From contig CP120458.1 in the NCBI GenBank assembly GCA_034226945.1, positions 1,054,001-1,118,000 on the forward strand: a stretch of DNA of 64,000 nucleotides, written 5' to 3'. A model generated the notes under the pieces. It saw nothing but the letters and a program-made list of their open reading frames with translations, was not told the DNA's origin and ran no database searches. The position numbers and the translations under genes were made by a program. Below, piece by piece: positions 1 to 64,000 of this stretch (position 1 is the first letter of the stretch; every line of letters starts with the position of its first letter). Source of the DNA: Picochlorum sp. SENEW3 (lineage: Eukaryota).

Positions 1-491
1 CCGCCATTGCCTGCTTCCTCTTGTACAAGGCAACTGTAGAGCCATTGAGGATGCGAGGTGCTGCTTCAGGGGAGGAATCGCTCATGTACTCTGCAGATCA
101 ACTACAGGGGGGAAATTTTGGTAGGATTCCCTCCCCACTGCCAATGCTCATGCCCTTGATAGTTGTGTACATGTATCTCTTGGTCCAATCCTATGAACCA
201 GATATGATTAGCCTGATACTTCCAGGAAGCCTCAAGGATGGATTTTCCAATGGATTCAACCCTCAGTTTTTTCCCAAGATTCAAGGTATTGCAACACTGT
301 TTTCAAGGGTGACCACAACAGCATCGCTATGGGTCCATCTGCTCTGTATCAATATCTTTGCTGCCCACCATTTGATGTGGGAAGGTATATCGCGTGGAAT
401 ACCCACGCACCATACGATACTCGTGTCCATTCTGTGCGGTCCACTTGGACTGGTGAGCCATGGCCTCACAGTCTTGGTGCAGAGACGTTGA
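1..491 (+). CDS. ABA4: ABA4 / DUF4281-like neoxanthin biosynthesis membrane protein (3' part; 5' end outside the window or uncertain)
   Basis: Motifs ASLWVHLLCINIF and ILCGPLGLVSH match the ABA4 family; stop at 489-491; TGTAA at 587-591. Confidence 0.75.
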   Translation, partial: AIACFLLYKATVEPLRMRGAASGEESLMYSADQLQGGNFGRIPSPLPMLMPLIVVYMYLLVQSYEPDMISLILPGSLKDGFSNGFNPQFFPKIQGIATLFSRVTTTASLWVHLLCINIFAAHHLMWEGISRGIPTHHTILVSILCGPLGLVSHGLTVLVQRR

Positions 492-703
492 TCTCTTTTC
501 ATATCGCTCATGTTTTTCACTATGAGATATGATGAATATAGAATGTTTGCCCTAGGGCATACTAGTCATGCTAGTAGAGAGAAAAATGTAAAGAGAATGA
601 TATAATGCTTCTATACAGTGGATCGAGTACCGGCGATGCAGAATGCCTTGATTAGCTATATCAATCTCGGGCAGATATGATGATCAGATATCCAACGCCA
701 GCG

Positions 704-742
704 GATCCAGCTGGATCTGCAGATCTGGCCCATGCATGGGCC
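704..742. repeat. Cluster of overlapping perfect palindromes in the intergenic region upstream of the hexose transporter
   Basis: GATCCAGCTGGATC (704-717), GATCTGCAGATC (714-725) and GGCCCATGCATGGGCC (727-742). Confidence 0.85.
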
Positions 743-1240
743 GCGGAGGACGAATGCCGATGCATCGAGATGATCCCTCGGATTGTAGACATACGATATG
801 CTCCTAGCCATTCAGTTTACTATTAAAATATTTCTTTAATATTTTACATGCACGTGTGTGTCTAATTGCGTACAGGTAGGTGATTTGAGAGTCTCCAACT
901 GCGGTGTCGGAGAAACATCTGGTGGCCTTCCTTCGGGTTGTAGACCTACCATGTGCCATCTCCATCCCCTTGATTTCATCTCTGTAGTACTTTTTACACA
1001 ACTTAAGTTGTTTGGGAGGGATGGGTGACGCAAAGATTTCTCATAGCCCGAGGAGGGATCGCCGGCAATCCACGAGAGCCGCGGGCGCACTATTATTTGA
1101 TGATGATGATGATGACACATGATGATGTTACCAACAGGTTTGGGTCGGGTATGGGGTGAGGTTGTTGTTATTGTGATCGACATGGACTCTAATGCGCGGT
1201 GGTACATGATGGTGTGCAGAGCGAGGTTTTGTCATCCAAC

Positions 1241-3010
1241 ATGACTGGTCCACCAATGGAACCCATTGTGACGCTGTACTCGTCCACCTTGGGCGAGTAT
1301 GAGGCCAAACTGACTGGATATGTAATCTTTGTTGCCTTTCTGGCAGCATCAGGAGGACTGTTGTTTGGATACGATTTGGGAGTCACTGGAGGGGTTGAGA
1401 GTATGCCAAGTTTTCAAGAGAAATTTTTCCCAGATGTATACGAGTCGCAGCAGAATTTTGATGGATCTTCTCCGTACTGCACCTATGATAGTGCGAAGCT
1501 TCAATTTTTCACAAGTGTACTGTTTCTTGCCGGTCTTGTGGCATCTCCTGTGGCTGGATGGGTGACCAAGAGATTTGGTAGATTGCTGTCCATGTTTATA
1601 GCGGCCATCAGTTTCCTGATCGGAGCTGGGCTGAATGCTGGAGCTCAGAACCTTGCCATGCTTTACATTGGGCGCATCATGTTGGGTATCGGCATTGGTT
1701 TTGCCAACTCATCTGTTCCCTTGTATCTTTCAGAGACTGCGCCATTCAAATATCGCGGAGCTCTGAATCAGCTATTTCAAATGTCCACGACCATAGGCAT
1801 CCTGGTTGCCCAACTGATCAACTATGGCGTGAAAGATTGGGCTGAAGGATGGAGGTTGAGTCTTGGTTTGGCAGCCGTTCCAGCGCTCATCCTGCTGACA
1901 GGTTCTATTGTTCTTCCAGAGTCTCCCAACTCTTTGTGTGAGAGACAGCAGGACGCAAAAGCAAAAGAAATTTTGAAGAAACTTCGCGGATCTGATAATG
2001 TGGATGCCGAGATGCGAGACATTATCGAAGCAACAAAATTGTCCCAAAAGGTGACCATGAGGCAGTCATGGAGAATGATGTTGAAGAGAAGATATCTCCC
2101 ACAGTTCATCACGACACTCCTCATTCCATTGTTCCAGCAATTGACTGGTATCAATGCAATCATGTTTTATGTTCCCGTCCTCTTCAAGAGTTTAGGATCA
2201 GGATCAGAGGCTGCATTGCTGAATACAGTGATTGTTGGAGCTGTCAATGTGTTGGCAACTCTTGTTGCCATTTTCACAGTAGATAAACTGGGAAGAAAGT
2301 TCCTCTTTATTGAGGGAGGAGCTCAAATGCTTTCATCCATGATTGTCACCGCTGTGGTGCTTGGCGTCGAATTCAGCAAGTATCCTGACGGGGTGCTGCC
2401 AACAGGGACTGCCATTGGTGTCTTGGTTGTCATTTGCGTCTTTGTAGCTGCCTTTGCATGGTCCTGGGGACCCCTTGGATGGCTCGTTCCCTCAGAAATT
2501 CAGACATTGGAGACAAGGGCAGCTGGTATGAGCGCAGCTGTATGCATCAACTTTTTACTCAGTTTCATTATCGGTCAGACATTTGTGAGCATGCTTTGTG
2601 CCATGGAGTGGGGAGTCTTCCTCTTTTTTGCCGGATGGGTTGCAATTATGACCGTATTTGTCATCTTCTTTGTGCCTGAAACTCGCCATGTACCTGTTGA
2701 ACAGGTGCAGGTCCACTTTGCTAGGCACAAGATTTGGAAGAAGCTCATGGGTCCTGCTGCTGATGAGGTCATTACAGCACATGAAGGAAGGAGAGCTGCT
2801 CGCAAGGCTTATGCTCTTGAGGGAGCAGCTGCTGCGCAACCTGTCAAAAATGAGGAAGAAGCAGCAGAGGAGGATATCCTTGGAGGACGGACATCATCTC
2901 TCTGGAACCAATACTATACAGAGACTGCTGATGAAGTCACCATGACAGAGGTGCAGGAAAAGCAAGAGGAGGAAGCGGGCTCCTCCTCGTCTGAGCCAGC
3001 ATCTTCATAA
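1241..3010 (+). CDS. Hexose/H+ symporter (HUP/STP sugar porter, MFS), intronless
   Basis: Sugar-porter motifs GGLLFGYDLG, PLYLSETAP, PESPNSL, QQLTGINAIMFY, WSWGPLGWLVPSEI and PET; first in-frame ATG at 1241; acidic C-terminal tail; TGTAA at 3153. Confidence 0.95.
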   Translation: MTGPPMEPIVTLYSSTLGEYEAKLTGYVIFVAFLAASGGLLFGYDLGVTGGVESMPSFQEKFFPDVYESQQNFDGSSPYCTYDSAKLQFFTSVLFLAGLVASPVAGWVTKRFGRLLSMFIAAISFLIGAGLNAGAQNLAMLYIGRIMLGIGIGFANSSVPLYLSETAPFKYRGALNQLFQMSTTIGILVAQLINYGVKDWAEGWRLSLGLAAVPALILLTGSIVLPESPNSLCERQQDAKAKEILKKLRGSDNVDAEMRDIIEATKLSQKVTMRQSWRMMLKRRYLPQFITTLLIPLFQQLTGINAIMFYVPVLFKSLGSGSEAALLNTVIVGAVNVLATLVAIFTVDKLGRKFLFIEGGAQMLSSMIVTAVVLGVEFSKYPDGVLPTGTAIGVLVVICVFVAAFAWSWGPLGWLVPSEIQTLETRAAGMSAAVCINFLLSFIIGQTFVSMLCAMEWGVFLFFAGWVAIMTVFVIFFVPETRHVPVEQVQVHFARHKIWKKLMGPAADEVITAHEGRRAARKAYALEGAAAAQPVKNEEEAAEEDILGGRTSSLWNQYYTETADEVTMTEVQEKQEEEAGSSSSEPASS

Positions 3011-3409
3011 ACTCAACTCACGTCAACTGTCTTTACTTTTCCTTTTACAGCTCTTTCTTCATTCCTGCAGAGAGCACAATTTTCATGCAGAACAGAAGGA
3101 TGAGCTGCTTGTTTTTTTAAAGATACAATGTCAATTTTCAATAGAATTCCTTTGTAATCTCATCGCACCCAATGAATGGCCATTGCTTCAGCTCAAGCAA
3201 CTACTTATACGAGGAATCCATGATCCTGATGGCACAAGATCGTGACTCTATATCTATACAGGGCATGCATGCCGGCATGATCATGATGTGTGTGATGAGA
3301 TCACTCCTGCTGAAAAAAAAAAAAGCATCGCATGCACAGATCCAGATCAATAGCATCGGACCACCCATTAAGTCATTTATATTACTACATTGTTGCGTTT
3401 TCAGGCACC

Positions 3410-4657
3410 ATGAACTTATCTTCACGCACAGGGCAGGTCCTAGGACCACAACGTACAAGTAGAAGCCTGGTTGGAATACGAACCACACACGCACGTCAAC
3501 CTCACCACCAAGGCCGCTGGAGGGGGTCTTCTATTGCAAAACTCTACTCCATTCATAGGCATGTGTGTTGTGCGGCAGAGAAGGAAGGGAATAGGGACAT
3601 AGAGAGTAGAAGAGCTGGGCGAGCCACGTATCGACCTTCAACGTTTACTGAATTGATCGATGATGCGGTCGGATCGATTGTATATGGTATACAAGATGGA
3701 TTAAATCGTGTTGAAGTCGAGTTTCCTGCAGTGAGTGACGTGGATGGATACAAGGGGTCGTCAGATTTGTACATTGACACCAATATCCAGCTGGCTATTG
3801 CTGCTGCGAGAAAGATATTCTCTACAACGGCAATGAAGGTGCATCTTTTGGTTCCAGACGAGCCAGAGTATAGGAGAGCTTACAAATTGTGCGTGCATTA
3901 GATGATTTTGCTTGTACATCTGGGGGCAACCTGGTGTCGTTGCAAGGATTGATCCATTTGTCGTGTTTTCAGGTTCAAACAAGCTTTAGAGACATCAGAA
4001 GGCGTAACATTAGGACATTGTATGGAAGGAAAGAGCACGTACAAGTATGTGGATGCGAACATCCAAAACTTTGTATCCTCTCTGACATCAAAGTTCTCAA
4101 TGGGTGAATCCTACCCGGATCCATGTGAAAAAGCTGGAGACGCGGATATGTACATTGCTGTCAACTGTAGTACTATAGAGTTGGCAGATTTAGAGGATTA
4201 TGCGAGCGAGAAGGTAAAGGAGAAACCTTTAGTTACCTGGAATATGGAACTGGACAACCTTCGGGCTGACCTGGGACTCTTGGGCTTTCCTCCAAAGGAT
4301 TTGCAGTACAGATTTCTCTCGAAATTTAAATCCGTCTTTTACATTAGGCAGAGAGATTACTCAAAAACGGTTGCAGTTGCTCCATTCATCATCAACTACT
4401 CTGGAGCGCTCTTCAGGGAGTACCCGGGGCCCTGGCAGGTTATGCTTCGGCAGGATAATGGTGTTTATGCGTGCGTCGCAGAAGAAACTGAGAGGAGATA
4501 TCCACTTGGAGAGTTCAAGGCCGAGCTGACCAAAGCCATGGGATTGGATGTGGAGCCTGAGGGATCCACTGCAGCATTCTTGAGGACAGGATACAAGACC
4601 ACCACCTGGTGGGAGGATGATATTGACCGTGAAGAGTCAAATAGCTGGAGAACATAG
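3410..4657 (+). CDS. LPA3: LOW PSII ACCUMULATION 3-like protein (DUF1995), plastid; intron 3889-3972
   Basis: Motifs [32 protein letters not shown] and [17 protein letters not shown]; the GTGCGT...TTTCAG intron joins two ORFs in frame (YKL|FKQALE). Confidence 0.88.
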
Positions 4658-4717
4658 TATATTATTTTTAACTTAATAGTAGTAATAAAGGTTGAGTTGT
4701 CTGTGTATAACACGCGA

Positions 4718-7471
4718 TTAGAACCTCTTCCACCCATCATCTCCACGTGGGATGATTTCTGGCACTGACTTCTTGAGCCTGTACCAGACCACAGGGTCCA
4801 CGCCCAGGGCAATCATAACACCAAATTGCTGGCACCTCTCTGGCATAGCCCAGATAAATGCACGGATGTATGTGACACGCTGAGCATGCATGGGCAGGTT
4901 CTGCACCACAGCCGGGAGAGCCTCCCACCAGCCTGCTGGAGGTGCATCATCCCAACAGTCGTTCATAATCTTCTTTTGAACAGGACCAGAGACGTATCGG
5001 CGCACCACAGGCTTGATATTATCTTCGACATAGTCGTAATTCTCAAATGCTTGCTTCACAAATGATGTGATTGCATCATGCAATGCTGATGTTGCTCCAC
5101 TCTGAATCATATCTGTAATCCTATTTTGCTCCTCAATCATTGCGTCATTCATTTTCAACGCCATATTAGGGTGACCAGGGAAGAATGTGGCAATTTGAGG
5201 GAAGCATGTATCTCTCTTCAGGCCCGAGTAGAAGTCATTCACAGATGCAAATGTTGACCACTGAGATTTCAGGGCAGACAAGAGCCTTGTATTGTTTGGA
5301 CTCGATGCTAAATTCTCTGAGGTCGTGTGGATTTTCTCCAACATGGCACGAAGAGCTTCCTGTGCCAGTGGAAGCTGACTCATTGGCCCCCACTTGTGCT
5401 CTGGAATAAACACCTTGAGACGAGCAATTCCAGCATATGTTCTCAATGTGAGCACCACAGTGGAGAGCGTTGCGAGTGCAATCAAACACGTCGCAAGAAC
5501 CTTTGTCAATGCTGTTTGCACCGTCATATCATACAGAACGGCTGCCCATGCAAGAGCAGCGAGGGGGAACCCAAGGGCCCACATCTGCATGAAGAATTTC
5601 TCACTCCACAAAAAGTGACGCCATGCCATCCATGCCATGATGAGACCCATTGATATCGCACTATAGAATAGAGCCTGAGATATTGCATCCATGAAAAAGC
5701 CTCCTTGCAATTGAGCCCAGGCAATAGATGCAACAGCAGGTGGTGCAATCCATATGACAGCAAACATCCTCATACGAGGATCTGCATTGTGTCCGAGAGC
5801 AAATCTTGGGAATAATGCAGCGAAAAGGACAACCCACATGATGGTGGCAAATCCGAAGAAAAGGTAGCAAACTTGTCTGTAAGATTCGTCAATAATTGGT
5901 CCCAAAACTGCATAGATGTACAGGCCAACAGGCGCCATCAACCAAGCACCATTCATATGACCATCGTGGCGCAGCGTCGACAACCAATTACCCACAATGA
6001 TCACTGCAATCAGGGTTCCAGTCGAGCTTCCAATCCAGAAGAGAACACGGGCCAAAGGTGTCGAGTATGTATTCCATGCAAGGAAGGCATAAACCCCAAA
6101 GGACATGGAAGGAACTGAGAAAGCATTATTCATGGCTGGATGCATCCATTCTGAACGCACTTTGCGTGGATAATAAATCATCTTCAAAACAAATGGACCA
6201 GTCATGATGACGGTATGGATGAGCGACAAGAGTGTGATAATTTGCCAGACAAGGTTTGGTGCAAGATACCGTGGCGACAGCGACATGAACTTGTACAGTG
6301 CCGCGAGGGCGACAACACCAATCACAGAGGACTGGAACCCGATTTTAGAGTGCTTGATGATGGCAAAATCTTCGCGCTCCCAATCATCAGTCTTCCCTGT
6401 CTTGTAATGCAGATCAATCTTTGTGCTTCTTGTGTGATTTTCAAATTCATATGTAACCCTCTTGGGCACCTCTGGATTCACAACCTTGGTCCACTCGTTC
6501 CAAGTATACTTTGTTTCTGGCAGTGAATTGATGTGCACCATGTAAATTGTGTCCGGAATGATTTTGAACCTGATGGCATATCCAAACACCCAGCATCCAG
6601 CACAGAAGTTGAGGAAACTCTCCAGCCAGGCAAAGAAAGCGAGAATCGCCGCAAACACTGTCGACGCCTCCCACTGCTTTGTAAATTGCAAAATCATAAT
6701 GATTGCTGAAAACAGCACACCAACGCACACAGCAAATTGCTTTGGAGGACCAGCTCCCCATACTGGCCCAGTGCTCCTTCCAAACACTGCTGGACCTACA
6801 AGGTCCCAGACAGCCACAACAAACATAGCAAGCGATCCAACAGGAGAGATCCCTGCACCCCCATACAAACGCAAGCAGAAATCTGTCAAAAGACCCACAG
6901 AAAGCCACTTCACAGACCTCTTCTCCTGATAGGACAAGGCAGCAATGATGACACAGATCACAAACACGAAGAAACCTGTCCATCGAATCACCCGCCCATC
7001 CACAGTATTCGGGAACTCGAACAACGCCCCAATCACATGGGGTGCCTCCTTGTCCACCCCTACCAACGGCACCTGGGCCTCCTTGGCATCACCCTCCTCC
7101 ACATCTCCACTCCCAACAAGCTTGTCAAACTCCCCACTGGCAATGATCGCCTTGGTCTCATTACACCCTCCAACCAGATTACCATTGATGAAGACCATCG
7201 GAACAGTCTTCTGCTGAGCATACTCCCTGAGCTCCTCCAATACCGTAGATCCTGGAATATCCCCACCCATCTTGTCCATCTTGTAGTACCGAAAGTGAAC
7301 TCCCATGCTCATCATGGTTCTGGTCACTTCAATACAAAAAGGACATGTAGATCGACCAAAAACAACAACAGTGTCGGCATTGACTGCCGTCTCAATCTTA
7401 TCCCGCACAGTCTCCCCATCGATACTTGCGAAATCTTCAACATCGATCCCAATCTTCACAGGATCAGCCAT
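4718..7471 (-). CDS. Multidomain fusion: glutaredoxin (CPFC) + DUF4395-like + SLAC1/TehA (TDT) channel + degenerate hemerythrin-like domain
   Basis: One uninterrupted ORF of about 917 aa from the probable ATG at 7471. Grx: CPFC...TVPMVFINGNLVGG. DUF4395-like: FPNTVD...GPPKQFA...LESFLNFCAGC. TDT channel: YPRKVRSEWMHP, WLMAPVG, IAPPAV, WALGFP. Helical C-terminus. Confidence 0.85.
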   Translation of the reverse strand: MADPVKIGIDVEDFASIDGETVRDKIETAVNADTVVVFGRSTCPFCIEVTRTMMSMGVHFRYYKMDKMGGDIPGSTVLEELREYAQQKTVPMVFINGNLVGGCNETKAIIASGEFDKLVGSGDVEEGDAKEAQVPLVGVDKEAPHVIGALFEFPNTVDGRVIRWTGFFVFVICVIIAALSYQEKRSVKWLSVGLLTDFCLRLYGGAGISPVGSLAMFVVAVWDLVGPAVFGRSTGPVWGAGPPKQFAVCVGVLFSAIIMILQFTKQWEASTVFAAILAFFAWLESFLNFCAGCWVFGYAIRFKIIPDTIYMVHINSLPETKYTWNEWTKVVNPEVPKRVTYEFENHTRSTKIDLHYKTGKTDDWEREDFAIIKHSKIGFQSSVIGVVALAALYKFMSLSPRYLAPNLVWQIITLLSLIHTVIMTGPFVLKMIYYPRKVRSEWMHPAMNNAFSVPSMSFGVYAFLAWNTYSTPLARVLFWIGSSTGTLIAVIIVGNWLSTLRHDGHMNGAWLMAPVGLYIYAVLGPIIDESYRQVCYLFFGFATIMWVVLFAALFPRFALGHNADPRMRMFAVIWIAPPAVASIAWAQLQGGFFMDAISQALFYSAISMGLIMAWMAWRHFLWSEKFFMQMWALGFPLAALAWAAVLYDMTVQTALTKVLATCLIALATLSTVVLTLRTYAGIARLKVFIPEHKWGPMSQLPLAQEALRAMLEKIHTTSENLASSPNNTRLLSALKSQWSTFASVNDFYSGLKRDTCFPQIATFFPGHPNMALKMNDAMIEEQNRITDMIQSGATSALHDAITSFVKQAFENYDYVEDNIKPVVRRYVSGPVQKKIMNDCWDDAPPAGWWEALPAVVQNLPMHAQRVTYIRAFIWAMPERCQQFGVMIALGVDPVVWYRLKKSVPEIIPRGDDGWKRF

Positions 7472-7678
7472 GATGTTGGTTATACCCTCGTACGTCGCAG
7501 TATAAACGTATAACCCTAGGGGAAATGCATGCAGAGTTTTTATTATGCCCTGTTTTGTCCAAGGGATCAGACAAGATGTCGAGGCAACTGATTCCATACA
7601 CGTCATTCATGACGAGAGTTTAAACTCGGTTTTTAATTTCTATTTAAGGATTTTATTCGTTACACACAATAGTGTAGT

Positions 7679-8563
7679 CTACAATGCCTCCCATATGAAT
7701 GGTATGCCATCATCTCTCCATTCCACTCTATCCTCACAGATGGCTGCAATACACCTAGGGTATAAGATATGTTCCTGTTTCAACACTCGAGACGCCAGCG
7801 TCTCTGCTGTATCCGTTGGATACACGGGAACAACTGCCTGGGAGAGGATGGGTCCTGTGTCATATTCCTCATCAATAAAGTGCACAGTGGGCCCCGAGAA
7901 CCGAGCTCCCGATCTAATAACCGCCTCGTGCACTCGAGACCCATAAAACCCTTTACCTCCAAATGATGGGAGGAGTCCTGGGTGTATGTTGACAATGGCC
8001 TTTGGAAATGTATCCACCACAGTCCCCGGGATGAGTTTCATGTATCCCGCGAGGATGATGAGGTTGACATTGAATTTCTCTTTCAGTTGATCTATTGCCA
8101 GCTCTTCTGCAGTCGAGACTGACTCTGAGGTAGAAGAAGAAGAAGACTGAGATTTTCGGGGTGGGTACACCAGCACTGGGATACCGTGCTGTCTCGCATA
8201 TTCTGCCCCCCCACAACTCGGTGCATTCGTAACAACTACAACTACCTCTCCTCCTCGAATCTCACCCTGACGAATGGCATGGTGAATGGCTTTAAAGTTG
8301 GAACCACCTCCTGACACAAACACTGCCAACCGCTTCTTGCCATCATCTTTTCTTTCTGCTCTCCCTCGTTGACCACTGCTAGTACTAGTAGTAGATGATG
8401 AGGATGCTACTGCTATCAACGATGCTCTATGGATGCATCGTTCCATTCTAGTGCATGGCAACCATGCATGTCGTCGTATGCCATTGCTACCAATCCTCCG
8501 AGGTCCTGCCACCTGATGGCTTGTTTTCTCCACAGATCTCGGTCGATGGAGTTTTAGTGACAT
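7679..8563 (-). CDS. purN: Phosphoribosylglycinamide formyltransferase with organellar transit peptide
   Basis: Motifs LAVFVSGGGSNF, LAGYMK, NIHPGLLPSFGG, SGPTVHF and YDTGPI. Confidence 0.96.
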   Translation of the reverse strand: MSLKLHRPRSVEKTSHQVAGPRRIGSNGIRRHAWLPCTRMERCIHRASLIAVASSSSTTSTSSGQRGRAERKDDGKKRLAVFVSGGGSNFKAIHHAIRQGEIRGGEVVVVVTNAPSCGGAEYARQHGIPVLVYPPRKSQSSSSSTSESVSTAEELAIDQLKEKFNVNLIILAGYMKLIPGTVVDTFPKAIVNIHPGLLPSFGGKGFYGSRVHEAVIRSGARFSGPTVHFIDEEYDTGPILSQAVVPVYPTDTAETLASRVLKQEHILYPRCIAAICEDRVEWRDDGIPFIWEAL

Positions 8564-8755
8564 CTTTATCTATAGTACAATCGTTGTGGCACCCAATCAT
8601 GGGCTTTTGAGTTGAGAGATGCTGTCCAGTCCAGACATCGGGTCTCCATCCATGGCATGGTGTCCAAATGCCTGAGAATGTCCCTCATACTTGAATGATC
8701 TGATGCTGTTACATTGATCAAAGTACACAAAATACATTATGTGTACAATGTGCGG

Positions 8756-10501
8756 ATGAAATATGCGATGCACATTGTCCAGCAGCACCGAGGAGGGCAC
8801 CCTTGTGGGTTGTCGTATTGTCAACCTCATAGAATTCTTGGCAGCCCACTTCGAGTGTGTGGGACAAACAAGAGAGCCATAGATTGTTTCAGAAATAAAA
8901 GAGGGATTGTGTGCTTCTCTGTCGGCAGAGAAGAAGACGAGACACGTGACTATGAGAGGCAAGAGGGAGGACAAGGGACTGGTACAAAAAAATCGTTTCA
9001 GGAGACTGAGTTTGCACTGGTATTGGCAGCTTGCTCCATTGGTTTACTGACAGGATTGGGTGTTGTATTGTTCAACGATGCGGTTGGAAGTATTCGTCAT
9101 GTTGTCTGGGGGGATGTGTCTGGTGTGACTGGGAGAGAGTTGCTGGCGGTAGAGGGACATGAGTGGGCTCTGAGATTGGCGCTGCCTCCTGTGATGGCAG
9201 GGGGGGTGGTCGGATTGATAACGCTCGCTTCATCTCCTCGGGCTTTGTCCGTCAAGTCCAAGGGCAAGGCATCATGGTTTGAGAGGCTTTCTCGTGTTGG
9301 CAGTTCCATAGTGACATTGGGTGGCGGGGCATCACTTGGGCCCGAGGGTCCCTCGGTGGAAATTGGTAGGGATGTTGCAGAGTACTTTGTGGATACATTG
9401 AAGAGCGGCAAGAAACATGTGGCATCTTTTGTTGCTGCTGGGTCTGGGGCAGGTGTTGCCGCTGGATTTAATGCACCAATCTCTGGTGTATTTTTTGCTG
9501 TTGAGACTGTACTTCAGCGGGAAGAGTATTTGATAGGAAGGACGAAAGTGTTACAGGAGAAGGAGTCGTCAGGGTTGACGATTGCCATGGTCTTGCTTGC
9601 AGCTGTCCTTGCAGCTGTAGTCTCTCAGGCAGGTTTGGGTAGTTCTCCTGCATTCAAAGTTCCTGATTACTCTCTGGAGAGTTTTGGGGAGCTACCACTG
9701 TATTTTTTGTTTGGGAGTGTATGCGGTATCGTGTCATCTGTATTTTTGTATAGCATTCGTGTCGCTAGGGATACAATTCAAATATGGAGGCCGAAAATAG
9801 CAAATGAGGCAGTAGCAACGATAGCATTGCCTCTGTTTGGTGGCCTAACGACAGGAATCATTGCGCTGTGGTATCCAGAGATACTATACCAGGGTTTCGA
9901 TAATGTGAACTCTGTCTTGCGATCCAGTGGAGACTATGATGCATCTATTCTCATGCAGATTGTTGTCCTGAAAATTATTGCAACCAGTGTTTGTAGAGGC
10001 AGTGGACTCAAAGGGGGCCTGTACGCCCCAAGCATTTTCATCGGAGCTTCCCTAGGATCTGCATATGGACTGATATGTCATCAATTGGCAGATGCTTTCG
10101 GTATTGCTGTCTCACCGCCTCAAGCATATGCATTGGTTGGGGTTGGAGCGATATTGGCATCTGCATGCAATGTTCCCCTGACCTCAATTCTCCTCTTATT
10201 TGAACTCACTAGAGATTACTTGATCATCCTTCCAGCGTTGGCTGCGGTAGGTATTAGCTACTGGGTGAGCTCGAATTGGGATCTGCAAGGGGTGAAGCAT
10301 CAGTCTAATCCTGCCACCATGGATCCAGATGTGTCGGATGCATCAGGTCGTCATGTGGATGGTGAGGATTTGGTGATCCATGTTGACGATGGATTGACAA
10401 TCTCGCAAATACTGGCGCTTTGTGAAGCACAGAATAAACGTAATGTCGTAGTTTTGAACGAGGAAAACAATGTTTCTGCTACAATTCATAAAACAGAATG
10501 A
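8756..10501 (+). CDS. CLC chloride channel/transporter, plant CLC-e/f (prokaryote-like) group, probable transit peptide
   Basis: Motifs SLGPEGPSVEIG, AGFNAPISGVFFAVE, GGLYAPSIFIGA and VPLTSILLLFELTRDY. Start codon uncertain (8756 or 8768). Confidence 0.92.
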   Translation: MKYAMHIVQQHRGGHPCGLSYCQPHRILGSPLRVCGTNKRAIDCFRNKRGIVCFSVGREEDETRDYERQEGGQGTGTKKSFQETEFALVLAACSIGLLTGLGVVLFNDAVGSIRHVVWGDVSGVTGRELLAVEGHEWALRLALPPVMAGGVVGLITLASSPRALSVKSKGKASWFERLSRVGSSIVTLGGGASLGPEGPSVEIGRDVAEYFVDTLKSGKKHVASFVAAGSGAGVAAGFNAPISGVFFAVETVLQREEYLIGRTKVLQEKESSGLTIAMVLLAAVLAAVVSQAGLGSSPAFKVPDYSLESFGELPLYFLFGSVCGIVSSVFLYSIRVARDTIQIWRPKIANEAVATIALPLFGGLTTGIIALWYPEILYQGFDNVNSVLRSSGDYDASILMQIVVLKIIATSVCRGSGLKGGLYAPSIFIGASLGSAYGLICHQLADAFGIAVSPPQAYALVGVGAILASACNVPLTSILLLFELTRDYLIILPALAAVGISYWVSSNWDLQGVKHQSNPATMDPDVSDASGRHVDGEDLVIHVDDGLTISQILALCEAQNKRNVVVLNEENNVSATIHKTE

Positions 10502-10507
10502 TAGTAA

Positions 10508-11419
10508 TTATGCAGCACCACAATTTTTAACAATGACTTTCGAGAATGGCCTGTCAAAAGACATTTCTGCCACGTTTGCTCTCTTGTCACCAGACTTCTT
10601 CCCAGCCTGGAAAAATGGGCTGCTTGTATTATTTTTTACTCGAGGTAGGTTTCGTAACTTTTCTACAATGCCCATGCCCCCTACGACCTTGCCAACGATT
10701 ATATTGAATCCATCCAACTCTGGGGATGGATTTGTGGTGATGGAGAAACCAGTGCCATTTGGTTGCTGTCCTAAGACCTCTGTAACATTTACAAATTTAC
10801 CGTCAATCGCTACCAATCTGTCTTTCGATTCCAAACTCTTGATGGGCCGAACATTGATCGACACAAGGCCAGCTGCATCGTGTTTAAGATTTGACTGATC
10901 CAATTCATCTTCAAGGGCGTCTGCGGTTGGGCCACCAGTGACTAAAACTCTTCCATTTGCCTCGTATGAGAGAGATGGAAGAGCGCCTACGGTGATGTAA
11001 GTATCCAACAACTGTGCCACCTTGGATCGCCTGTACCCTACGCCTTGAACACCTTGAACAAGATCAAGAAAACGTTGTTCCGCTATCTTAGCTTTGCTAC
11101 CAAGCAATTCAACCTCAATCCTACCGAAATCTTTTCCATCCACGGCAATGTCGAAAAAGACCCTTCTCTGCTGCGAGATCTCTTGCTCTGCATGGGCATC
11201 ATATCTGATGGGAACATCTGCCAGGAGAACTGAAACTGATACAAGCGCTTGTGTCAAGTGATTTCTTCGCGAGACTGGTAGCGAATGACACACTATGGCA
11301 CGACCAGAATTTCTTGTCCTATCCTTGCCTTTCTGATGCTGTATCTGTCTCTTCCACAGACAGAAATGGGTAGTCAGAGTCAAGCAAGCCTTATTATTGA
11401 GTCGATACAGACTATCCAT
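10508..11419 (-). CDS. Chloroplast lumenal cyclophilin-like protein (CYP26-2-like)
   Basis: RVFFDIAVDGKDFGRIEVEL, PNGTGFSIT and the C-terminal GDKRANVAEMSFDRPFSKVIVKNCG; bipartite transit peptide with an RR...AHA pattern. Confidence 0.82.
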   Translation of the reverse strand: MDSLYRLNNKACLTLTTHFCLWKRQIQHQKGKDRTRNSGRAIVCHSLPVSRRNHLTQALVSVSVLLADVPIRYDAHAEQEISQQRRVFFDIAVDGKDFGRIEVELLGSKAKIAEQRFLDLVQGVQGVGYRRSKVAQLLDTYITVGALPSLSYEANGRVLVTGGPTADALEDELDQSNLKHDAAGLVSINVRPIKSLESKDRLVAIDGKFVNVTEVLGQQPNGTGFSITTNPSPELDGFNIIVGKVVGGMGIVEKLRNLPRVKNNTSSPFFQAGKKSGDKRANVAEMSFDRPFSKVIVKNCGAA

Positions 11420-11668
11420 GCTCCAACTGTAATCAATTTGTGCACAAAACGAGGGAAAAGAAATTGTACTCTCGCAATCGATGCTACAAGCAGTATCGTT
11501 CTGCGTCCAGCAAAAGATGCGATTGGATTTTGTTTCGAATACAAGAAAACTTCCCTAATTAATTAGGCCGTTGTGGTCGATCGCGATCGATTGTGGGCAT
11601 AGGCAACCAGGCCTTTGATGGCGTACCCATCAAATTGCTTTTTATTTTATACTGAGTGACAGATAGTC

Positions 11669-12159
11669 ATGGCAGCAACGGCAATCGCAGCTGAGACACG
11701 CAGCGTTTATAGGGGTCTTTTGCGTTCAGTTCAGCAAGGTGCGTCCACGTTTGCGGCATTCAAGTATTTTCGCGTGCTTTAAGCTCATAGTTGAAATTGA
11801 TACATGTGTAGTCTTTAGGGGGGATTTAGAAATGCTTACTGCTGCGAGACAAGAAATAAGGGATAGGCTGGAGGTTGGTCCTGTTTGCTGTCTAAAAGTT
11901 CATTCAACGCATACACCCTCATCGACAACACTTGATTTTGCTGTAGGAACGAAGGAATGTGCACGATGAAGAAGAAGTGAGCCGACTGCAGGCAGAAGGA
12001 AGGGAGGCAGCAGAATTCCTCAAGACGTCCATCATGCAAGCAATGCCAAATGAAAAGGGTCACATTGGTGTGGATTTAGAAGGGGAGCATGCAAACTGTG
12101 TCGTCGAGCCAATCGTGCCAGGGATGGAATTGCCAAGTGGCAAAAAGAAGAGGACATGA
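11669..12159 (+). CDS. LYR-motif mitochondrial protein (LYRM7/MZM1-like); introns 11739-11811 and 11874-11946
   Basis: Spliced product MAATAIAAETRSVYRGLLRSVQQ|VFRGDLEMLTAARQEIRDRLE|ERRNVHDEEEVSRLQAEGREAAEFLKTSIMQA; canonical GT-AG sites keep the frame. Exon 1 is absent from the ORF track. Confidence 0.8.
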
Positions 12160-12925
12160 TGGTGACTTGTTACAAACGAAGAAATTGAAATATTGACAAC
12201 ATGCAAACAAAAAAAGTAGTGCTGGAAAAACATTTTTTTAGAAAAGGATGTTTTGACCTTGTGGTTGTTTCTTCTCATGGAAACCATACATGGTGAAAGT
12301 GATCACAGTAATTCTTCTCACTTTCAAAATGCATATGGTTGTATCAATCGTTCATATCTGCTGCCAGGCAGCCATCCACCGATGAGTTCACAATGGTCAA
12401 TGTGTCAAATCATCAGTGGTTCTCTAAGCTCTGGCCCAATCTTTCTGCATATGGTTTGAAAAAAAGACGTATGGATAAAAATGGAAATTTTTTTTGCGTT
12501 GTGCATTCATCATCATGGTTGTAGTAGGGAAAATCCAAATAAGTAGTTGTCAATCATTTGTCCTCGACATTTTCCAGTCGTCTGTGAAATCATCTAGTCT
12601 GCTTCCTTCATCATCATCATAATACATTTTCTTCTGCTTTTTCTGCTCTGTACGCTACGAATACATTTGATGGTGGTAAAGCTTTTGTATCCTGGTTTGT
12701 TGTTGCTCTCACATTGCACCTGTGAGAACATCTGCCTGATCCTGCTTCCTGAACAGCATCATCATTTGAAATCTTTTAATCTTGCTCATCCTGCTTCCCC
12801 TGCGCTAAAAAAGCATGCAATAACCTAAATGAAATAAAATTCTTCAATCAATCCGATCCAATCCAATCTGACACCTGCCCTGCTGGAGTTGTCCACACAA
12901 TTCAAGTGCATCTAATCGTGAATGA

Positions 12926-14339
12926 CTAGACACAAAAATCACCAAACATATGCTCGCATACTGACATATCCAAGGAATCGGAGGAGGAAGATTCTGGAAT
13001 GCTCAAAACACTGTGGCAATCGCTTCCAAACCTTGGAAGTCCTTCATTCTCTGCCAATTTTCGGGCATGCTGTGGCCAAATCCCTGTCTTCCTGCTGGCA
13101 GCGAGGGTCTTGAGCGCTTCAACGGCATCAGCCACAGCATTTGCTCGTCTCACCTGCTCCTTTTCAAATGCCGCTGCTTGAAGCGATGCAAGCTTAATAT
13201 TCTCGGTAGAATCCCTCGTCACGTATCCTGAGGGTGTCGTGGTTCCAGAGCACACACCAGGCGATGAGTCCGCAGAGCTGCATTTACATCCTTCCTCGCT
13301 TGGGTCCCTGAAGCCATCCAAGGAGTGGGCAAAAAAGCAAAGGTCCCTCTGGCACGCCTTTCCTTCGGTACACAACTGTGTTCTGTATTTCGAGGGATGC
13401 AACCAGGCTTCAAATACGCCATGGCTCAAAGGACACATATCACCCAACTTACAGTTTCCCTTCCTGAAATGAGGACAAGGGACAGCCCTGTATGTATATT
13501 CTCTTGGATGCCTCCTTCGAGCCTTCTCCCCCGGGTGCAAATAGGGACATGCAGCAGTGTCATGCAAGCACGAGTCCAAATGAGGACACAATTCCACCTT
13601 GTATCGGTACATTCTGAAATCGTCGCTCAAGTAATCACAACCATCGATTTCTTGCAGAACGCTGATTGGCGTCATCAACGCGGCAGGCTTGGCACCACCT
13701 ATGGGACCCCGCTGCTGAGACGCGGTCATCTGCTCCAGGGAATGCCCAGGCACGCGACCGCAGTGATCCATCGCATCCCTGTCTGCACCATACTGCACCA
13801 ACAACGCAATGATCTTTGCACTGGCCATGGATGGCTTGCACGCGCAGGCAAGATGCAGGGCAGTCTTCCCATCACTCGGGGAGACTGCAGTAGCATCTGC
13901 CCCAGCTGCAAGCAGCTTCTCCACACACTTCACTGCCTGCATCGATGCTGCAATCTGTAACAAGGATCTCGTAAAATGCTCTCCCTCCTTCTCGTTCTGA
14001 CTCAGGGACTCGTCCCAAGCATACCACGCGTCCAAAGAGCCCGTGGGCAGCAGCTCTGGCAAATCCATGAGAACACCATGCACCCAAGGCATCGTGCTTG
14101 CATCCACAGACTCGAACATATTCAGTCTTAAAAATGAAATAAAATCCTTCAAGGAAGTCAATTGAAGACACCTGCACACACAAGAATGCATGGTACCATG
14201 CCATCCCATGATACAAGATACCCTAGGCAGATTTGCTCTTGCATCGAACCAATCGCCCCGATTGTCTGCCGGCAGTTGCTTGCTACAACAACGCGACTCA
14301 TCCGTACGGAACAAATCCCTCCCGAATTAGGTTTAGCAT
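12926..14339 (-). CDS. Ankyrin-repeat tandem CCCH zinc-finger protein (plant ANK-RR-TZF family); 5' exon structure uncertain
   Basis: Ankyrin motif DGKTALHLAC; RR region SDDFRMYRYKV...HPGEKARRRHP; fingers C-x7-C-x5-C-x3-H and C-x5-C-x4-C-x3-H. Probable short 5' introns around 14170-14310. Confidence 0.88.
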
Positions 14340-14951
14340 TATATTGAATATATCAATGGCGCGCGAGTGATGCAGACAACCAATTCCCGCCAACCGACCC
14401 TACCACACTAAGTGAGGAGTACCACGCGTGCGTACCGAGAAATATTCTCTACCGAATAGCTGGCTATGCTACACAAAATGATACCTAAGATCCGAGTACA
14501 TAGAGCTGTACCTACTACGACTACATATGAATTTCATTATCATGTGCGTGGACTGGGTTGGATGCCAATGGGCAGTCAGCAAGATCACAAAGCATCTCCA
14601 ACACTGCCACATGAGCCCGTACAACCACGCGTTTTGACAGGCAGCACCTACCTCGACGTGCCTCGATGCACACGACCGATCGGCTGTAACGTTTTACCGT
14701 CTCATAAATTAACATTGACATGCGACGCGATTTCTTCTTGTATGCAGCAGACAGGCAATATCTCTGCCTTTTTAATACATACGGTAGATATTTAGCTCTG
14801 GGTCTCCCTCTGTAGTACATGTACACCGCGTAGGAAGGGCCATCTTGTTCTGTGCTCTCTTCGCCCGAAAGGAAGTCTGTGCTGCTGTCTTTGGTCCAAT
14901 ATCAATTGAAAGGTTGATAGATATTTGTAATTCATTCATTTGCTGGCTGCC

Positions 14952-15214
14952 ATGGCCAAGGGACAGAAGGCAGCAACGATACTAGTCAAACTGCTGAGCA
15001 GTGCTGGGACTGGATATTTCTAGTGCGTCTATTCTTCCCCAGAGAATACCTTCCTTTGTGTCTGTCTGTACGTGATGTTTCGTTCATGACGTATGATTTT
15101 GGATGCAGTGTTGCCCGTAAAAATCCTAGGAAACTGCCTCAAAAGCTGGAGTTCATGAAGTATGATCCTCGAGTCAGGAAGCATGTGCTGTTCCGTGAGA
15201 CAAAGCTGCGATAG
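14952..15214 (+). CDS. rpl33: Organellar (probably mitochondrial) ribosomal protein L33; intron 15023-15108
   Basis: Spliced product [58 protein letters not shown]. Confidence 0.93.
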
Positions 15215-15540
15215 TGTGCTGGGTGAATTATAAAATAGGTTGATGCGTGTTCTATGCAGCCAAAGTCCTCCCAATGTACATTCGGAGGAGTAGTCCTCCT
15301 CGTCTTAGCGACACCATGATGTAAATGGTCTGTAAGCTTGGATGTAATTAGTGTGGGCGACAGCACCAGCCTGGGAATTGTATGGGAGGCCTCCTGGCGA
15401 ATGGAGAATACGTGTAGCATCCCACCATGTTTTTCTGATCAGACCCATTATTTAATATTTAATATGAATGTCATGAATATTCTGGCATAGTATAGTACAG
15501 AGGAACAAGGGAGGACTGATTTCCAGTGCCAAAGAGACTC

Positions 15541-15979
15541 ATGGTCGTGAGGCTTCGTTTAGCTCGTTTCGGGCGTAAGGTGGGTGGTTTGATGTCATTT
15601 AATGGTCCCCATACGTGTCTCATGATAGATTTTACTGCAGAAAATGCCGATGTATAAGATATTCGCTGCGGACGCTAGAAGCCCAAGGGATGGTCGGCAT
15701 CTCGAGGTGCTGGGATATTATGATCCGATTCCTGAGAAGGATGGGCATAAGCATGTGGGTTTAAATATAGAGAGGATCAAATATTGGCTGTCAGTCGGGG
15801 CGCAGCCTTCAACGACTGTGGGGAGGTTGCTAAGCCAGGCAGGGGTGATTCCAAGGTCACCGATGGGTCTCGCATGCCGGGCTGTGAAGAATCCGGATAA
15901 GAGAAATAAAACCAGGCCAGATCCTGAACAAGATGAAGAGAGTGATGAAGTGAGGGATGCCTCATCTTCTTCTGCATAG
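15541..15979 (+). CDS. rps16: Organellar ribosomal protein S16; intron 15580-15640
   Basis: MVVRLRLARFGRK|KMPMYKIFAADARSPRDGRHLEVLGYYDP...IKYWLSVGAQPS. Confidence 0.95.
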
Positions 15980-16011
15980 CTAGAACTATAATTAAACATT
16001 TAATAATAATG

Positions 16012-17688
16012 TCATTCCTTGTCCTCGTCTGGAGAGAGGGCCAAAATTGTCTCGAGAGATCTTTTGGCGTCTTCAATTGTCTCTTCATCCACGCTGTCTG
16101 AAATATCCGAGATAGTGCGAGGCATTGGCGGAATGATCTCGGTTGGTTGAGGGCCACCGAGAGAGTTAAGCATCCTGTTGTACTGCTCTACTTGGTTCCG
16201 CAACAAGAGTGTGGTGATGACACCCGCATTTGATGATGATCCTATGCGACCCATTCTACCAGTCATGTGGAGGTATTCGCTTTCATCTTTTGGTAAAAAT
16301 GTGCTGTACACATGTGTCACAGCTGGCAGATCCAGCCCTCGTGAGGAATACGAACTGGCAATCAGCAGGCTTGTCTTGTTGTCTCGAAAAGCGTGGAGAG
16401 CCTGAATTGGCTCTGAGCCGTCTGGAAGCAACACTGAAATTGCATGCTTTCCCCACAGGATGTTTCGTAAAGGTTCCGCAAGCGCACGAGCATTCTCAGG
16501 CTCTTTCACGTATACGATCCCTCGGTTGGGCTGAGAATCTATATTTTGAAGCTTTTGATCTGCCAGAACACACCGACACAAGACTCCAAGTTTATCCACT
16601 TCATGGTCCACAACAACATATGTGTGCTTCACTGTGCTGCTGAGCATACTCCTCTCACCAACGACAATGTCGATTGGATCGTCAAGCCATTTCTGTTCCC
16701 GTGCATGGGACAACAGAGAATCTGATATTGTTGCACCACTCAGTACGACTGTTGGTCGCGCCGCCCCGCTCTGTTTATGTCTTTCTTCTTTTAAATTCGA
16801 TGTAGTTTCCCGAGTTGTACAAGTATGGATGATGTAATCCATATCCTCAGGGAACAGAGTATAGCATGCATCTGCCTCATCAACACAGAGACTAACGCAA
16901 TGTTGGACAACCTCAACGCCACGGCCCAGAGCAGCGGCAATAAGTTTCGGTGTTCCTATCACAACGTGCGATCCATCTAAATACCTATTGGTGACAGCCT
17001 CTTCGACCTCGTGATCCAACACCAACCCTTTCACCTTGAGGCCCCTAGGCCCTTTAAACTGGAACATATTTCCAGGAGCTCCAGGAATCCCAGCGTTTGT
17101 CGATCCTCCAAATAGAGAGTACACTTGCATTGCAATTTGTACTCCCAAATCCCTTGTTGGAGCGATGATCACAAGCTGAGGGCCCTTCAAATCATCAGGG
17201 TACACATCCGGAGGATACCCCAGAAGTGATAGCAGAGGCAACAGAAATGCTAAAGTCTTGCCTGATCCGGTGGGAGCCTGAATGATGCAATCCGATCTAC
17301 TCCCAATGGCAGCACAAGACCTGGATTGGATGGGTGTTGGGATCCCATACCCAAGATGCTGCACTCTGTCGACCAGCCAGTCCAGAATGCCTAGTCGAGA
17401 CCAATCACCGGGCCCATCAGAACTCGCTCCAGGTAATTTGCTCAAGACGCTCTGAATAGCATCCCGAAGAGATGCTGCAGCTGTGTAATCCTCTGCATCC
17501 ACAGCTTTCTTCAGTGCTGTGTGCAACTGATTCAAATCGTCTGGATAATCGCCGTCGCTTGAGACAGTCTGGCATCGCATTGATATAAGACCCTCTACAT
17601 TCCGCCGTGCTCCATTCAAAGCACCACGCAGACGTGGTCTGCAAACTATGGGGTGACTCCAGGCAACTATGGGTCGACCAACCTTCAT
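16012..17688 (-). CDS. DEAD-box RNA helicase, probably plastid-targeted, with an N-terminal UVR-like coiled coil
   Basis: Q motif PTPIQ, APTGSGKT, PTRDL, VDEAD, SGAT, SRGLD and YLHMTGRMGR; UVR-like LKKAVDAEDYTAAASLRD. Start uncertain (17688 or 17775). Confidence 0.88.
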   Translation of the reverse strand: MKVGRPIVAWSHPIVCRPRLRGALNGARRNVEGLISMRCQTVSSDGDYPDDLNQLHTALKKAVDAEDYTAAASLRDAIQSVLSKLPGASSDGPGDWSRLGILDWLVDRVQHLGYGIPTPIQSRSCAAIGSRSDCIIQAPTGSGKTLAFLLPLLSLLGYPPDVYPDDLKGPQLVIIAPTRDLGVQIAMQVYSLFGGSTNAGIPGAPGNMFQFKGPRGLKVKGLVLDHEVEEAVTNRYLDGSHVVIGTPKLIAAALGRGVEVVQHCVSLCVDEADACYTLFPEDMDYIIHTCTTRETTSNLKEERHKQSGAARPTVVLSGATISDSLLSHAREQKWLDDPIDIVVGERSMLSSTVKHTYVVVDHEVDKLGVLCRCVLADQKLQNIDSQPNRGIVYVKEPENARALAEPLRNILWGKHAISVLLPDGSEPIQALHAFRDNKTSLLIASSYSSRGLDLPAVTHVYSTFLPKDESEYLHMTGRMGRIGSSSNAGVITTLLLRNQVEQYNRMLNSLGGPQPTEIIPPMPRTISDISDSVDEETIEDAKRSLETILALSPDEDKE

Positions 17689-18068
17689 CGTCCATAGGAT
17701 GGAGCACGCAACCACCATGTATTCACTTCTGAATGGTGTGTTACTTGTAGCCCATGACGAGCACCAATGCGCCATTGCATACCTGCCAAGACAAAGCTTT
17801 TTAAAATTGTTTATTTAAGGTATTGCTGGCGTGTATCGTCTTCATTATCGGCCCATCTATGGTCCTGACAAGTGTTTTTTTCTTTATAATAGCATTTGAT
17901 TCTCTGAAACAAACATCAGAATACCCCACAGACCTCTGGATATCTACGAGAGAGAGAGGTGACGGAGCAAATTCAAACGGAGATGGCGTGATATTCAATC
18001 TGTACGCAGAGAGTGACGTCTGATATGCAATTCTATACTTTTGAATTATTCAGTTGTTGGAGGATGAA

Positions 18069-20549
18069 ATGATGGAGAGAACTGTGACTTTTGGAAAGGG
18101 TTTTCAGGCAGGCAACGACGATCCTGCTTTGCAATACTCGACAGTGTTCAACATCGAGGGCCCGTCTACGCCCGGACAGGATTCTTCGGGTGATATCACG
18201 TGTTTTGTAGCTTCAGAGAAGCTGTTGGCGATAGGGAGGCTTGATGGACGCGTGGATCTCATCGATTGTGAGGGGGACACTATCAAGACGTTCAGGGAAC
18301 ATCATGCACCTGTCCGAGGGTTGAGCTTCGATGCAAAGTCGGAATATTTGGCAAGCTGCTGCTCCAGTGGAAAGGTTTTCATATTCTCATTGTATAGTGA
18401 GCAGGATAGCTTTGTTGATTCCTACTCAGTGGGGAAAGAGTTGACCTCTATTGCCATTGATCCCAGGTATGCAAATAGGAAGACAAAGGAAGTCATCGTC
18501 GGGGACAAAAGTGGAAACGTATACTTTCTCAGTAAAGGATGGCTGGGAACATTAGAAAAGGTGTTATTCCGGGGCAAATACCCGATCAGACGCATTGCAT
18601 GGTCAGGCACCATGGTGGCTTGGTCCAGTTTAACTGGTGTGAGGGTGTATAACACGGGATCTCATCTTCCCGTGGGGACAGTTCCTCTGTCAGAATACAA
18701 TGACGTATCTTTGTTGTGGGTTGCCTCGGGAAAGCTTTTCATAGGGCAAGGAAAGCAGGTATGGAGTGTAGCAAGTACTTGCATGAATGGGAGTCTGGCA
18801 ACGACAGACTCTTCTGGAGATGGAGAGCGCACATGCTTTTCAAAAGATCTCGTGTTTGAATCAGATCACGGCACCGTTGAGTCGTTGGGTCAAGGAATAA
18901 AATCAATTTTTGTCCTCACGAGAGGAAGTGATTCATACACAATTCTGAAACTATGTGATGAGGCACCAGCAGAGTTCTTGCATGGAGGGGAGTTGCCATT
19001 TCCTGAAGATGTTGCCGTACATCTTTCGAGATCAGTTGCTTCGGCGTTGAACACGTCATGTGACACCGGAGAGCCAATGTTTTTCATCCACATGCCGCAG
19101 GCGATAGTTGCTGCCAAACCCTTGGATGCAGTATCCAGACTAGAATGGTTATGTGAGAACCATAGATTCCAAGAAGCTCTTGCTCTTACGAATTCGACGT
19201 ACAGCCTTAGAAAGAGGAAAAGAGATGTTGGTGAAAAATATATGTCACACTTGATAGGTAAAGGTGAGTATAAAGTTGCCGGAGTGCAAGCACCACAATT
19301 GCTGTTTGACAGCAGGGATGCATGGGAGAGATGGGCAACAAAGTTTGGGCAATCAAAAAAATTACACCTCCTTGCGCCTAATCTTCCATATAAAGACGTC
19401 CCATTATCCGTAGGGATCTATGAACTCGCTATAAAGTCTTGCTTTCAACAGAAAGAATATGAAATAGCTGCCCAGATCTTGGATACATGGCCGGTTGAGC
19501 TGTATGACGAGAACGCAGTGTATGCGATGGCAAAGGAGAGGTTGACTAGAGATCCCGATAGCACAGGCCTTCTGCAGATATCCCGAATCTTGTGCACCAA
19601 AATGGGAATGCACCAGAAGGCAATGGAGATCATGATGAGACTCTCTGATGTCAGCGTATTTGATTACATTCGCGATTATAAACTGTTTTGGGCTGCTTCT
19701 GTAGATGCAGCAACACTCATGGAAATAGACGAAGTACGCGCAACCAAGATGTTGGTTGAGTATCATGATGAGGCTCCTCCCCTCGAAGTGATTCAATCAA
19801 TGTGCAGATTCCAAGAAGGGGTCGCAAAGGCTGACACATCGGAAGAAAATTTTGGCGCATCGCTGTCAGGGAGGGTAAAAGGACTATCAGACATCTGGGC
19901 AAAACGGCTGTACAAATACTTGGAATGGCTCCGTCGAAGGGACTCTTCTATTACAGATTTTGACACGATTTTAGTGGAGATGTGCGCCTTGTACGAACCA
20001 GAAAATATGATGACCCTCCTGCAAAGTTCAAATTCTTATTCTCTCGACCAAGCCTTGGATGCATGCGTCAAACATGGCTTAGTGGCAGAGCAAGTATTTG
20101 TTCTCGGACGCATGGGATCAAACATTGATGCCCTGCATTTGATCGTTGAGAAGATGCAGGATGTGTCTGCTGCTGTGAGATTTGCAAATGAATGCATGGA
20201 TGTCACTATTTGGGAAGAGCTGATGCATCTCGCAAGCAAGAATGGGAGCTGGGCATCAGAGCTTTTGGAATTTGCCGGAGATGGAATTAACCCTGGACAT
20301 TTATTACAATCCATCTCAGAGGATATGTGTATTCCTGACCTGAAAGATAAAATCCACCTCGCTGCCCAAAGGGTACGTGAGGAGCTCTCAATGCAACAAC
20401 TTTGCCAGATCAACTTGGAAGATGATTGCTCAAGGCTTCTCTTCCAATTGTATCAAAAGCTTTGCAGGTCGATTGAGATTCTCGAGTGGGCAAACGGCTC
20501 AGATACAGAGGATGAGATTCCTGTGATTTCAATGTGGAGCAGTCATTAA
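18069..20549 (+). CDS. VPS41: HOPS complex subunit VPS41
   Basis: N-terminal WD40 propeller with SIAIDPRYA and KGWLG; clathrin-like repeat YSLDQALDAC...EQVFVLGRMG. No RING finger is visible. An upstream intron ending at 18053 is possible. Confidence 0.88.
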   Translation: MMERTVTFGKGFQAGNDDPALQYSTVFNIEGPSTPGQDSSGDITCFVASEKLLAIGRLDGRVDLIDCEGDTIKTFREHHAPVRGLSFDAKSEYLASCCSSGKVFIFSLYSEQDSFVDSYSVGKELTSIAIDPRYANRKTKEVIVGDKSGNVYFLSKGWLGTLEKVLFRGKYPIRRIAWSGTMVAWSSLTGVRVYNTGSHLPVGTVPLSEYNDVSLLWVASGKLFIGQGKQVWSVASTCMNGSLATTDSSGDGERTCFSKDLVFESDHGTVESLGQGIKSIFVLTRGSDSYTILKLCDEAPAEFLHGGELPFPEDVAVHLSRSVASALNTSCDTGEPMFFIHMPQAIVAAKPLDAVSRLEWLCENHRFQEALALTNSTYSLRKRKRDVGEKYMSHLIGKGEYKVAGVQAPQLLFDSRDAWERWATKFGQSKKLHLLAPNLPYKDVPLSVGIYELAIKSCFQQKEYEIAAQILDTWPVELYDENAVYAMAKERLTRDPDSTGLLQISRILCTKMGMHQKAMEIMMRLSDVSVFDYIRDYKLFWAASVDAATLMEIDEVRATKMLVEYHDEAPPLEVIQSMCRFQEGVAKADTSEENFGASLSGRVKGLSDIWAKRLYKYLEWLRRRDSSITDFDTILVEMCALYEPENMMTLLQSSNSYSLDQALDACVKHGLVAEQVFVLGRMGSNIDALHLIVEKMQDVSAAVRFANECMDVTIWEELMHLASKNGSWASELLEFAGDGINPGHLLQSISEDMCIPDLKDKIHLAAQRVREELSMQQLCQINLEDDCSRLLFQLYQKLCRSIEILEWANGSDTEDEIPVISMWSSH

Positions 20550-20564
20550 TGTTGTTACAGTTTT

Positions 20565-22727
20565 TTATTTATTGAATACTTTCCCAAGTGCATCACCAAT
20601 TTCTTTCAACAAGAAAGCTTTCGATCCTGACATGAAGGACATCCGTTCCAACAATTGATCTTGCAGAACCTGGCATTGTCCGATTGCATCTCTCGCTGTT
20701 CCCCATGCAAGAGGTACATATTCCAAGTCAAAAGAAGGCCCGCTTTCTTCATCATCATCCTCATCTTCTGCTGGACAAATTTTGAACATAAATCCAGTCG
20801 TGGGATGGTTGTAGATGATGCCATTTCCAGATACCTCGGCCTCCAAACCAATGTGATCTAACAGCTCCCTTTCCTCTGCAGTTATCCTCGCAAAATCATC
20901 CCCGCCTTCCTGAACAGGCGGCAATTTTGCTCCTTGAATGCTACTGCGGCTGCCCGAATAAAACTCAATTTGCTTCGGTTGACCATCTGGACCCAACAAG
21001 GATCCAGGTTGCACAGACACCCTGCGATGAACCTGCGCTCTAGATTCTTTTGTGCCAGGGATATCCCCTTTGCCTTGATGGCCCGAAACTGTACCATGCG
21101 TGCTGGAGGGATATCTCCCCGAAGGCCCAGCATGAGGTATTGTGGCTTGCGGCTGCATTTCATATGACCACTCACGCTGTCCTCTGTGGAGACCCCACGT
21201 GGGCCCAGCTGCATCTACCTGACCATACGTGTACAAGGAATTGGATGGGACACCCTCGGGTACCAAAGATCGGGCCTGCATCTTGGCAACGCCGTGAGGT
21301 GCTTGGATACCAACATCCATTCCTTGCATGGAGTCTGTTCCGACACACTTGTCAGCAGTAGTGTATATCCGTGCATATTTCTCTAAAAATGCATTCCGTT
21401 TTTGCAGCTCCGTAATGCGGCTCTCTTTCTCGAGATTAGAAACACTGAGGTCGTTTACTTCGAGCTCAAGCTCACTTATGCGAGACTGTAACTCCCTTAT
21501 TTTTTGATTCAACTCTGCAACCTTGTCAGTGTCCACAAGATCTGCGAGCCTCTCAGCTTCGGATTTCCAGTGCTCTGCGACCTCCGCGGCAGCTTTACCA
21601 TGTTCTCTCACCTTATCATTCTGTATTTCGATGACTTGCTCGATGTCTTCCCTGATCTTCAGATCCTTCAGGGCTGCATTTTCCTCCTCCAACTTTTTGC
21701 AGAGATCCACAAGGGATGCCATGCTATCCCTCATTTCCTGAACATGCTTGCCACTAATCTCCGGTAACTGAATCTTGTATACATCGGGTGACGTCGAGAA
21801 ATCGTTGAGATACCTTTTGGTATCCAACAGCCTTGGCGATGAGCTGCCCCCATGCAGACCTTCTATTGATTTCATCAGACCAGCAATATCGAACTGATTA
21901 CCCGCCTCTTTTACCTTCTTGGAGGAGGAAATATGACCGATTTTGGCGGCGATACCACCGAGCTGATCTGGACCAGCGATTGGCGACCCTTTCCTTTTGA
22001 CATTCAACTTGCTTGGCTCTGGGGAGGGTGTATGCTCACTCACAGTCTCTTCATCCAACAAATCCACTTCATCTACCGTGCTCCTCTGATGTGCCCACGG
22101 TAATCCAGGTACTTCTCGCTTCGCCTCGGCTTTCGTCGAACCCTTTTTACTCCTTCCGCTCTTCTTCTTGGCTGGAGCAGCAGCACCTGAAATTTCTCTG
22201 GACGAGGACGGCAGATCAACTGCAGTACAATGAAAGCACAATTATTCATTTATAGGCGACACAAAATGCCGGGTTGCCAAATCAGGACATGTAGCGCAAG
22301 CGTGAGACATGCGACGAACTCCACTCGAAAGTCAACAACGGGACGTACCGATTGGAACAACAGTCAGGCCGGCATTCCTTCCGCGAGCTGGAATTCGCTT
22401 TGTATCTTTTCCTGACGTGTCATTTTTTTTCTTATTTGTTTGCTTCCCATTGCCGGAGCCCGAACTCTTCTTCGAACCTCCCGAAGTCTTGGCGGTTGGT
22501 CTTTTGCCAAACACTGGGCTTTCTTTACCACTATCGGACGCATTCTCCTTATTTGGACTCCCAGCGTCCTTTTTCTTTTTCGATTGAGCTGCTTTTTTCT
22601 TTTTCTTTGGCTCTGCTGGAGGATCGTTGACGTTTGGCTGAATAGTTTTCAGCCAAGCAGGAACCATTCCCGAGCCTTTGTCACTATAGCTCACGGGAGC
22701 ACGCGCTCGCATGCCCCGACCAGCCAT
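20565..22727 (-). CDS. Coiled-coil protein with a C-terminal Csm1/TITAN9-like globular domain; intron 22220-22348
   Basis: Lys-rich N-terminal exon joined in frame (VVPI|VDLPS); long heptad region; C-terminal HPTTGFMFKI...LEYVPLAWGT...ERMSF resembles my recollection of plant TITAN9/Csm1. Confidence 0.6.
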
Positions 22728-22859
22728 TATTTACAATAAATACAGTTTCAGAAGTTTAATGAATATTTGGAACAAAAATCGCTGGCATGACGAGAAACTC
22801 ATGTACATTTTTTGAAATGGAAAGCGCGCCTATTTTTTGGTCGACGTCGACATCTGGGC

Positions 22860-24107
22860 CTAGGACATTGGCAAGGAGAGAAATGAGACTGAACCTTCTT
22901 CAGAATTTTCCCCTTGGCCTGATTTCCATGCTCCGATAGCGATGGCGTCCCCTCGGTCAGATGCCGAAATGGAGAGGCCAAATTCGTCAGTTTCCTTGAA
23001 CCTCTCGTCCTGAATCGTTGCCAGGTGGATCCACTCCCCTTCGACATCTTGGAAGAGGAGGACGCTACCAACATGAGATTTTTCGCCTTCTTTTGAGAGA
23101 AATGAGTGTCCCGGAGCCGAAACAAAGAGCAATTCGCCATTGTTACTGCATGACAGGCTGACACCAAAGAGCCGACCCTCCGTCCTCTGGCCATCGGGCA
23201 TCTCTATTGTGTCAATAAACTCAAAGGATCCACGCTCCCCTTTTCTCTCCAATACATACACGCACCCCTTCTTTTCATCATGCCCTGGCGAGGATATAAA
23301 CATTCTGTTCCCAGACATGGCGATAGAAGTACCGAAATATTCTCGTTTTCCTAGGGGCACACCAGGCGGAGTAAGTTTCTCGCCCAATTCCCACGAGCCA
23401 TTCGTGTTGTCCAATAGGTACACAATACCTCTTCCTGCTCCACATGTAGGCGCGGCGATTGCACAATATCTTGCACGCTGCTCCATGGCAACGAATTCCC
23501 CAAACTCTCCCAATTCATTCTCCCTTCTATCGCATTCCTCCAACTCTACTCTTGCTCTCTGCATCCACACTCGTGCAGATGAATCTTTTTCAAAAATATA
23601 CGTGGCACCGCATTGTTTCCCGTATTGCGGTGCCCCCACTACCACCCAAGTAGCTGTCTCATCCATGCAGACAGAGAGCCCAAAACAGTCTCCTGGTTCC
23701 AGCCCTGTCTTGGTCGGCCTGATCGCTTGTATTTCTGTGAACACCCCTCCTGCACTTTTCTGGAACATATACACACACCCAGTGGCACCATCATATCCAT
23801 AGCTGCCTACAGCAATTGTCGAGCCATCTGGCACCACAGCAACTGTCCCAAAGCTGTGGTTATCATTCTGATCAGATGCTGCAAGAACCTGTGAGAGCAC
23901 TGGCTTTCCAGAGCCCTCAAAGTGGTACACATAAGCTCTCCCATTGTTGACGAATCCATCACCGCTCGCGTGCCACGCGCCGACGAGGAGCAACCCGCAT
24001 GTGCTCTCCATCTGAACTCTCACTCCAAACCAGGAACCAGAGCCGTGGTTTAGGCCGGGTGGCCTCAAAACAACATCAGGTTTCAATGTACCATCTCTTC
24101 GTAGCAT
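22860..24107 (-). CDS. FG-GAP repeat (integrin-alpha-like) seven-bladed beta-propeller protein, intronless
   Basis: Seven repeats of FGxxV...vGAP...GxVYxF, for example FGLSVCMDETATWVVVGAPQYGKQCGATYIF. Confidence 0.85.
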   Translation of the reverse strand: MLRRDGTLKPDVVLRPPGLNHGSGSWFGVRVQMESTCGLLLVGAWHASGDGFVNNGRAYVYHFEGSGKPVLSQVLAASDQNDNHSFGTVAVVPDGSTIAVGSYGYDGATGCVYMFQKSAGGVFTEIQAIRPTKTGLEPGDCFGLSVCMDETATWVVVGAPQYGKQCGATYIFEKDSSARVWMQRARVELEECDRRENELGEFGEFVAMEQRARYCAIAAPTCGAGRGIVYLLDNTNGSWELGEKLTPPGVPLGKREYFGTSIAMSGNRMFISSPGHDEKKGCVYVLERKGERGSFEFIDTIEMPDGQRTEGRLFGVSLSCSNNGELLFVSAPGHSFLSKEGEKSHVGSVLLFQDVEGEWIHLATIQDERFKETDEFGLSISASDRGDAIAIGAWKSGQGENSEEGSVSFLSLPMS

Positions 24108-24229
24108 ATTTATGCCTTTATTTTACATTCAAAATTACTTATTTGACTATTCCGGTCTATAGATGTCTGATTCGTTTGTTTAGGGTGATCGCGTCGCTGA
24201 CGTGGCCGGATCTGCACACATGTTTGTGT

Positions 24230-25951
24230 TCAAATCAAAGGATCAAGGCTGGGAACTCGAGGTGTGTTCCTCCGTTCCTCGAGTTCCTCCTGCGAGAGAC
24301 GTGGTAAGCTTGAAAGCAGTTCAAAGGATGCAACTTGGTTGAAACCTCCCTCCCATTGGATTTGGACAGCATAATTGCCAACACTTCTAATATCCATTGG
24401 CTCGATATCATCCGGTATATCACCATCCGAAAGCATTTTCTCCCCTGTCCATTCGTTGATACTAGCAGCGGATGTGTCATTCCTTCTTACAGTTGCAGGA
24501 TCCAAGTAGTACGCGGCAGCCTCGCCCTCACCTGTATGGGCAGAAGGAGGTTTGACCACAAATGCAGCCACCTCTGAATCATACCGGCATGCATTCTTCG
24601 GTACGCGAGCCAACTTTGCAGCTTCTCTCACGACGCATGCACCCAGTTCTTGGAACACTTGAGAAGTCGCACCGATCGGATCTTCGACGACAAGAGGCTT
24701 GCCACCATCCCCAGCAGCAGACAGCCGCGAGTCAATGGGAAATTTCACCAGGTGTGGGATACCGAAATCCGCTTGGACCCGCTCGCCAGACCCTTCACCG
24801 AATGGTTGATATCGTTTCCCATCATCTCCATCAAAATAGCTCATATTCTCTGCAACAGCAACACATGGCACCTCCATTCGCGCAAACATTCTAATACCTT
24901 TGGCCACGTCAACAAATGCCAAGTTCTGTGGTGTGGTCACAACAACGGCGGCCGTAAAAGCGACTGTCTGACACAGGGTAAGCTGAATATCACCAGTACC
25001 AGGTGGAAAATCGACCACCAGATAATCCAGCTCACCCCATTCTGATGTCAGGAGAAGCTGTTCAATCAACCCAGACACCATGGGACCCCTCATGATGGCA
25101 CTGCCTTGTCCAGCAAACCCAAACGACACTCCTTTAACGCCTTCATACTCAACAGGAGTGATGGCCTGCATTGCGTATACTCATGTCATTGTGTGACGAG
25201 GTGACTAACTATCAGAAATATGTCCACATACCTTTGTCTCATGGTCCATCTGAAGCACTCGAATCTCCGGGCGTATCATCGTAGGAAGACTGGGCCCATA
25301 CACATCAGCATCGAAAATTCCCACTTTTGCTCCCATCTGGGCAAGAGTGTACGCAAGGTTCACGGCCGTGGTAGATTTGCCCACCCCACCCTTGCATGAT
25401 GACACGGCAATAATATGCTTCACCCGTCGCAGCCCATTAGGCCTATTCTCTTCCGGCCCAAGGGGAGCCACTGGCTGAGCATCCATCTTCACGTCCACGC
25501 TCGTCACCCAGTCGATCCCAGACACCACGGCGTTCGCACTCTTTTCAAACTCCTCCTTTATTGGACAAGCTGGTGTCGTTAGTTCCAACCTGAAAGACAC
25601 CCTCCCTGATCCAGAATCTATCTCTAAATCTTTCACAAATCCGCAATCCACAATGTTCATTCCAAAATCTGGATCCATGATGGTAGATAAAGCACCTAGG
25701 ACATCTCCCTCCAACGTTCGAACCCCACCTTCTCCATGGGCTCTGCATCGCAATCCAGAAATACGACCACATCCATCATTCTTAACCATCACATTGTTAC
25801 TGAGTCCACGACAATGCCCAATGGAAGTCCTGGCTGGCCTTGCTACTGGAGACATGTGCGTCCCACATGTGGGCGATACCCGAGCCAAAGACCGAGTGCT
25901 CATCGGCCCCCAACCATGAGTTTGCATCAACTTCATTCTGAAAATATGCAA
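24230..25951 (-). CDS. HCF101: Plastid [4Fe-4S] scaffold HCF101 (DUF59 + Mrp/NBP35 ATPase + DUF971); intron 25166-25231
   Basis: Motifs DPDFGMNIV...[49 protein letters not shown] and [10 protein letters not shown]. The exact start ATG is uncertain. Confidence 0.95.
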
Positions 25952-26019
25952 AATCTACAATGCATGGGATCTGGACTGGCAACGGTATTGTTGCCGATTG
26001 CGCTCTGGATCACAGCATG

Positions 26020-26039
26020 CATCCAGCTGCAGCTGGATG
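26020..26039. promoter_or_regulatory. 20-bp perfect palindrome in the HCF101/GET3 divergent promoter
   Basis: CATCCAGCTGCAGCTGGATG is its own reverse complement and contains two CAGCTG cores. A regulatory role is inferred only. Confidence 0.55.
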
Positions 26040-26103
26040 AAAGATGTTGACCATAACAACCTCATCATACGAGCCCAGTCTCCAGATTCAAAACACATTC
26101 ATC

Positions 26104-27257
26104 ATGTCTGGAGTACACGACTGTGACGAGTATGCCTTGGAACCAACCTTGGAGAACATCCTAGAGCAGACCTCTCTGAAATGGATTTTTGTGGGAGGCA
26201 AAGGAGGCGTAGGGAAGACGACGACGTCGTGTAGTTTGGCCATTCAGCTTGCTAGAGTCAGATCAAGTGTTTTAATTATATCCACGGATCCTGCTCATAA
26301 CCTGAGCGATGCTTTTAGACAGAAGTTTACAAAGACACCGACACTCGTGAATGGATTCGACAACCTCCACGCCATGGTACGATTCGGTTGCTCTTTCAGG
26401 TTGAAAAATATGCTTTGTTTTGTTCTTATGTTCTTCTCGTGTAGGAAGTTGACCCGAATCCGGATGTGTCAGAGCTGGAGACTATGGAAGGGCTTGAGGA
26501 AGGAGGCTTTCTGGCCGAGATTTCCTCCTCTATCCCAGGTATCGATGAAGCCATGAGCTTTGCAGAAGTTATGAAGAGGGTCCAATCCATGGATTATTCT
26601 TGCATCGTCTTCGACACTGCCCCGACGGGGCACACGCTGCGTCTGCTGCAGTTCCCAACCACCCTGGAGAAGGGACTGGGCAAACTCATGAGCCTCAAAG
26701 ACTCGTTCGGAGGAATCTTGTCGACTGCTTCCTCCTTGCTCTCTGGCCCTGGAAGCGAGGACATGCTGACCGGTATCATGGAGAAGCTCGAAAAGCTGAA
26801 GGAGATTGTGGAAGAGGTGAATGCCCAGTTCAAGAGTGCCGACCTCACAACTTTTGTCTGTGTGTGCATTCCAGAGTTCTTGTCGCTCTATGAAACCGAG
26901 AGACTAGTTCAGGAACTGGCCAAGTTTGAGATCGACTGCAGGAACATTGTGATCAACCAAGTCATCTTCCCAGAGGAGGTTGGTTCGTCTCGACTCCTCC
27001 AAGCCCGAGTCAGGATGCAGCAAAAGTACTTGGAACAGTTCTACGACCTGTACGAAGATTTCCACATTGTCAAAATGCCTCTGTTGGAGGAAGAAGTGCG
27101 AGGAAATGACTCGTTAGGTTCATTCTCAGACAACCTCATCACCCCGTACAGCCAATCGTCGTTGGAGGACCTCGACAAGCAAGTCCTCATGAACGAGGCG
27201 GACCACCTGAGATCTAAATTGGAACAGGTGGAACAGAAATTGGCACAAATGAATTGA
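26104..27257 (+). CDS. GET3: GET3/TRC40 (ArsA-like) ATPase; intron 26377-26444
   Basis: Motifs [47 protein letters not shown] and [19 protein letters not shown] at 27272. Confidence 0.96.
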
Positions 27258-27323
27258 ATACATTCCACTGCTGTAATTTATTTGTTGATCCCATCGAAAA
27301 TAGGTACTACTGTAGGCACCGCC

Positions 27324-27626
27324 ATGAAAACAACAGGCGACCTCGTCGAAAATCTCAACCACGCAGATACGGTACGTACGCATGCCAGAGTCATGGCAAG
27401 TGGACAATGATTGATTAAAGATTCGCTGCAGACATTGATTGAGACCATTGACAAAACTCGCGCGGTTATGGAGCACCTTGCTTCTGCCCAGCCTGACCAG
27501 CAGAGTATCCAGACCTTGTGCCAAAAGGTTGTGAAAGACTTGGAGAGCGTGGGATCTGCGTATGGGGATGTGTGTGAGGCCCTCAAACAATCCATTCCGG
27601 TCCAGCCTCAGCAGCCACCGCGATGA
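27324..27626 (+). CDS. Small helical protein, possibly Mediator subunit MED11-like; intron 27372-27431
   Basis: Spliced product MKTTGDLVENLNHADT|TLIETIDKTRAVMEHLASAQPDQQSIQTLCQKVVKDLESV...; strong GTACGT donor and TGCAG acceptor. The MED11 resemblance is by eye only. Confidence 0.5.
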
Positions 27627-27785
27627 CCATGTTGCTTTCCCTAAAAGGAATGTTGAAAACATTGTGGCTGCTGATGTGGCAGTGCCGGTTCCGACACGAT
27701 TTATTGACACGTGCCTCGACGTGCATTCAATTTTCAAAGAAAAAGTTTATTATTACGAATACATATACAGAGTATCAGAATTGAT

Positions 27786-28238
27786 ATGATGATGACGAGT
27801 GCGAGGGTAGTGACACAAGCAAAACTGGGTGCACTCCCAGTAACTTTGCCCACACGGACACGTGACCGGTGCCGTCGACTGTGTGTCCGTGCGTCGGACG
27901 ATGAGGACATGGTGCCAATTTTTTCTGGAAGAAGGAAGAAGGGTTTCAGCGCCAAGGAGTATGAGCAGCTGAGGAACCCACAACTGTTGGGTGGCAAGAC
28001 CATTGGGGAGGAGTTGGAGCTTTTGCGGAAGCAGTATGTGTCTTCAGAGGAGACGGCGTCTAATCAGGTTCAATCTGATTTGATATCGGACAATTGGCAA
28101 GGCGATGTATACGTCGGAAGTAGATGGAACACATTGTCGGTTTTATATTTGATCATGTTGGTATCCATTGGAGGCATCGGGCTGTTCGCATGGATGTCTT
28201 ATGGCACCATGTGGGGAGTCACTCCAGGATTACGGTGA
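27786..28238 (+). CDS. Uncharacterised plastid-targeted protein with a single C-terminal transmembrane helix
   Basis: Transit-peptide-like N-terminus ending CVRA; C-terminal WQGDVYVGSRWN plus a hydrophobic helix ending YGTMWG. Confidence 0.7.
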   Translation: MMMTSARVVTQAKLGALPVTLPTRTRDRCRRLCVRASDDEDMVPIFSGRRKKGFSAKEYEQLRNPQLLGGKTIGEELELLRKQYVSSEETASNQVQSDLISDNWQGDVYVGSRWNTLSVLYLIMLVSIGGIGLFAWMSYGTMWGVTPGLR

Positions 28239-28296
28239 TTGTCACAACAGTGCAGTAATAGCATAGGGTTTCGTGAGTGTTCCGGCCAGACGTAGC

Positions 28297-28341
28297 TAGA
28301 TGCTTCTAGCAAGCATCTATCATCTCCAGCAATTGCTGGAG
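28297..28341. repeat. Hairpin plus 18-bp perfect palindrome in an intergenic region
   Basis: TAGATGCTT-ctagc-AAGCATCTA (28297-28319) and CTCCAGCAATTGCTGGAG (28324-28341). Confidence 0.85.
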
Positions 28342-28727
28342 CAGTGAGAAGATCCACTGGAAATAATAACTGTACTATAGATTGAAGATGTTGATTATTT
28401 TTTCAAGATAATTTTGAGTATTCTTATAGTATGTCAATTGTTATCATGTATCATGAATTTGTGATTCTGCTGCTAGGCGACAAGGTGACATCGAGAAACG
28501 AAAAGTAGTGAAAGTTTTCGTTCCTGAAACACTATGATATGAGATTCATCCATCCTATTTTTCCTGTTCAATAATTGTTCGGATAATCATATCTGATTCG
28601 GGGTTGAGTCTCAGCAACAAATACAGTACGTACTGTATACAGCAACAACAAATCAGTCCGGTAACATAGCGAGCGAGATAGGATTGAAGTGGTGCTGTAA
28701 CCCACACTAATTCATTAGATTGATAAA

Positions 28728-31700
28728 ATGCCTCAGTTGCGGATGCTTGGACGCCGTTGGCGGCTTGCAAGCGATATGCTGCCGCTTATGGCGATTGTTT
28801 TTGTCATCATTCACGTTGCCATCCTGGTTCCTGTCTTCACCATGTATGCGATTGGAAGGGGCGGCTATTCGTGTCCACAGGAGAGTCTCGTAGAAGGGTC
28901 TATTTTGACAACACTGTTATGTCACCTGATAGCATTGGTTCACGACGCCGTGATGGTGGTTGTTGGCTTGAGAGGGGGGCCTTTTGAGGAGAAGAGGAGG
29001 AGATCCATGCCAACAATGATGGTATCGCGCATCTTTGTGTATCTGCTGACTCTGGCAGCCGTGATTTTGTCGACTGTTCTGGTATATAGTCCCACTGTAC
29101 AGGACAATTGCTTTGCAGGAGATCCATGCAAAGCAGTTGCTGGTGTATGTGAGAATGGAAGGCTCATAGAGGCGTGCAGAATTGCATATGAGTTTTCTCC
29201 GAGGGAGCTGCAAGTGTGTCGGACACAGTGGTTCAATTTAGCGGCAACGTATGCTGTGGTGAACTACAATGCCTCCTATCTGCCCCATTACCCAGATGGA
29301 GGCATCGCCTATGATGGGATTTGCAATGTCTCCATAACGGCAGTGTCTGAAGCATTCAAGAAATGGCAAGAGGAGACGGGGCAATATTTCCCTCCATACA
29401 GAGAATCAATTCTTCCAGGGCAGCCAGGAGACGATGCAGTATACGTAGGTACCATTTGGGCAGATGACATGGGCATGGTGCCAGAGAATGTCACATGGAA
29501 TGGGTGCCTTGATGGCGCCTGCCAGGGTATAGCAGCTGCCCCGAACGAATGCCCAGGATACAATGCATTGATTGCTTTCGGAGAAGACAGTCCATTGTAT
29601 AGGGATGCGCAAGGCGTTGTTTGGGGTTCTTGGGCGATATTGATCCTGGTGCTTGCCATTTTCATCTTCTCATTCAATGCATTCCCTGACTATTCCAAAC
29701 AAGAGAGTTGGACAGGCTCGGTGCGAAGTTTGTCCAGAATGCTTTGTTTCTCCTCCTTGCTCGACTCGATCGAAACAGAGGACGGTACTACTGCGGCTGA
29801 AGGTCTGGGCGAATTGCTGTTTAAACTCTTTGGAAGCATCGACCTGGATATGACGGACAAGATTTTAGGACTTTACCTTGTGTCAGAAAGACAACAGTGG
29901 AGGAGATTTACGGTGGCAACAAGTGTGCTCAGCTCGTATGGGTACGAGTACACACGCAAACGCAGAGGTTTGAGCTGCTGTCGTGGGTCCTTGTTGAAGA
30001 GGAAGAAGGCCCTCAAGTCTCGACTGCAGTCATCCTTGGACGGGGAATCTCTTGGCGTGGAAGTTAGAAAACTGGTTCCCTGCCCAGAATCTTTCTCAGC
30101 GTCGTATGAAATTTCTTTTTTATCGCCAAAAATGTACCATAGCTTTGCGAGGCTAGCGGGAGAAGATGTGCCGACTGAGGCAGAGGTTATACAGTCAATG
30201 TGGTCAGCGCCACAACAAGAGCACATTGAATCAGACAAGATTGTTGCTTCACAAGCAGCCATGAGAACACTCCAAACTATGACGCTTGAGTTTGATTCGA
30301 CGACATTTTTGACACCAGCCAAATTTTCTCATGGTGCTTTTGAACCACAAATATCTGCTCCTGCAGCAGCAAATGTATACCTTGGCAGTCCGACAAGCTA
30401 TGTGCCGAAAGAAACTCTGGAGGACTGCCTAAAACTCTCATGGTTTGCGAAGGCGTCGTATGGCCTTCAGACGGTGAAATGGAAGGATGCCAAAACAGGG
30501 AACTGGTGCTTGGACACACTTGACATGTGCCTTGATTGCCTCAAGTCTATTGGTGCAAAGGTTGTGGTGAAGAATCATTTTAGGAAGAGGAATCTTAACG
30601 CAATCATTAATTACACGGGAATTGATCCAGCAGATATCCTTCATGTGTCGTACACAAATACTGCAATGGGAATTTTGCCCTACATGGTTGTCGTTGATAG
30701 ATCATCACAGAACATCATCATCTCTGTCAGGGGAACAGTGAATACAGATGACATGATCACGGACCTCATGAGTCATCCAAAGGACTGCAGATCAAGTTTG
30801 CCTGAATGGGTGTTGAGAGAAATCTATGGCAGTGAGCATGGATGGGATCATCATGGAACCAAACAGGACAAGATTTACTGTCATGGTGGCATGTTGTCAT
30901 CAGCAAAGGCAATACTGGCAGATCTGGATTCGAAGGATCTTTTGACTGCCATGGAGGGTGTCACACGCAGTTTCGATGACGAATGTATCCTCGAAACTCT
31001 TGGCGGTGTGGATGGGAGAATTTATAGGGAGGAGATTGATGATCTCGGCCAAGAAGATGATGTTTGTCTGCCTCTTGGAAGAGCTCAATCAGTCGTGCAC
31101 GAAGCAGCAGAGAAAGGTTGGGGACTCGTCGTCACAGGCCACTCATTGGGTGCCGCCGTTGCAAGTATTATTTCGTTTAGCCTGATTGAGAGGTTCAGTT
31201 TTGCCCGTTGCGTTGTCTTCAATCCTCCTGGAGGAGTCATGGACCCAAGACTTGCCGAACTGTCTAACAAGTTCTGTACGTCAGTCGTAGTTGGATTCGA
31301 TGGAATATCTAGATTGTCCATTTCAAACGTCAGAATGATGATTGATGACATGGTCCTTGCGCTGGGGCGATGCAAGAGGGCAAAATTGGCTGTCTTCTGT
31401 GATGCTGTACTTGGGAGAAGACAGGATCCGTCATCCGCCCCTCCGACCTTCTGTGATTTTCAAAGCATAGATGATGAGGCAAAATCCATTATATCCCTCT
31501 ACCTCGAAACCTCGCGACTGCATGCCACTGGCGAGACGGACATTCCTCTACACCCTCCTGGCAAAATTGTCTTCTTGAGGCCGCATTACGAGATGGGTTC
31601 TTCAAAGCCGCCCAGCACGTGGGACGCGCTGTATGTCAGGAAAGAAGACCTAATGGATGAAGGAATACTGATATTGAAAGAGATGCTAGTGCATCATCAC

Positions 31701-31754
31701 ATTTATGCTTTGCAAGAAGCCCTGCAAGCAGCAATGAAGCATGGAGATCCTTAG
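28728..31754 (+). CDS. sn1-diacylglycerol lipase-like protein (four TM helices + Lipase_3)
   Basis: N-terminal MPQLRMLGRRWRLASD resembles the DAGL signature; four TM helices; motifs ISVRGT, HGGM, VTGHSLGAAVA and HPPGKI. Confidence 0.85.
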   Translation: MPQLRMLGRRWRLASDMLPLMAIVFVIIHVAILVPVFTMYAIGRGGYSCPQESLVEGSILTTLLCHLIALVHDAVMVVVGLRGGPFEEKRRRSMPTMMVSRIFVYLLTLAAVILSTVLVYSPTVQDNCFAGDPCKAVAGVCENGRLIEACRIAYEFSPRELQVCRTQWFNLAATYAVVNYNASYLPHYPDGGIAYDGICNVSITAVSEAFKKWQEETGQYFPPYRESILPGQPGDDAVYVGTIWADDMGMVPENVTWNGCLDGACQGIAAAPNECPGYNALIAFGEDSPLYRDAQGVVWGSWAILILVLAIFIFSFNAFPDYSKQESWTGSVRSLSRMLCFSSLLDSIETEDGTTAAEGLGELLFKLFGSIDLDMTDKILGLYLVSERQQWRRFTVATSVLSSYGYEYTRKRRGLSCCRGSLLKRKKALKSRLQSSLDGESLGVEVRKLVPCPESFSASYEISFLSPKMYHSFARLAGEDVPTEAEVIQSMWSAPQQEHIESDKIVASQAAMRTLQTMTLEFDSTTFLTPAKFSHGAFEPQISAPAAANVYLGSPTSYVPKETLEDCLKLSWFAKASYGLQTVKWKDAKTGNWCLDTLDMCLDCLKSIGAKVVVKNHFRKRNLNAIINYTGIDPADILHVSYTNTAMGILPYMVVVDRSSQNIIISVRGTVNTDDMITDLMSHPKDCRSSLPEWVLREIYGSEHGWDHHGTKQDKIYCHGGMLSSAKAILADLDSKDLLTAMEGVTRSFDDECILETLGGVDGRIYREEIDDLGQEDDVCLPLGRAQSVVHEAAEKGWGLVVTGHSLGAAVASIISFSLIERFSFARCVVFNPPGGVMDPRLAELSNKFCTSVVVGFDGISRLSISNVRMMIDDMVLALGRCKRAKLAVFCDAVLGRRQDPSSAPPTFCDFQSIDDEAKSIISLYLETSRLHATGETDIPLHPPGKIVFLRPHYEMGSSKPPSTWDALYVRKEDLMDEGILILKEMLVHHHIYALQEALQAAMKHGDP

Positions 31755-31789
31755 GGCCTTTGAGATCAAGTTTTTTTTACACATTTTAT

Positions 31790-33209
31790 TCATTTGATAT
31801 TGTATACTTCCTTTACTTTTTTTATGAAGTCACTTTTCTCAACGCAATTTTGGCATTTTGTATCTCTTCCTGCCAAAAGTTGCTTCAACTGAGACACCTT
31901 CATTTTTGAAAAGTCTGTGGATTCGTCAACTTGTATCGCTTCTGCACACTTTTTACCTGAATAGAATGAATTCAGCCATTTCACAAGCTTCGTATTTTTC
32001 ACCTCTCCAGAATACGCCACGGTGGAGCGGACGTCTCCTCCACAAATTGCCACAACATGGGGATAGGTAGGAATACTAAATTTGCCATTGGAAGCCAGGT
32101 GTGAGGACTTCCGTACCTCTGCAAAAGATATTCTTCCCCTGTAACGCATAGCTAAAGATTTGTATAATGCGCTCGTCTTGTCTTTTGCTGAGAAAAGTAC
32201 GACTCCAATCCCCCACCGTGCAGTCTTGGAGGACAGTGTGGTCTTCAAGTAGGCTTCCAAATCAGAATCCGTTTTGAGCGTGCTAATCAAGTCATTTGGG
32301 AGCAGGCCAAGGCCCCAATTTGTCAATGCACTCGCCGACCTATCTCCATTATAACCTACCCAACGTCCATTTTTATATGCCTTGATCGTAGGGTATCCCT
32401 GGATGCCCTGACCTTGACAAAGTGCCTTTTGCTCATCGCAGTTTACAGCAGCCACGCGTATGACTCCGTGAAGCGACTCTGCGACTTTTCGCCATTTACT
32501 CGCAAGATTCTTGCAATGTCCACTGCAATCACATTTTTTTGTAGCACTTGTCAGAGTCTTGTCTGAAAACATCATGCACCAAGAAAAAAAATGAAGACAC
32601 ATACCACCATGGAGCATAAAACTCAACAAGCCACACCCAGCCTTCCCCGTCTCCTTCCGGCATGGTATCCTCGTCAAGCTCTTGAACCAGGGCATCCTTC
32701 TCATAAAAGCTACCTTGCCGAGGTTGCTGCCTCTGTTGCTGCCTGAACCCACCATTGCCACCAGGAAACCCTTGTCCTCCAAACTGGAAGCGGACATTTC
32801 CCCCAGGGAAGCCTCCCCCGAACACAGTCTCGAAAATGTTGAAAGGATCTCCATGAGCAAAGCCACCTCCATGGAAACCGCCGCCGCCGCTACCCCCTCC
32901 TTCCTTCAAACCCTCTTCCCCAAACCTGTCATAGACAGCTCTCTTCTCAGAATCGGTCAACACCTCATATGCTGCTGCAATGGCCTTAAATTTCTCCTCC
33001 GCTTCCGGATTATCAGGATTTCTATCTGGATGATATTTGAGAGCCTGTCTCCTGTAGGCCTTTTTGATCGTGGCCTCTTCGGCGTCTGGAGCAACGCCGA
33101 GCAAGTCGTAGTACTTTGTGTCTCTCACACCTAGCACAACCTGCTGCTGCGACAGCAACAACACCAGGATGACGAACAGAGCCTTGCCAGTGGAAGTCAA
33201 CAACTTCAT
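31790..33209 (-). CDS. ER DnaJ-thioredoxin protein (ERdj3A/ERdj5-like) with a C-terminal SAP/ARMET-like CxxC domain; intron 32523-32604
   Basis: Signal peptide; J-domain with HPD; G/F-rich region; splicing creates FYAPWCGHC; C-terminal [10 protein letters not shown]...[10 protein letters not shown]. Confidence 0.9.
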
Positions 33210-33573
33210 GATATCCTATTAACACATTAAGATAGGTCAATCTCAAAATGCGATGCGCTCCGCTGACAGATCACCTTTCAACGTGGAAGAACTCGAACCA
33301 GAATTGACTCTCTCGCCACCAGAACTAGTTCGACACAATGCAGGTGCAGGCAGGTCGATCCCACTCGTCAATAATTAAGTCTTCGTTGAAATATTGGGGA
33401 GGCCGGTGAAATAGACAACCAACCAATTGGAGTCACACACGAGGCCTCAACGTTTTAAAAGAAAGTTGGAATATTTTATTGTATCATCTATTTAAGAAAC
33501 TTCCTGCTCCACTGCAAATGCCTCACAATTCGAGTGGTAGTGGTGTAAAATTCCCATCAAAAGCATAAGAACC

Positions 33574-34466
33574 ATGGCTGGGGAGAAGAGAGATCGAAGC
33601 AAGGTGCTCGCGCTCTTCGACGTCGATGGCACGTTGACCGAGGCTCGAAAGGTACGGGGCGGGATCGATCGGAGCAAAGACTCGTTTTTTGTATTTTATG
33701 GATGAATCATGCATGTTGACTCTTCGGAGTTGTGGTGGGATCGCGTGGTTGTGTCACCTTCGACCTCAACGCTGGTCGATGCTGCCTGCAGGGTATCCAG
33801 CAGCCTATGATTGATATGATGAAGGAGCTCCGATCAAAGATAACCATCGGGACAGTCGGAGGTTCCGACCTGGTGAAGCAGATTGAGCAACTGGGGAAGA
33901 CGGTGCTGACTGACTTTGACTACTGCTTTAGTGAGAATGGCTTGGTTGCATACAAGAATGGAGAAATGCTGGCAAAGCAGTCTCTCAGCAAGTATCTCGG
34001 CGAAGATACCCTGAAGAAAATTATCAATTTCATGCTCGGGTACATGGCGAAAATCGACAACATACCGGTCAAGAGGGGTACATTCATTGAGTTCAGAAAT
34101 GGCATGCTGAATGTCTCACCCATTGGGCGCAACTGCAGTCAAGAGGAGAGAGACGCATTTGAAAAGTTTGACTTAGAGCACAATATTCGGAAAGATTTTG
34201 TTGAAGCGCTGAAAAAAGAATTTCCTGATGTGGACTTGTGTTACTCAATTGGAGGCCAGATTTCCTTTGATGTGTTCCCAACAGGGTGGGATAAGACGTA
34301 TTGCTTACAGTTTGTCAAGGATGATTTCGATGAGATTCACTTTTTTGGAGATAAGACATTCGAGGGAGGAAATGATTATGAAATATACACGTGCCCTGAT
34401 ACCATAGGGCACACAGTGACTGGTCCAGAGGACACCATTAGGCAGCTCAAAGAGCTCTTCTTCTAA
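33574..34466 (+). CDS. PMM: Phosphomannomutase (HAD family); intron 33652-33791
   Basis: Exon 1 [11 protein letters not shown]; motifs [32 protein letters not shown] and [15 protein letters not shown]. Confidence 0.96.
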
Positions 34467-34565
34467 GGAGCTTTTATCACATGTTCATGCGGCGGATGTC
34501 TTGCCATGTACCAACCGGTTGATTGTATGAACTGGCACTATGTAATCTGGATACACCTAGACGAT

Positions 34566-34627
34566 AGATCGATCTCGAGATCAGATATCTGTCCATGGCC
34601 AGCTGGACAGCAATTGCAGCAATTGCA
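34566..34627. repeat. Chain of short palindromes upstream of mitochondrial EF-G
   Basis: AGATCGATCT, GATCTCGAGATC, CAGATATCTG, CCATGG, CCAGCTGG and two copies of GCAATTGC in about 60 bp. Confidence 0.8.
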
Positions 34628-34739
34628 TGGCTGAGCAATGCTCGCCCTGGGTGTAATATGAGCAATCCATCGTTCCATGTGAACTATATTTGATTATTTT
34701 ATTCTGTAAAAGTCCTGAAAGAGGGTCGATTATTTATCG

Positions 34740-37046
34740 ATGGCTCAGGTTGTCGTCCAGAGACTACGGAGTCTCCGCTCTCTGCGGCTACAGTCTGTCG
34801 CATCCACAGAAGCACTCCTTGGGTCTTTGAACGAACACATCTTTGAAAACACACCAGGTCGGACAAGTGCAAGCCTGACCTCGTTCTTTTCAGGCCCTCA
34901 GAGTGGCCACTGGTTACTGAGTCGACAGTATTCCTCGCTTCCTGCTCAAAATGAGGATACACAAGAATCGGATTTATCCAAGATACGTAACATAGGTATA
35001 TCAGCTCATATTGATAGTGGAAAGACGACGTTGACGGAAAGGATCCTTTTCTACACTGGGAGGATTCATGCCATTCATGAGGTCAGAGGCAAAGATGGAG
35101 TGGGGGCTAAGATGGATTCCATGGATCTGGAGAGGGAGAAAGGCATCACCATTCAGTCTGCTGCAACGTTCTGTAAATGGAAGGACACCCAGATCAACAT
35201 TATTGATACCCCTGGGCACGTTGATTTCACTATTGAAGTAGAGAGGGCACTTCGGGTGCTGGATGGTGCCATCCTTGTATTATGTTCCGTTGGGGGTGTT
35301 CAGTCGCAGTCTATCACAGTAGATAGGCAGATGCGTCGGTATGATGTCCCGCGACTGGCGTTCATCAATAAGTTGGACAGAGCAGGGGCGGACCCTTTCA
35401 GGGTGATCAAGCAGTTGCGAGAGAAACTCCGGCTGAATGCTGCAGCTGTGCAGTATCCGATTGGCTTGGAAGAATCACACACCGGTGTAGTAGACTTGAT
35501 AAAGATGCAGGCATCTAAGTTCAGTGGGCCATCGGGGGAGACTATTGAATCCTTTGAGATTCCACATGATATCTTGGGTGAGTGCCAGGCTGCCCGCGCA
35601 GAGTTGATTGAGAGACTCGCCGAGGTGGACGATGAAGTCGGAGAATTGTTTTTGATGGAAGAAGAAGTACCGGAGGAGGTGATGACTGAGGCCATTCGAA
35701 GGTCCACGATAGCACTTGAGTTTGTCCCAGTCTTCATGGGATCCGCATTCAAGAACAAAGGAGTGCAATCGCTTCTGGACGGAGTGACCGGGTACCTTCC
35801 ATGCCCTACGGATGTGAAGAATGAAGCTCTCGATTTAGACAAAGACGAAGAAAAAATGGTGATTCCGTGTGACAGAAACGGACCTTTGGTTGCTTTGGCA
35901 TTCAAACTAGAGGAGGGCAAATTTGGGCAACTGACCTATGTCCGTGTGTACTCTGGAAGATTGAGGAAGGGTGAAATGATTACAAATTTGTCCACTGGAA
36001 AAAAGATTAAAGTACCTAGGCTTGTTCGAATGCATTCTGACGAGTTGGAGGACGTGCAAGAGGCCTCCGCTGGTGATATCGTTGCCATGTTTGGGGTCGA
36101 CTGCTCCTCTGGTGATACCTTCACTGATGGCATCAGATGCGCGATGACATCCATGAGTGTCCCTGACCCAGTGATGAGCCTTGCCGTATCCCCTCAGGCT
36201 AGAGATCAGTCGTCCAACTTTTCCAAAGCACTGAACAGGTTCCAAAAAGAGGATCCCACATTCCGAGTGTCTCAGGACAAGGAATCAGGGGAGACCATCA
36301 TTTCCGGAATGGGCGAGCTACATCTCGAAATATACGTGGAACGTATGAAGAGAGAGTACAAAGTCGAGTGCGATGTCGGAAAACCAAGAGTCAATTATAG
36401 AGAGACCATAACCAAGAAGACTCCATTTGATTACCTGCACAAGAAGCAGAGTGGCGGGCAAGGACAGTATGGACGGGTGACCGGATACATCGAGCCATTG
36501 CCCGCGGACTCGAAGGAGAAGTTCGTGTTTGAAAACGGCATTATTGGCAATGCGATTCCACCGAACTATATCCCTGCAGTAGAGAAGGGCTTTGAAGAGG
36601 TGACCAACTCTGGCTCTCTTATTGGCCATCCTGTGGAGGGCGTCAAGGTGGTTCTCACCGACGGGGCAGCCCACGCAGTGGACTCCTCCGAGCTTGCTTT
36701 TAAATTGGCAGCAATGTACGCATTCCGCTCCGCGTACCCAGACGCCTCTCCCACAGTACTTGAGCCAGTAATGGAGGTGGAGATTGTGGTCCCCAGTGAA
36801 TTCCAAGGAACCGTCATCGGAGATATCAATAGGCGCAAAGGAGTCGTCGTATCGAGCGAGCAAGAAGGGGACGATGTGATAATTCTTTCCCATGTGCCCC
36901 TCAATGAGATGTTTGGATACTCCAGCTCACTGAGGAGTTTCACCCAAGGCAAGGGAGAATTCCAAATGACGTACCTCAATCACCAGATGGTCACATCAGA
37001 TGTTTTGGCTGAATTAACATCGCATTATAAAACAATAAAGAAATAG
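34740..37046 (+). CDS. GFM1: Mitochondrial elongation factor G1, intronless
   Basis: [49 protein letters not shown] (mtEF-G type); Arg/Ser/Leu-rich presequence; TGTAA at 37051. Confidence 0.96.
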
Positions 37047-37080
37047 ATTCTGTAATAGCCTCGAAACTCCCCACGGCACC

Positions 37081-37931
37081 ATGAAATTAGAGGACGGTGA
37101 GTGTGTCCTTGTCTCAGGTGGCACAGGTATGCGTTTTGAAACCCCTCTGGCCTCAAAAGACCAGCTGATTGGATTACAATTAAATCTCATATCTATTTTT
37201 GGATAGGGATAGTCGGAAGTGGGATTATCGATGAGCTTGTGCGATCCACGGCTGCTACTATTGTGGCCCTCGTCAGGTTTCACAAGGGTCCACAGCTCAT
37301 ACACGACATGCAAGTCTTGGGGCACGATCTTGGGGCTGTGGGTGATAGATTTGTCATTATTGAAGGCATTGATGCGTCTGGACAGATGAGCGGTCTCGTG
37401 CAAAAGATGAAAGAGTCTGGAATCAAGTCTATCAACCATGTTGTCTCCTGCTTTGGTGGTGGATTTAAGAAAGGTCCCATGTCGACCTTAGGCGAGGACG
37501 ATCTCCACGAGTGCGTCGATAGAAGTATGCCCCATATTCGTCTGATGAAGGAGATCTGGCCGATGATGAGAGAAAGGGCCTGTGGGCACTCGAACATGTC
37601 CTACACGTTCGTTGATGGCATGCTGGGTGAGCGATGCCATATGCCCCAGGTTGCTGGACTTTCCGTATCGAATTCGTTTTTATACGGGTGTATATTAGCA
37701 TTTCAGGCAGAAAATAAGGATATAAATATAAGAATCAATGAGGTGAGAATAGGAGTTATGGTGAGAAAAGATGCAACATCAGACCACCCTTTCATGGACA
37801 AGCATGACAGTTCCGCCGCGTATCCTGCCAGCCTCGTTGGCCGGCACGTCATTGATCTCTCATTGATGGATACAAGCGCTGATAGAGGAGTGTTTCGCAT
37901 CACCTCGCAAGAACTAGGCCAACCCACCTGA
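37081..37931 (+). CDS. Atypical short-chain dehydrogenase/reductase; intron 37127-37206
   Basis: Splicing creates the Rossmann motif VLVSGGTG|IVGSGI; HVVSCFGG and RINEVRIG present; no canonical YxxxK. Confidence 0.75.
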
Positions 37932-37941
37932 CACACGCGCA

Positions 37942-38596
37942 TCATACAGGTGAGGGGTATTTTTTCACCTGCTCCTTAACTTTTCTTTCGTACGTTTTCC
38001 TCCTCTGTGTAAAGTCCATAAAAGCCTCGCTTTGAGCTGGAGATTTCTCATTTGGTGTATCTAACAAATCCTGAATCCCTGTAAGAATCTGCTTCAACGT
38101 GATTGATGGTCTCCACTGCTCATCCTCATTCAGGATGCTCAGGCAGACAGTCCCCGAGGGATAAATGTTTGGGTGGTAAAACCCTTTATCAAATGAACAC
38201 TGCACATGTGTACGCATATCAGCACAGTTGTCTTGTGTATCCCCCACAGAAGAACAGTCTCACCTTTGGTGGCCTTGCAGGATACTCGTTTGAAAAGCTA
38301 ATTTTCAGGGGGTAATGTCCTCCCTCCCAAATCGTCCCTTTCTTTCCAGGAATAATACAATTCCACAATTTGAGATCGACCTCCCTGCAGTACCGTTCGT
38401 TATCGCCTTCCAGCTGAGATTCAAAAAAGAGGACACACGAGGGTCTAAACACCCCAACAAGTTCACCTATGCCAAGAAACACGCACCCGTTGTCTCCAAC
38501 CTTTGGCTTGGCGTGAAATCCAAATGGTCTATCCTTCCTCCACGCCTTTCGCTCTTCAATCAACCTATTTCGAGTAACACTGTTGGTTGTTGCCAT
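37942..38596 (-). CDS. UBC9: SUMO-conjugating enzyme UBC9/SCE1; introns 38385-38486 and 38200-38263
   Basis: [44 protein letters not shown] and [11 protein letters not shown]. Confidence 0.97.
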
Positions 38597-38668
38597 GGTT
38601 TTGCGGGTACCGATGACGGCGCGTGATTCGAATAACCTGAAATTTAAAGATGAATAAATATATTCCCG

Positions 38669-40565
38669 TCACTCGTTGAGCCAATGAATTACTAGGCCGG
38701 TTGTCCATCCAAATCCCTGGACGCACTCATATTCTCCACCAGACCCACAGGCACCAGCATCTTGGCAGTCGAACTTTTCGGGCAGGGTATGCACCTTCTC
38801 CCATGCCAATCGAGCAGCGTGGATGAACCTCTTCTTCATGCTCTCTGCGAGGTTCTCTGCTTCGGCTGATAGACGCTCCTCGCCTGCTTGAGCCAGCAGG
38901 TTGGAAGCAGACGAGCACCCTTCTGCCAAGAAATACTGCAATGGAGGCCACACATTGGGCCAATCCCATTGTTGTCCCGTTTGGATTGAGGATGCTGCAA
39001 TACCTCCTGGCGCGTTGATGACGGACGCTCTCAAACTATCGACTGCCTTTGACAAGATGTTGACCTCTACAGCATCCTCCATGCACCACAGCGGTACCCA
39101 ATCAGAGGCATAATCTTCTTGTCTCGAGAACCCAGAGGTAGTCTTGATGTCGGTGTGAGGCACATCATCAAGAACCACGTCCCTCCACTTGGAGCGCCCC
39201 TTGTCCCAGAATATCGCCTGCAGGGCAGCCAGCCTCTGCAGTCCAAACTCTTGGAATCTTTTCTCAGTGTCAGAATCGCCTACAACAGCTGCCATCTTCG
39301 ATACCAAAAATTCTGATTTCATGAGGAGAGCGTTTAAATCTGCGGGCAATATCCGTGTTGTCCTGATCGAGCTCAAGGAGTTATCAGGGCCCAACCATCT
39401 GGAAGAAAAATCCCATCCTGATTCCGCAGCTGCAGAGATGTCTCTAAATAATTGTTTTTCCATGATTTCTCGGTCCATTTCGGAGAGCTGGATCCATTCT
39501 ATTTTGGATTTCAGATCCTCTAGCGTCTGTAAATCTTCCCTGAGAGATTCCGGCCTCGGGTTGGTCCAGTTTGCATAATATCTTGAGACGACATATGTTT
39601 CACCTGCCATTGCGGGAGCGGTAACTTGCAAGGTTCGCTCACTCGTCCTCCAGAACATCAATTCTTTCTTCAGCACGGAGAGAAATGTCCTGATGATTTT
39701 AGGCGACATGGTATGGCAATACAGTGCATGGACCATGGCTGTCAGCATGGGAGGTTGAGATCTGTTGAGATAATATGACCTGAATCCATTTGGAACCAGG
39801 CCAAATGTTTCTACCATGTACGCAAAGTTACCGACAATACCCTGAAGATGTATTTGATTTGTAACAGCACCAGAACAACACAAAGGAACTGCCAATGCCA
39901 ACCTACCTCTGCAACTTTGAAGTGGTCTTTTGTTTTCAGCAGAGCCAGTATGATCCAGTACGAATCCCAGTAATAACTCTCTCTAAATCGCTCGCCCGGT
40001 ATGATGAAAGGATTGGGAGCAGGGAGCAGGGTGGATCTGATACCTGACTCGGATGATGCGGTGGCCCTTCTCAACAACTCGAGCATGGAGGCAACCAGCT
40101 CACTTCCCCATGACAGGCCCCCTCTCTGGAGAACAGATACAGCCCTTGTATCACTCCCAGCCTCCATGAACCAGCTTGCTATGAAAGTTTGCAACCGTTT
40201 GCCGTCCTGCCCACACAAATCAGGACCCTTCTTTCCGGTGCCAAACAATCGACCGAATTCCTCCATAACGAGCCGAGGCTCGGCTTTGAGCGGCATGTCT
40301 CTACATGTCACACAACAAAAGTGAATTTCAGGGCGCATCGGTGAATGATGATGCGCGATCGAGGCGTGCTTTTCGTATGCATTCTCTCAAGCTGGAACAA
40401 GAAAGAACAGGAGGAAAACTGAGAATGGTCTGGACATGCAACTCACACAATCGTCTTACTGTCTTCATATACATTGGCGCATGCGCAACACTCATAGAAC
40501 TTGCCCATTACGGTGAGAAACGCATCGTGTGCTCGTGCCAAGTTTGTTTCCTCACCCTTGCTCAT
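38669..40565 (-). CDS. TRE1: Trehalase (GH37); introns 40301-40446 and 39842-39906
   Basis: DSKTIV|DMPL, PGERFRESYYWDSY, YYLNRSQPP, SGWDFSSRW, QWDWPNVWPPLQ and GEYECVQGFGW. The start at 40565 is inferred. Confidence 0.92.
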
Positions 40566-40842
40566 GGTGAACGCAGGTACCCAACAGGCAGTGCCGCCTC
40601 AGGGTATCCTCAGCATACTTTCGATTGATTTTTTTATGTACCCTGTGAAGCACTGGCGCTTCTTTCGTGCAGCAGGCCCGCTCGATTCCTCGGCCCCGAT
40701 GCAGTTGGGATCGAACTCTCCTCTTCCGTCGTCTCGAGGGTCCGGCGGGGCTCTCCGCTCTGATGACCATCGCATTGATTCTGCGTGCATCCCTCCAAAG
40801 GCCCATTAATTGAATTATCGGAGATGAATACTTTGAGATAAG

Positions 40843-41847
40843 ATGGAGGATCGAGCTGAACGATTTAAAACCAAGACACGGGCGTTGAACGACCAGTTTC
40901 GAACCTGGGTCACGAGCGAAGTAGAGGCTAAGCCAGAAAAATTACTCTCAGCAGGCTGTGCTGACTACATGAGACATAGTGCAAAGCTTCGGTTCCAGTA
41001 TGAAGATATATTTGACGAAGGCGATGACACCGATGATGCCAGGCTGTCCGGTGGGACGAGGAAGCCCAGTGCAACCTTGCTAGGCTTGGCACCTTTGGTT
41101 CAGACAAAGATAGTGCATTTCATACGCCATGGAGAGGGTTTTCACAATATCGGGATTGTCAACTTGGACTCTAAACTCACGAAGAAAGGATGGGCACAAG
41201 CCCATGCTCTGGGAAAGCACGTTCGGAGCCAGGTCCATGGTATAACATTAGTCATTTCTAGTCCCCTGTCAAGGGCACTGGAGACGGCTGTGGGCGTATT
41301 CGGAGACCCTCAGGGCGCCTCTTGTTTGATGAATGAGCAAGGGGATATCCATAATGAACAAACACGGCACGATGCTGCCAGTTGTGCTCCAGGAATGAGA
41401 TACATAGTACATGAAAGTTGTAGGGAACGGCTCGGTCCTTCCAATTGCGATGCCCGCCGCGATAAGGCTCTCTTGGAACAGCATTTCGTAGGATTTGATT
41501 TTTCGAAAGTTTCTGAAGGCCCCGATTCCATGTGGAAGGAGGGCAATGTTGAGAGTGAAGCTTCGGTTGCTGGCAGAGGCATGGCATTCCTCCAATTCGT
41601 CATGTCTCAGCCCGAGCAAAATATCGCGATAGTAAGCCATTCGGCTTTTCTATGGTTTACTCTGGCTGCTTTTGGGGGTGATTACTCAAAAAAAGTACGA
41701 GAGAAGATGCAGAAGTGGTTTGAGAATGGCGAGATGAGATCTCTAGTTTTGACAGATGGAGGAAACTTGAATCCTATAGACCCCTACGGCTTTGAAGGCG
41801 GCGAAGCTGCTACGGAGCCTCAGCAGGCACTCATCGATGAAAAATAA
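40843..41847 (+). CDS. Histidine phosphatase (phosphoglycerate-mutase-like) with an N-terminal Nup50-like helical domain
   Basis: Motifs HFIRHGEGFHN, SSPLSRALETA, CRERLG, AIVSHSAFL and FENGEMRS; N-terminal RALNDQFRTWV...DYMRH. Confidence 0.85.
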   Translation: MEDRAERFKTKTRALNDQFRTWVTSEVEAKPEKLLSAGCADYMRHSAKLRFQYEDIFDEGDDTDDARLSGGTRKPSATLLGLAPLVQTKIVHFIRHGEGFHNIGIVNLDSKLTKKGWAQAHALGKHVRSQVHGITLVISSPLSRALETAVGVFGDPQGASCLMNEQGDIHNEQTRHDAASCAPGMRYIVHESCRERLGPSNCDARRDKALLEQHFVGFDFSKVSEGPDSMWKEGNVESEASVAGRGMAFLQFVMSQPEQNIAIVSHSAFLWFTLAAFGGDYSKKVREKMQKWFENGEMRSLVLTDGGNLNPIDPYGFEGGEAATEPQQALIDEK

Positions 41848-41856
41848 TCATGTGAT

Positions 41857-44800
41857 TCACAAATTCATTTGTAAGGCAGCCTGGAGGATTTTCTGAGCCC
41901 CTCCTTTGGACAAAACACTATTATACTCAGAACACACTGTGCTCTGTATGCAACCAGGACAGCCCGAGTCGCTTTCACACGAACAACGGACGATGAGGTT
42001 CAGTCCCTTTTCGATCAAATCCCTGAAAATTGGTTGCGCTTTTTCGCACAACCCAATCCCGCCTGGGTACCGGTCAAACAGTAGCAGTCTTTCAGGTTTA
42101 TACCTGGTATCATACAAATTATCACACTCTGTTCCGATGTCCTCCGGATTACACATCAGGTAGAGAGGCAGCACATTCATCAGGGCGTGCGCAGCTGCAT
42201 GAACCGAATCTCGAAAGCCGTAGCCTGCCAATTGGACAATTTGCCTGGCGGTTGGTGGCAGTCGCTGAGACACTGCAACAGTCTCGTACACGACATCAGG
42301 GAGAAATAGATCGACAGTATCAAAGACTTTCCCTGAACCCCTCCATATGCGAGCGAATCCCATCCAATGTGTTGTGACGGTCGCATATCCTACGGACGCT
42401 GAGTTCTGCCGAGCACACGGCGTGTAGCACTTTTTATCCCCTATCAAATGTACATCCGTGTAGTCAATCGTGGTCGTGTAGTATTTGACATCTGTAGGAT
42501 GCACGATGGCTATCCTAGCCTTGTGATCCACAGATTTGACGATGAATGTGCCACTTTGAAACATGTATATTGCTCCTTCGTATACAACAAAAAAAGCCTT
42601 CCTCTTCTCTATCTCCTCTAGAACTTTTCCATCAGAACTTTCATCAATCACAGTATATTTTTCCTGGTCAATGTCTCGAAGTGTGATGGCTTTCGAGGGA
42701 GATGAATGTCTCCCTGCGTACACCAGAGACCCCGGATCACTTGCATGAGGGACCAAGGCACTGCTTTGGATGAGAAGGCGCACACTGTCGACAAATCCAT
42801 TTCCAAAAACTGGAGCATCCGAAGCAGCATTAAGTGGCATTTCATACGCAGCACATGTAATATGAGCTTTCAGTACCTGAGGATTGGCGATATCAATTTG
42901 TGCAGCTTCAATTGTACGCCCAAAGAGCTCTTCTGGTTTGGACATGAAGAATTGATCCAATGGACCATCCCAACCAACATACACGGACAGTGATTTTTTG
43001 TTGCGTCTGCCAGCACGGCCTGCTTGTTGCCAAAGTGATGCAACTGTACCCTGAAATCCAAGATGAAGTGTGACATCCAATCCTCCTGCAGGCAAAGATC
43101 AGAATGAGTGCCAAGGGCAACAGATGCATTCTCGTGGAGAGCACAAACCTATATCAATACCCAGCTCCAGCGCATTCGTTGCTGCTATACCCAAGAGAGA
43201 CCCGTCAAAAATTCTGCGCTCGATGTCACGCCGCTCAGCCGGGCTGTACCCAGCTCTGTACACTGAAATAGTGGAAAGGAGGTCCGAAGGGGCTGAGGCT
43301 GCGACAATTTCTCTCGTGTATGTGGCAACGAGCTCAGACAGCTTTCTCGTCTTGCAGAATGCTATGGTTCTCAAGCCATGCTTGACGCATTCAGAGAGAA
43401 GATATGAGATTTCTACAATGGGACTAGCCCTCCTAGACTGTAGTTTGTCCTGCATACGCCTAACCTTTGCTCGCCAGTCAGCCCCCCTAGTAGCGCTCTG
43501 GGTTGATGATTTGTTGACGGTAGCCGATATCGCAGCAATAGCCTCTTGAGCTATCTTCGACTTGACCTTGAACTCTGGCTGTCCTACCACAACAGATGTC
43601 TCCCATTGCAGATCCTGTTCCGGAGAATTGCCTAGCAATGATGGAAAATGCCTTTCTTGTCTTGCATTTCTCAATGCTGTCCTTCTATCCTCCTCTTTTT
43701 GAATCTTGACACCGTTTCTCTCAGTGATAATGGGTGGATTATACAGGACAAATGTCTTCTCCTCCCGTGGAGACCCATCAACTGAAACTAATGCCAAAGA
43801 ATCTTCGCCGGTCAAATTTGAAGCGTGCGTCTGAGGATTCGCAACGGTAGCCGTTGTTAGAATACACGTTGGACTTGATTGATACATTCTCGCGCAAATC
43901 CTCTTCAATCGACGTATTGTCAAAGCCACATGACTCCCAAAGACACCCCTGTACGAATGAGCTTCATCAATGGAGATCAGACGAAGATTGGCGAGAAAGT
44001 TTGCGAATCCGCGATGGTACGGCAATATGGAACAGTGCAGCATGTCAGGATTTGTCAGGAGGACCTGCGCATTGGCCCGAATTTCCTCTCTGTCAGAAAG
44101 CTCTGTATCCCCATCATATATGCAGACTTTAGATTTTGCAAATACCTCTCCCACAACATGAGAAGCAAATTCTTGAATATTTCGAAGCTGATCCTGAGCC
44201 AAGGCCTTTGTTGGAAAAATGAGCAAGCCGCAAGCTGACGAATCTTTGAGCAGAAATTCAAATAAGGGAACCAAATAGCACATGGACTTGCCAGAGGCTG
44301 TGGACGTAGACACAACGCACGATTGTCCCCCCAATATATGCTGAATTGCTTCCACCTGGTGTGAATAGAGTGAATCGATTCCCTTTATATTGCGTAGATA
44401 TTGTTTCATTTCATCTGACAGAGGTACATCCCGCTCTAGGGCCAAAGTCTGGGCCTCTCTTCTCGGCAAGATTTCTTCGTGAACAATCTGATTCTTATAG
44501 TACTCGAGTGATTTCAAATGCTCCAGCAGATGGTCAGGGGATAATTTCTCATTGCTGGTGCAAGGAGGGGTTTTCTTCAGCAGGAGCGGCGGAGCTGCAG
44601 AGTGTCTTTGTCCACCCACTGAAAGAGCCCTGACTGTATCATTTTTGACGAAAGCAGATTTCTCGACCACTTCCTCCAAAGACATTGGAACTATACACGA
44701 TTGGAAATCCGTTTCCCCCTTTCCCATTGGTGGTACCCCAGAATACTCAAGACCAGAGATTGAGTATCTCCACGGGCTGTTCTTTCCCCTGCACTCCAGG

Positions 44801-45842
44801 ATGAAATTTATCAAAGACTTTCGCAGGATCCAGCTCTGTCGCACCCTTTTCTTGCTGCATTTCACTCCTTTCGAGATCCTCGTCGCCAGGTCCACTTTGA
44901 ACTGCTCCGGCACCTTTTCAGACCGTGCTTTCCATACGTCGCTAAACTCCAGTGTGGCATGCTCTCCACACTCCTCGCACAATGCCATGCGACATGCACC
45001 CGAACATCCCGCAGATCGATATATCGCAATAACACATGGACAAAGACGCGCAAGAATATCGATATGGCTCGAAACTAATGCCCTTTCCTCGTCATCTCTC
45101 AGCATGCCCTTGACAGTTTTCCACTGACACCTGATTTTCCTTGCCATTAAAAACTCTATAATGCCCCAGACCACGTCAAACACCCTTTCTAATTCTTCAA
45201 ATACTTTTGGAATATGTAAAACTGCCAATGCATCATTGCCAACGGTGCATCGTGGGTGATTGCCATCATTCAGTGCTGTGCCCTCGTCATCTTGGCATGG
45301 GCCTGTCACCATGTGGCGCCTCCTTTTCGAATCCTTCACGGGCGAAGGATTCGGGCGCAATCTGTACCCAGGTAGCATTGTATCCATTTCCTGAGATTCC
45401 CTGATCGGCAAGGGGGGCTCCACATGTTCTGCCACCTCCTCTGGCAGCACCTTATCCTTGGCCTTTGTCCTTTTCCTCAAACAGGCCACCTGCGCAACAT
45501 AACAGTAGCATGCTACCTTTTTCTTGTGTGCTTCATGCAAATGATGATATGTTCGTACCAAAAAACAACCCTCAGCTAAACCCAATTCGCAAAGCTCCCT
45601 ATCGTTCTTCAAAACCTCTCCCTGCACCACAGTGGAAATAGTATCCCAGGCGGGTTACAATAAAAAGGCACCACGAGACTCGATCGTACATTGTACATAA
45701 TTTTACACCCCTGAAATCTAGCATCGATATCTCGCAATTTCCTCCTCACATCCCGAACAGTTGATAGTGGGTACCCACCGCCCTGACTGAGTTCAAACCG
45801 TTGCCCTCCACACAGGGTCTTGACTTCAACAAACTCCACCAT
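41857..45842 (-). CDS. HRQ1: HRQ1/RecQ4-family DEAH helicase (N-terminal ubiquitin-like domain, C-terminal DUF1998/RHCD); introns 45622-45689, 45490-45558 and 43086-43148
   Basis: Motifs LYSHQ, TSTASGKS, PTKALAQDQ, TNPDMLH, DEAHSY, ATNALELGIDIG, QQAGRAGR and the C-terminal CSC...GCPGC cluster. Confidence 0.93.
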
Positions 45843-46095
45843 TGTACCCAATGGTCTGTACCAGCATGAAAACTCACATGATTCTTTATTTTGCTGGTCG
45901 ATGCCTGATGCCGTCAGACCTCTGCCCGTCGGACCCACACCAGAGCTGTAACCAGATGCTCTCTTCATTCGGAGGGAGAATCCAATCCGAACAAAAACTC
46001 TGTCACGTGCATGCATGCATGCAGATCATCGAAATCGGGCGACCAGAACACGCTCTCGCTGCATTTTATTTAATCAATAATCCAATATATGTGAT

Positions 46096-48136
46096 ATGAT
46101 GATGACGATGAGACACACGCGTGCCGACTGCAGGCTGACAGCAACTGTCCACCGGGCGGCCTATGCTCGAACTGCGTCCAGAGCGATGATCGTGCCTTCT
46201 TCCTTACATGGACCTTCCATTACCAAGGTGCGTGATTTGATACACACGGTTGAACGGCATTTAGGGTGTCTTGCAGCAGTGGCCATGCATCATTGAATCG
46301 GTTTAAACGTAGACGTTGTACCTTGATATGCAGCCGTTTCCGGGGAAATCGACCATTTCGAAGACTTTTGTAGCCAGAACAACATCTCATATCTGTACGT
46401 TGTTCGATATAAGGCGTCTGTGCTCCGGACTATTTTTTTCTTCTGCGTGTGTCTCCTGACCACCACCGTCCATGACTGCAGGCGCGGCAGCGGATGCCGA
46501 CAGTACTCCCCCAACGATCCTTGTTGCAGAGAAGCTTGGTCAGGGGGGTGTTGATATGTTGAAGACTGCTGGTGAGGTTGACTGTAGTTACGATCTCTCA
46601 CGGGATGAGCTCCTGGAGAAGATCAAAAGTGTGGATGCCATTGTCATTCGCTCGGGAACAAAAGTTGATCGCGAGGTATTTGAAGCGTCGGGAGGGAGGC
46701 TCAAGGTGGTTGGCAGGGCCGGGGTTGGTATTGATAATGTAGATCTGGCTGCGGCCAGCGAGACTGGATGCCTTGTGGTAAATGCTCCTACTGCAAACAC
46801 CGTGGCCGCTGCTGAGCACGGAATTGCTCTTCTCTGCGCCCTTGCTAGGAATGTGGCACAGGCAGACGTGTCCATGAAGGCTGGAAGATGGGATCGGTCC
46901 AAATATGTCGGTGTCTCCATGGTTGGCAAGACGTTGGCCATTATGGGATTCGGAAAAGTTGGCGGAGAGGTTGCCAGAAGAGCCAAGGGATTGGGAATGA
47001 ACGTGATTGCTCATGATCCATATGCTTCCGAAGAGCGAGCCATGGCTATCGGTGTGAAGCTTGTGTCCTTTGACGAGGCACTGTCAGCAGGAGATTTCTT
47101 CTCCTTGCACATGCCACTCACCCCCGACACCAAGGGATTGTTCGGGGACGATGCCTTTGCCAAGATCAAGAAAGGTGCTCGTATCATTAATGTGGCACGT
47201 GGAGGAGTGATCGATGACGATGCCCTGGCAAGGGCTCTGGATGCTGGTATAGTTGCTGGTGCTGCTCTGGACGTTTTTGAGCAAGAGCCACCCCCAGCTG
47301 ACCATCCATTGGTAGGTCGCCCTGATGTGATTTGCACCCCACATTTGGGAGCTTCTACAAGAGAAGCGCAGGAAGAAGTCGCGTATGAGATTGCCGAGGC
47401 AGTGATGGGGGCATTGAAGGGTGAACTCACCAGCAGTGTAGTCAATGCCCCAATGGTGGCCCCTGAGGTTCTCAAGGAGCTCCAACCATTCGTTGCCCTA
47501 TCCACAGGTCTTGGAAGAGCAGCTGTTCAGCTTGTATCAGACCATGGGTTCTCAGAAATTGAGATCACATATCACTCCAGCAGGGGAGGTGATCTGGACA
47601 CGAGACTGCTGAGGGCCATGGTCGTGAAGGGCATCCTGGAGCAAATCACGGAGTCGCAGGTCAATATTGTAAATGCGGATCTTTTGGCCAAGAAGAGAGG
47701 TCTCAAGATTGTAGAAAAAGTTGTGCCTTCCGAATCTGGTGCAATCATCACAGAAATGGAGGTTGCCGTCTCGAGCAAGGACTCAAAGTTCTCCTCTGCA
47801 GTGGACCCAAATACGAATAAAATCACGGTGGGCGGAGAAGTGAAGCAGAATGGTATTCCTTTCCTCACCAAGATTGGCGCTTTTGACGTGGATGTCGCAA
47901 TGCTCGGGGATGTTGCTTTGGTAAGGCAGACCGATCAGCCAGGAATCATTGCCGGCGTCTCCACCAAGTTGGCAGAGTACCAGTTGAATGTGAACTACAT
48001 GACTGTCTCTGTGGCAAGCAAGGGCCAGGAAGCCATCATGGCAATCGGGTTGGATGCCAAACCAGGAAGTGATGTTTTGGATGCCATCTCCAAAGTTGAG
48101 GGAGTCAAGGAAGTCACATCCTTCAGCGAACAATGA
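46096..48136 (+). CDS. PGDH: Plastid D-3-phosphoglycerate dehydrogenase; introns 46228-46333 and 46395-46481
   Basis: GRAGVGIDNVD, NTVAAAEH, GFGKVG, NVARGG, TPHLGAST, C-terminal ASB and ACT domains; two upstream exons encode a transit peptide in frame. Confidence 0.95.
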
Positions 48137-48195
48137 TCGACCCTTTTGCATGGAAAATAACGTCTTATTTTTCTATGGTGTTATGTAATGTATAA

Positions 48196-49965
48196 ATGAT
48201 CACACTTGGGTCGGCAAGCAAGCCAGACAGCGCTGCTCGAGTGCTACGGCAGCGTGTGCTCAACCCACACGCTGCGAGGCGCATTCTTCACGAAAAATCT
48301 CCACTATATAGATATTTTCAGGGTTTTAGACATCATTCGAGGTTTTTGAAAAGCACAGAGAGGGCTGTCGCTGATGGAAATGACGAATCTTGCGAGGACT
48401 TTAAGTTTCGGAGGAATTTCGACTGGACCAGGTGTCTCAGCCTTGCTGGATGCTCTTTCGAGGCTTATAATGATTTGGATCAAGATTCGGAGCACCTGTC
48501 CCGGTTGACGACGAATGGAACCGAAATCTCGTACTTGAGTCTGGACTTTTTGAAGAGCCAGTACAAGGGACTTTTGATGGTGCGCATCCATGATGCTAGA
48601 GATCTCAAGGCCATGAACTGGATGCCCTGGACCAAAAGTGATCCTTACATTGTTATATCTTGCGATGGAAGCGTGTACAAAACCTCGACCGTGTGGGGAA
48701 ATTTGAACCCTTCATGGAACGAGACTGCCTACTTTTACGTACATGATCTAGAGAGCACAAGGCTTCGATGCCGTGTTATTGATGATAATATAGTGACCGG
48801 GGACAATCTGATGGGTTCCGCATTCGTACCTGTGAATGATCTGAGGGACAACGAAGAGCACGAGGTCACACTTCCTCTGGTGGGCACATCAGGAGAAGTT
48901 CGTTTGAGCTTGAAGTATTCTTCATTTAAGGAGGGTGACTCGTTGGATCCCGGCATTCTGGCGGAGATTGGGAAATCAACGTTGGTTGGGAATATTCCGA
49001 GAAACGTCACAGAGTCTGCATGGAGGAAGATGATGACCACAATCATATTGGCCGAGGAGCTGGCTGACATTGAGTTTGACCCTGTGAGCTTCATTGAGAA
49101 TAGAGACACTGATACTCAAGCCTGGATATTTTGGAATGCGACGAACAAACGCATTGTGGTTGCCTTTCGTGGGACTGAACAGACAGAATTTAAAGATCTG
49201 CTCACCGATGCCTCGTTGATCCCATCTAGAATTGCCGCTGAGGATGGAACATTGGCACCAAGCAATCAGTCGATGGATGAGCAGAGCGACCCATGGGTTC
49301 ATTCCGGGTTTTTACGAGGCTATTTATCCGTTGCATCCGAAGTGAAGGAAATTGTGCAGCAGATTGTTGGTCAGGAACGCAACCGCTGGGAAATACTCTT
49401 CACTGGCCACAGCCTTGGTGGTGCCCTGACCACTCTATGCGCGTATGACATTGCGAAAATGGAAGAGAGCAAAGAAGATAAACTGTTCTCATCCATTGAT
49501 GTTTACAATTATGGTTCGCCCATGGTAGGGGGAGAAGCTTTCACATCAGAGTTCAATGCACTGTTGCCAAATTGCTGGAGAATTGTCAACGAAAATGATG
49601 CCGTTTGCAGGCTGCCCCGATTTTTAGGATATGGCCATGTGGGGGGCAAAGTGACTCTGCATCGCGATGGCTCGGCTATCTTTATGGATTCGAACGAGAA
49701 AGAGGTGTCAGAGGATATCTCGGTAACCACCTTCATCAAGAAACTTGGTTACCAGTCCCTTTCTTCCTTTGCATCTCAGGGCAAGTACGTCGAGATACTA
49801 CGGAACACCCTCGCGTCAGATATTAGCAGGGACTTTGACGTGGATCAATGTATTCAGGAAGAGATCCAAAGCCTCGAGGCATTATTGGAAGGAAGCGCCA
49901 TGGATGAGCACATGGAAGATGAGTACTTTGCGGCATTAGAGAAAGCCATCCAAAGCAACCTATGA
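48196..49965 (+). CDS. C2-domain + Lipase_3 protein, probably plastid (HIL1/At4g13550-like)
   Basis: LAGCSFEAY, C2 domain (SDPYI...LNPSWNE), VVAFRGTEQ, VHSGF, TGHSLGGAL, NENDAV and HMEDEY. Confidence 0.85.
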   Translation: MITLGSASKPDSAARVLRQRVLNPHAARRILHEKSPLYRYFQGFRHHSRFLKSTERAVADGNDESCEDFKFRRNFDWTRCLSLAGCSFEAYNDLDQDSEHLSRLTTNGTEISYLSLDFLKSQYKGLLMVRIHDARDLKAMNWMPWTKSDPYIVISCDGSVYKTSTVWGNLNPSWNETAYFYVHDLESTRLRCRVIDDNIVTGDNLMGSAFVPVNDLRDNEEHEVTLPLVGTSGEVRLSLKYSSFKEGDSLDPGILAEIGKSTLVGNIPRNVTESAWRKMMTTIILAEELADIEFDPVSFIENRDTDTQAWIFWNATNKRIVVAFRGTEQTEFKDLLTDASLIPSRIAAEDGTLAPSNQSMDEQSDPWVHSGFLRGYLSVASEVKEIVQQIVGQERNRWEILFTGHSLGGALTTLCAYDIAKMEESKEDKLFSSIDVYNYGSPMVGGEAFTSEFNALLPNCWRIVNENDAVCRLPRFLGYGHVGGKVTLHRDGSAIFMDSNEKEVSEDISVTTFIKKLGYQSLSSFASQGKYVEILRNTLASDISRDFDVDQCIQEEIQSLEALLEGSAMDEHMEDEYFAALEKAIQSNL

Positions 49966-50049
49966 AGAGCACATGTAAATTGATATTTCATTCTCTGGTA
50001 CATATATTGACGTCTGTCTGGTCGACGAGATTCTTCCTTTTCCAAATTG

Positions 50050-50328
50050 ATGGTCCAAGAGAAGGTCGACGAGACAACCACAAAACCGGCAACAAGAACA
50101 GGCTATTGCCTTGAGGAGGCCAACAGACTGTTAAATTGCGTCATATCAAAGAAATCTATTAGTGAATGCGAGGATTTATGCGACAAACTGCGGAAGTGCA
50201 CCAAGAAACAGGCACGTTCTCGAATTCGTCTTTGCTTTCCATCACGATCCTGATCCAATCTCCATTCATGCATGCAGAATATTGTTAAATTTCTCTTGGA
50301 AGAATCTGCCGAGGAGGAAAACCCCTAA
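50050..50328 (+). CDS. Small twin-CX9C (CHCH-like) protein; GC-AG intron 50212-50277
   Basis: CLEEANRLLNC and CEDLCDKLRKC; CAG|GCACGT donor and ATGCAG acceptor give ...KKQ|NIVKFLLEESAEEENP*. Confidence 0.6.
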
Positions 50329-50383
50329 ACAACGCTTCGCACCACCAATTTTAAAATAAACGGAAAAGGTATGTCAGGGTTGT

Positions 50384-50596
50384 ATGCCAGGACATGCAGA
50401 AGGGAATGCTGTGTATGATCTCAACGATGGGAATGGACCACGGAGGTTCAAGTTAGGGTCCTGGAGTCGTAGTGAGATTAAAGCATACAAGAATGGAAAA
50501 AGAACAAAGGAGCAGATGGAGGAACTCATGGCTGACATGAGTTTGAGTGAGGAAGGCAGAACAGAATTCAAGAGGCGATGTGGTTGGACTGAATGA
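50384..50596 (+). other. 70-aa ORF resembling a helicase-associated (HA) domain
   Basis: GH...FKLGSWSRSEIKAYKNGKRTKEQMEEL resembles the HA consensus (LGxWvxxQRxxYkxGkLsxer). Confidence 0.35.
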
Positions 50597-50616
50597 GATC
50601 TCTCCTTCTCTTTCCA

Positions 50617-50986
50617 CTTGCAACTCTTCATCATCATCTTCTGTATACCCCCATAAAAGCTTGTTTCCCCATGCCCCTGCACATGATGTAAGATTGATTG
50701 ATATTCTGTGCATGGATATGACCAACATACATGTACTGTGTCACATACAAGTACCAAACCCCATGGGTGATGACATGAATGGACCCATGGGGACCATCTC
50801 CCTCTTTGGAAATGCAGTCTTCTCCCGTATCCCTGTCATGCCAAATAGCCCAGCATGCGTCTCGACCGTCCTCGCTGTTCTGGTGCGTCTACCATGGAGC
50901 AGAAGAGACCGTGGCCTAGGCAGGAGCAGAGGTGAGGTGGTGTTCCCTCCCGTGCGCATCCCAAGACCCATCCCTTTTGACGCCAT
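50617..50986 (-). pseudogene. 5' fragment of a plastid pyridoxal reductase (PLR1-like aldo-keto reductase), truncated; intron 50677-50748
   Basis: Spliced product ...MGPFMSSPMGFGT|WAWGNKLLWGYTEDDDEELQ matches the PLR1 N-terminus. Homology stops there, no FDTAD motif follows, and the frame ends at 50453. Confidence 0.7.
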
Positions 50987-51182
50987 GATGTTCAGAATGG
51001 TATAGAAGGTTTTAATTCTATAGCATAGGATATCTTCTGATGAGGAAAACAGGCTCCATGAGATTCGTCTACTCTTAATTTGATACAAATAAACAGACTC
51101 GCCATTGTATTTGATCTCGTGCTATTCTTAAAAAATTCTCACTCCATATATAGGATTACTATTATTGTAGTCTTTAGAAAGC

Positions 51183-51557
51183 ATGGATAGGAAGGTAAGC
51201 AAGACATGGAGGTTCATTGTCCATGCTACCCAGCAGAGCCCATTATACATGGGAGCATTTGCAGCAGTCGCCATAGGAGTGCCATATTTTATCGGTGAAA
51301 CGGTGATGAACACGACAAACAGCCCACGAGCTGATTCTTCTTTGGAAGAAGACTTGAGAAAAAAGACAACTTTGGAATCTCAAATGTTGGCAAAGGCACA
51401 GAAGGAACGATTGCAAGTGCTTTTTGACGAAATAAAAGACGGAAAGGGTGCAGAGAGATATCAGGCAGCATTGGATGGTCAGAGCTTGGGATGCCATTCG
51501 TCAGGAACAACAATTGGGGCCAGAGCCATCACAACAGCAGCGGACAAACGGGATTGA
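51183..51557 (+). CDS. Small conserved single-TM protein of unknown function
   Basis: 124-aa ORF; hydrophobic segment FAAVAIGVPYFIG followed by ERLQVLFDEI...RYQAALDG. Confidence 0.7.
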   Translation: MDRKVSKTWRFIVHATQQSPLYMGAFAAVAIGVPYFIGETVMNTTNSPRADSSLEEDLRKKTTLESQMLAKAQKERLQVLFDEIKDGKGAERYQAALDGQSLGCHSSGTTIGARAITTAADKRD

Positions 51558-51619
51558 TCCGTGGACTATTATGTCATCAACACAAGCAAAATCATCATTT
51601 AATATCGTATAGAATGGAT

Positions 51620-52356
51620 TCAATCCTCTTGGAGTGCAGAAACCACAAAACCAGCAGCCACAAAACCCTGCACAACACACAAACCACATGACAGGCAAAT
51701 CCATCAATGCTGTCGGATTTTGGATACGTACCGTAGCCACACCGCCAAATATCAGGGCAAGTCCATAGCTGAGCGTGGTCTCCAGTCCGTTATCGTGGGG
51801 AATCAGCGAAGCAGACAAGACTGCCAACACAATGAATGGCAGAGAGTTGGATGCGAGCGTAGCAGGGTTACTCGTGAGAACGTCTTCTGCCACTGCAAGT
51901 AATCCAAGTCTTTCTGCGGTGCTTAGCAAACCCGCCGACTCGATTTTGGAGAGAGTCAAACCTGACTTTTCCAGCTTGCTCAAGATGCCAGCCTTTTCAA
52001 CAGAAGAGAGCAGTTTCTTCTCCTCAATTCGCTTGAACGCGGACTTTCCGCTTTCCTCGCGATCCTCCAGGAAGAGTCCCGTTCCAAAGAATCCTTTCTC
52101 CCACTCTTCGTCGTATGAGTTGACCTACACGAGAACAAGTACCCGGGCTAAATCCGTGTTCCTCTCTCGCAGCACCAGCAGAGCCAACCAAATCAACGCA
52201 ATGACACATCTACTGCTCTAAATTAAAATGAAAAGTCAAATGTACCTTTTTGGTCCCAGCCATGGCAACAGTAAGGGGAGATTTCCTTCCACTGCGACGC
52301 AGGGACACCCCGCGAGGGGCCGAAGCGGAAAGTGATACAATGGATGAAGCCTGCAT
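51620..52356 (-). CDS. DUF1118-like thylakoid membrane protein; introns 52125-52245 and 51668-51731
   Basis: Transit peptide exon; IEEKKLLSSVEKAGILSKLEKSGLTLSKIESAGLLSTAERLGLL repeats; two TM helices; ends ALQED*. Confidence 0.82.
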
Positions 52357-52533
52357 GTCTTTACTTCTATGTTTAAGATGGATGTTTTTTTTTTTTCAAT
52401 TTTGCTCAAATTATATTTTTGGGAGGCTTGACGACGTCGGGCCGTGCCCTATGAACGACCCTGTCATCCAGATAAGATTTCTTTTTACCAAAAAAAACAA
52501 TTGTATTCATCATCATGGACGTTCGTCAGGCAC

Positions 52534-55066
52534 TCATGCAGCTGGCGCTTTGCTAGCAATAATCTCTGCTTGGATATGGGATGGAACCACCTCGTACTTC
52601 TCGAGCTTCATGGAATACTGGGCTCTGCCCTTGGTCATACCACGGAGGTTAGACACGTAGTTGAACATCTCAGAGAGTGGGACCTCGGCCTTGACCAACT
52701 TCATACCTCCTGGCTTATCGATGAATTCCTGGACCATTCCTCTCCTGGAGTTGAGGTCTCCGATAACATCACCCATGTGCTCTTCTGGCGTTGTCACCTC
52801 GACAGACATGATTGGTTCCAACAGCGTGGCTCCAGCCTTCTTCATTCCGTCCCTGAAGCACTGGCGGGCGGCGATTTGGAAAGCAAGAACAGATGAATCT
52901 ACATCGTGATAAGATCCGTCATATAATGTGCATTTCACGTCCACCACTGGGAAACCTGCCAAACTTCCGTTTGCCATCATATCCTCGAGTCCCTTGACAA
53001 CACCAGGGATGTACTCCTTTGGAACTACACCACCCTTGATCTCAGAAACGAACTCAAATCCACTGCCAGGCTCTCCTGGCTCGAATTTGACCGCGACGTC
53101 GGCGAATTGGCCGGATCCTCCACTCTGCTTTTTGTGCACATATCTAACATCGGAAGGCTTTGAGATTCCTTCCCTATAGTTCACCTGAGGAGCTCCCACA
53201 TCGCATTCGACCTTGAACTCTCTCTTGAGACGGTCGACAATAATTTCGAGATGAAGCTCTCCCATGCCTTCAATCACAGTCTGGTTTGTCTCCTCGTCAC
53301 GTGAGAAGTGGAAAGATGGATCCTCCTGTGCAAGCTTGATAAGCCCTCCAGTCATCTTGTCCAAATCTCCCTTGGACTTTGGCTCGATTGCAACCTTAAT
53401 CACAGGGTCTGGGAACTCCATGCGCTCCAAGAGCACGGGTTCCTTCTCGTCACAGAGCGTGTCTCCAGTGACAACATCTTTCAGTCCCCCGACAGCTACA
53501 ATGTCTCCGGCACGAGCCATCTTAATGTCTTCCCTACTGTTCGCGTGCATTTCCACGAGGCGTCCGATGCGCTCTTTCTTTCCTTTAGCGGCATTCAGGG
53601 CATAGGACCCAGCTTCCAAAGTTCCAGAGTAAACGCGAATGAAGGTCAATGATCCCACAAATGGATCAGTCATGACCTTGAATGCAAGAGCTGAGAAGGG
53701 CTCGTCATCGGAAGACTTTCTTCTCATTTCCACCTCAGCATCGTCCACTTGGGATCCTTTCACATCTTCGACGTCAGTTGGTGCTGGAAGGTACTCGACC
53801 ACAGCATCCAAGAGGGGCTGCACACCCTTGTTCTTGAAGGCAGTTCCGCAGCACATTGGGACAAAGTTTCCTCCGAGGGTTCCCTTTCTGATCAACTTTT
53901 TCAACTCGTCTTCACTTGGTACTTCTCCTTCGAGATACATCATCATGGCATCATCATCCATTTCCACCGCGGCTTCGATCAGCTTTTCACGCCACTCCTC
54001 AGCACTGGCCTTCAGATCCTCTGGGATCTCTACCTCATCAAAGGAGGCACCCAAATCTTCTCCATTCCATACAATGGCCTTCATCTTGATGAGATCAATC
54101 ACCCCTCCAAAGTCTTCCTCTGCTCCAATAGGGATCTGGATAACCAAGGGATTGGCTCCCAAGTTCTCCACGATCATATCTCTTGTGCGGAAGAAGTTAG
54201 CTCCCATCCTGTCCATCTTGTTGACGAAGCAAATTCGAGGAACTCCATACTTGTCTGCCTGACGCCAGACGGTTTCTGACTGGGGCTCTACCCCTGCAAC
54301 AGAGTCGAAGACGGCAACTGCTCCATCCAAAACACGGAGGGCACGCTCCACTTCCAGGGTAAAGTCAACGTGTCCTGGGGTGTCGATAATGTTAATGCGA
54401 TGGCCCTTCCATGCACATGTGGTGGCAGCAGATGTGATGGTGATTCCACGCTCCTGCTCCTGCTCCATCCAATCCATGGTAGCACCTCCATCATGGACTT
54501 CCCCAATCTTGTAACTCTTTCCGGTATAGAAAAGGATGCGCTCGGTGGTCGTGGTTTTACCGGCGTCGATGTGTGCCATGATTCCAATATTACGGTATTT
54601 GTCAAGAGGGACCTCGCGCTTCTCTCCGTTTGCCTGGACAACGAGGGCCTCAGACCTCCTCTGTGAACCAGAGGTTGTCACCCGAACTTTCTGCCCCTAC
54701 ACACAATCAATACCAATGAGGCCAGAAATATACACGGTACATAACAATAAGATATAATTGCAGTGCAGCGACTGTGTCTCGTGGGCACATGTCCAGACCA
54801 GGTCTCGCGACACGAACGAGAGGTGGGAGAGTTTTGGTGCCGCCTTCGCTCTTGGGACCCCATTGAGCGCGCATGATCACAATGTACTATCGCATTCCAT
54901 TATATATCCAAAAACGTACAGCAAATGATGAATTTGTGAGGTCGGTTGAGAAACCAGTCGAGGCTGAGCGCTGGTTCAAGCGTGCTCGTGCAGCAACTCC
55001 GCGAGCAAACGCTCGTGGGGCTGCAGGCACGGCAGATTTTCCATTCACAGCTGTTTTCTGGTACAT
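52534..55066 (-). CDS. fusA: Plastid elongation factor G; intron 54697-54919
   Basis: [36 protein letters not shown] and [10 protein letters not shown]; transit-peptide exon MYQKTAVNG...SSFA joins GQKVRVTT in frame. Confidence 0.96.
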
Positions 55067-55299
55067 TGTGACACACAAATCCAATTAAAAAACTGAATCG
55101 ATAGAAATAGGAATGGTGGACAATGTGGGTGTCCCAAGGCCTTCCTCTCGATCGTGAGGCTCTCGGGCCATACATACAGTGCACTGGGATTCCTCTTGTG
55201 GCCCAGGTGGCGTATTGAGATCGACATGCCGACAGCGCCTCACAAGTTCATTCCTTACACATTCAAATACATCAGACAGCGAAAAAAAATGACTGACAA

Positions 55300-56875
55300 C
55301 TAGCGATCGCCTGCACGAACGGCTGCTGCCTCTATCAGACGCCACTGCTCCTGCCTCTTGGCACAATTGGCCCTTTCCTTGGCCAAACTTTCCTCGTACG
55401 CCTTCCTGCACCGCTCGTACAGCTTCGGATCCATGTTCTGAAACATTTTCCTAACATTCATTGATAAATTTTGAACGGCTGGATTCCAGTGTTGCTTTGC
55501 ATTCTCCTCCAGAGCTCCAACAACCAGTGGGACAACACTAGCCTTGTTGTGATGGAGCAACTGCACAATATACTCGTTGTTCCACAAGAACAGCGAGCGC
55601 TCTCCCACCTGAAAGTGATTTGAGGTCAAGCATTTCGATATCTGCTTCATCAACGGTTCTGCCACGGCGGCAAACTCCTCATCCCTCGTGAGCTCCAAAA
55701 CTTCCTCCAGCTCCCCCAGAAAGAGCACCTCTTTGTGGCTGTTGGTCACGGGCCAGAACTTCAAAAGGCCTCTGATGACCACTTCTGCTAACGAATGATC
55801 CTTTTCTACAAACTGTGTCACGCAGTACGACAGCTGTTGATGATATAGTGGAAGATTTTTTGGTTTGTGCAATGGCAGGAGGGCCCTCTGCAAGAATGTC
55901 TTGTGCTCCTCCTTGAGCGGCAATGCAAATCCGTTGATGATCGACCCTAAAATTTCCAATAATTCAGCTATTCCGTTGTGCCTATCTGTTTCGTAGACAA
56001 ATCGATAAAATACATGATTGATAGACTTTCGAATAAAGGGCCGATGTGCCATGAATTTCCCATAAATCCTGTGAAGAATGGTCTTCAGGTAATCTCTCTC
56101 CCGAGGATCTTCGCTATCAAACAAATCCAGAAGCTTCAAAATAAAATGATGGTTAATATATTGCTTGGCTACCTTGGCATCGGTGTCGCTCGACACGACA
56201 TACCGGAGCAATAATTCGTATACTATAGAGAGGTGCGACCACGCAGGCTCCAACAGCGGTTCCTCCTCGTCCAACTCATAACTCTCCCCGGTGGTTGAAT
56301 GCTTGCTGGGTGGAAGCTCTCTAAATAAATTGGCAGCAATCATATGGACAACATGGGGAGATACATCTTCTGTAAACTTGCCTCCTCCAGAGTTGATGTA
56401 ATCAATCAAATCCTGCAGAGCCTCCCGCTTCATCTCCTTCTCCCTCACATCTACAGCCGGGCTGGTGAAATCAAAGGTGTACGAGCACATTTCCAACTTT
56501 CTCACGAAAACTTCCTGTCGGTGATGGACGTCAACATTTCTCAGATGAGGAAGCGACTCTGCAGATGGCAGACAAGAGCAAAAACCTGTGAGTAGACCAA
56601 CCCAACAGACTTGCACAACACAAAACCCCGCTCGTACCTCTATATGCATTCAACATAGACTCCCTAGATTTCGTCCTTTTAATTTTAGTATTCACATGAG
56701 CTGGTTCAGAGTGCCCTCGCCTGAGCGGGTGCTGCATTTTGGCCGATGACCCTGACTGGTCCACGTCGCAGCTCCCTTGCCTCCTGTGACCTTGCTGCTG
56801 CGCCTTCCCCTTGACACTCGTCATACCCAGCTTTGCCTTCATGGACTTGAACAGGCTCGGCGTGTTGTCCCCCAT
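55300..56875 (-). CDS. PP2A B' (B56) regulatory subunit; intron 56559-56637
   Basis: EPAWSHL, LFDSEDPRERDYLKTILHRIYGKF, HNGIAELLEILGSIINGFALPLKEEH and ERSLFLWNNE. Confidence 0.96.
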
Positions 56876-57186
56876 CGTTCACCCCAACAAACAAGCGACC
56901 CGTGTTGATTGGTGAATGATTCTTTGTTTGGAACATACGTACACACCGAGGTGTGTCTCTTGTCCGAATATGTCTCCTGTTACTTTGCAATCGGTAGTTT
57001 TCAATATGTTTATAGATCAACCCCAGGCATGACATGGGTCTATCCTGTGCAAACTGGAGACCCAGATCTCCGCATAAGATCTCACCCTGCCAATATGTGC
57101 CTTTTGGGCCATGATGACACTGTAGCACTGGGCAGAAAATTCCACTTTCATCTATTTATAATCATTGCATAGTCCATTGATTCGTT

Positions 57187-58613
57187 ATGGTGGCGACAGT
57201 GCACGCCATTGTCCTCGTGGACGCTGCACGGGAACTGGGTGCGCTCACTGCGGACAACAAGGGGTGTCCAGTCGGCGTTCTTTTACCCATAGCAAATAAA
57301 CCAATGATAAACTATGTTTTAGAGACATTGAGCAGGTCCGGAATCGTCAATGTGACTCTGGTGCGTGCCAATTTTATATTTTTTTTTGTCCTGCTGCATT
57401 CTTGGGTGCTCTCCTGTTCAATCCTCATGCGACCTCGGTGCCTGTCATCGTGTAGGCTGGAAGTAATGAGGATTCCATGCGTTTGTTGTCGGAATGGTGT
57501 CGTTCCGGGTATTCAGGTCCTTGCGTCGTAGACACCTTGTGTGACGGGAACTGCGGGAAGGCCCCCGTGAGCCTCATTCGCCAACTCCTTCCCAAACTGA
57601 CAGGATGCGAGAATATAGTCATTATGGAGGGCAATGTAGTCACCGATCTGGCGCTTAGGGCGCAGATGCTGGCCCACGATATGAAGGAGGCGCTTCTGAC
57701 CATGGTTGTGGGGAAGGCACCTGTGGAGACAGGAGATTCCGGAAAGAGTGTCGCTCCGACCGACTACTTTAGCATACAGCCAGATGGGGTGATATCTGTA
57801 TATTGCCATGCCCAAGAAAAATTGCGGGACGTTAGGATTGCGGAAGCGTGTCTGTCAAAGCATGTCCACCTGACCATTCGAAAGGACTGCAGGGATATGA
57901 AGACGTATATTTTCCGCAGGAACAAGCTATCTTCTATTTTAGAAGAGAATCCTGGATTAACGGATATCCAGAAGCACCTGATTCCGTACCTAGTCAGGTA
58001 TCAACTGGTGAGTAGCAACAAGGTGGGCAACTCCATGGCGACCCTCGATAGAACCAGCAGTACAAACCTGACAGCTTGCTCTGGCAGCGAGTCTCACCTC
58101 CACTTACAGTCGATGAAACACGATTCTCAGCAACAGGCTCACGCTGTGATCGCGTACAGGGTTCCGCAAGACGTGTATTGTGAGCTGATTGATTCTCTGG
58201 CCTCGTATTCCAGTGCCAATAGGGACGTGTTAGCACCTCACATCGCCAGCAAATTTATCGATTTGAAGCCGAATGCTCGATCTGATGCCTTTATAGATAG
58301 TCCAGTAGAGTTTGGAAATAAAGTCACGGTTGGTAACGGAAGTATTGTGGGCCGAGGTAGTACCTTGGCAGACAGATGCAGCATCAAGCGCTCGGTCATT
58401 GGACCATCCTGTCACATTGGAGCGAGCTCCAAAATCATCAATTGCGTTATACATGATGGAGTCAATATAGGAGACGGTTGTCACATCCAAAACTCCATCA
58501 TCTGTTGCAATGCGGTCATTGCCAGCAAGATTTCCATGAAGGACTGCCAAGTCGGTGCTGAGGTGACTTTAGCCGATCCAGGCAATTACAAATCCGAGGA
58601 ATTTTTCGATTGA
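57187..58613 (+). CDS. Translation initiation factor eIF2B gamma subunit; intron 57361-57455
   Basis: NTP-transferase-like LLPIANKPMINYVL; HLIPYLVRYQ; C-terminal left-handed beta-helix hexapeptide repeats (SIKRSVIG, KIINCVI, IQNSIIC). Confidence 0.85.
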
Positions 58614-58656
58614 TTGATCCTTTTATGATGTGGTGTGTAAATAAATAAATAAATAT

Positions 58657-59484
58657 TCATGGCATGATGCGAATCATGGCGAAGAACAGCGGCCTAGGAA
58701 ACAGCCGAGAAAGACCTGTTGCTGCGGGGGTCTCCTCTTGGTACCCGAGCCCAACCAATACCCCGGGACCCACGACGCGCACATAATCAGTAAAGTCTCC
58801 ATCGAAAGGAGGAGGGTTCTTTCTGGGTCCGACCCATCCAAACTCTGATGCAAGTGCTGCAAGTTCCCCTTCCTCCTCCTCCGGGAGGGCATAGGACAAT
58901 ACCATATCACATGTGTCTGACAACATGGGCACCAGAGAACCGCCGACGGCAGCCTTGAAGTACAGAGGGCCTGGGTACCCTCTGTTCTTCAGAACATTTC
59001 CATGGAAAACCCTGCCATAGATATTAGGGTGGGGAGTCTCCTTGTCCTCGCCAGGCATGGAGAAGAAGGCCTTTTCAAAATACTCTTGCCCCAACAGCCT
59101 GATGGGCAACGCTGCCCTGCCACGGTATCGAACGAGGCTAGAGTCTTCGCCGGGTAGATCATTCCAAATGCTGTAGGATGGGACTTTGGACGAAGAAATA
59201 TCCGCGATGGAAGCCTCGTGCCGTTGTCCCGCCAACCGCCACAGTCGTAAAATATCTGCGTTCGTCAACTCATCCAGCATTTTCACTCTATCTTCCTCTG
59301 GTATCTCATCAATCTTATTCCATAACAGAAGCCCGAGGTTCACACTGTCTTTGCTGTAAGGCACGAGAGTCTCAGCAGTTTTCACCAGATTGACGACACT
59401 CTTGACCGCGCTGGACCGCGCAATCCCCAGATGCCTCGTTTGACCGTCCAGACGGGTATATTTCCATTGCATGCCGACCACCAT
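58657..59484 (-). CDS. Uncharacterised protein, possible organellar presequence
   Basis: 275-aa ORF with protein-like composition; C-terminal DYVRVVGPGVLVGLGY. Start uncertain. Confidence 0.65.
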   Translation of the reverse strand: MVVGMQWKYTRLDGQTRHLGIARSSAVKSVVNLVKTAETLVPYSKDSVNLGLLLWNKIDEIPEEDRVKMLDELTNADILRLWRLAGQRHEASIADISSSKVPSYSIWNDLPGEDSSLVRYRGRAALPIRLLGQEYFEKAFFSMPGEDKETPHPNIYGRVFHGNVLKNRGYPGPLYFKAAVGGSLVPMLSDTCDMVLSYALPEEEEGELAALASEFGWVGPRKNPPPFDGDFTDYVRVVGPGVLVGLGYQEETPAATGLSRLFPRPLFFAMIRIMP

Positions 59485-59608
59485 CTCGTTCGAGGGCCCT
59501 CTGCGCCGACAGACTTCTGTTCGGTGGAACCGCGAGGGGCTTGTACATGGACGGTCTTTCCCAGATGAACAATTCTTACAATATCAATTACAATGTCATG
59601 TATATTCA

Positions 59609-60772
59609 TCAATAGATGACGTCATATCCGAGCAGCTTTTCGAAGGTGGGATTCATCCTCGCATTGACCGCTTCTACGAGGTGCGATGTCTCTGTGTCTC
59701 TTTCCCGAGGATCCTCCGTTTCCTTCTCTAGTAGGGTATGGGCCCGAAAGTACACACTCCTTTCAAAGTAGTCCTTCGGAGCCATACTAGTACCAGATTG
59801 CGCCCTTCCATGATACCCGGTCAACACGGTTGGCATCTCTCCTTTCATGGTCCACCCAGTCAAATTCTGCACGGCCCGAACAAAAGCCTCCTGCTGCATG
59901 GGCAACACATTCTCCTCCGCTCGAACGACCATCACACAGTTGCTAGATGTGATTGCTGACTTTAAATGGTTGCAAAACTTTTTTATTCGTAGGTCGAAAA
60001 TGTCCTCAAATGACTCGCCCGGAGTGATGTGTGCACCTCTCTGCCAGGGAGTCGAGACAAACTCCAGAGGGCCCTTCCTACTCGCTCGGATCTGCGCTGA
60101 GTCGCAGAAGTAGCAGTCTCGCATCATCGACCTGACCCAGTCGTATGCATTGCGAATGGAAATGACCGTTAGCCCGGGATAGAAACGCCCATCGTCCTGC
60201 TGTGAATTGTGTTTATGATTGTTCAGACCAAATTCGCGCTGGAATTCCGCAACTTTCACCCACGGAAATCGCTTTCGGATTTTTTCTTTCGATTCCAATA
60301 TGACGTCGAAATTCGCATGGACGAGGTCTGCAGCGGCATTCGAGCCACAATGCCTCTCCCCAAGAATGTGAAAGTGTCTTGACACCTGTCCTGTGCATTT
60401 CTCATTCACCGAGACGCCCTCCGGGACTCTGCAAACAGAGATCAAAGCATCCATATCAACAGCTTTCATGTATTGATGCACCAGGCCAGCGTATCTCCTC
60501 TGCTCTTCAGGCTTTGTGGACCCAGCACCGTCCTGCAGCTTGTTGTCACCAGGACGCACTTTGCGGCCCTGTAGACCCGAATTCTCAGCTGCCAAGTTGC
60601 TTGCGGAGAGACCATACAGCCCCTTCCACAGGAGAATAACAATCACGAGGACGGTCGCGAGCGCCTGTGCTACCTGCCACAACCCCGCTGAGACGTTCTT
60701 CTTCTTCTTCCTCTTGTTCTTCGCTTGCACGGAAAACAGCCCATGGCCCGATTTCCTCTCGCTCCTTTGCAT
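59609..60772 (-). CDS. Type II membrane protein with a sulfotransferase-like domain
   Basis: Basic N-terminus plus one TM helix; ILGERHCGSN (5'-PSB-like), HKH and ISIRNAYDWVRSM (3'-PB-like). Confidence 0.7.
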   Translation of the reverse strand: MQRSERKSGHGLFSVQAKNKRKKKKNVSAGLWQVAQALATVLVIVILLWKGLYGLSASNLAAENSGLQGRKVRPGDNKLQDGAGSTKPEEQRRYAGLVHQYMKAVDMDALISVCRVPEGVSVNEKCTGQVSRHFHILGERHCGSNAAADLVHANFDVILESKEKIRKRFPWVKVAEFQREFGLNNHKHNSQQDDGRFYPGLTVISIRNAYDWVRSMMRDCYFCDSAQIRASRKGPLEFVSTPWQRGAHITPGESFEDIFDLRIKKFCNHLKSAITSSNCVMVVRAEENVLPMQQEAFVRAVQNLTGWTMKGEMPTVLTGYHGRAQSGTSMAPKDYFERSVYFRAHTLLEKETEDPRERDTETSHLVEAVNARMNPTFEKLLGYDVIY

Positions 60773-61235
60773 CTATCTGTCCTATTGATATTGATACTAC
60801 ATGATATTAGAACAATTATGTTCCAGCCTCGTGCTCAAGCTTCACCTAGGGCTTCTCATCGTTGGCCATGGCCAGCTCAGAGTTCCCAGTGGGAATCAAC
60901 GATCTGTTGGCGGTTTTGTCAACGAGCACCAGAGATACCACGATGTCCTCCAATTGGTGGAATGCACGGCTACAACCTCGAGAATGAATACATAAAGTAG
61001 AAATTTTGTGAATTGGTCGACTGATTCTCGCAGAAGGTATAATTGTCTACCACAAGTCACCCAAACTCCTTTGGACCACACACTGCCAAGTGGTGAGAGG
61101 GTTGGGACTTTGGGAACACAGTTGGATGCGAATGATATTATATTTGAGCATTTACTATCTTAATTATAACTGACTCTGGAGCGATCGTTACGTGCGTTGA
61201 TCGGGTACGGTCGAGATACTTGAGTCGAAGAAGAT

Positions 61236-63260
61236 ATGGAGGGAACTACCACGCTCTCTGCGGAGGAGGGAAGCCTTCTTTGCCAGGGAGGGTACGCAGA
61301 GAAAGGTGAGGAAGGAAGAATGCCATTGTCCAAGGATGAGGTGGCACCCGCGTTGACGCCTGGGAGCGTACCAGAAGTTCAACAAGGGACGTTTGGTGAG
61401 GATGCTCTTCCTTCCAATCTGCACCAGATACATGCTGGTAAGAGCGACCACATGAGCAATGAACCATTGATCGCATCATCAGAGGTACGTGTCGAGAAGT
61501 TTCTCCAGGGTGGGGTTGTGTTCCTGCTACAGAGGGCAACTGGGACAACTTTTTTTTTGTGTGTGATAGGATTCCAGGAGTATCTCGAGCACGCTCCTGA
61601 CATGGATATGATACGATGTGTGCAGGAAAATTTGAGTGACGGAATGAATCTGTTAAACATGACCAATCGCACTGGAATGGATGGAGGATCTCCGAACAGG
61701 GTTGGCATGGCCAAATCCTCCAACGATGGCACAGGCACGTCTGCTGATGAGTTTTCGGGAGCACATGAAACAGAAGGTGGAGGGATTGGATCCAATAGGA
61801 TGGTACCGCAATTTTCAAGGTCATTGCCAACCGTGGGATGCCAGGGCATTATCTCCAGTGAGGCCAGCATGTTCTCCTCATCACAGAGCGACTCTCCTAC
61901 TCGATTTCTGTGGATTGGAAACCTCACACCCATGGCGACTCGGCCAGTACTGTGCACTATTTTTGAAAGGTTTGGCCCACTGGAGGATTTGATAGCGTTT
62001 CCCTCCAGAATGTATGCATTCGTGACGTACCAGCACACTGAGAGTGCGGTGAAGGCCTTGCAGTCCATCCAGGGCGTGGTAATCAAAGATATCACGGGCG
62101 AGAAAGGCATGATCATCAAGTATAGACCGGAGAGAAAGGCTGCTACCCAGTCGATGGACGAATCCAGCGGCAGATCGCATGCTGGAGCTGACGTGGATGT
62201 TGAGCCATCTCCGAGAATCTGGTTGGGAAATATAGCTCCAACAGCAACAGCAGCGAATCTTCAGAGTGTGCTGGGTCGGTTTGGCCCGCTAGTAGATGCA
62301 GCTGTATTTCCAGCGCGTATTGGTCCCCTGGGATATGCGTTTGTGAAATTTGAGAGACTCGAAGATGCCATTAATGCATACACCACGTTGAACAATGCAG
62401 TTGTACCAGCTTTGTCAGGCTCCAAACAGGTTAAAATGAGGTATAAACCAGTCACAGAAGGTGTTCCAGCACGAGATACTGCTCTTGATGCCTTGCAAGC
62501 ATCCATTCCATCAAGGCACATTTGGATTGGGAACGTCACGCAGAAACCCTCAGAGGAGGTGTTGATGAGGATTTTCTCTCGTTTTGGAACCATCGAGTCA
62601 GCCAGAGTGTTTTCAGCAAAGTCATACGCGTTCGTGAATTTCTACGAGATCTCCTCGGCGATTGAAGCTATCACCAAGTTGGATGGAGTTGCAGTGCCTG
62701 TCCTGACAGGCCTGAAGCCTCTGGTCATGAGATATCAGCATGACGCCAATGCCCCAAGCAATGCTGCAAACATAAATCAGCAGCTCAATAACAAGATGTT
62801 GGAAATCCTATCGCGGTCCAGAATGGTCCCTGATTCTCAGCAGAGTCACTTGAGAAGCCAAGTCTCTCTTCCCCAGCAGATGTTGGCTCAGTCTTTTTCC
62901 ATGCACGTTGATAATGCTGCGCAGGCTGCTAGCACACAACACCAAGATCAGCTCAGGTTTTTGGGTCAGCCTTTGCCCGCACATGCGGGAGATTCGTCTG
63001 CAATATCCACAGTCTTGCAAAATCTAGCAGCCCTTGCACCAGCAGCAAACCCTGCTCCTCCGATGTTTTCCCAAGGATATCAGAGTGCACACACGCAGGT
63101 CAATACTGCAGAGCAGACTTTGCTCCACGAAAATGTGTGGCGCCAGGAAGATCAGTGGATCCCAAGAGCCAGCAGCATGCCATCCATGGCACAGGCAGAT
63201 AATGTATCTCTCCATCTTCCAGACACCGGTTTCCACAAGCCTTGGGATGGCAAATTCTAG
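61236..63260 (+). CDS. Three-RRM RNA-binding protein with a Q/A-rich C-terminus; probable in-frame intron 61485-61577
   Basis: RNP2/RNP1 pairs LWIGNL/YAFVTY, IWLGNI/YAFVKF and IWIGNV/YAFVNF. Confidence 0.88.
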   Translation: MEGTTTLSAEEGSLLCQGGYAEKGEEGRMPLSKDEVAPALTPGSVPEVQQGTFGEDALPSNLHQIHAGKSDHMSNEPLIASSEVRVEKFLQGGVVFLLQRATGTTFFLCVIGFQEYLEHAPDMDMIRCVQENLSDGMNLLNMTNRTGMDGGSPNRVGMAKSSNDGTGTSADEFSGAHETEGGGIGSNRMVPQFSRSLPTVGCQGIISSEASMFSSSQSDSPTRFLWIGNLTPMATRPVLCTIFERFGPLEDLIAFPSRMYAFVTYQHTESAVKALQSIQGVVIKDITGEKGMIIKYRPERKAATQSMDESSGRSHAGADVDVEPSPRIWLGNIAPTATAANLQSVLGRFGPLVDAAVFPARIGPLGYAFVKFERLEDAINAYTTLNNAVVPALSGSKQVKMRYKPVTEGVPARDTALDALQASIPSRHIWIGNVTQKPSEEVLMRIFSRFGTIESARVFSAKSYAFVNFYEISSAIEAITKLDGVAVPVLTGLKPLVMRYQHDANAPSNAANINQQLNNKMLEILSRSRMVPDSQQSHLRSQVSLPQQMLAQSFSMHVDNAAQAASTQHQDQLRFLGQPLPAHAGDSSAISTVLQNLAALAPAANPAPPMFSQGYQSAHTQVNTAEQTLLHENVWRQEDQWIPRASSMPSMAQADNVSLHLPDTGFHKPWDGKF

Positions 63261-63701
63261 AGCTTCTAATAGAAGTTCCCGTCAGTACAGTGGACAGGTG
63301 TTTTTGATAAAATGACACATGAACATGAATACAGAATTTTTTCTCGCAGAATGAATACCGATTCACCGGAGGTGGTATTTTATTTTGTACAAATATACAA
63401 TTACACATTTTAACACTGCATGGATACTCCATCGATGGATCTGCTCCATTGAATGATCTTGTCCCATGACAGGAAGCTGCTCCAAGATGGCCTGATGATC
63501 TTACCATCACTTCGTCCCACCACGCTCATATCTGGCACGTCTTCTCTCAGTCAGCAGAATCCTGTCAAATTTTTAATAATATCGGTGATTGGTGGCATTA
63601 TTGCAACGACGAGGAGCATAGACTCTATTTGTTGTCGCAGTCAACGTGATTCAAACGCGGGAACGTCATTGCAAACGTGATTACTCATTTAGATTTGGTC
63701 A

Positions 63702-64000
63702 TCAATTCATTTCTTTTCCATAGAAATGAGTTACAGCATGCTGGATGATGACCCTCGGGGTTTCAGGTGAGCAAACGCGTGCTTTTTGCGTGATGGCCAA
63801 AATTGTCGCCAGACAAGCAGACGCTATCGCAGCGATTCTTGTACCGCGCGTTTTAATCGATATTTCTTTTCGTATATAGGAAGAAGAAGAGCTTCGCTTC
63901 TCGTTTGCTGAGACTTCACAGCCTGCTCGCTTGGCTGTTGGTGTTTGTTCTGGTCGTGTTGTTTTGGAAGACCAGGACATCCCTGATGAAACAGGTTGCA
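63702..64000 (-). CDS. Possible 3' end of a gene entering from beyond the window
   Basis: Frame open from the window edge to a stop at 63702, with a hydrophobic stretch IAAIASACLATILAI; no recognisable motif. Confidence 0.3.
   Translation of the reverse strand, partial: QPVSSGMSWSSKTTRPEQTPTAKRAGCEVSANEKRSSSSSYIRKEISIKTRGTRIAAIASACLATILAITQKARVCSPETPRVIIQHAVTHFYGKEMN

Follow-up and report, generated by a model that had tools for sequence, protein, structure and literature searches.

In the window analysed here (the whole 64,000-nucleotide stretch of Picochlorum DNA), a single minus-strand reading frame encodes a protein in which a glutaredoxin (Grx), a DUF4395 membrane module, a TDT/SLAC1-type anion pore and a hemerythrin-derived helical domain follow one another, and which probably couples the export of anions to thiol and sulfur chemistry. 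Judged from its sequence, we tentatively favour an anion channel or exporter under thiol control, with sulfur oxyanions as the probable substrates, in which the DUF4395 dithiol would form a reactive site serviced by the tethered Grx. The family to which this protein belongs is old, widespread and unstudied among eukaryotes. Our literature search found no paper describing the four-domain fusion, in agreement with the original prediction that no protein of this architecture has been characterised; it also found no characterised member of DUF4395, a family named in only 2 papers, each time in passing.

Reading frame, gene model and distribution

The longest version of the frame occupies 4718..7606 on the minus strand (962 aa), and a start at 7471 gives an intronless coding sequence of 917 aa followed by the stop codon (4718-4720). 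Position 7471 is likely the true start codon, because the public gene model P0002 and the aligned homologues with complete N-termini begin there. An RNA-like contig (run X3, record 16; the RNA status of the run is a guess) is colinear with 4300-7521 and jointless. It ends at 7521, about 50 nt upstream of the 7471 start; a scan of the minus strand from 7521 to 7471 revealed no ATG, and the in-frame upstream ATGs at 7606 and 7597 fall beyond the contig. The single intronless ORF with four ordered modules that had been proposed for this locus is borne out by the uninterrupted frame, the profile matches and the colinear contig, and the motif positions first reported (CPFC and CAGC among them) all proved exact on re-checking, which also placed TVP, GGC, LESFLNFCAGC and WALGFP at the coordinates listed below. 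The full-length AlphaFold model is of moderate confidence (pLDDT 73.9, pTM 0.62). The features, all on the minus strand, are as follows.

4718..7471, minus: coding sequence, 917 aa, with Grx, DUF4395, TDT/SLAC1 and hemerythrin-derived domain (ORF, gene model, homologues, contig)
7472..7521, minus: probable 5' UTR, weakly supported by the end of the RNA-like contig, whose RNA status is guessed, and the lack of ATG
7172..7369, minus: class-I dithiol glutaredoxin domain (Pfam PF00462, NCBIfam GRX_euk, Foldseek)
7334-7345, minus: Grx active site CPFC (motif coordinates)
7199-7207, minus: glutathione-site motif TVP of Grx (motif coordinates)
7163-7171, minus: glutathione-site motif GGC(N) of Grx (motif coordinates)
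7004..7111, minus: acidic low-confidence linker of about 36 residues (121-156; pLDDT <50 in the AlphaFold model), joining Grx to the first membrane helix
6575..7003, minus: DUF4395 four-TM module (Pfam PF14340, alignments)
6593-6604, minus: CAGC at the cytoplasmic end of the last DUF4395 helix, within LESFLNFCAGC (6593-6625)
6344..6568, minus: conserved stretch of about 75 residues linking DUF4395 to the pore (alignments)
6533-6547, minus: IYMVH within that linker, with Y310 and H313 in the columns of the second bacterial CxxC
5438..6337, minus: ten-helix TDT/SLAC1-type anion pore (Pfam PF03595, Foldseek, NCBIfam)
5564-5581, minus: WALGFP, with F635 at the SLAC1/SLAH gate position (alignment)
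4721..5389, minus: hemerythrin-derived helical domain and conserved extension of about 100 aa (homology to C-terminal domains of relatives)
5192-5206, minus: clade-specific Cys in CFPQI (clade alignment)
4946-4960, minus: clade-specific Cys in DCWDD (clade alignment)
4826-4843, minus: clade-specific Cys in PERCQQ (clade alignment)

That at least two neighbouring genes were misread as one by annotation or assembly, as the two short models given for the locus in Picochlorum renovo and the missing called Grx in 12 of 27 close matches might be taken to indicate, is a practically negligible explanation, given the single unbroken 2.75-kb frame, the colinear RNA-like contig spanning the locus, the strong conservation of all linkers and the identical domain order in transcriptome-derived ORFs of distant eukaryotes. 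Indeed, the transcriptome-derived P0053 (MMETSP) and P0082 (Papus) carry the four domains on a single ORF, and P0174 (Salpingoeca) has the identical order with Rdx replacing Grx. The survey of algae and protists suggested for this architecture found the same order in green, red and brown algae, ichthyosporeans, a choanoflagellate (Rdx for Grx) and a kinetoplastid transcriptome. Among 58 relatives scanned, 19 have Grx, DUF4395, SLAC1 and Hemerythrin, 11 have DUF4395, SLAC1 and Hemerythrin, and one has Rdx for Grx; DUF4395 is N-terminal to SLAC1 in every relative showing both, and Grx, where present, comes before DUF4395. Being spread across several eukaryotic supergroups, the fusion is neither an algal curiosity nor an obvious recent horizontal transfer.

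The four modules and their conserved residues

The N-terminal module is assigned by profile, fold and motifs to the class-I dithiol glutaredoxins, with a predicted GSH-dependent oxidoreductase activity. Pfam PF00462 gave E 2.3e-12 (47.3 bits against a cutoff of 22.9), and Foldseek searches with the AlphaFold model retrieved plant and human Grx at TM 0.8-0.9 and rmsd 1.1-1.7 Å. CPFC, TVP and GGCN are conserved across the Picochlorum-type clade, and no signal peptide was found on the N-terminal Grx. Where a Grx could be aligned in distant members, 25/25 keep the first Cys of the active site and 21/25 the second; a universal first and a less conserved second Cys fit a monothiol reaction of the deglutathionylation type.

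DUF4395 was matched over 1-128 of 130 profile positions (PF14340, E 6.5e-20, 72.2 bits against 24.5), and bacterial members share 31-42% identity with the module over its full length. Its invariant residues are D197/R201, GPPKQFA (6731-6751), E284 and CAGC. The conserved CxGC claimed for the family turned out to be nearly invariant: all 26 close full-length relatives and 39-40 of the 41 distant ones retain its cysteines, C290 is conserved in 66 and C293 in 65 of the 67 full-length members, and the pair is invariant also in the aligned bacterial proteins. The AlphaFold model of this module (pLDDT 88) comprises four long hydrophobic helices and one amphipathic helix. In bacterial DUF4395, Lys plus Arg residues average 5.4 for the central loop and 3.9 for the C-terminal tail, compared with 0.2 and 0.1 for the two loops that are short, from which we infer by the positive-inside rule a four-TM, N-in/C-in topology with CxGC on the cytoplasmic face. 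By this topology, all soluble parts of the protein would likewise be cytoplasmic, so that CPFC and CAGC, whose relative placement had been proposed as a check, are predicted to lie on the same side of the membrane. Fold searches revealed no recognisable solved relative of DUF4395 (best Z 9.4, generic helical bundles), and families of the VKOR or DsbB type were absent from the match lists of both Foldseek and a VIA-wide search; its chemistry is therefore read only from residues and gene neighbours. A second, C-terminal CxxC is present in all 14 bacterial proteins aligned, at the columns of Y310 and H313 in the window protein; rhodanese-linked bacterial copies also have no second CxxC, which is thus not universal to DUF4395.

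The pore matched Pfam SLAC1 (PF03595) over 6-330 of 331 profile positions (E 2.1e-31, 109.8 bits against 27.9); both membrane families that the prediction had named are thus recovered above their gathering scores. Foldseek assigned the moderate-confidence model to the SLAC1/SLAH/TehA fold with E 4e-7 to 1e-5 and a target-normalised TM of 0.70-0.87 (typically about 0.85) over about 300-350 columns. The predicted retention of the pore-gate Phe in WALGFP was confirmed by alignment, F635 falling on the Phe of WAYSFP (SLAH1), WAYTFP (SLAH3) and WSYTFP (SLAC1, 7en0), and the position is Phe in 66/67 full-length members; this residue corresponds to AtSLAC1 F450 and TehA F262, and its role as the gate is described in a survey of SLAC evolution (PMC3509319). 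By phmmer against solved structures, the best matches were SLAH1 (4e-15) and SLAH3 (1e-14), the plant channels ranging to 2e-9, and TehA was not among the matches at E <= 0.01. The closest solved relatives by sequence are accordingly plant chloride/nitrate channels, in a comparison that left fungal Ssu1, a sulfite pump, outside. Membership in the curated bacterial TDT/TehA subfamilies was rejected, the NCBIfam models TIGR00816 (tdt; E 8.6e-20) and NF008032 (TehA; E 1.6e-16) scoring 71.3 against 237.25 and 60.5 against 342 bits, far below their cutoffs. Filing as a SLAC1 orthologue was also rejected, the N-terminus holding Grx and DUF4395 and not a phosphorylatable regulatory region. One public record calls a relative "SLAH3".

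The pore might instead be a general SLAC/SLAH-type channel for chloride, nitrate or organic acids, serving osmotic, pH or nitrogen homeostasis, with Grx and the hemerythrin-derived domain substituting redox or oxygen control for kinase control and DUF4395 being mainly an anchor or scaffold without substrate chemistry. The sequence matches to SLAH1, SLAH3 and SLAC1, its best among solved structures, and the conserved gate Phe accord with it, as does the control of plant SLAC1 through its cytoplasmic N- and C-terminal regions, where the extra modules sit here, by kinase phosphorylation of disordered termini (PMC10645844 and PMC11260165). Hemerythrin domains are, moreover, O2 and redox sensors in bacteria (PMC9388753). 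We nevertheless consider this reading fairly unlikely, since it leaves unexplained both the near-invariance of the DUF4395 CxGC from bacteria to eukaryotes and the pairing of stand-alone DUF4395 with thioredoxin, rhodanese and TauE.

The C-terminal domain is hemerythrin-derived and, judged from its residues, is not a hemerythrin, the di-iron ligand residues having been lost and three conserved Cys being present instead. Homologous C-terminal domains occur in 221 cluster representatives (phmmer, E down to 1e-28), and Pfam calls most of these Hemerythrin (PF01814); PF01814 itself gave no match to the domain of the window protein even at E <= 10. The canonical H/H/H/E/H/H/E ligand columns read Q10, Y54, L57, K58, N81, N117 and V121, so that with 0/7 residues kept this domain cannot be a di-iron sensor. 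No ligand-column residue is retained in 20 of 23 members of the Picochlorum-type clade; 6-7 of the 7 are retained in 57 of 67 distant family members. The AlphaFold model, of moderate confidence over its full length, places four long helices at residues 696-826. The label "hemerythrin-like" originally given to this domain holds, therefore, for its homology to hemerythrin HHE domains through the relatives, but not for the ligand residues or a Pfam match. In a Micractinium-type clade (P0014, P0019 and P0026), a second Grx is inserted within the C-terminal domain.

Bacterial neighbours of DUF4395 and competing readings

Of 201 actinobacterial genomes sampled, 71 have DUF4395, which is present in Thermus, Corynebacterium and Lactococcus as well. 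The neighbour counts were taken from several samples (34-80 loci), all sites belonging to one phylum, Actinomycetota. Immediately downstream of DUF4395, a thioredoxin (CxPC) was found at 3/38 sites (gaps of -30 to +7 nt) and a tandem rhodanese at 6/66 (-37 to +22 nt), and ArsR-type regulators lay immediately upstream at 8/66; TusA-like matches in the ArsR ORFs scored 22.8-25.9 bits, below the Pfam cutoff of 28.6. A TauE-family permease was located immediately upstream on the same strand, at 25-60 nt, in 15/80 loci of one subclade, and never at other positions in those 80 segments of 10 kb. In the unbiased sample TauE adjoins DUF4395 at only 1/66 sites, and many of the pairs are syntenic, with a sedolisin-like gene downstream in 12, and so cannot be counted as independent. 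Most sites, about 49 of 66 in the evenly drawn sample, have no sulfur- or thiol-related neighbour. In Streptomyces, TauE is treated as the probable sulfite exporter of sulfane-sulfur circuits that also contain PDO and rhodanese (PMC7533328). These partners (thioredoxin, rhodanese, TauE and ArsR), together with the conservation and the predicted cytoplasmic position of CxGC, lend independent support to the original proposal that the tethered Grx would act on the CxGC pair and couple thiol state to anion or oxyanion export.

The bacterial partners are unrelated to one another, a permease and soluble enzymes, and bacterial DUF4395 may therefore act alone and not as a pore gate. By extension, Grx and DUF4395 could form a self-contained membrane unit for thiol or sulfur relay or for metal binding, independent of the pore and fused to it for co-localisation or co-expression, with CxGC plus CxxC in bacteria and CxGC plus Y310/H313 in eukaryotes as candidate ligands. 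The mostly stand-alone occurrence of bacterial DUF4395 and the correlated replacement of the second CxxC by Tyr and His, possible metal ligands, are in line with such a unit, which we rate as quite improbable in view of the fixed order (DUF4395 before SLAC1, Grx before DUF4395), the highly conserved linker between DUF4395 and the pore, and the retention of H313 in only 15 of 41 distant members.

Detoxification by reduction and export, modelled by analogy on Grx-coupled arsenate reductases with efflux pumps and on TehA-linked tellurite resistance, is improbable as well. Here arsenate, selenite or tellurite would be reduced or bound by Grx and the DUF4395 dithiol, with the TDT pore exporting what results. 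In its favour, As(III), Se and Te species are known ligands of vicinal dithiols, the nearest NCBIfam models are those for "tellurite-resistance/dicarboxylate transporter" and TehA, and, besides the ArsR-type genes (8/66), LMWPc/ArsC-type phosphatase genes are convergent to DUF4395 in 4/34 loci. The latter, however, lie on the opposite strand, ArsR-family regulators sense sulfane sulfur too, the NCBIfam scores are far below their cutoffs (71 against 237 and 60 against 342 bits), and rare metalloids are an unlikely role for a family so widespread in eukaryotes.

Proposed mechanism and likeness to known systems

In the favoured thiol-regulated channel or exporter, the reaction would take place at C290 and C293, on the inner surface of the membrane. 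This dithiol would be modified, by an oxidant or by a sulfur species that reacts with thiols, to a disulfide, S-glutathionylated, persulfide or S-sulfonate form, whereby pore gating or substrate hand-over would be altered, and the tethered Grx would reset it with its N-terminal Cys and glutathione. The C-terminal domain would presumably provide a second input, as a di-iron sensor of O2, NO, iron or redox state in most lineages and, in the Picochlorum/Nannochloris/Chlorella-type clade, as an iron-free domain whose three conserved Cys may act as another thiol switch. The transported ion would most likely be a sulfur oxyanion (sulfite or thiosulfate) or a chalcogen analogue, this being the least certain step of the proposal.

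A broader generalisation, which we think unlikely, would make DUF4395 a universal thiol-based module for handling sulfur anions, its cytoplasm-facing CxGC undergoing sulfitolysis or persulfidation by direct reaction with sulfite, thiosulfate or persulfide and being reset by a partner of the thioredoxin (Trx) fold. Bacteria would have assembled it by operon (TauE, rhodanese, thioredoxin), and early eukaryotes would have fused it with Grx, an anion pore and a hemerythrin that senses O2/iron, giving a release valve for reactive sulfur that reads thiol state and oxygen. If this were true, the algal relatives that plant SLAC channels have so far lacked would be this family, and in the Picochlorum clade an iron sensor would have been rebuilt as a cysteine switch.

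The mechanism favoured here, if true, would constitute a second gating route for SLAC1/TehA-type pores, using folded thiol and metal sensors instead of kinases. From the fusion and the bacterial operon partners, DUF4395 gains a first, testable functional context: a cytoplasm-facing dithiol, Trx-fold partners and a link to sulfur-anion traffic. The exchange of the seven ligand-column residues for a Cys triad in one clade, with a second Grx beside it in a sub-clade, offers a natural experiment in changing sensor chemistry. As Picochlorum includes fast-growing production strains, a redox-controlled sulfur or anion valve could affect stress tolerance.

Among known systems, plant SLAC1, SLAH1 and SLAH3 have in common with the Picochlorum protein the ten-helix fold, the gate Phe motif and regulatory modules at the cytoplasmic N- and C-termini, whereas the Picochlorum modules are folded (Grx, DUF4395 and hemerythrin-derived). 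Dreyer et al. (2012; PMC3509319) found only Mae1-like TDTs in algae and wrote that relatives nearer to the SLAC ancestor among chlorophytes "still need to be identified"; the present family may supply the relatives, in algae and protists, whose absence this survey noted. Bacterial TehA has the same fold (3m71 and related structures, TM 0.80-0.87), but consists of the pore alone, and the NCBIfam scores of the Picochlorum protein fall far short of the cutoffs. Bacterial hemerythrin-domain O2/redox sensors and other proteins of the HHE family (PF01814) are related to the C-terminal module, which, unlike most distant family members, keeps neither the ligands nor the Pfam match. In the green lineage, the glutathione-dependent, Cys-active thiol transferase GSTH carries a hemerythrin followed by about 100 unannotated residues, as described for this protein (PMC4138524), and this layout matches the C-terminal module. 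GSTH is soluble, without pore or DUF4395. The likeness is one of layout, and a GST domain was found in 0/21 mid-length relatives scanned.

In bacterial VKOR-Trx and DsbD, two conserved Cys within a small membrane module of helices work with a Trx-fold partner. Together with the YeeE/TusA-type sulfur importers, they provide an analogy only, a membrane Cys pair with a Trx-fold or sulfur-carrier partner; the fold searches gave no specific match to them, and the DUF4395 dithiol is predicted to face the cytoplasm, not the periplasm. YeeE-like SoxT (PMC11582611) is a member of this set. Bacterial DUF4395 has in common with the Picochlorum module the invariant F-x-FP, R, GPPK(R/Q)FA, LE and C-x-G-C, and differs in bearing the second CxxC (all 14 aligned copies) where Picochlorum has Y-x-x-H. 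Its partners are separate genes, and the TauE/TSUP permeases have no relation to TDT; in both cases, nonetheless, DUF4395 is partnered by an oxidoreductase of the Trx fold and by a permease for anions, in bacteria by operon and in Picochlorum by fusion.

Gene structure and domain identification

The original prediction described one open reading frame carrying several sequence motifs, and the minus-strand segment 4718..7606 was indeed found to be a single unbroken frame, encoding 962 residues at its maximum length, with each motif at exactly the expected place.

Features of the locus in the window
3332–3901 and 4022–4657, plus strand: two ORFs matching DUF1995
4718–7471, minus strand: fusion gene, 917 aa
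5564–5581, minus strand: WALGFP, containing the gate Phe (F635)
6593–6604, minus strand: CAGC of DUF4395 (C290/C293)
7334–7345, minus strand: CPFC of glutaredoxin (C43/C46)
7679–8563, minus strand: formyltransferase gene (PF00551)
8714–10501, plus strand: ClC-type voltage-gated chloride channel gene (PF00654, E 6e-71)

Translation of the 917-residue protein probably begins at the ATG at 7471; the public gene model (P0002), which differs from it by just two residues, starts there, and the aligned homologues with complete N-termini also begin at this position. In sequencing run X3, record 16 is a high-depth RNA-like contig of 3,686 nt that is colinear, without any joint, with 4300–7521; its end lies some 50 nt upstream of ATG 7471, and inspection of 7521–7471 revealed no further ATG. 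The 120 nt beyond the contig end had no coverage in X3 and were covered by a probable DNA run; since the RNA status of X3 is a guess, the contig by itself gives a weak hint. The RNA libraries X9 and X12 covered only pieces of the fusion gene, the uncovered parts being uninformative. Several relatives are transcriptome ORFs, which places all modules on one mRNA, and the chance that the fusion is an annotation artefact instead of a real gene is practically negligible.

On one side of the gene, the two DUF1995 ORFs match Pfam profile positions 1–74 and 82–189, respectively, and appear to belong to a single gene interrupted by an intron of about 120 nt; it is convergent with the channel gene (stop codons about 60 nt apart), and the X3 contig spans both. 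On the other side, about 1.2 kb separates the ClC gene from the start of the SLAC1-type gene, and the formyltransferase gene occupies part of this interval. Two unrelated anion-channel genes are thus found within 6 kb, a proximity that may be chance, the host being a eukaryote.

Profile searches with Pfam recovered glutaredoxin (Grx; PF00462, E 2.3e-12) and, as predicted, both DUF4395 (PF14340, E 6.5e-20) and SLAC1 (PF03595, E 2.1e-31), all above the gathering scores; a JHBP match (E 0.004) lay below the cutoff and was dismissed. With the full-length AlphaFold model (15-sequence input; pLDDT 73.9, pTM 0.62), Foldseek retrieved SLAC1, SLAH, and TehA structures at TM 0.70–0.87, normalized to the target, and plant and human glutaredoxins at TM about 0.9. 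Profile, fold, and gate residue place the window's protein in the TDT/SLAC1 superfamily, and the Grx belongs to the regular class-I dithiol type. The DUF4395 module modelled alone (pLDDT 88, pTM 0.81) formed four long hydrophobic helices, for which Foldseek gave no match at E ≤ 0.001 and VIA-wide gave generic helical bundles only (best Z 9.4, versus about 13 required for bundles), so that no recognizable solved structural relative emerged from these fold searches; their outcome speaks neither for nor against kinship with VKOR, DsbB, or any other family. A complex prediction for the Grx domain and the DUF4395 module, in which the supplied alignments went unused, scored 0.00 and speaks neither for nor against binding.

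Distribution, conserved residues, and the C-terminal domain

Clustering at 90% identity groups the window's protein with proteins of Picochlorum sp. BPE23 ('hypothetical protein') and of P. renovo, in whose annotation the orthologous locus is cut into two short models (P0345 and P0346, 311 and 284 aa). Picochlorum is a trebouxiophyte according to taxonomy look-up. A survey of the architecture, as had been proposed with the original prediction, showed that the domain order recurs in green algae (Nannochloris, Micractinium, Ostreobium, Tetrabaena, annotated 'Glutaredoxin-C6', and a pedinophyte), the red alga Porphyridium (annotated 'SLAH3'), the brown alga Ectocarpus, the ichthyosporeans Pirum and Creolimax, a record prefixed 'Clim', and the kinetoplastid Papus, the latter a transcriptome record with possible prey contamination. 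The protein of the choanoflagellate Salpingoeca macrocollata (P0174) keeps DUF4395, SLAC1, and hemerythrin and has Rdx for Grx; Rdx (PF10262) is a selenoprotein W/T/H-like thioredoxin-fold domain, that is, a different redox module in the same slot. The spread over these lineages indicates that the architecture is old and widespread in eukaryotes. Several close matches have aberrant N-termini with xRFC where CPFC is expected, pointing to faulty gene models near the Grx exon in relatives that bear introns. In the literature searched, that outside subscription journals, we found no description of the fusion, in line with the earlier statement that no characterized protein of this kind was known, and only passing mentions of DUF4395; fusion terms had no match in a hemerythrin-evolution paper (PMC4919030).

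Residue conservation among 67 full-length members (26 close, 41 distant)
Residue or motif; close; distant
Gate Phe F635; 26/26; 40/41
C290; 26/26; 40/41
C293; 26/26; 39/41
GPPKQFA motif; 26/26; 34/41 (exact PKQFA)
E284; 26/26; 36/41

An aligned Grx was available for 25 distant members. Every one of these has the first active-site Cys; at the second position, 21 have Cys and 4 have Ser or Thr, the variants across the family being CPFC, CGFC, CPYC, CPFS, CPFT, and others. The nucleophilic Grx Cys alone is thus universal, and a monothiol, deglutathionylation-type Grx mechanism needs this Cys only. The F of WALGFP aligns with that of the SLAH1, SLAH3, and SLAC1 motifs (in SLAC1, residue 460 of chain 7en0_A by count), and this alignment, together with the near-invariance of F635, supports the predicted pore-gate Phe; the gate role of Phe in AtSLAC1 (F450) and TehA is described in PMC3509319. 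Beside this conserved gate stands a similarly well-kept DUF4395 dithiol, and it is unlikely that the protein is a general Cl-/NO3- channel under redox control in which DUF4395 is merely structural.

For the last 223 residues taken by themselves, neither Pfam nor PDB sequences gave a significant match, the PDB hits of the isolated C-terminal domain being at chance level. An exhaustive phmmer search of 1.84 billion representatives yielded 221 relatives of this domain at E ≤ 0.001, and the Pfam architectures were scanned for 58 of them.

Pfam architectures of 58 of the 221 relatives of the C-terminal domain
Grx + DUF4395 + SLAC1 + Hemerythrin (PF01814); 19
Grx + DUF4395 + SLAC1, Hemerythrin uncalled; 4
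DUF4395 + SLAC1 + Hemerythrin; 11
Rdx (PF10262) for Grx, + DUF4395 + SLAC1 + Hemerythrin; 1
DUF4395 + SLAC1; 3
SLAC1 + Hemerythrin (mostly fragments); 10
SLAC1 alone; 4
Hemerythrin alone; 6

The Hemerythrin calls among the relatives indicate that the fourth module is hemerythrin-derived; a conserved extension of some 100 residues comes after it. The predicted hemerythrin-like domain holds as to its origin and fails as to its iron ligands, which have been lost: the columns of the H...HxxxE...H...HxxxE pattern, aligned with Pfam-positive relatives, are occupied in the window's protein by Q10, Y54, L57, K58, N81, N117, and V121. Tabulation of 90 family members covering the region (67 distant and 23 of the window's clade) showed that 57 of the distant members keep 6–7 of the 7 ligand residues and that those of the window's clade keep none (20/23) or one (3/23). 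Moreover, three cysteines, C756, C839, and C880, are present in 22 of the 23 clade members, the same positions being mostly aliphatic or Ala in the 67 distant ones (Cys at the second position in 11 and at the third in 3). C756 follows one and two turns behind columns 54 and 58, the former ligand positions, and shares their helix face. We infer that the window's clade may have converted an iron-based sensor into a thiol-based one. The Micractinium-type proteins P0014, P0019 (Micractinium conductrix), and P0026 contain a second complete Grx (CPFC) within a loop of the C-terminal domain (alignment columns ~940–1090), beside the clade-specific cysteines.

Membrane topology and stand-alone bacterial DUF4395

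A single-protein search for short DUF4395 relatives returned just fragments of the eukaryotic family, and a profile search revealed stand-alone proteins of about 160–180 aa, the named ones being from Actinomycetota and Chloroflexi. Fourteen aligned bacterial DUF4395 proteins are 31–42% identical to the algal module over the full length and share its invariant residues; all 14 have a second CxxC right after the last helix, where the eukaryotic fusions have Y-x-x-H. The DUF4395 of the window's protein is a regular family member without the second CxxC. Its fifth helix is hydrophobic in the alga and amphipathic and charged in bacteria. In the 14 bacterial homologues, K+R averaged 5.4 in the central loop including the amphipathic helix, 3.9 in the C-tail, 1.3 in the N-tail, and 0.2 and 0.1 in the first and second short loops, a distribution that, with the positive-inside rule, indicates four transmembrane helices with both termini inside. 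The CxGC, the GPPKQFA motif, a D/R pair, and an N-terminal F-x-FP would, judging from these sequences, be clustered at the cytoplasmic surface. Since a signal peptide is absent, Grx would be cytoplasmic too, and the known membrane orientation of SLAC1 and the ten pore helices would likewise place the pore N-terminus and the C-terminal domain there. An odd number of DUF4395 passes, with Grx outside, was rejected on account of the charged amphipathic third helix in bacteria, the K+R distribution, and the lack of a signal peptide in the 150-residue N-terminal part. Grx is carried by a 36-residue acidic linker of low model confidence, which would in principle be long enough for it to reach the membrane surface.

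Gene neighbours were examined in two sets. Set 1 comprised the best 80 of 591 confirmed loci from a species-genome collection, mostly Acidimicrobiia-type MAGs, obtained by a pattern scan based on the bacterial alignment. A TauE/SafE-family permease (PF01925) was found at 16 of these 80 loci, directly upstream on the same strand at 25–60 nt in 15 and divergent in one, with none of the 80 having TauE solely elsewhere in the locus window. Many of these TauE loci are non-independent, because a downstream sedolisin-like gene is common to them; the TauE-DUF4395 pair was also seen without it. In set 2, the Pfam model detected DUF4395 in 71 of 201 genomes drawn evenly across Actinomycetota, five flagged unpublished ones included, and in 3 of 14 control genomes (Thermus thermophilus, Corynebacterium glutamicum, and Lactococcus lactis). 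At the 66 published set-2 sites, to which the neighbour counts were confined, a tandem rhodanese was directly downstream on the same strand at 6 (gaps −37 to +22 nt), an ArsR-type HTH_20 regulator directly upstream at 8, with a recurrent sub-cutoff TusA-like C-terminus in five, and TauE adjacent at 1; a CxPC thioredoxin was directly downstream at 3 of 38 scanned sites (gaps −30 to +7 nt). Cysteine dioxygenase (set 1), DsrE, and a globin were single-case neighbours, and about 49 of the 66 sites had no such neighbour. PMC7533328 treats TauE as the probable exporter of sulfite in the sulfane-sulfur circuits of actinobacteria, of which rhodanese is another component. These data indicate that bacteria pair DUF4395, gene by gene, with a thioredoxin-fold oxidoreductase, sulfur transferases, and an anion permease. 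It is rather improbable that Grx and DUF4395 form an independent relay or metal site, fused to the pore for convenience.

Several ORFs upstream of bacterial DUF4395 stood out. Those at loci L102, L112, L118, L130, and L132 are long, with an ArsR-type HTH_20 near the N-terminus and the recurrent sub-cutoff TusA-like match near the C-terminus, and may represent a sulfur-sensing regulator family; the first three loci also have an acyl-CoA dehydrogenase gene downstream of DUF4395. In L080 (2632–4965, plus) and L056 (3679–4947, plus), TauE forms the C-terminal end of unusually long frames (778 and 423 aa) immediately before DUF4395, which may be fusions with an N-terminal part or just long open frames in high-GC DNA. 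Same-strand ORFs of 259–283 aa at L038, L047, and L058, a third recurrent upstream neighbour forming its own BLAST cluster, matched no Pfam or NCBIfam family.

Proposed mechanism and comparison with known systems

The domain order, pore fold, gate Phe, conserved dithiol, and iron-ligand loss are shown by the present analysis, and the topology would place all soluble parts and the CxGC on the cytoplasmic side. From the fusion, the bacterial operons, and the residue conservation, we propose that the DUF4395 dithiol would be the reactive element, that Grx and glutathione would reset it via the first Grx Cys, and that its state would be coupled to the pore. The substrate may be a sulfur or chalcogen oxyanion, a step that is in itself doubtful and is suggested by the partners TauE and rhodanese and by the TDT family, which includes the fungal sulfite pump Ssu1 and the tellurite-linked TehA. 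A metalloid detoxifier that reduces and exports its substrate is improbable. As a whole, a Grx-reset DUF4395 dithiol coupled to a sulfur/chalcogen-oxyanion pore is the reading that we tentatively favor, with a little less than even confidence. The fusion would represent a putative, unreported, and widely conserved control route for SLAC1-type pores and give the common DUF4395 its first functional context.

The eukaryotic protein has the thioredoxin-fold oxidoreductase and the anion pore fused to DUF4395; the bacterial partners of DUF4395 are separate genes. It is not an orthologue of plant SLAC1/SLAH, because the kinase-regulated termini are replaced, and its scores, far below the cutoffs, keep it out of the curated bacterial subfamilies TehA and tdt. 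For the union of a glutathione-dependent thiol enzyme, a hemerythrin domain, and a 100-residue tail, the nearest parallel is the plant GSTH class (PMC4138524); none of 21 mid-length hemerythrin relatives had a GST domain, so the likeness is analogy only. Finally, Dreyer et al. (2012; PMC3509319) described algal TDTs as Mae1-like only and awaited closer chlorophyte relatives of the SLAC ancestor, for which the present fusion family is a candidate.
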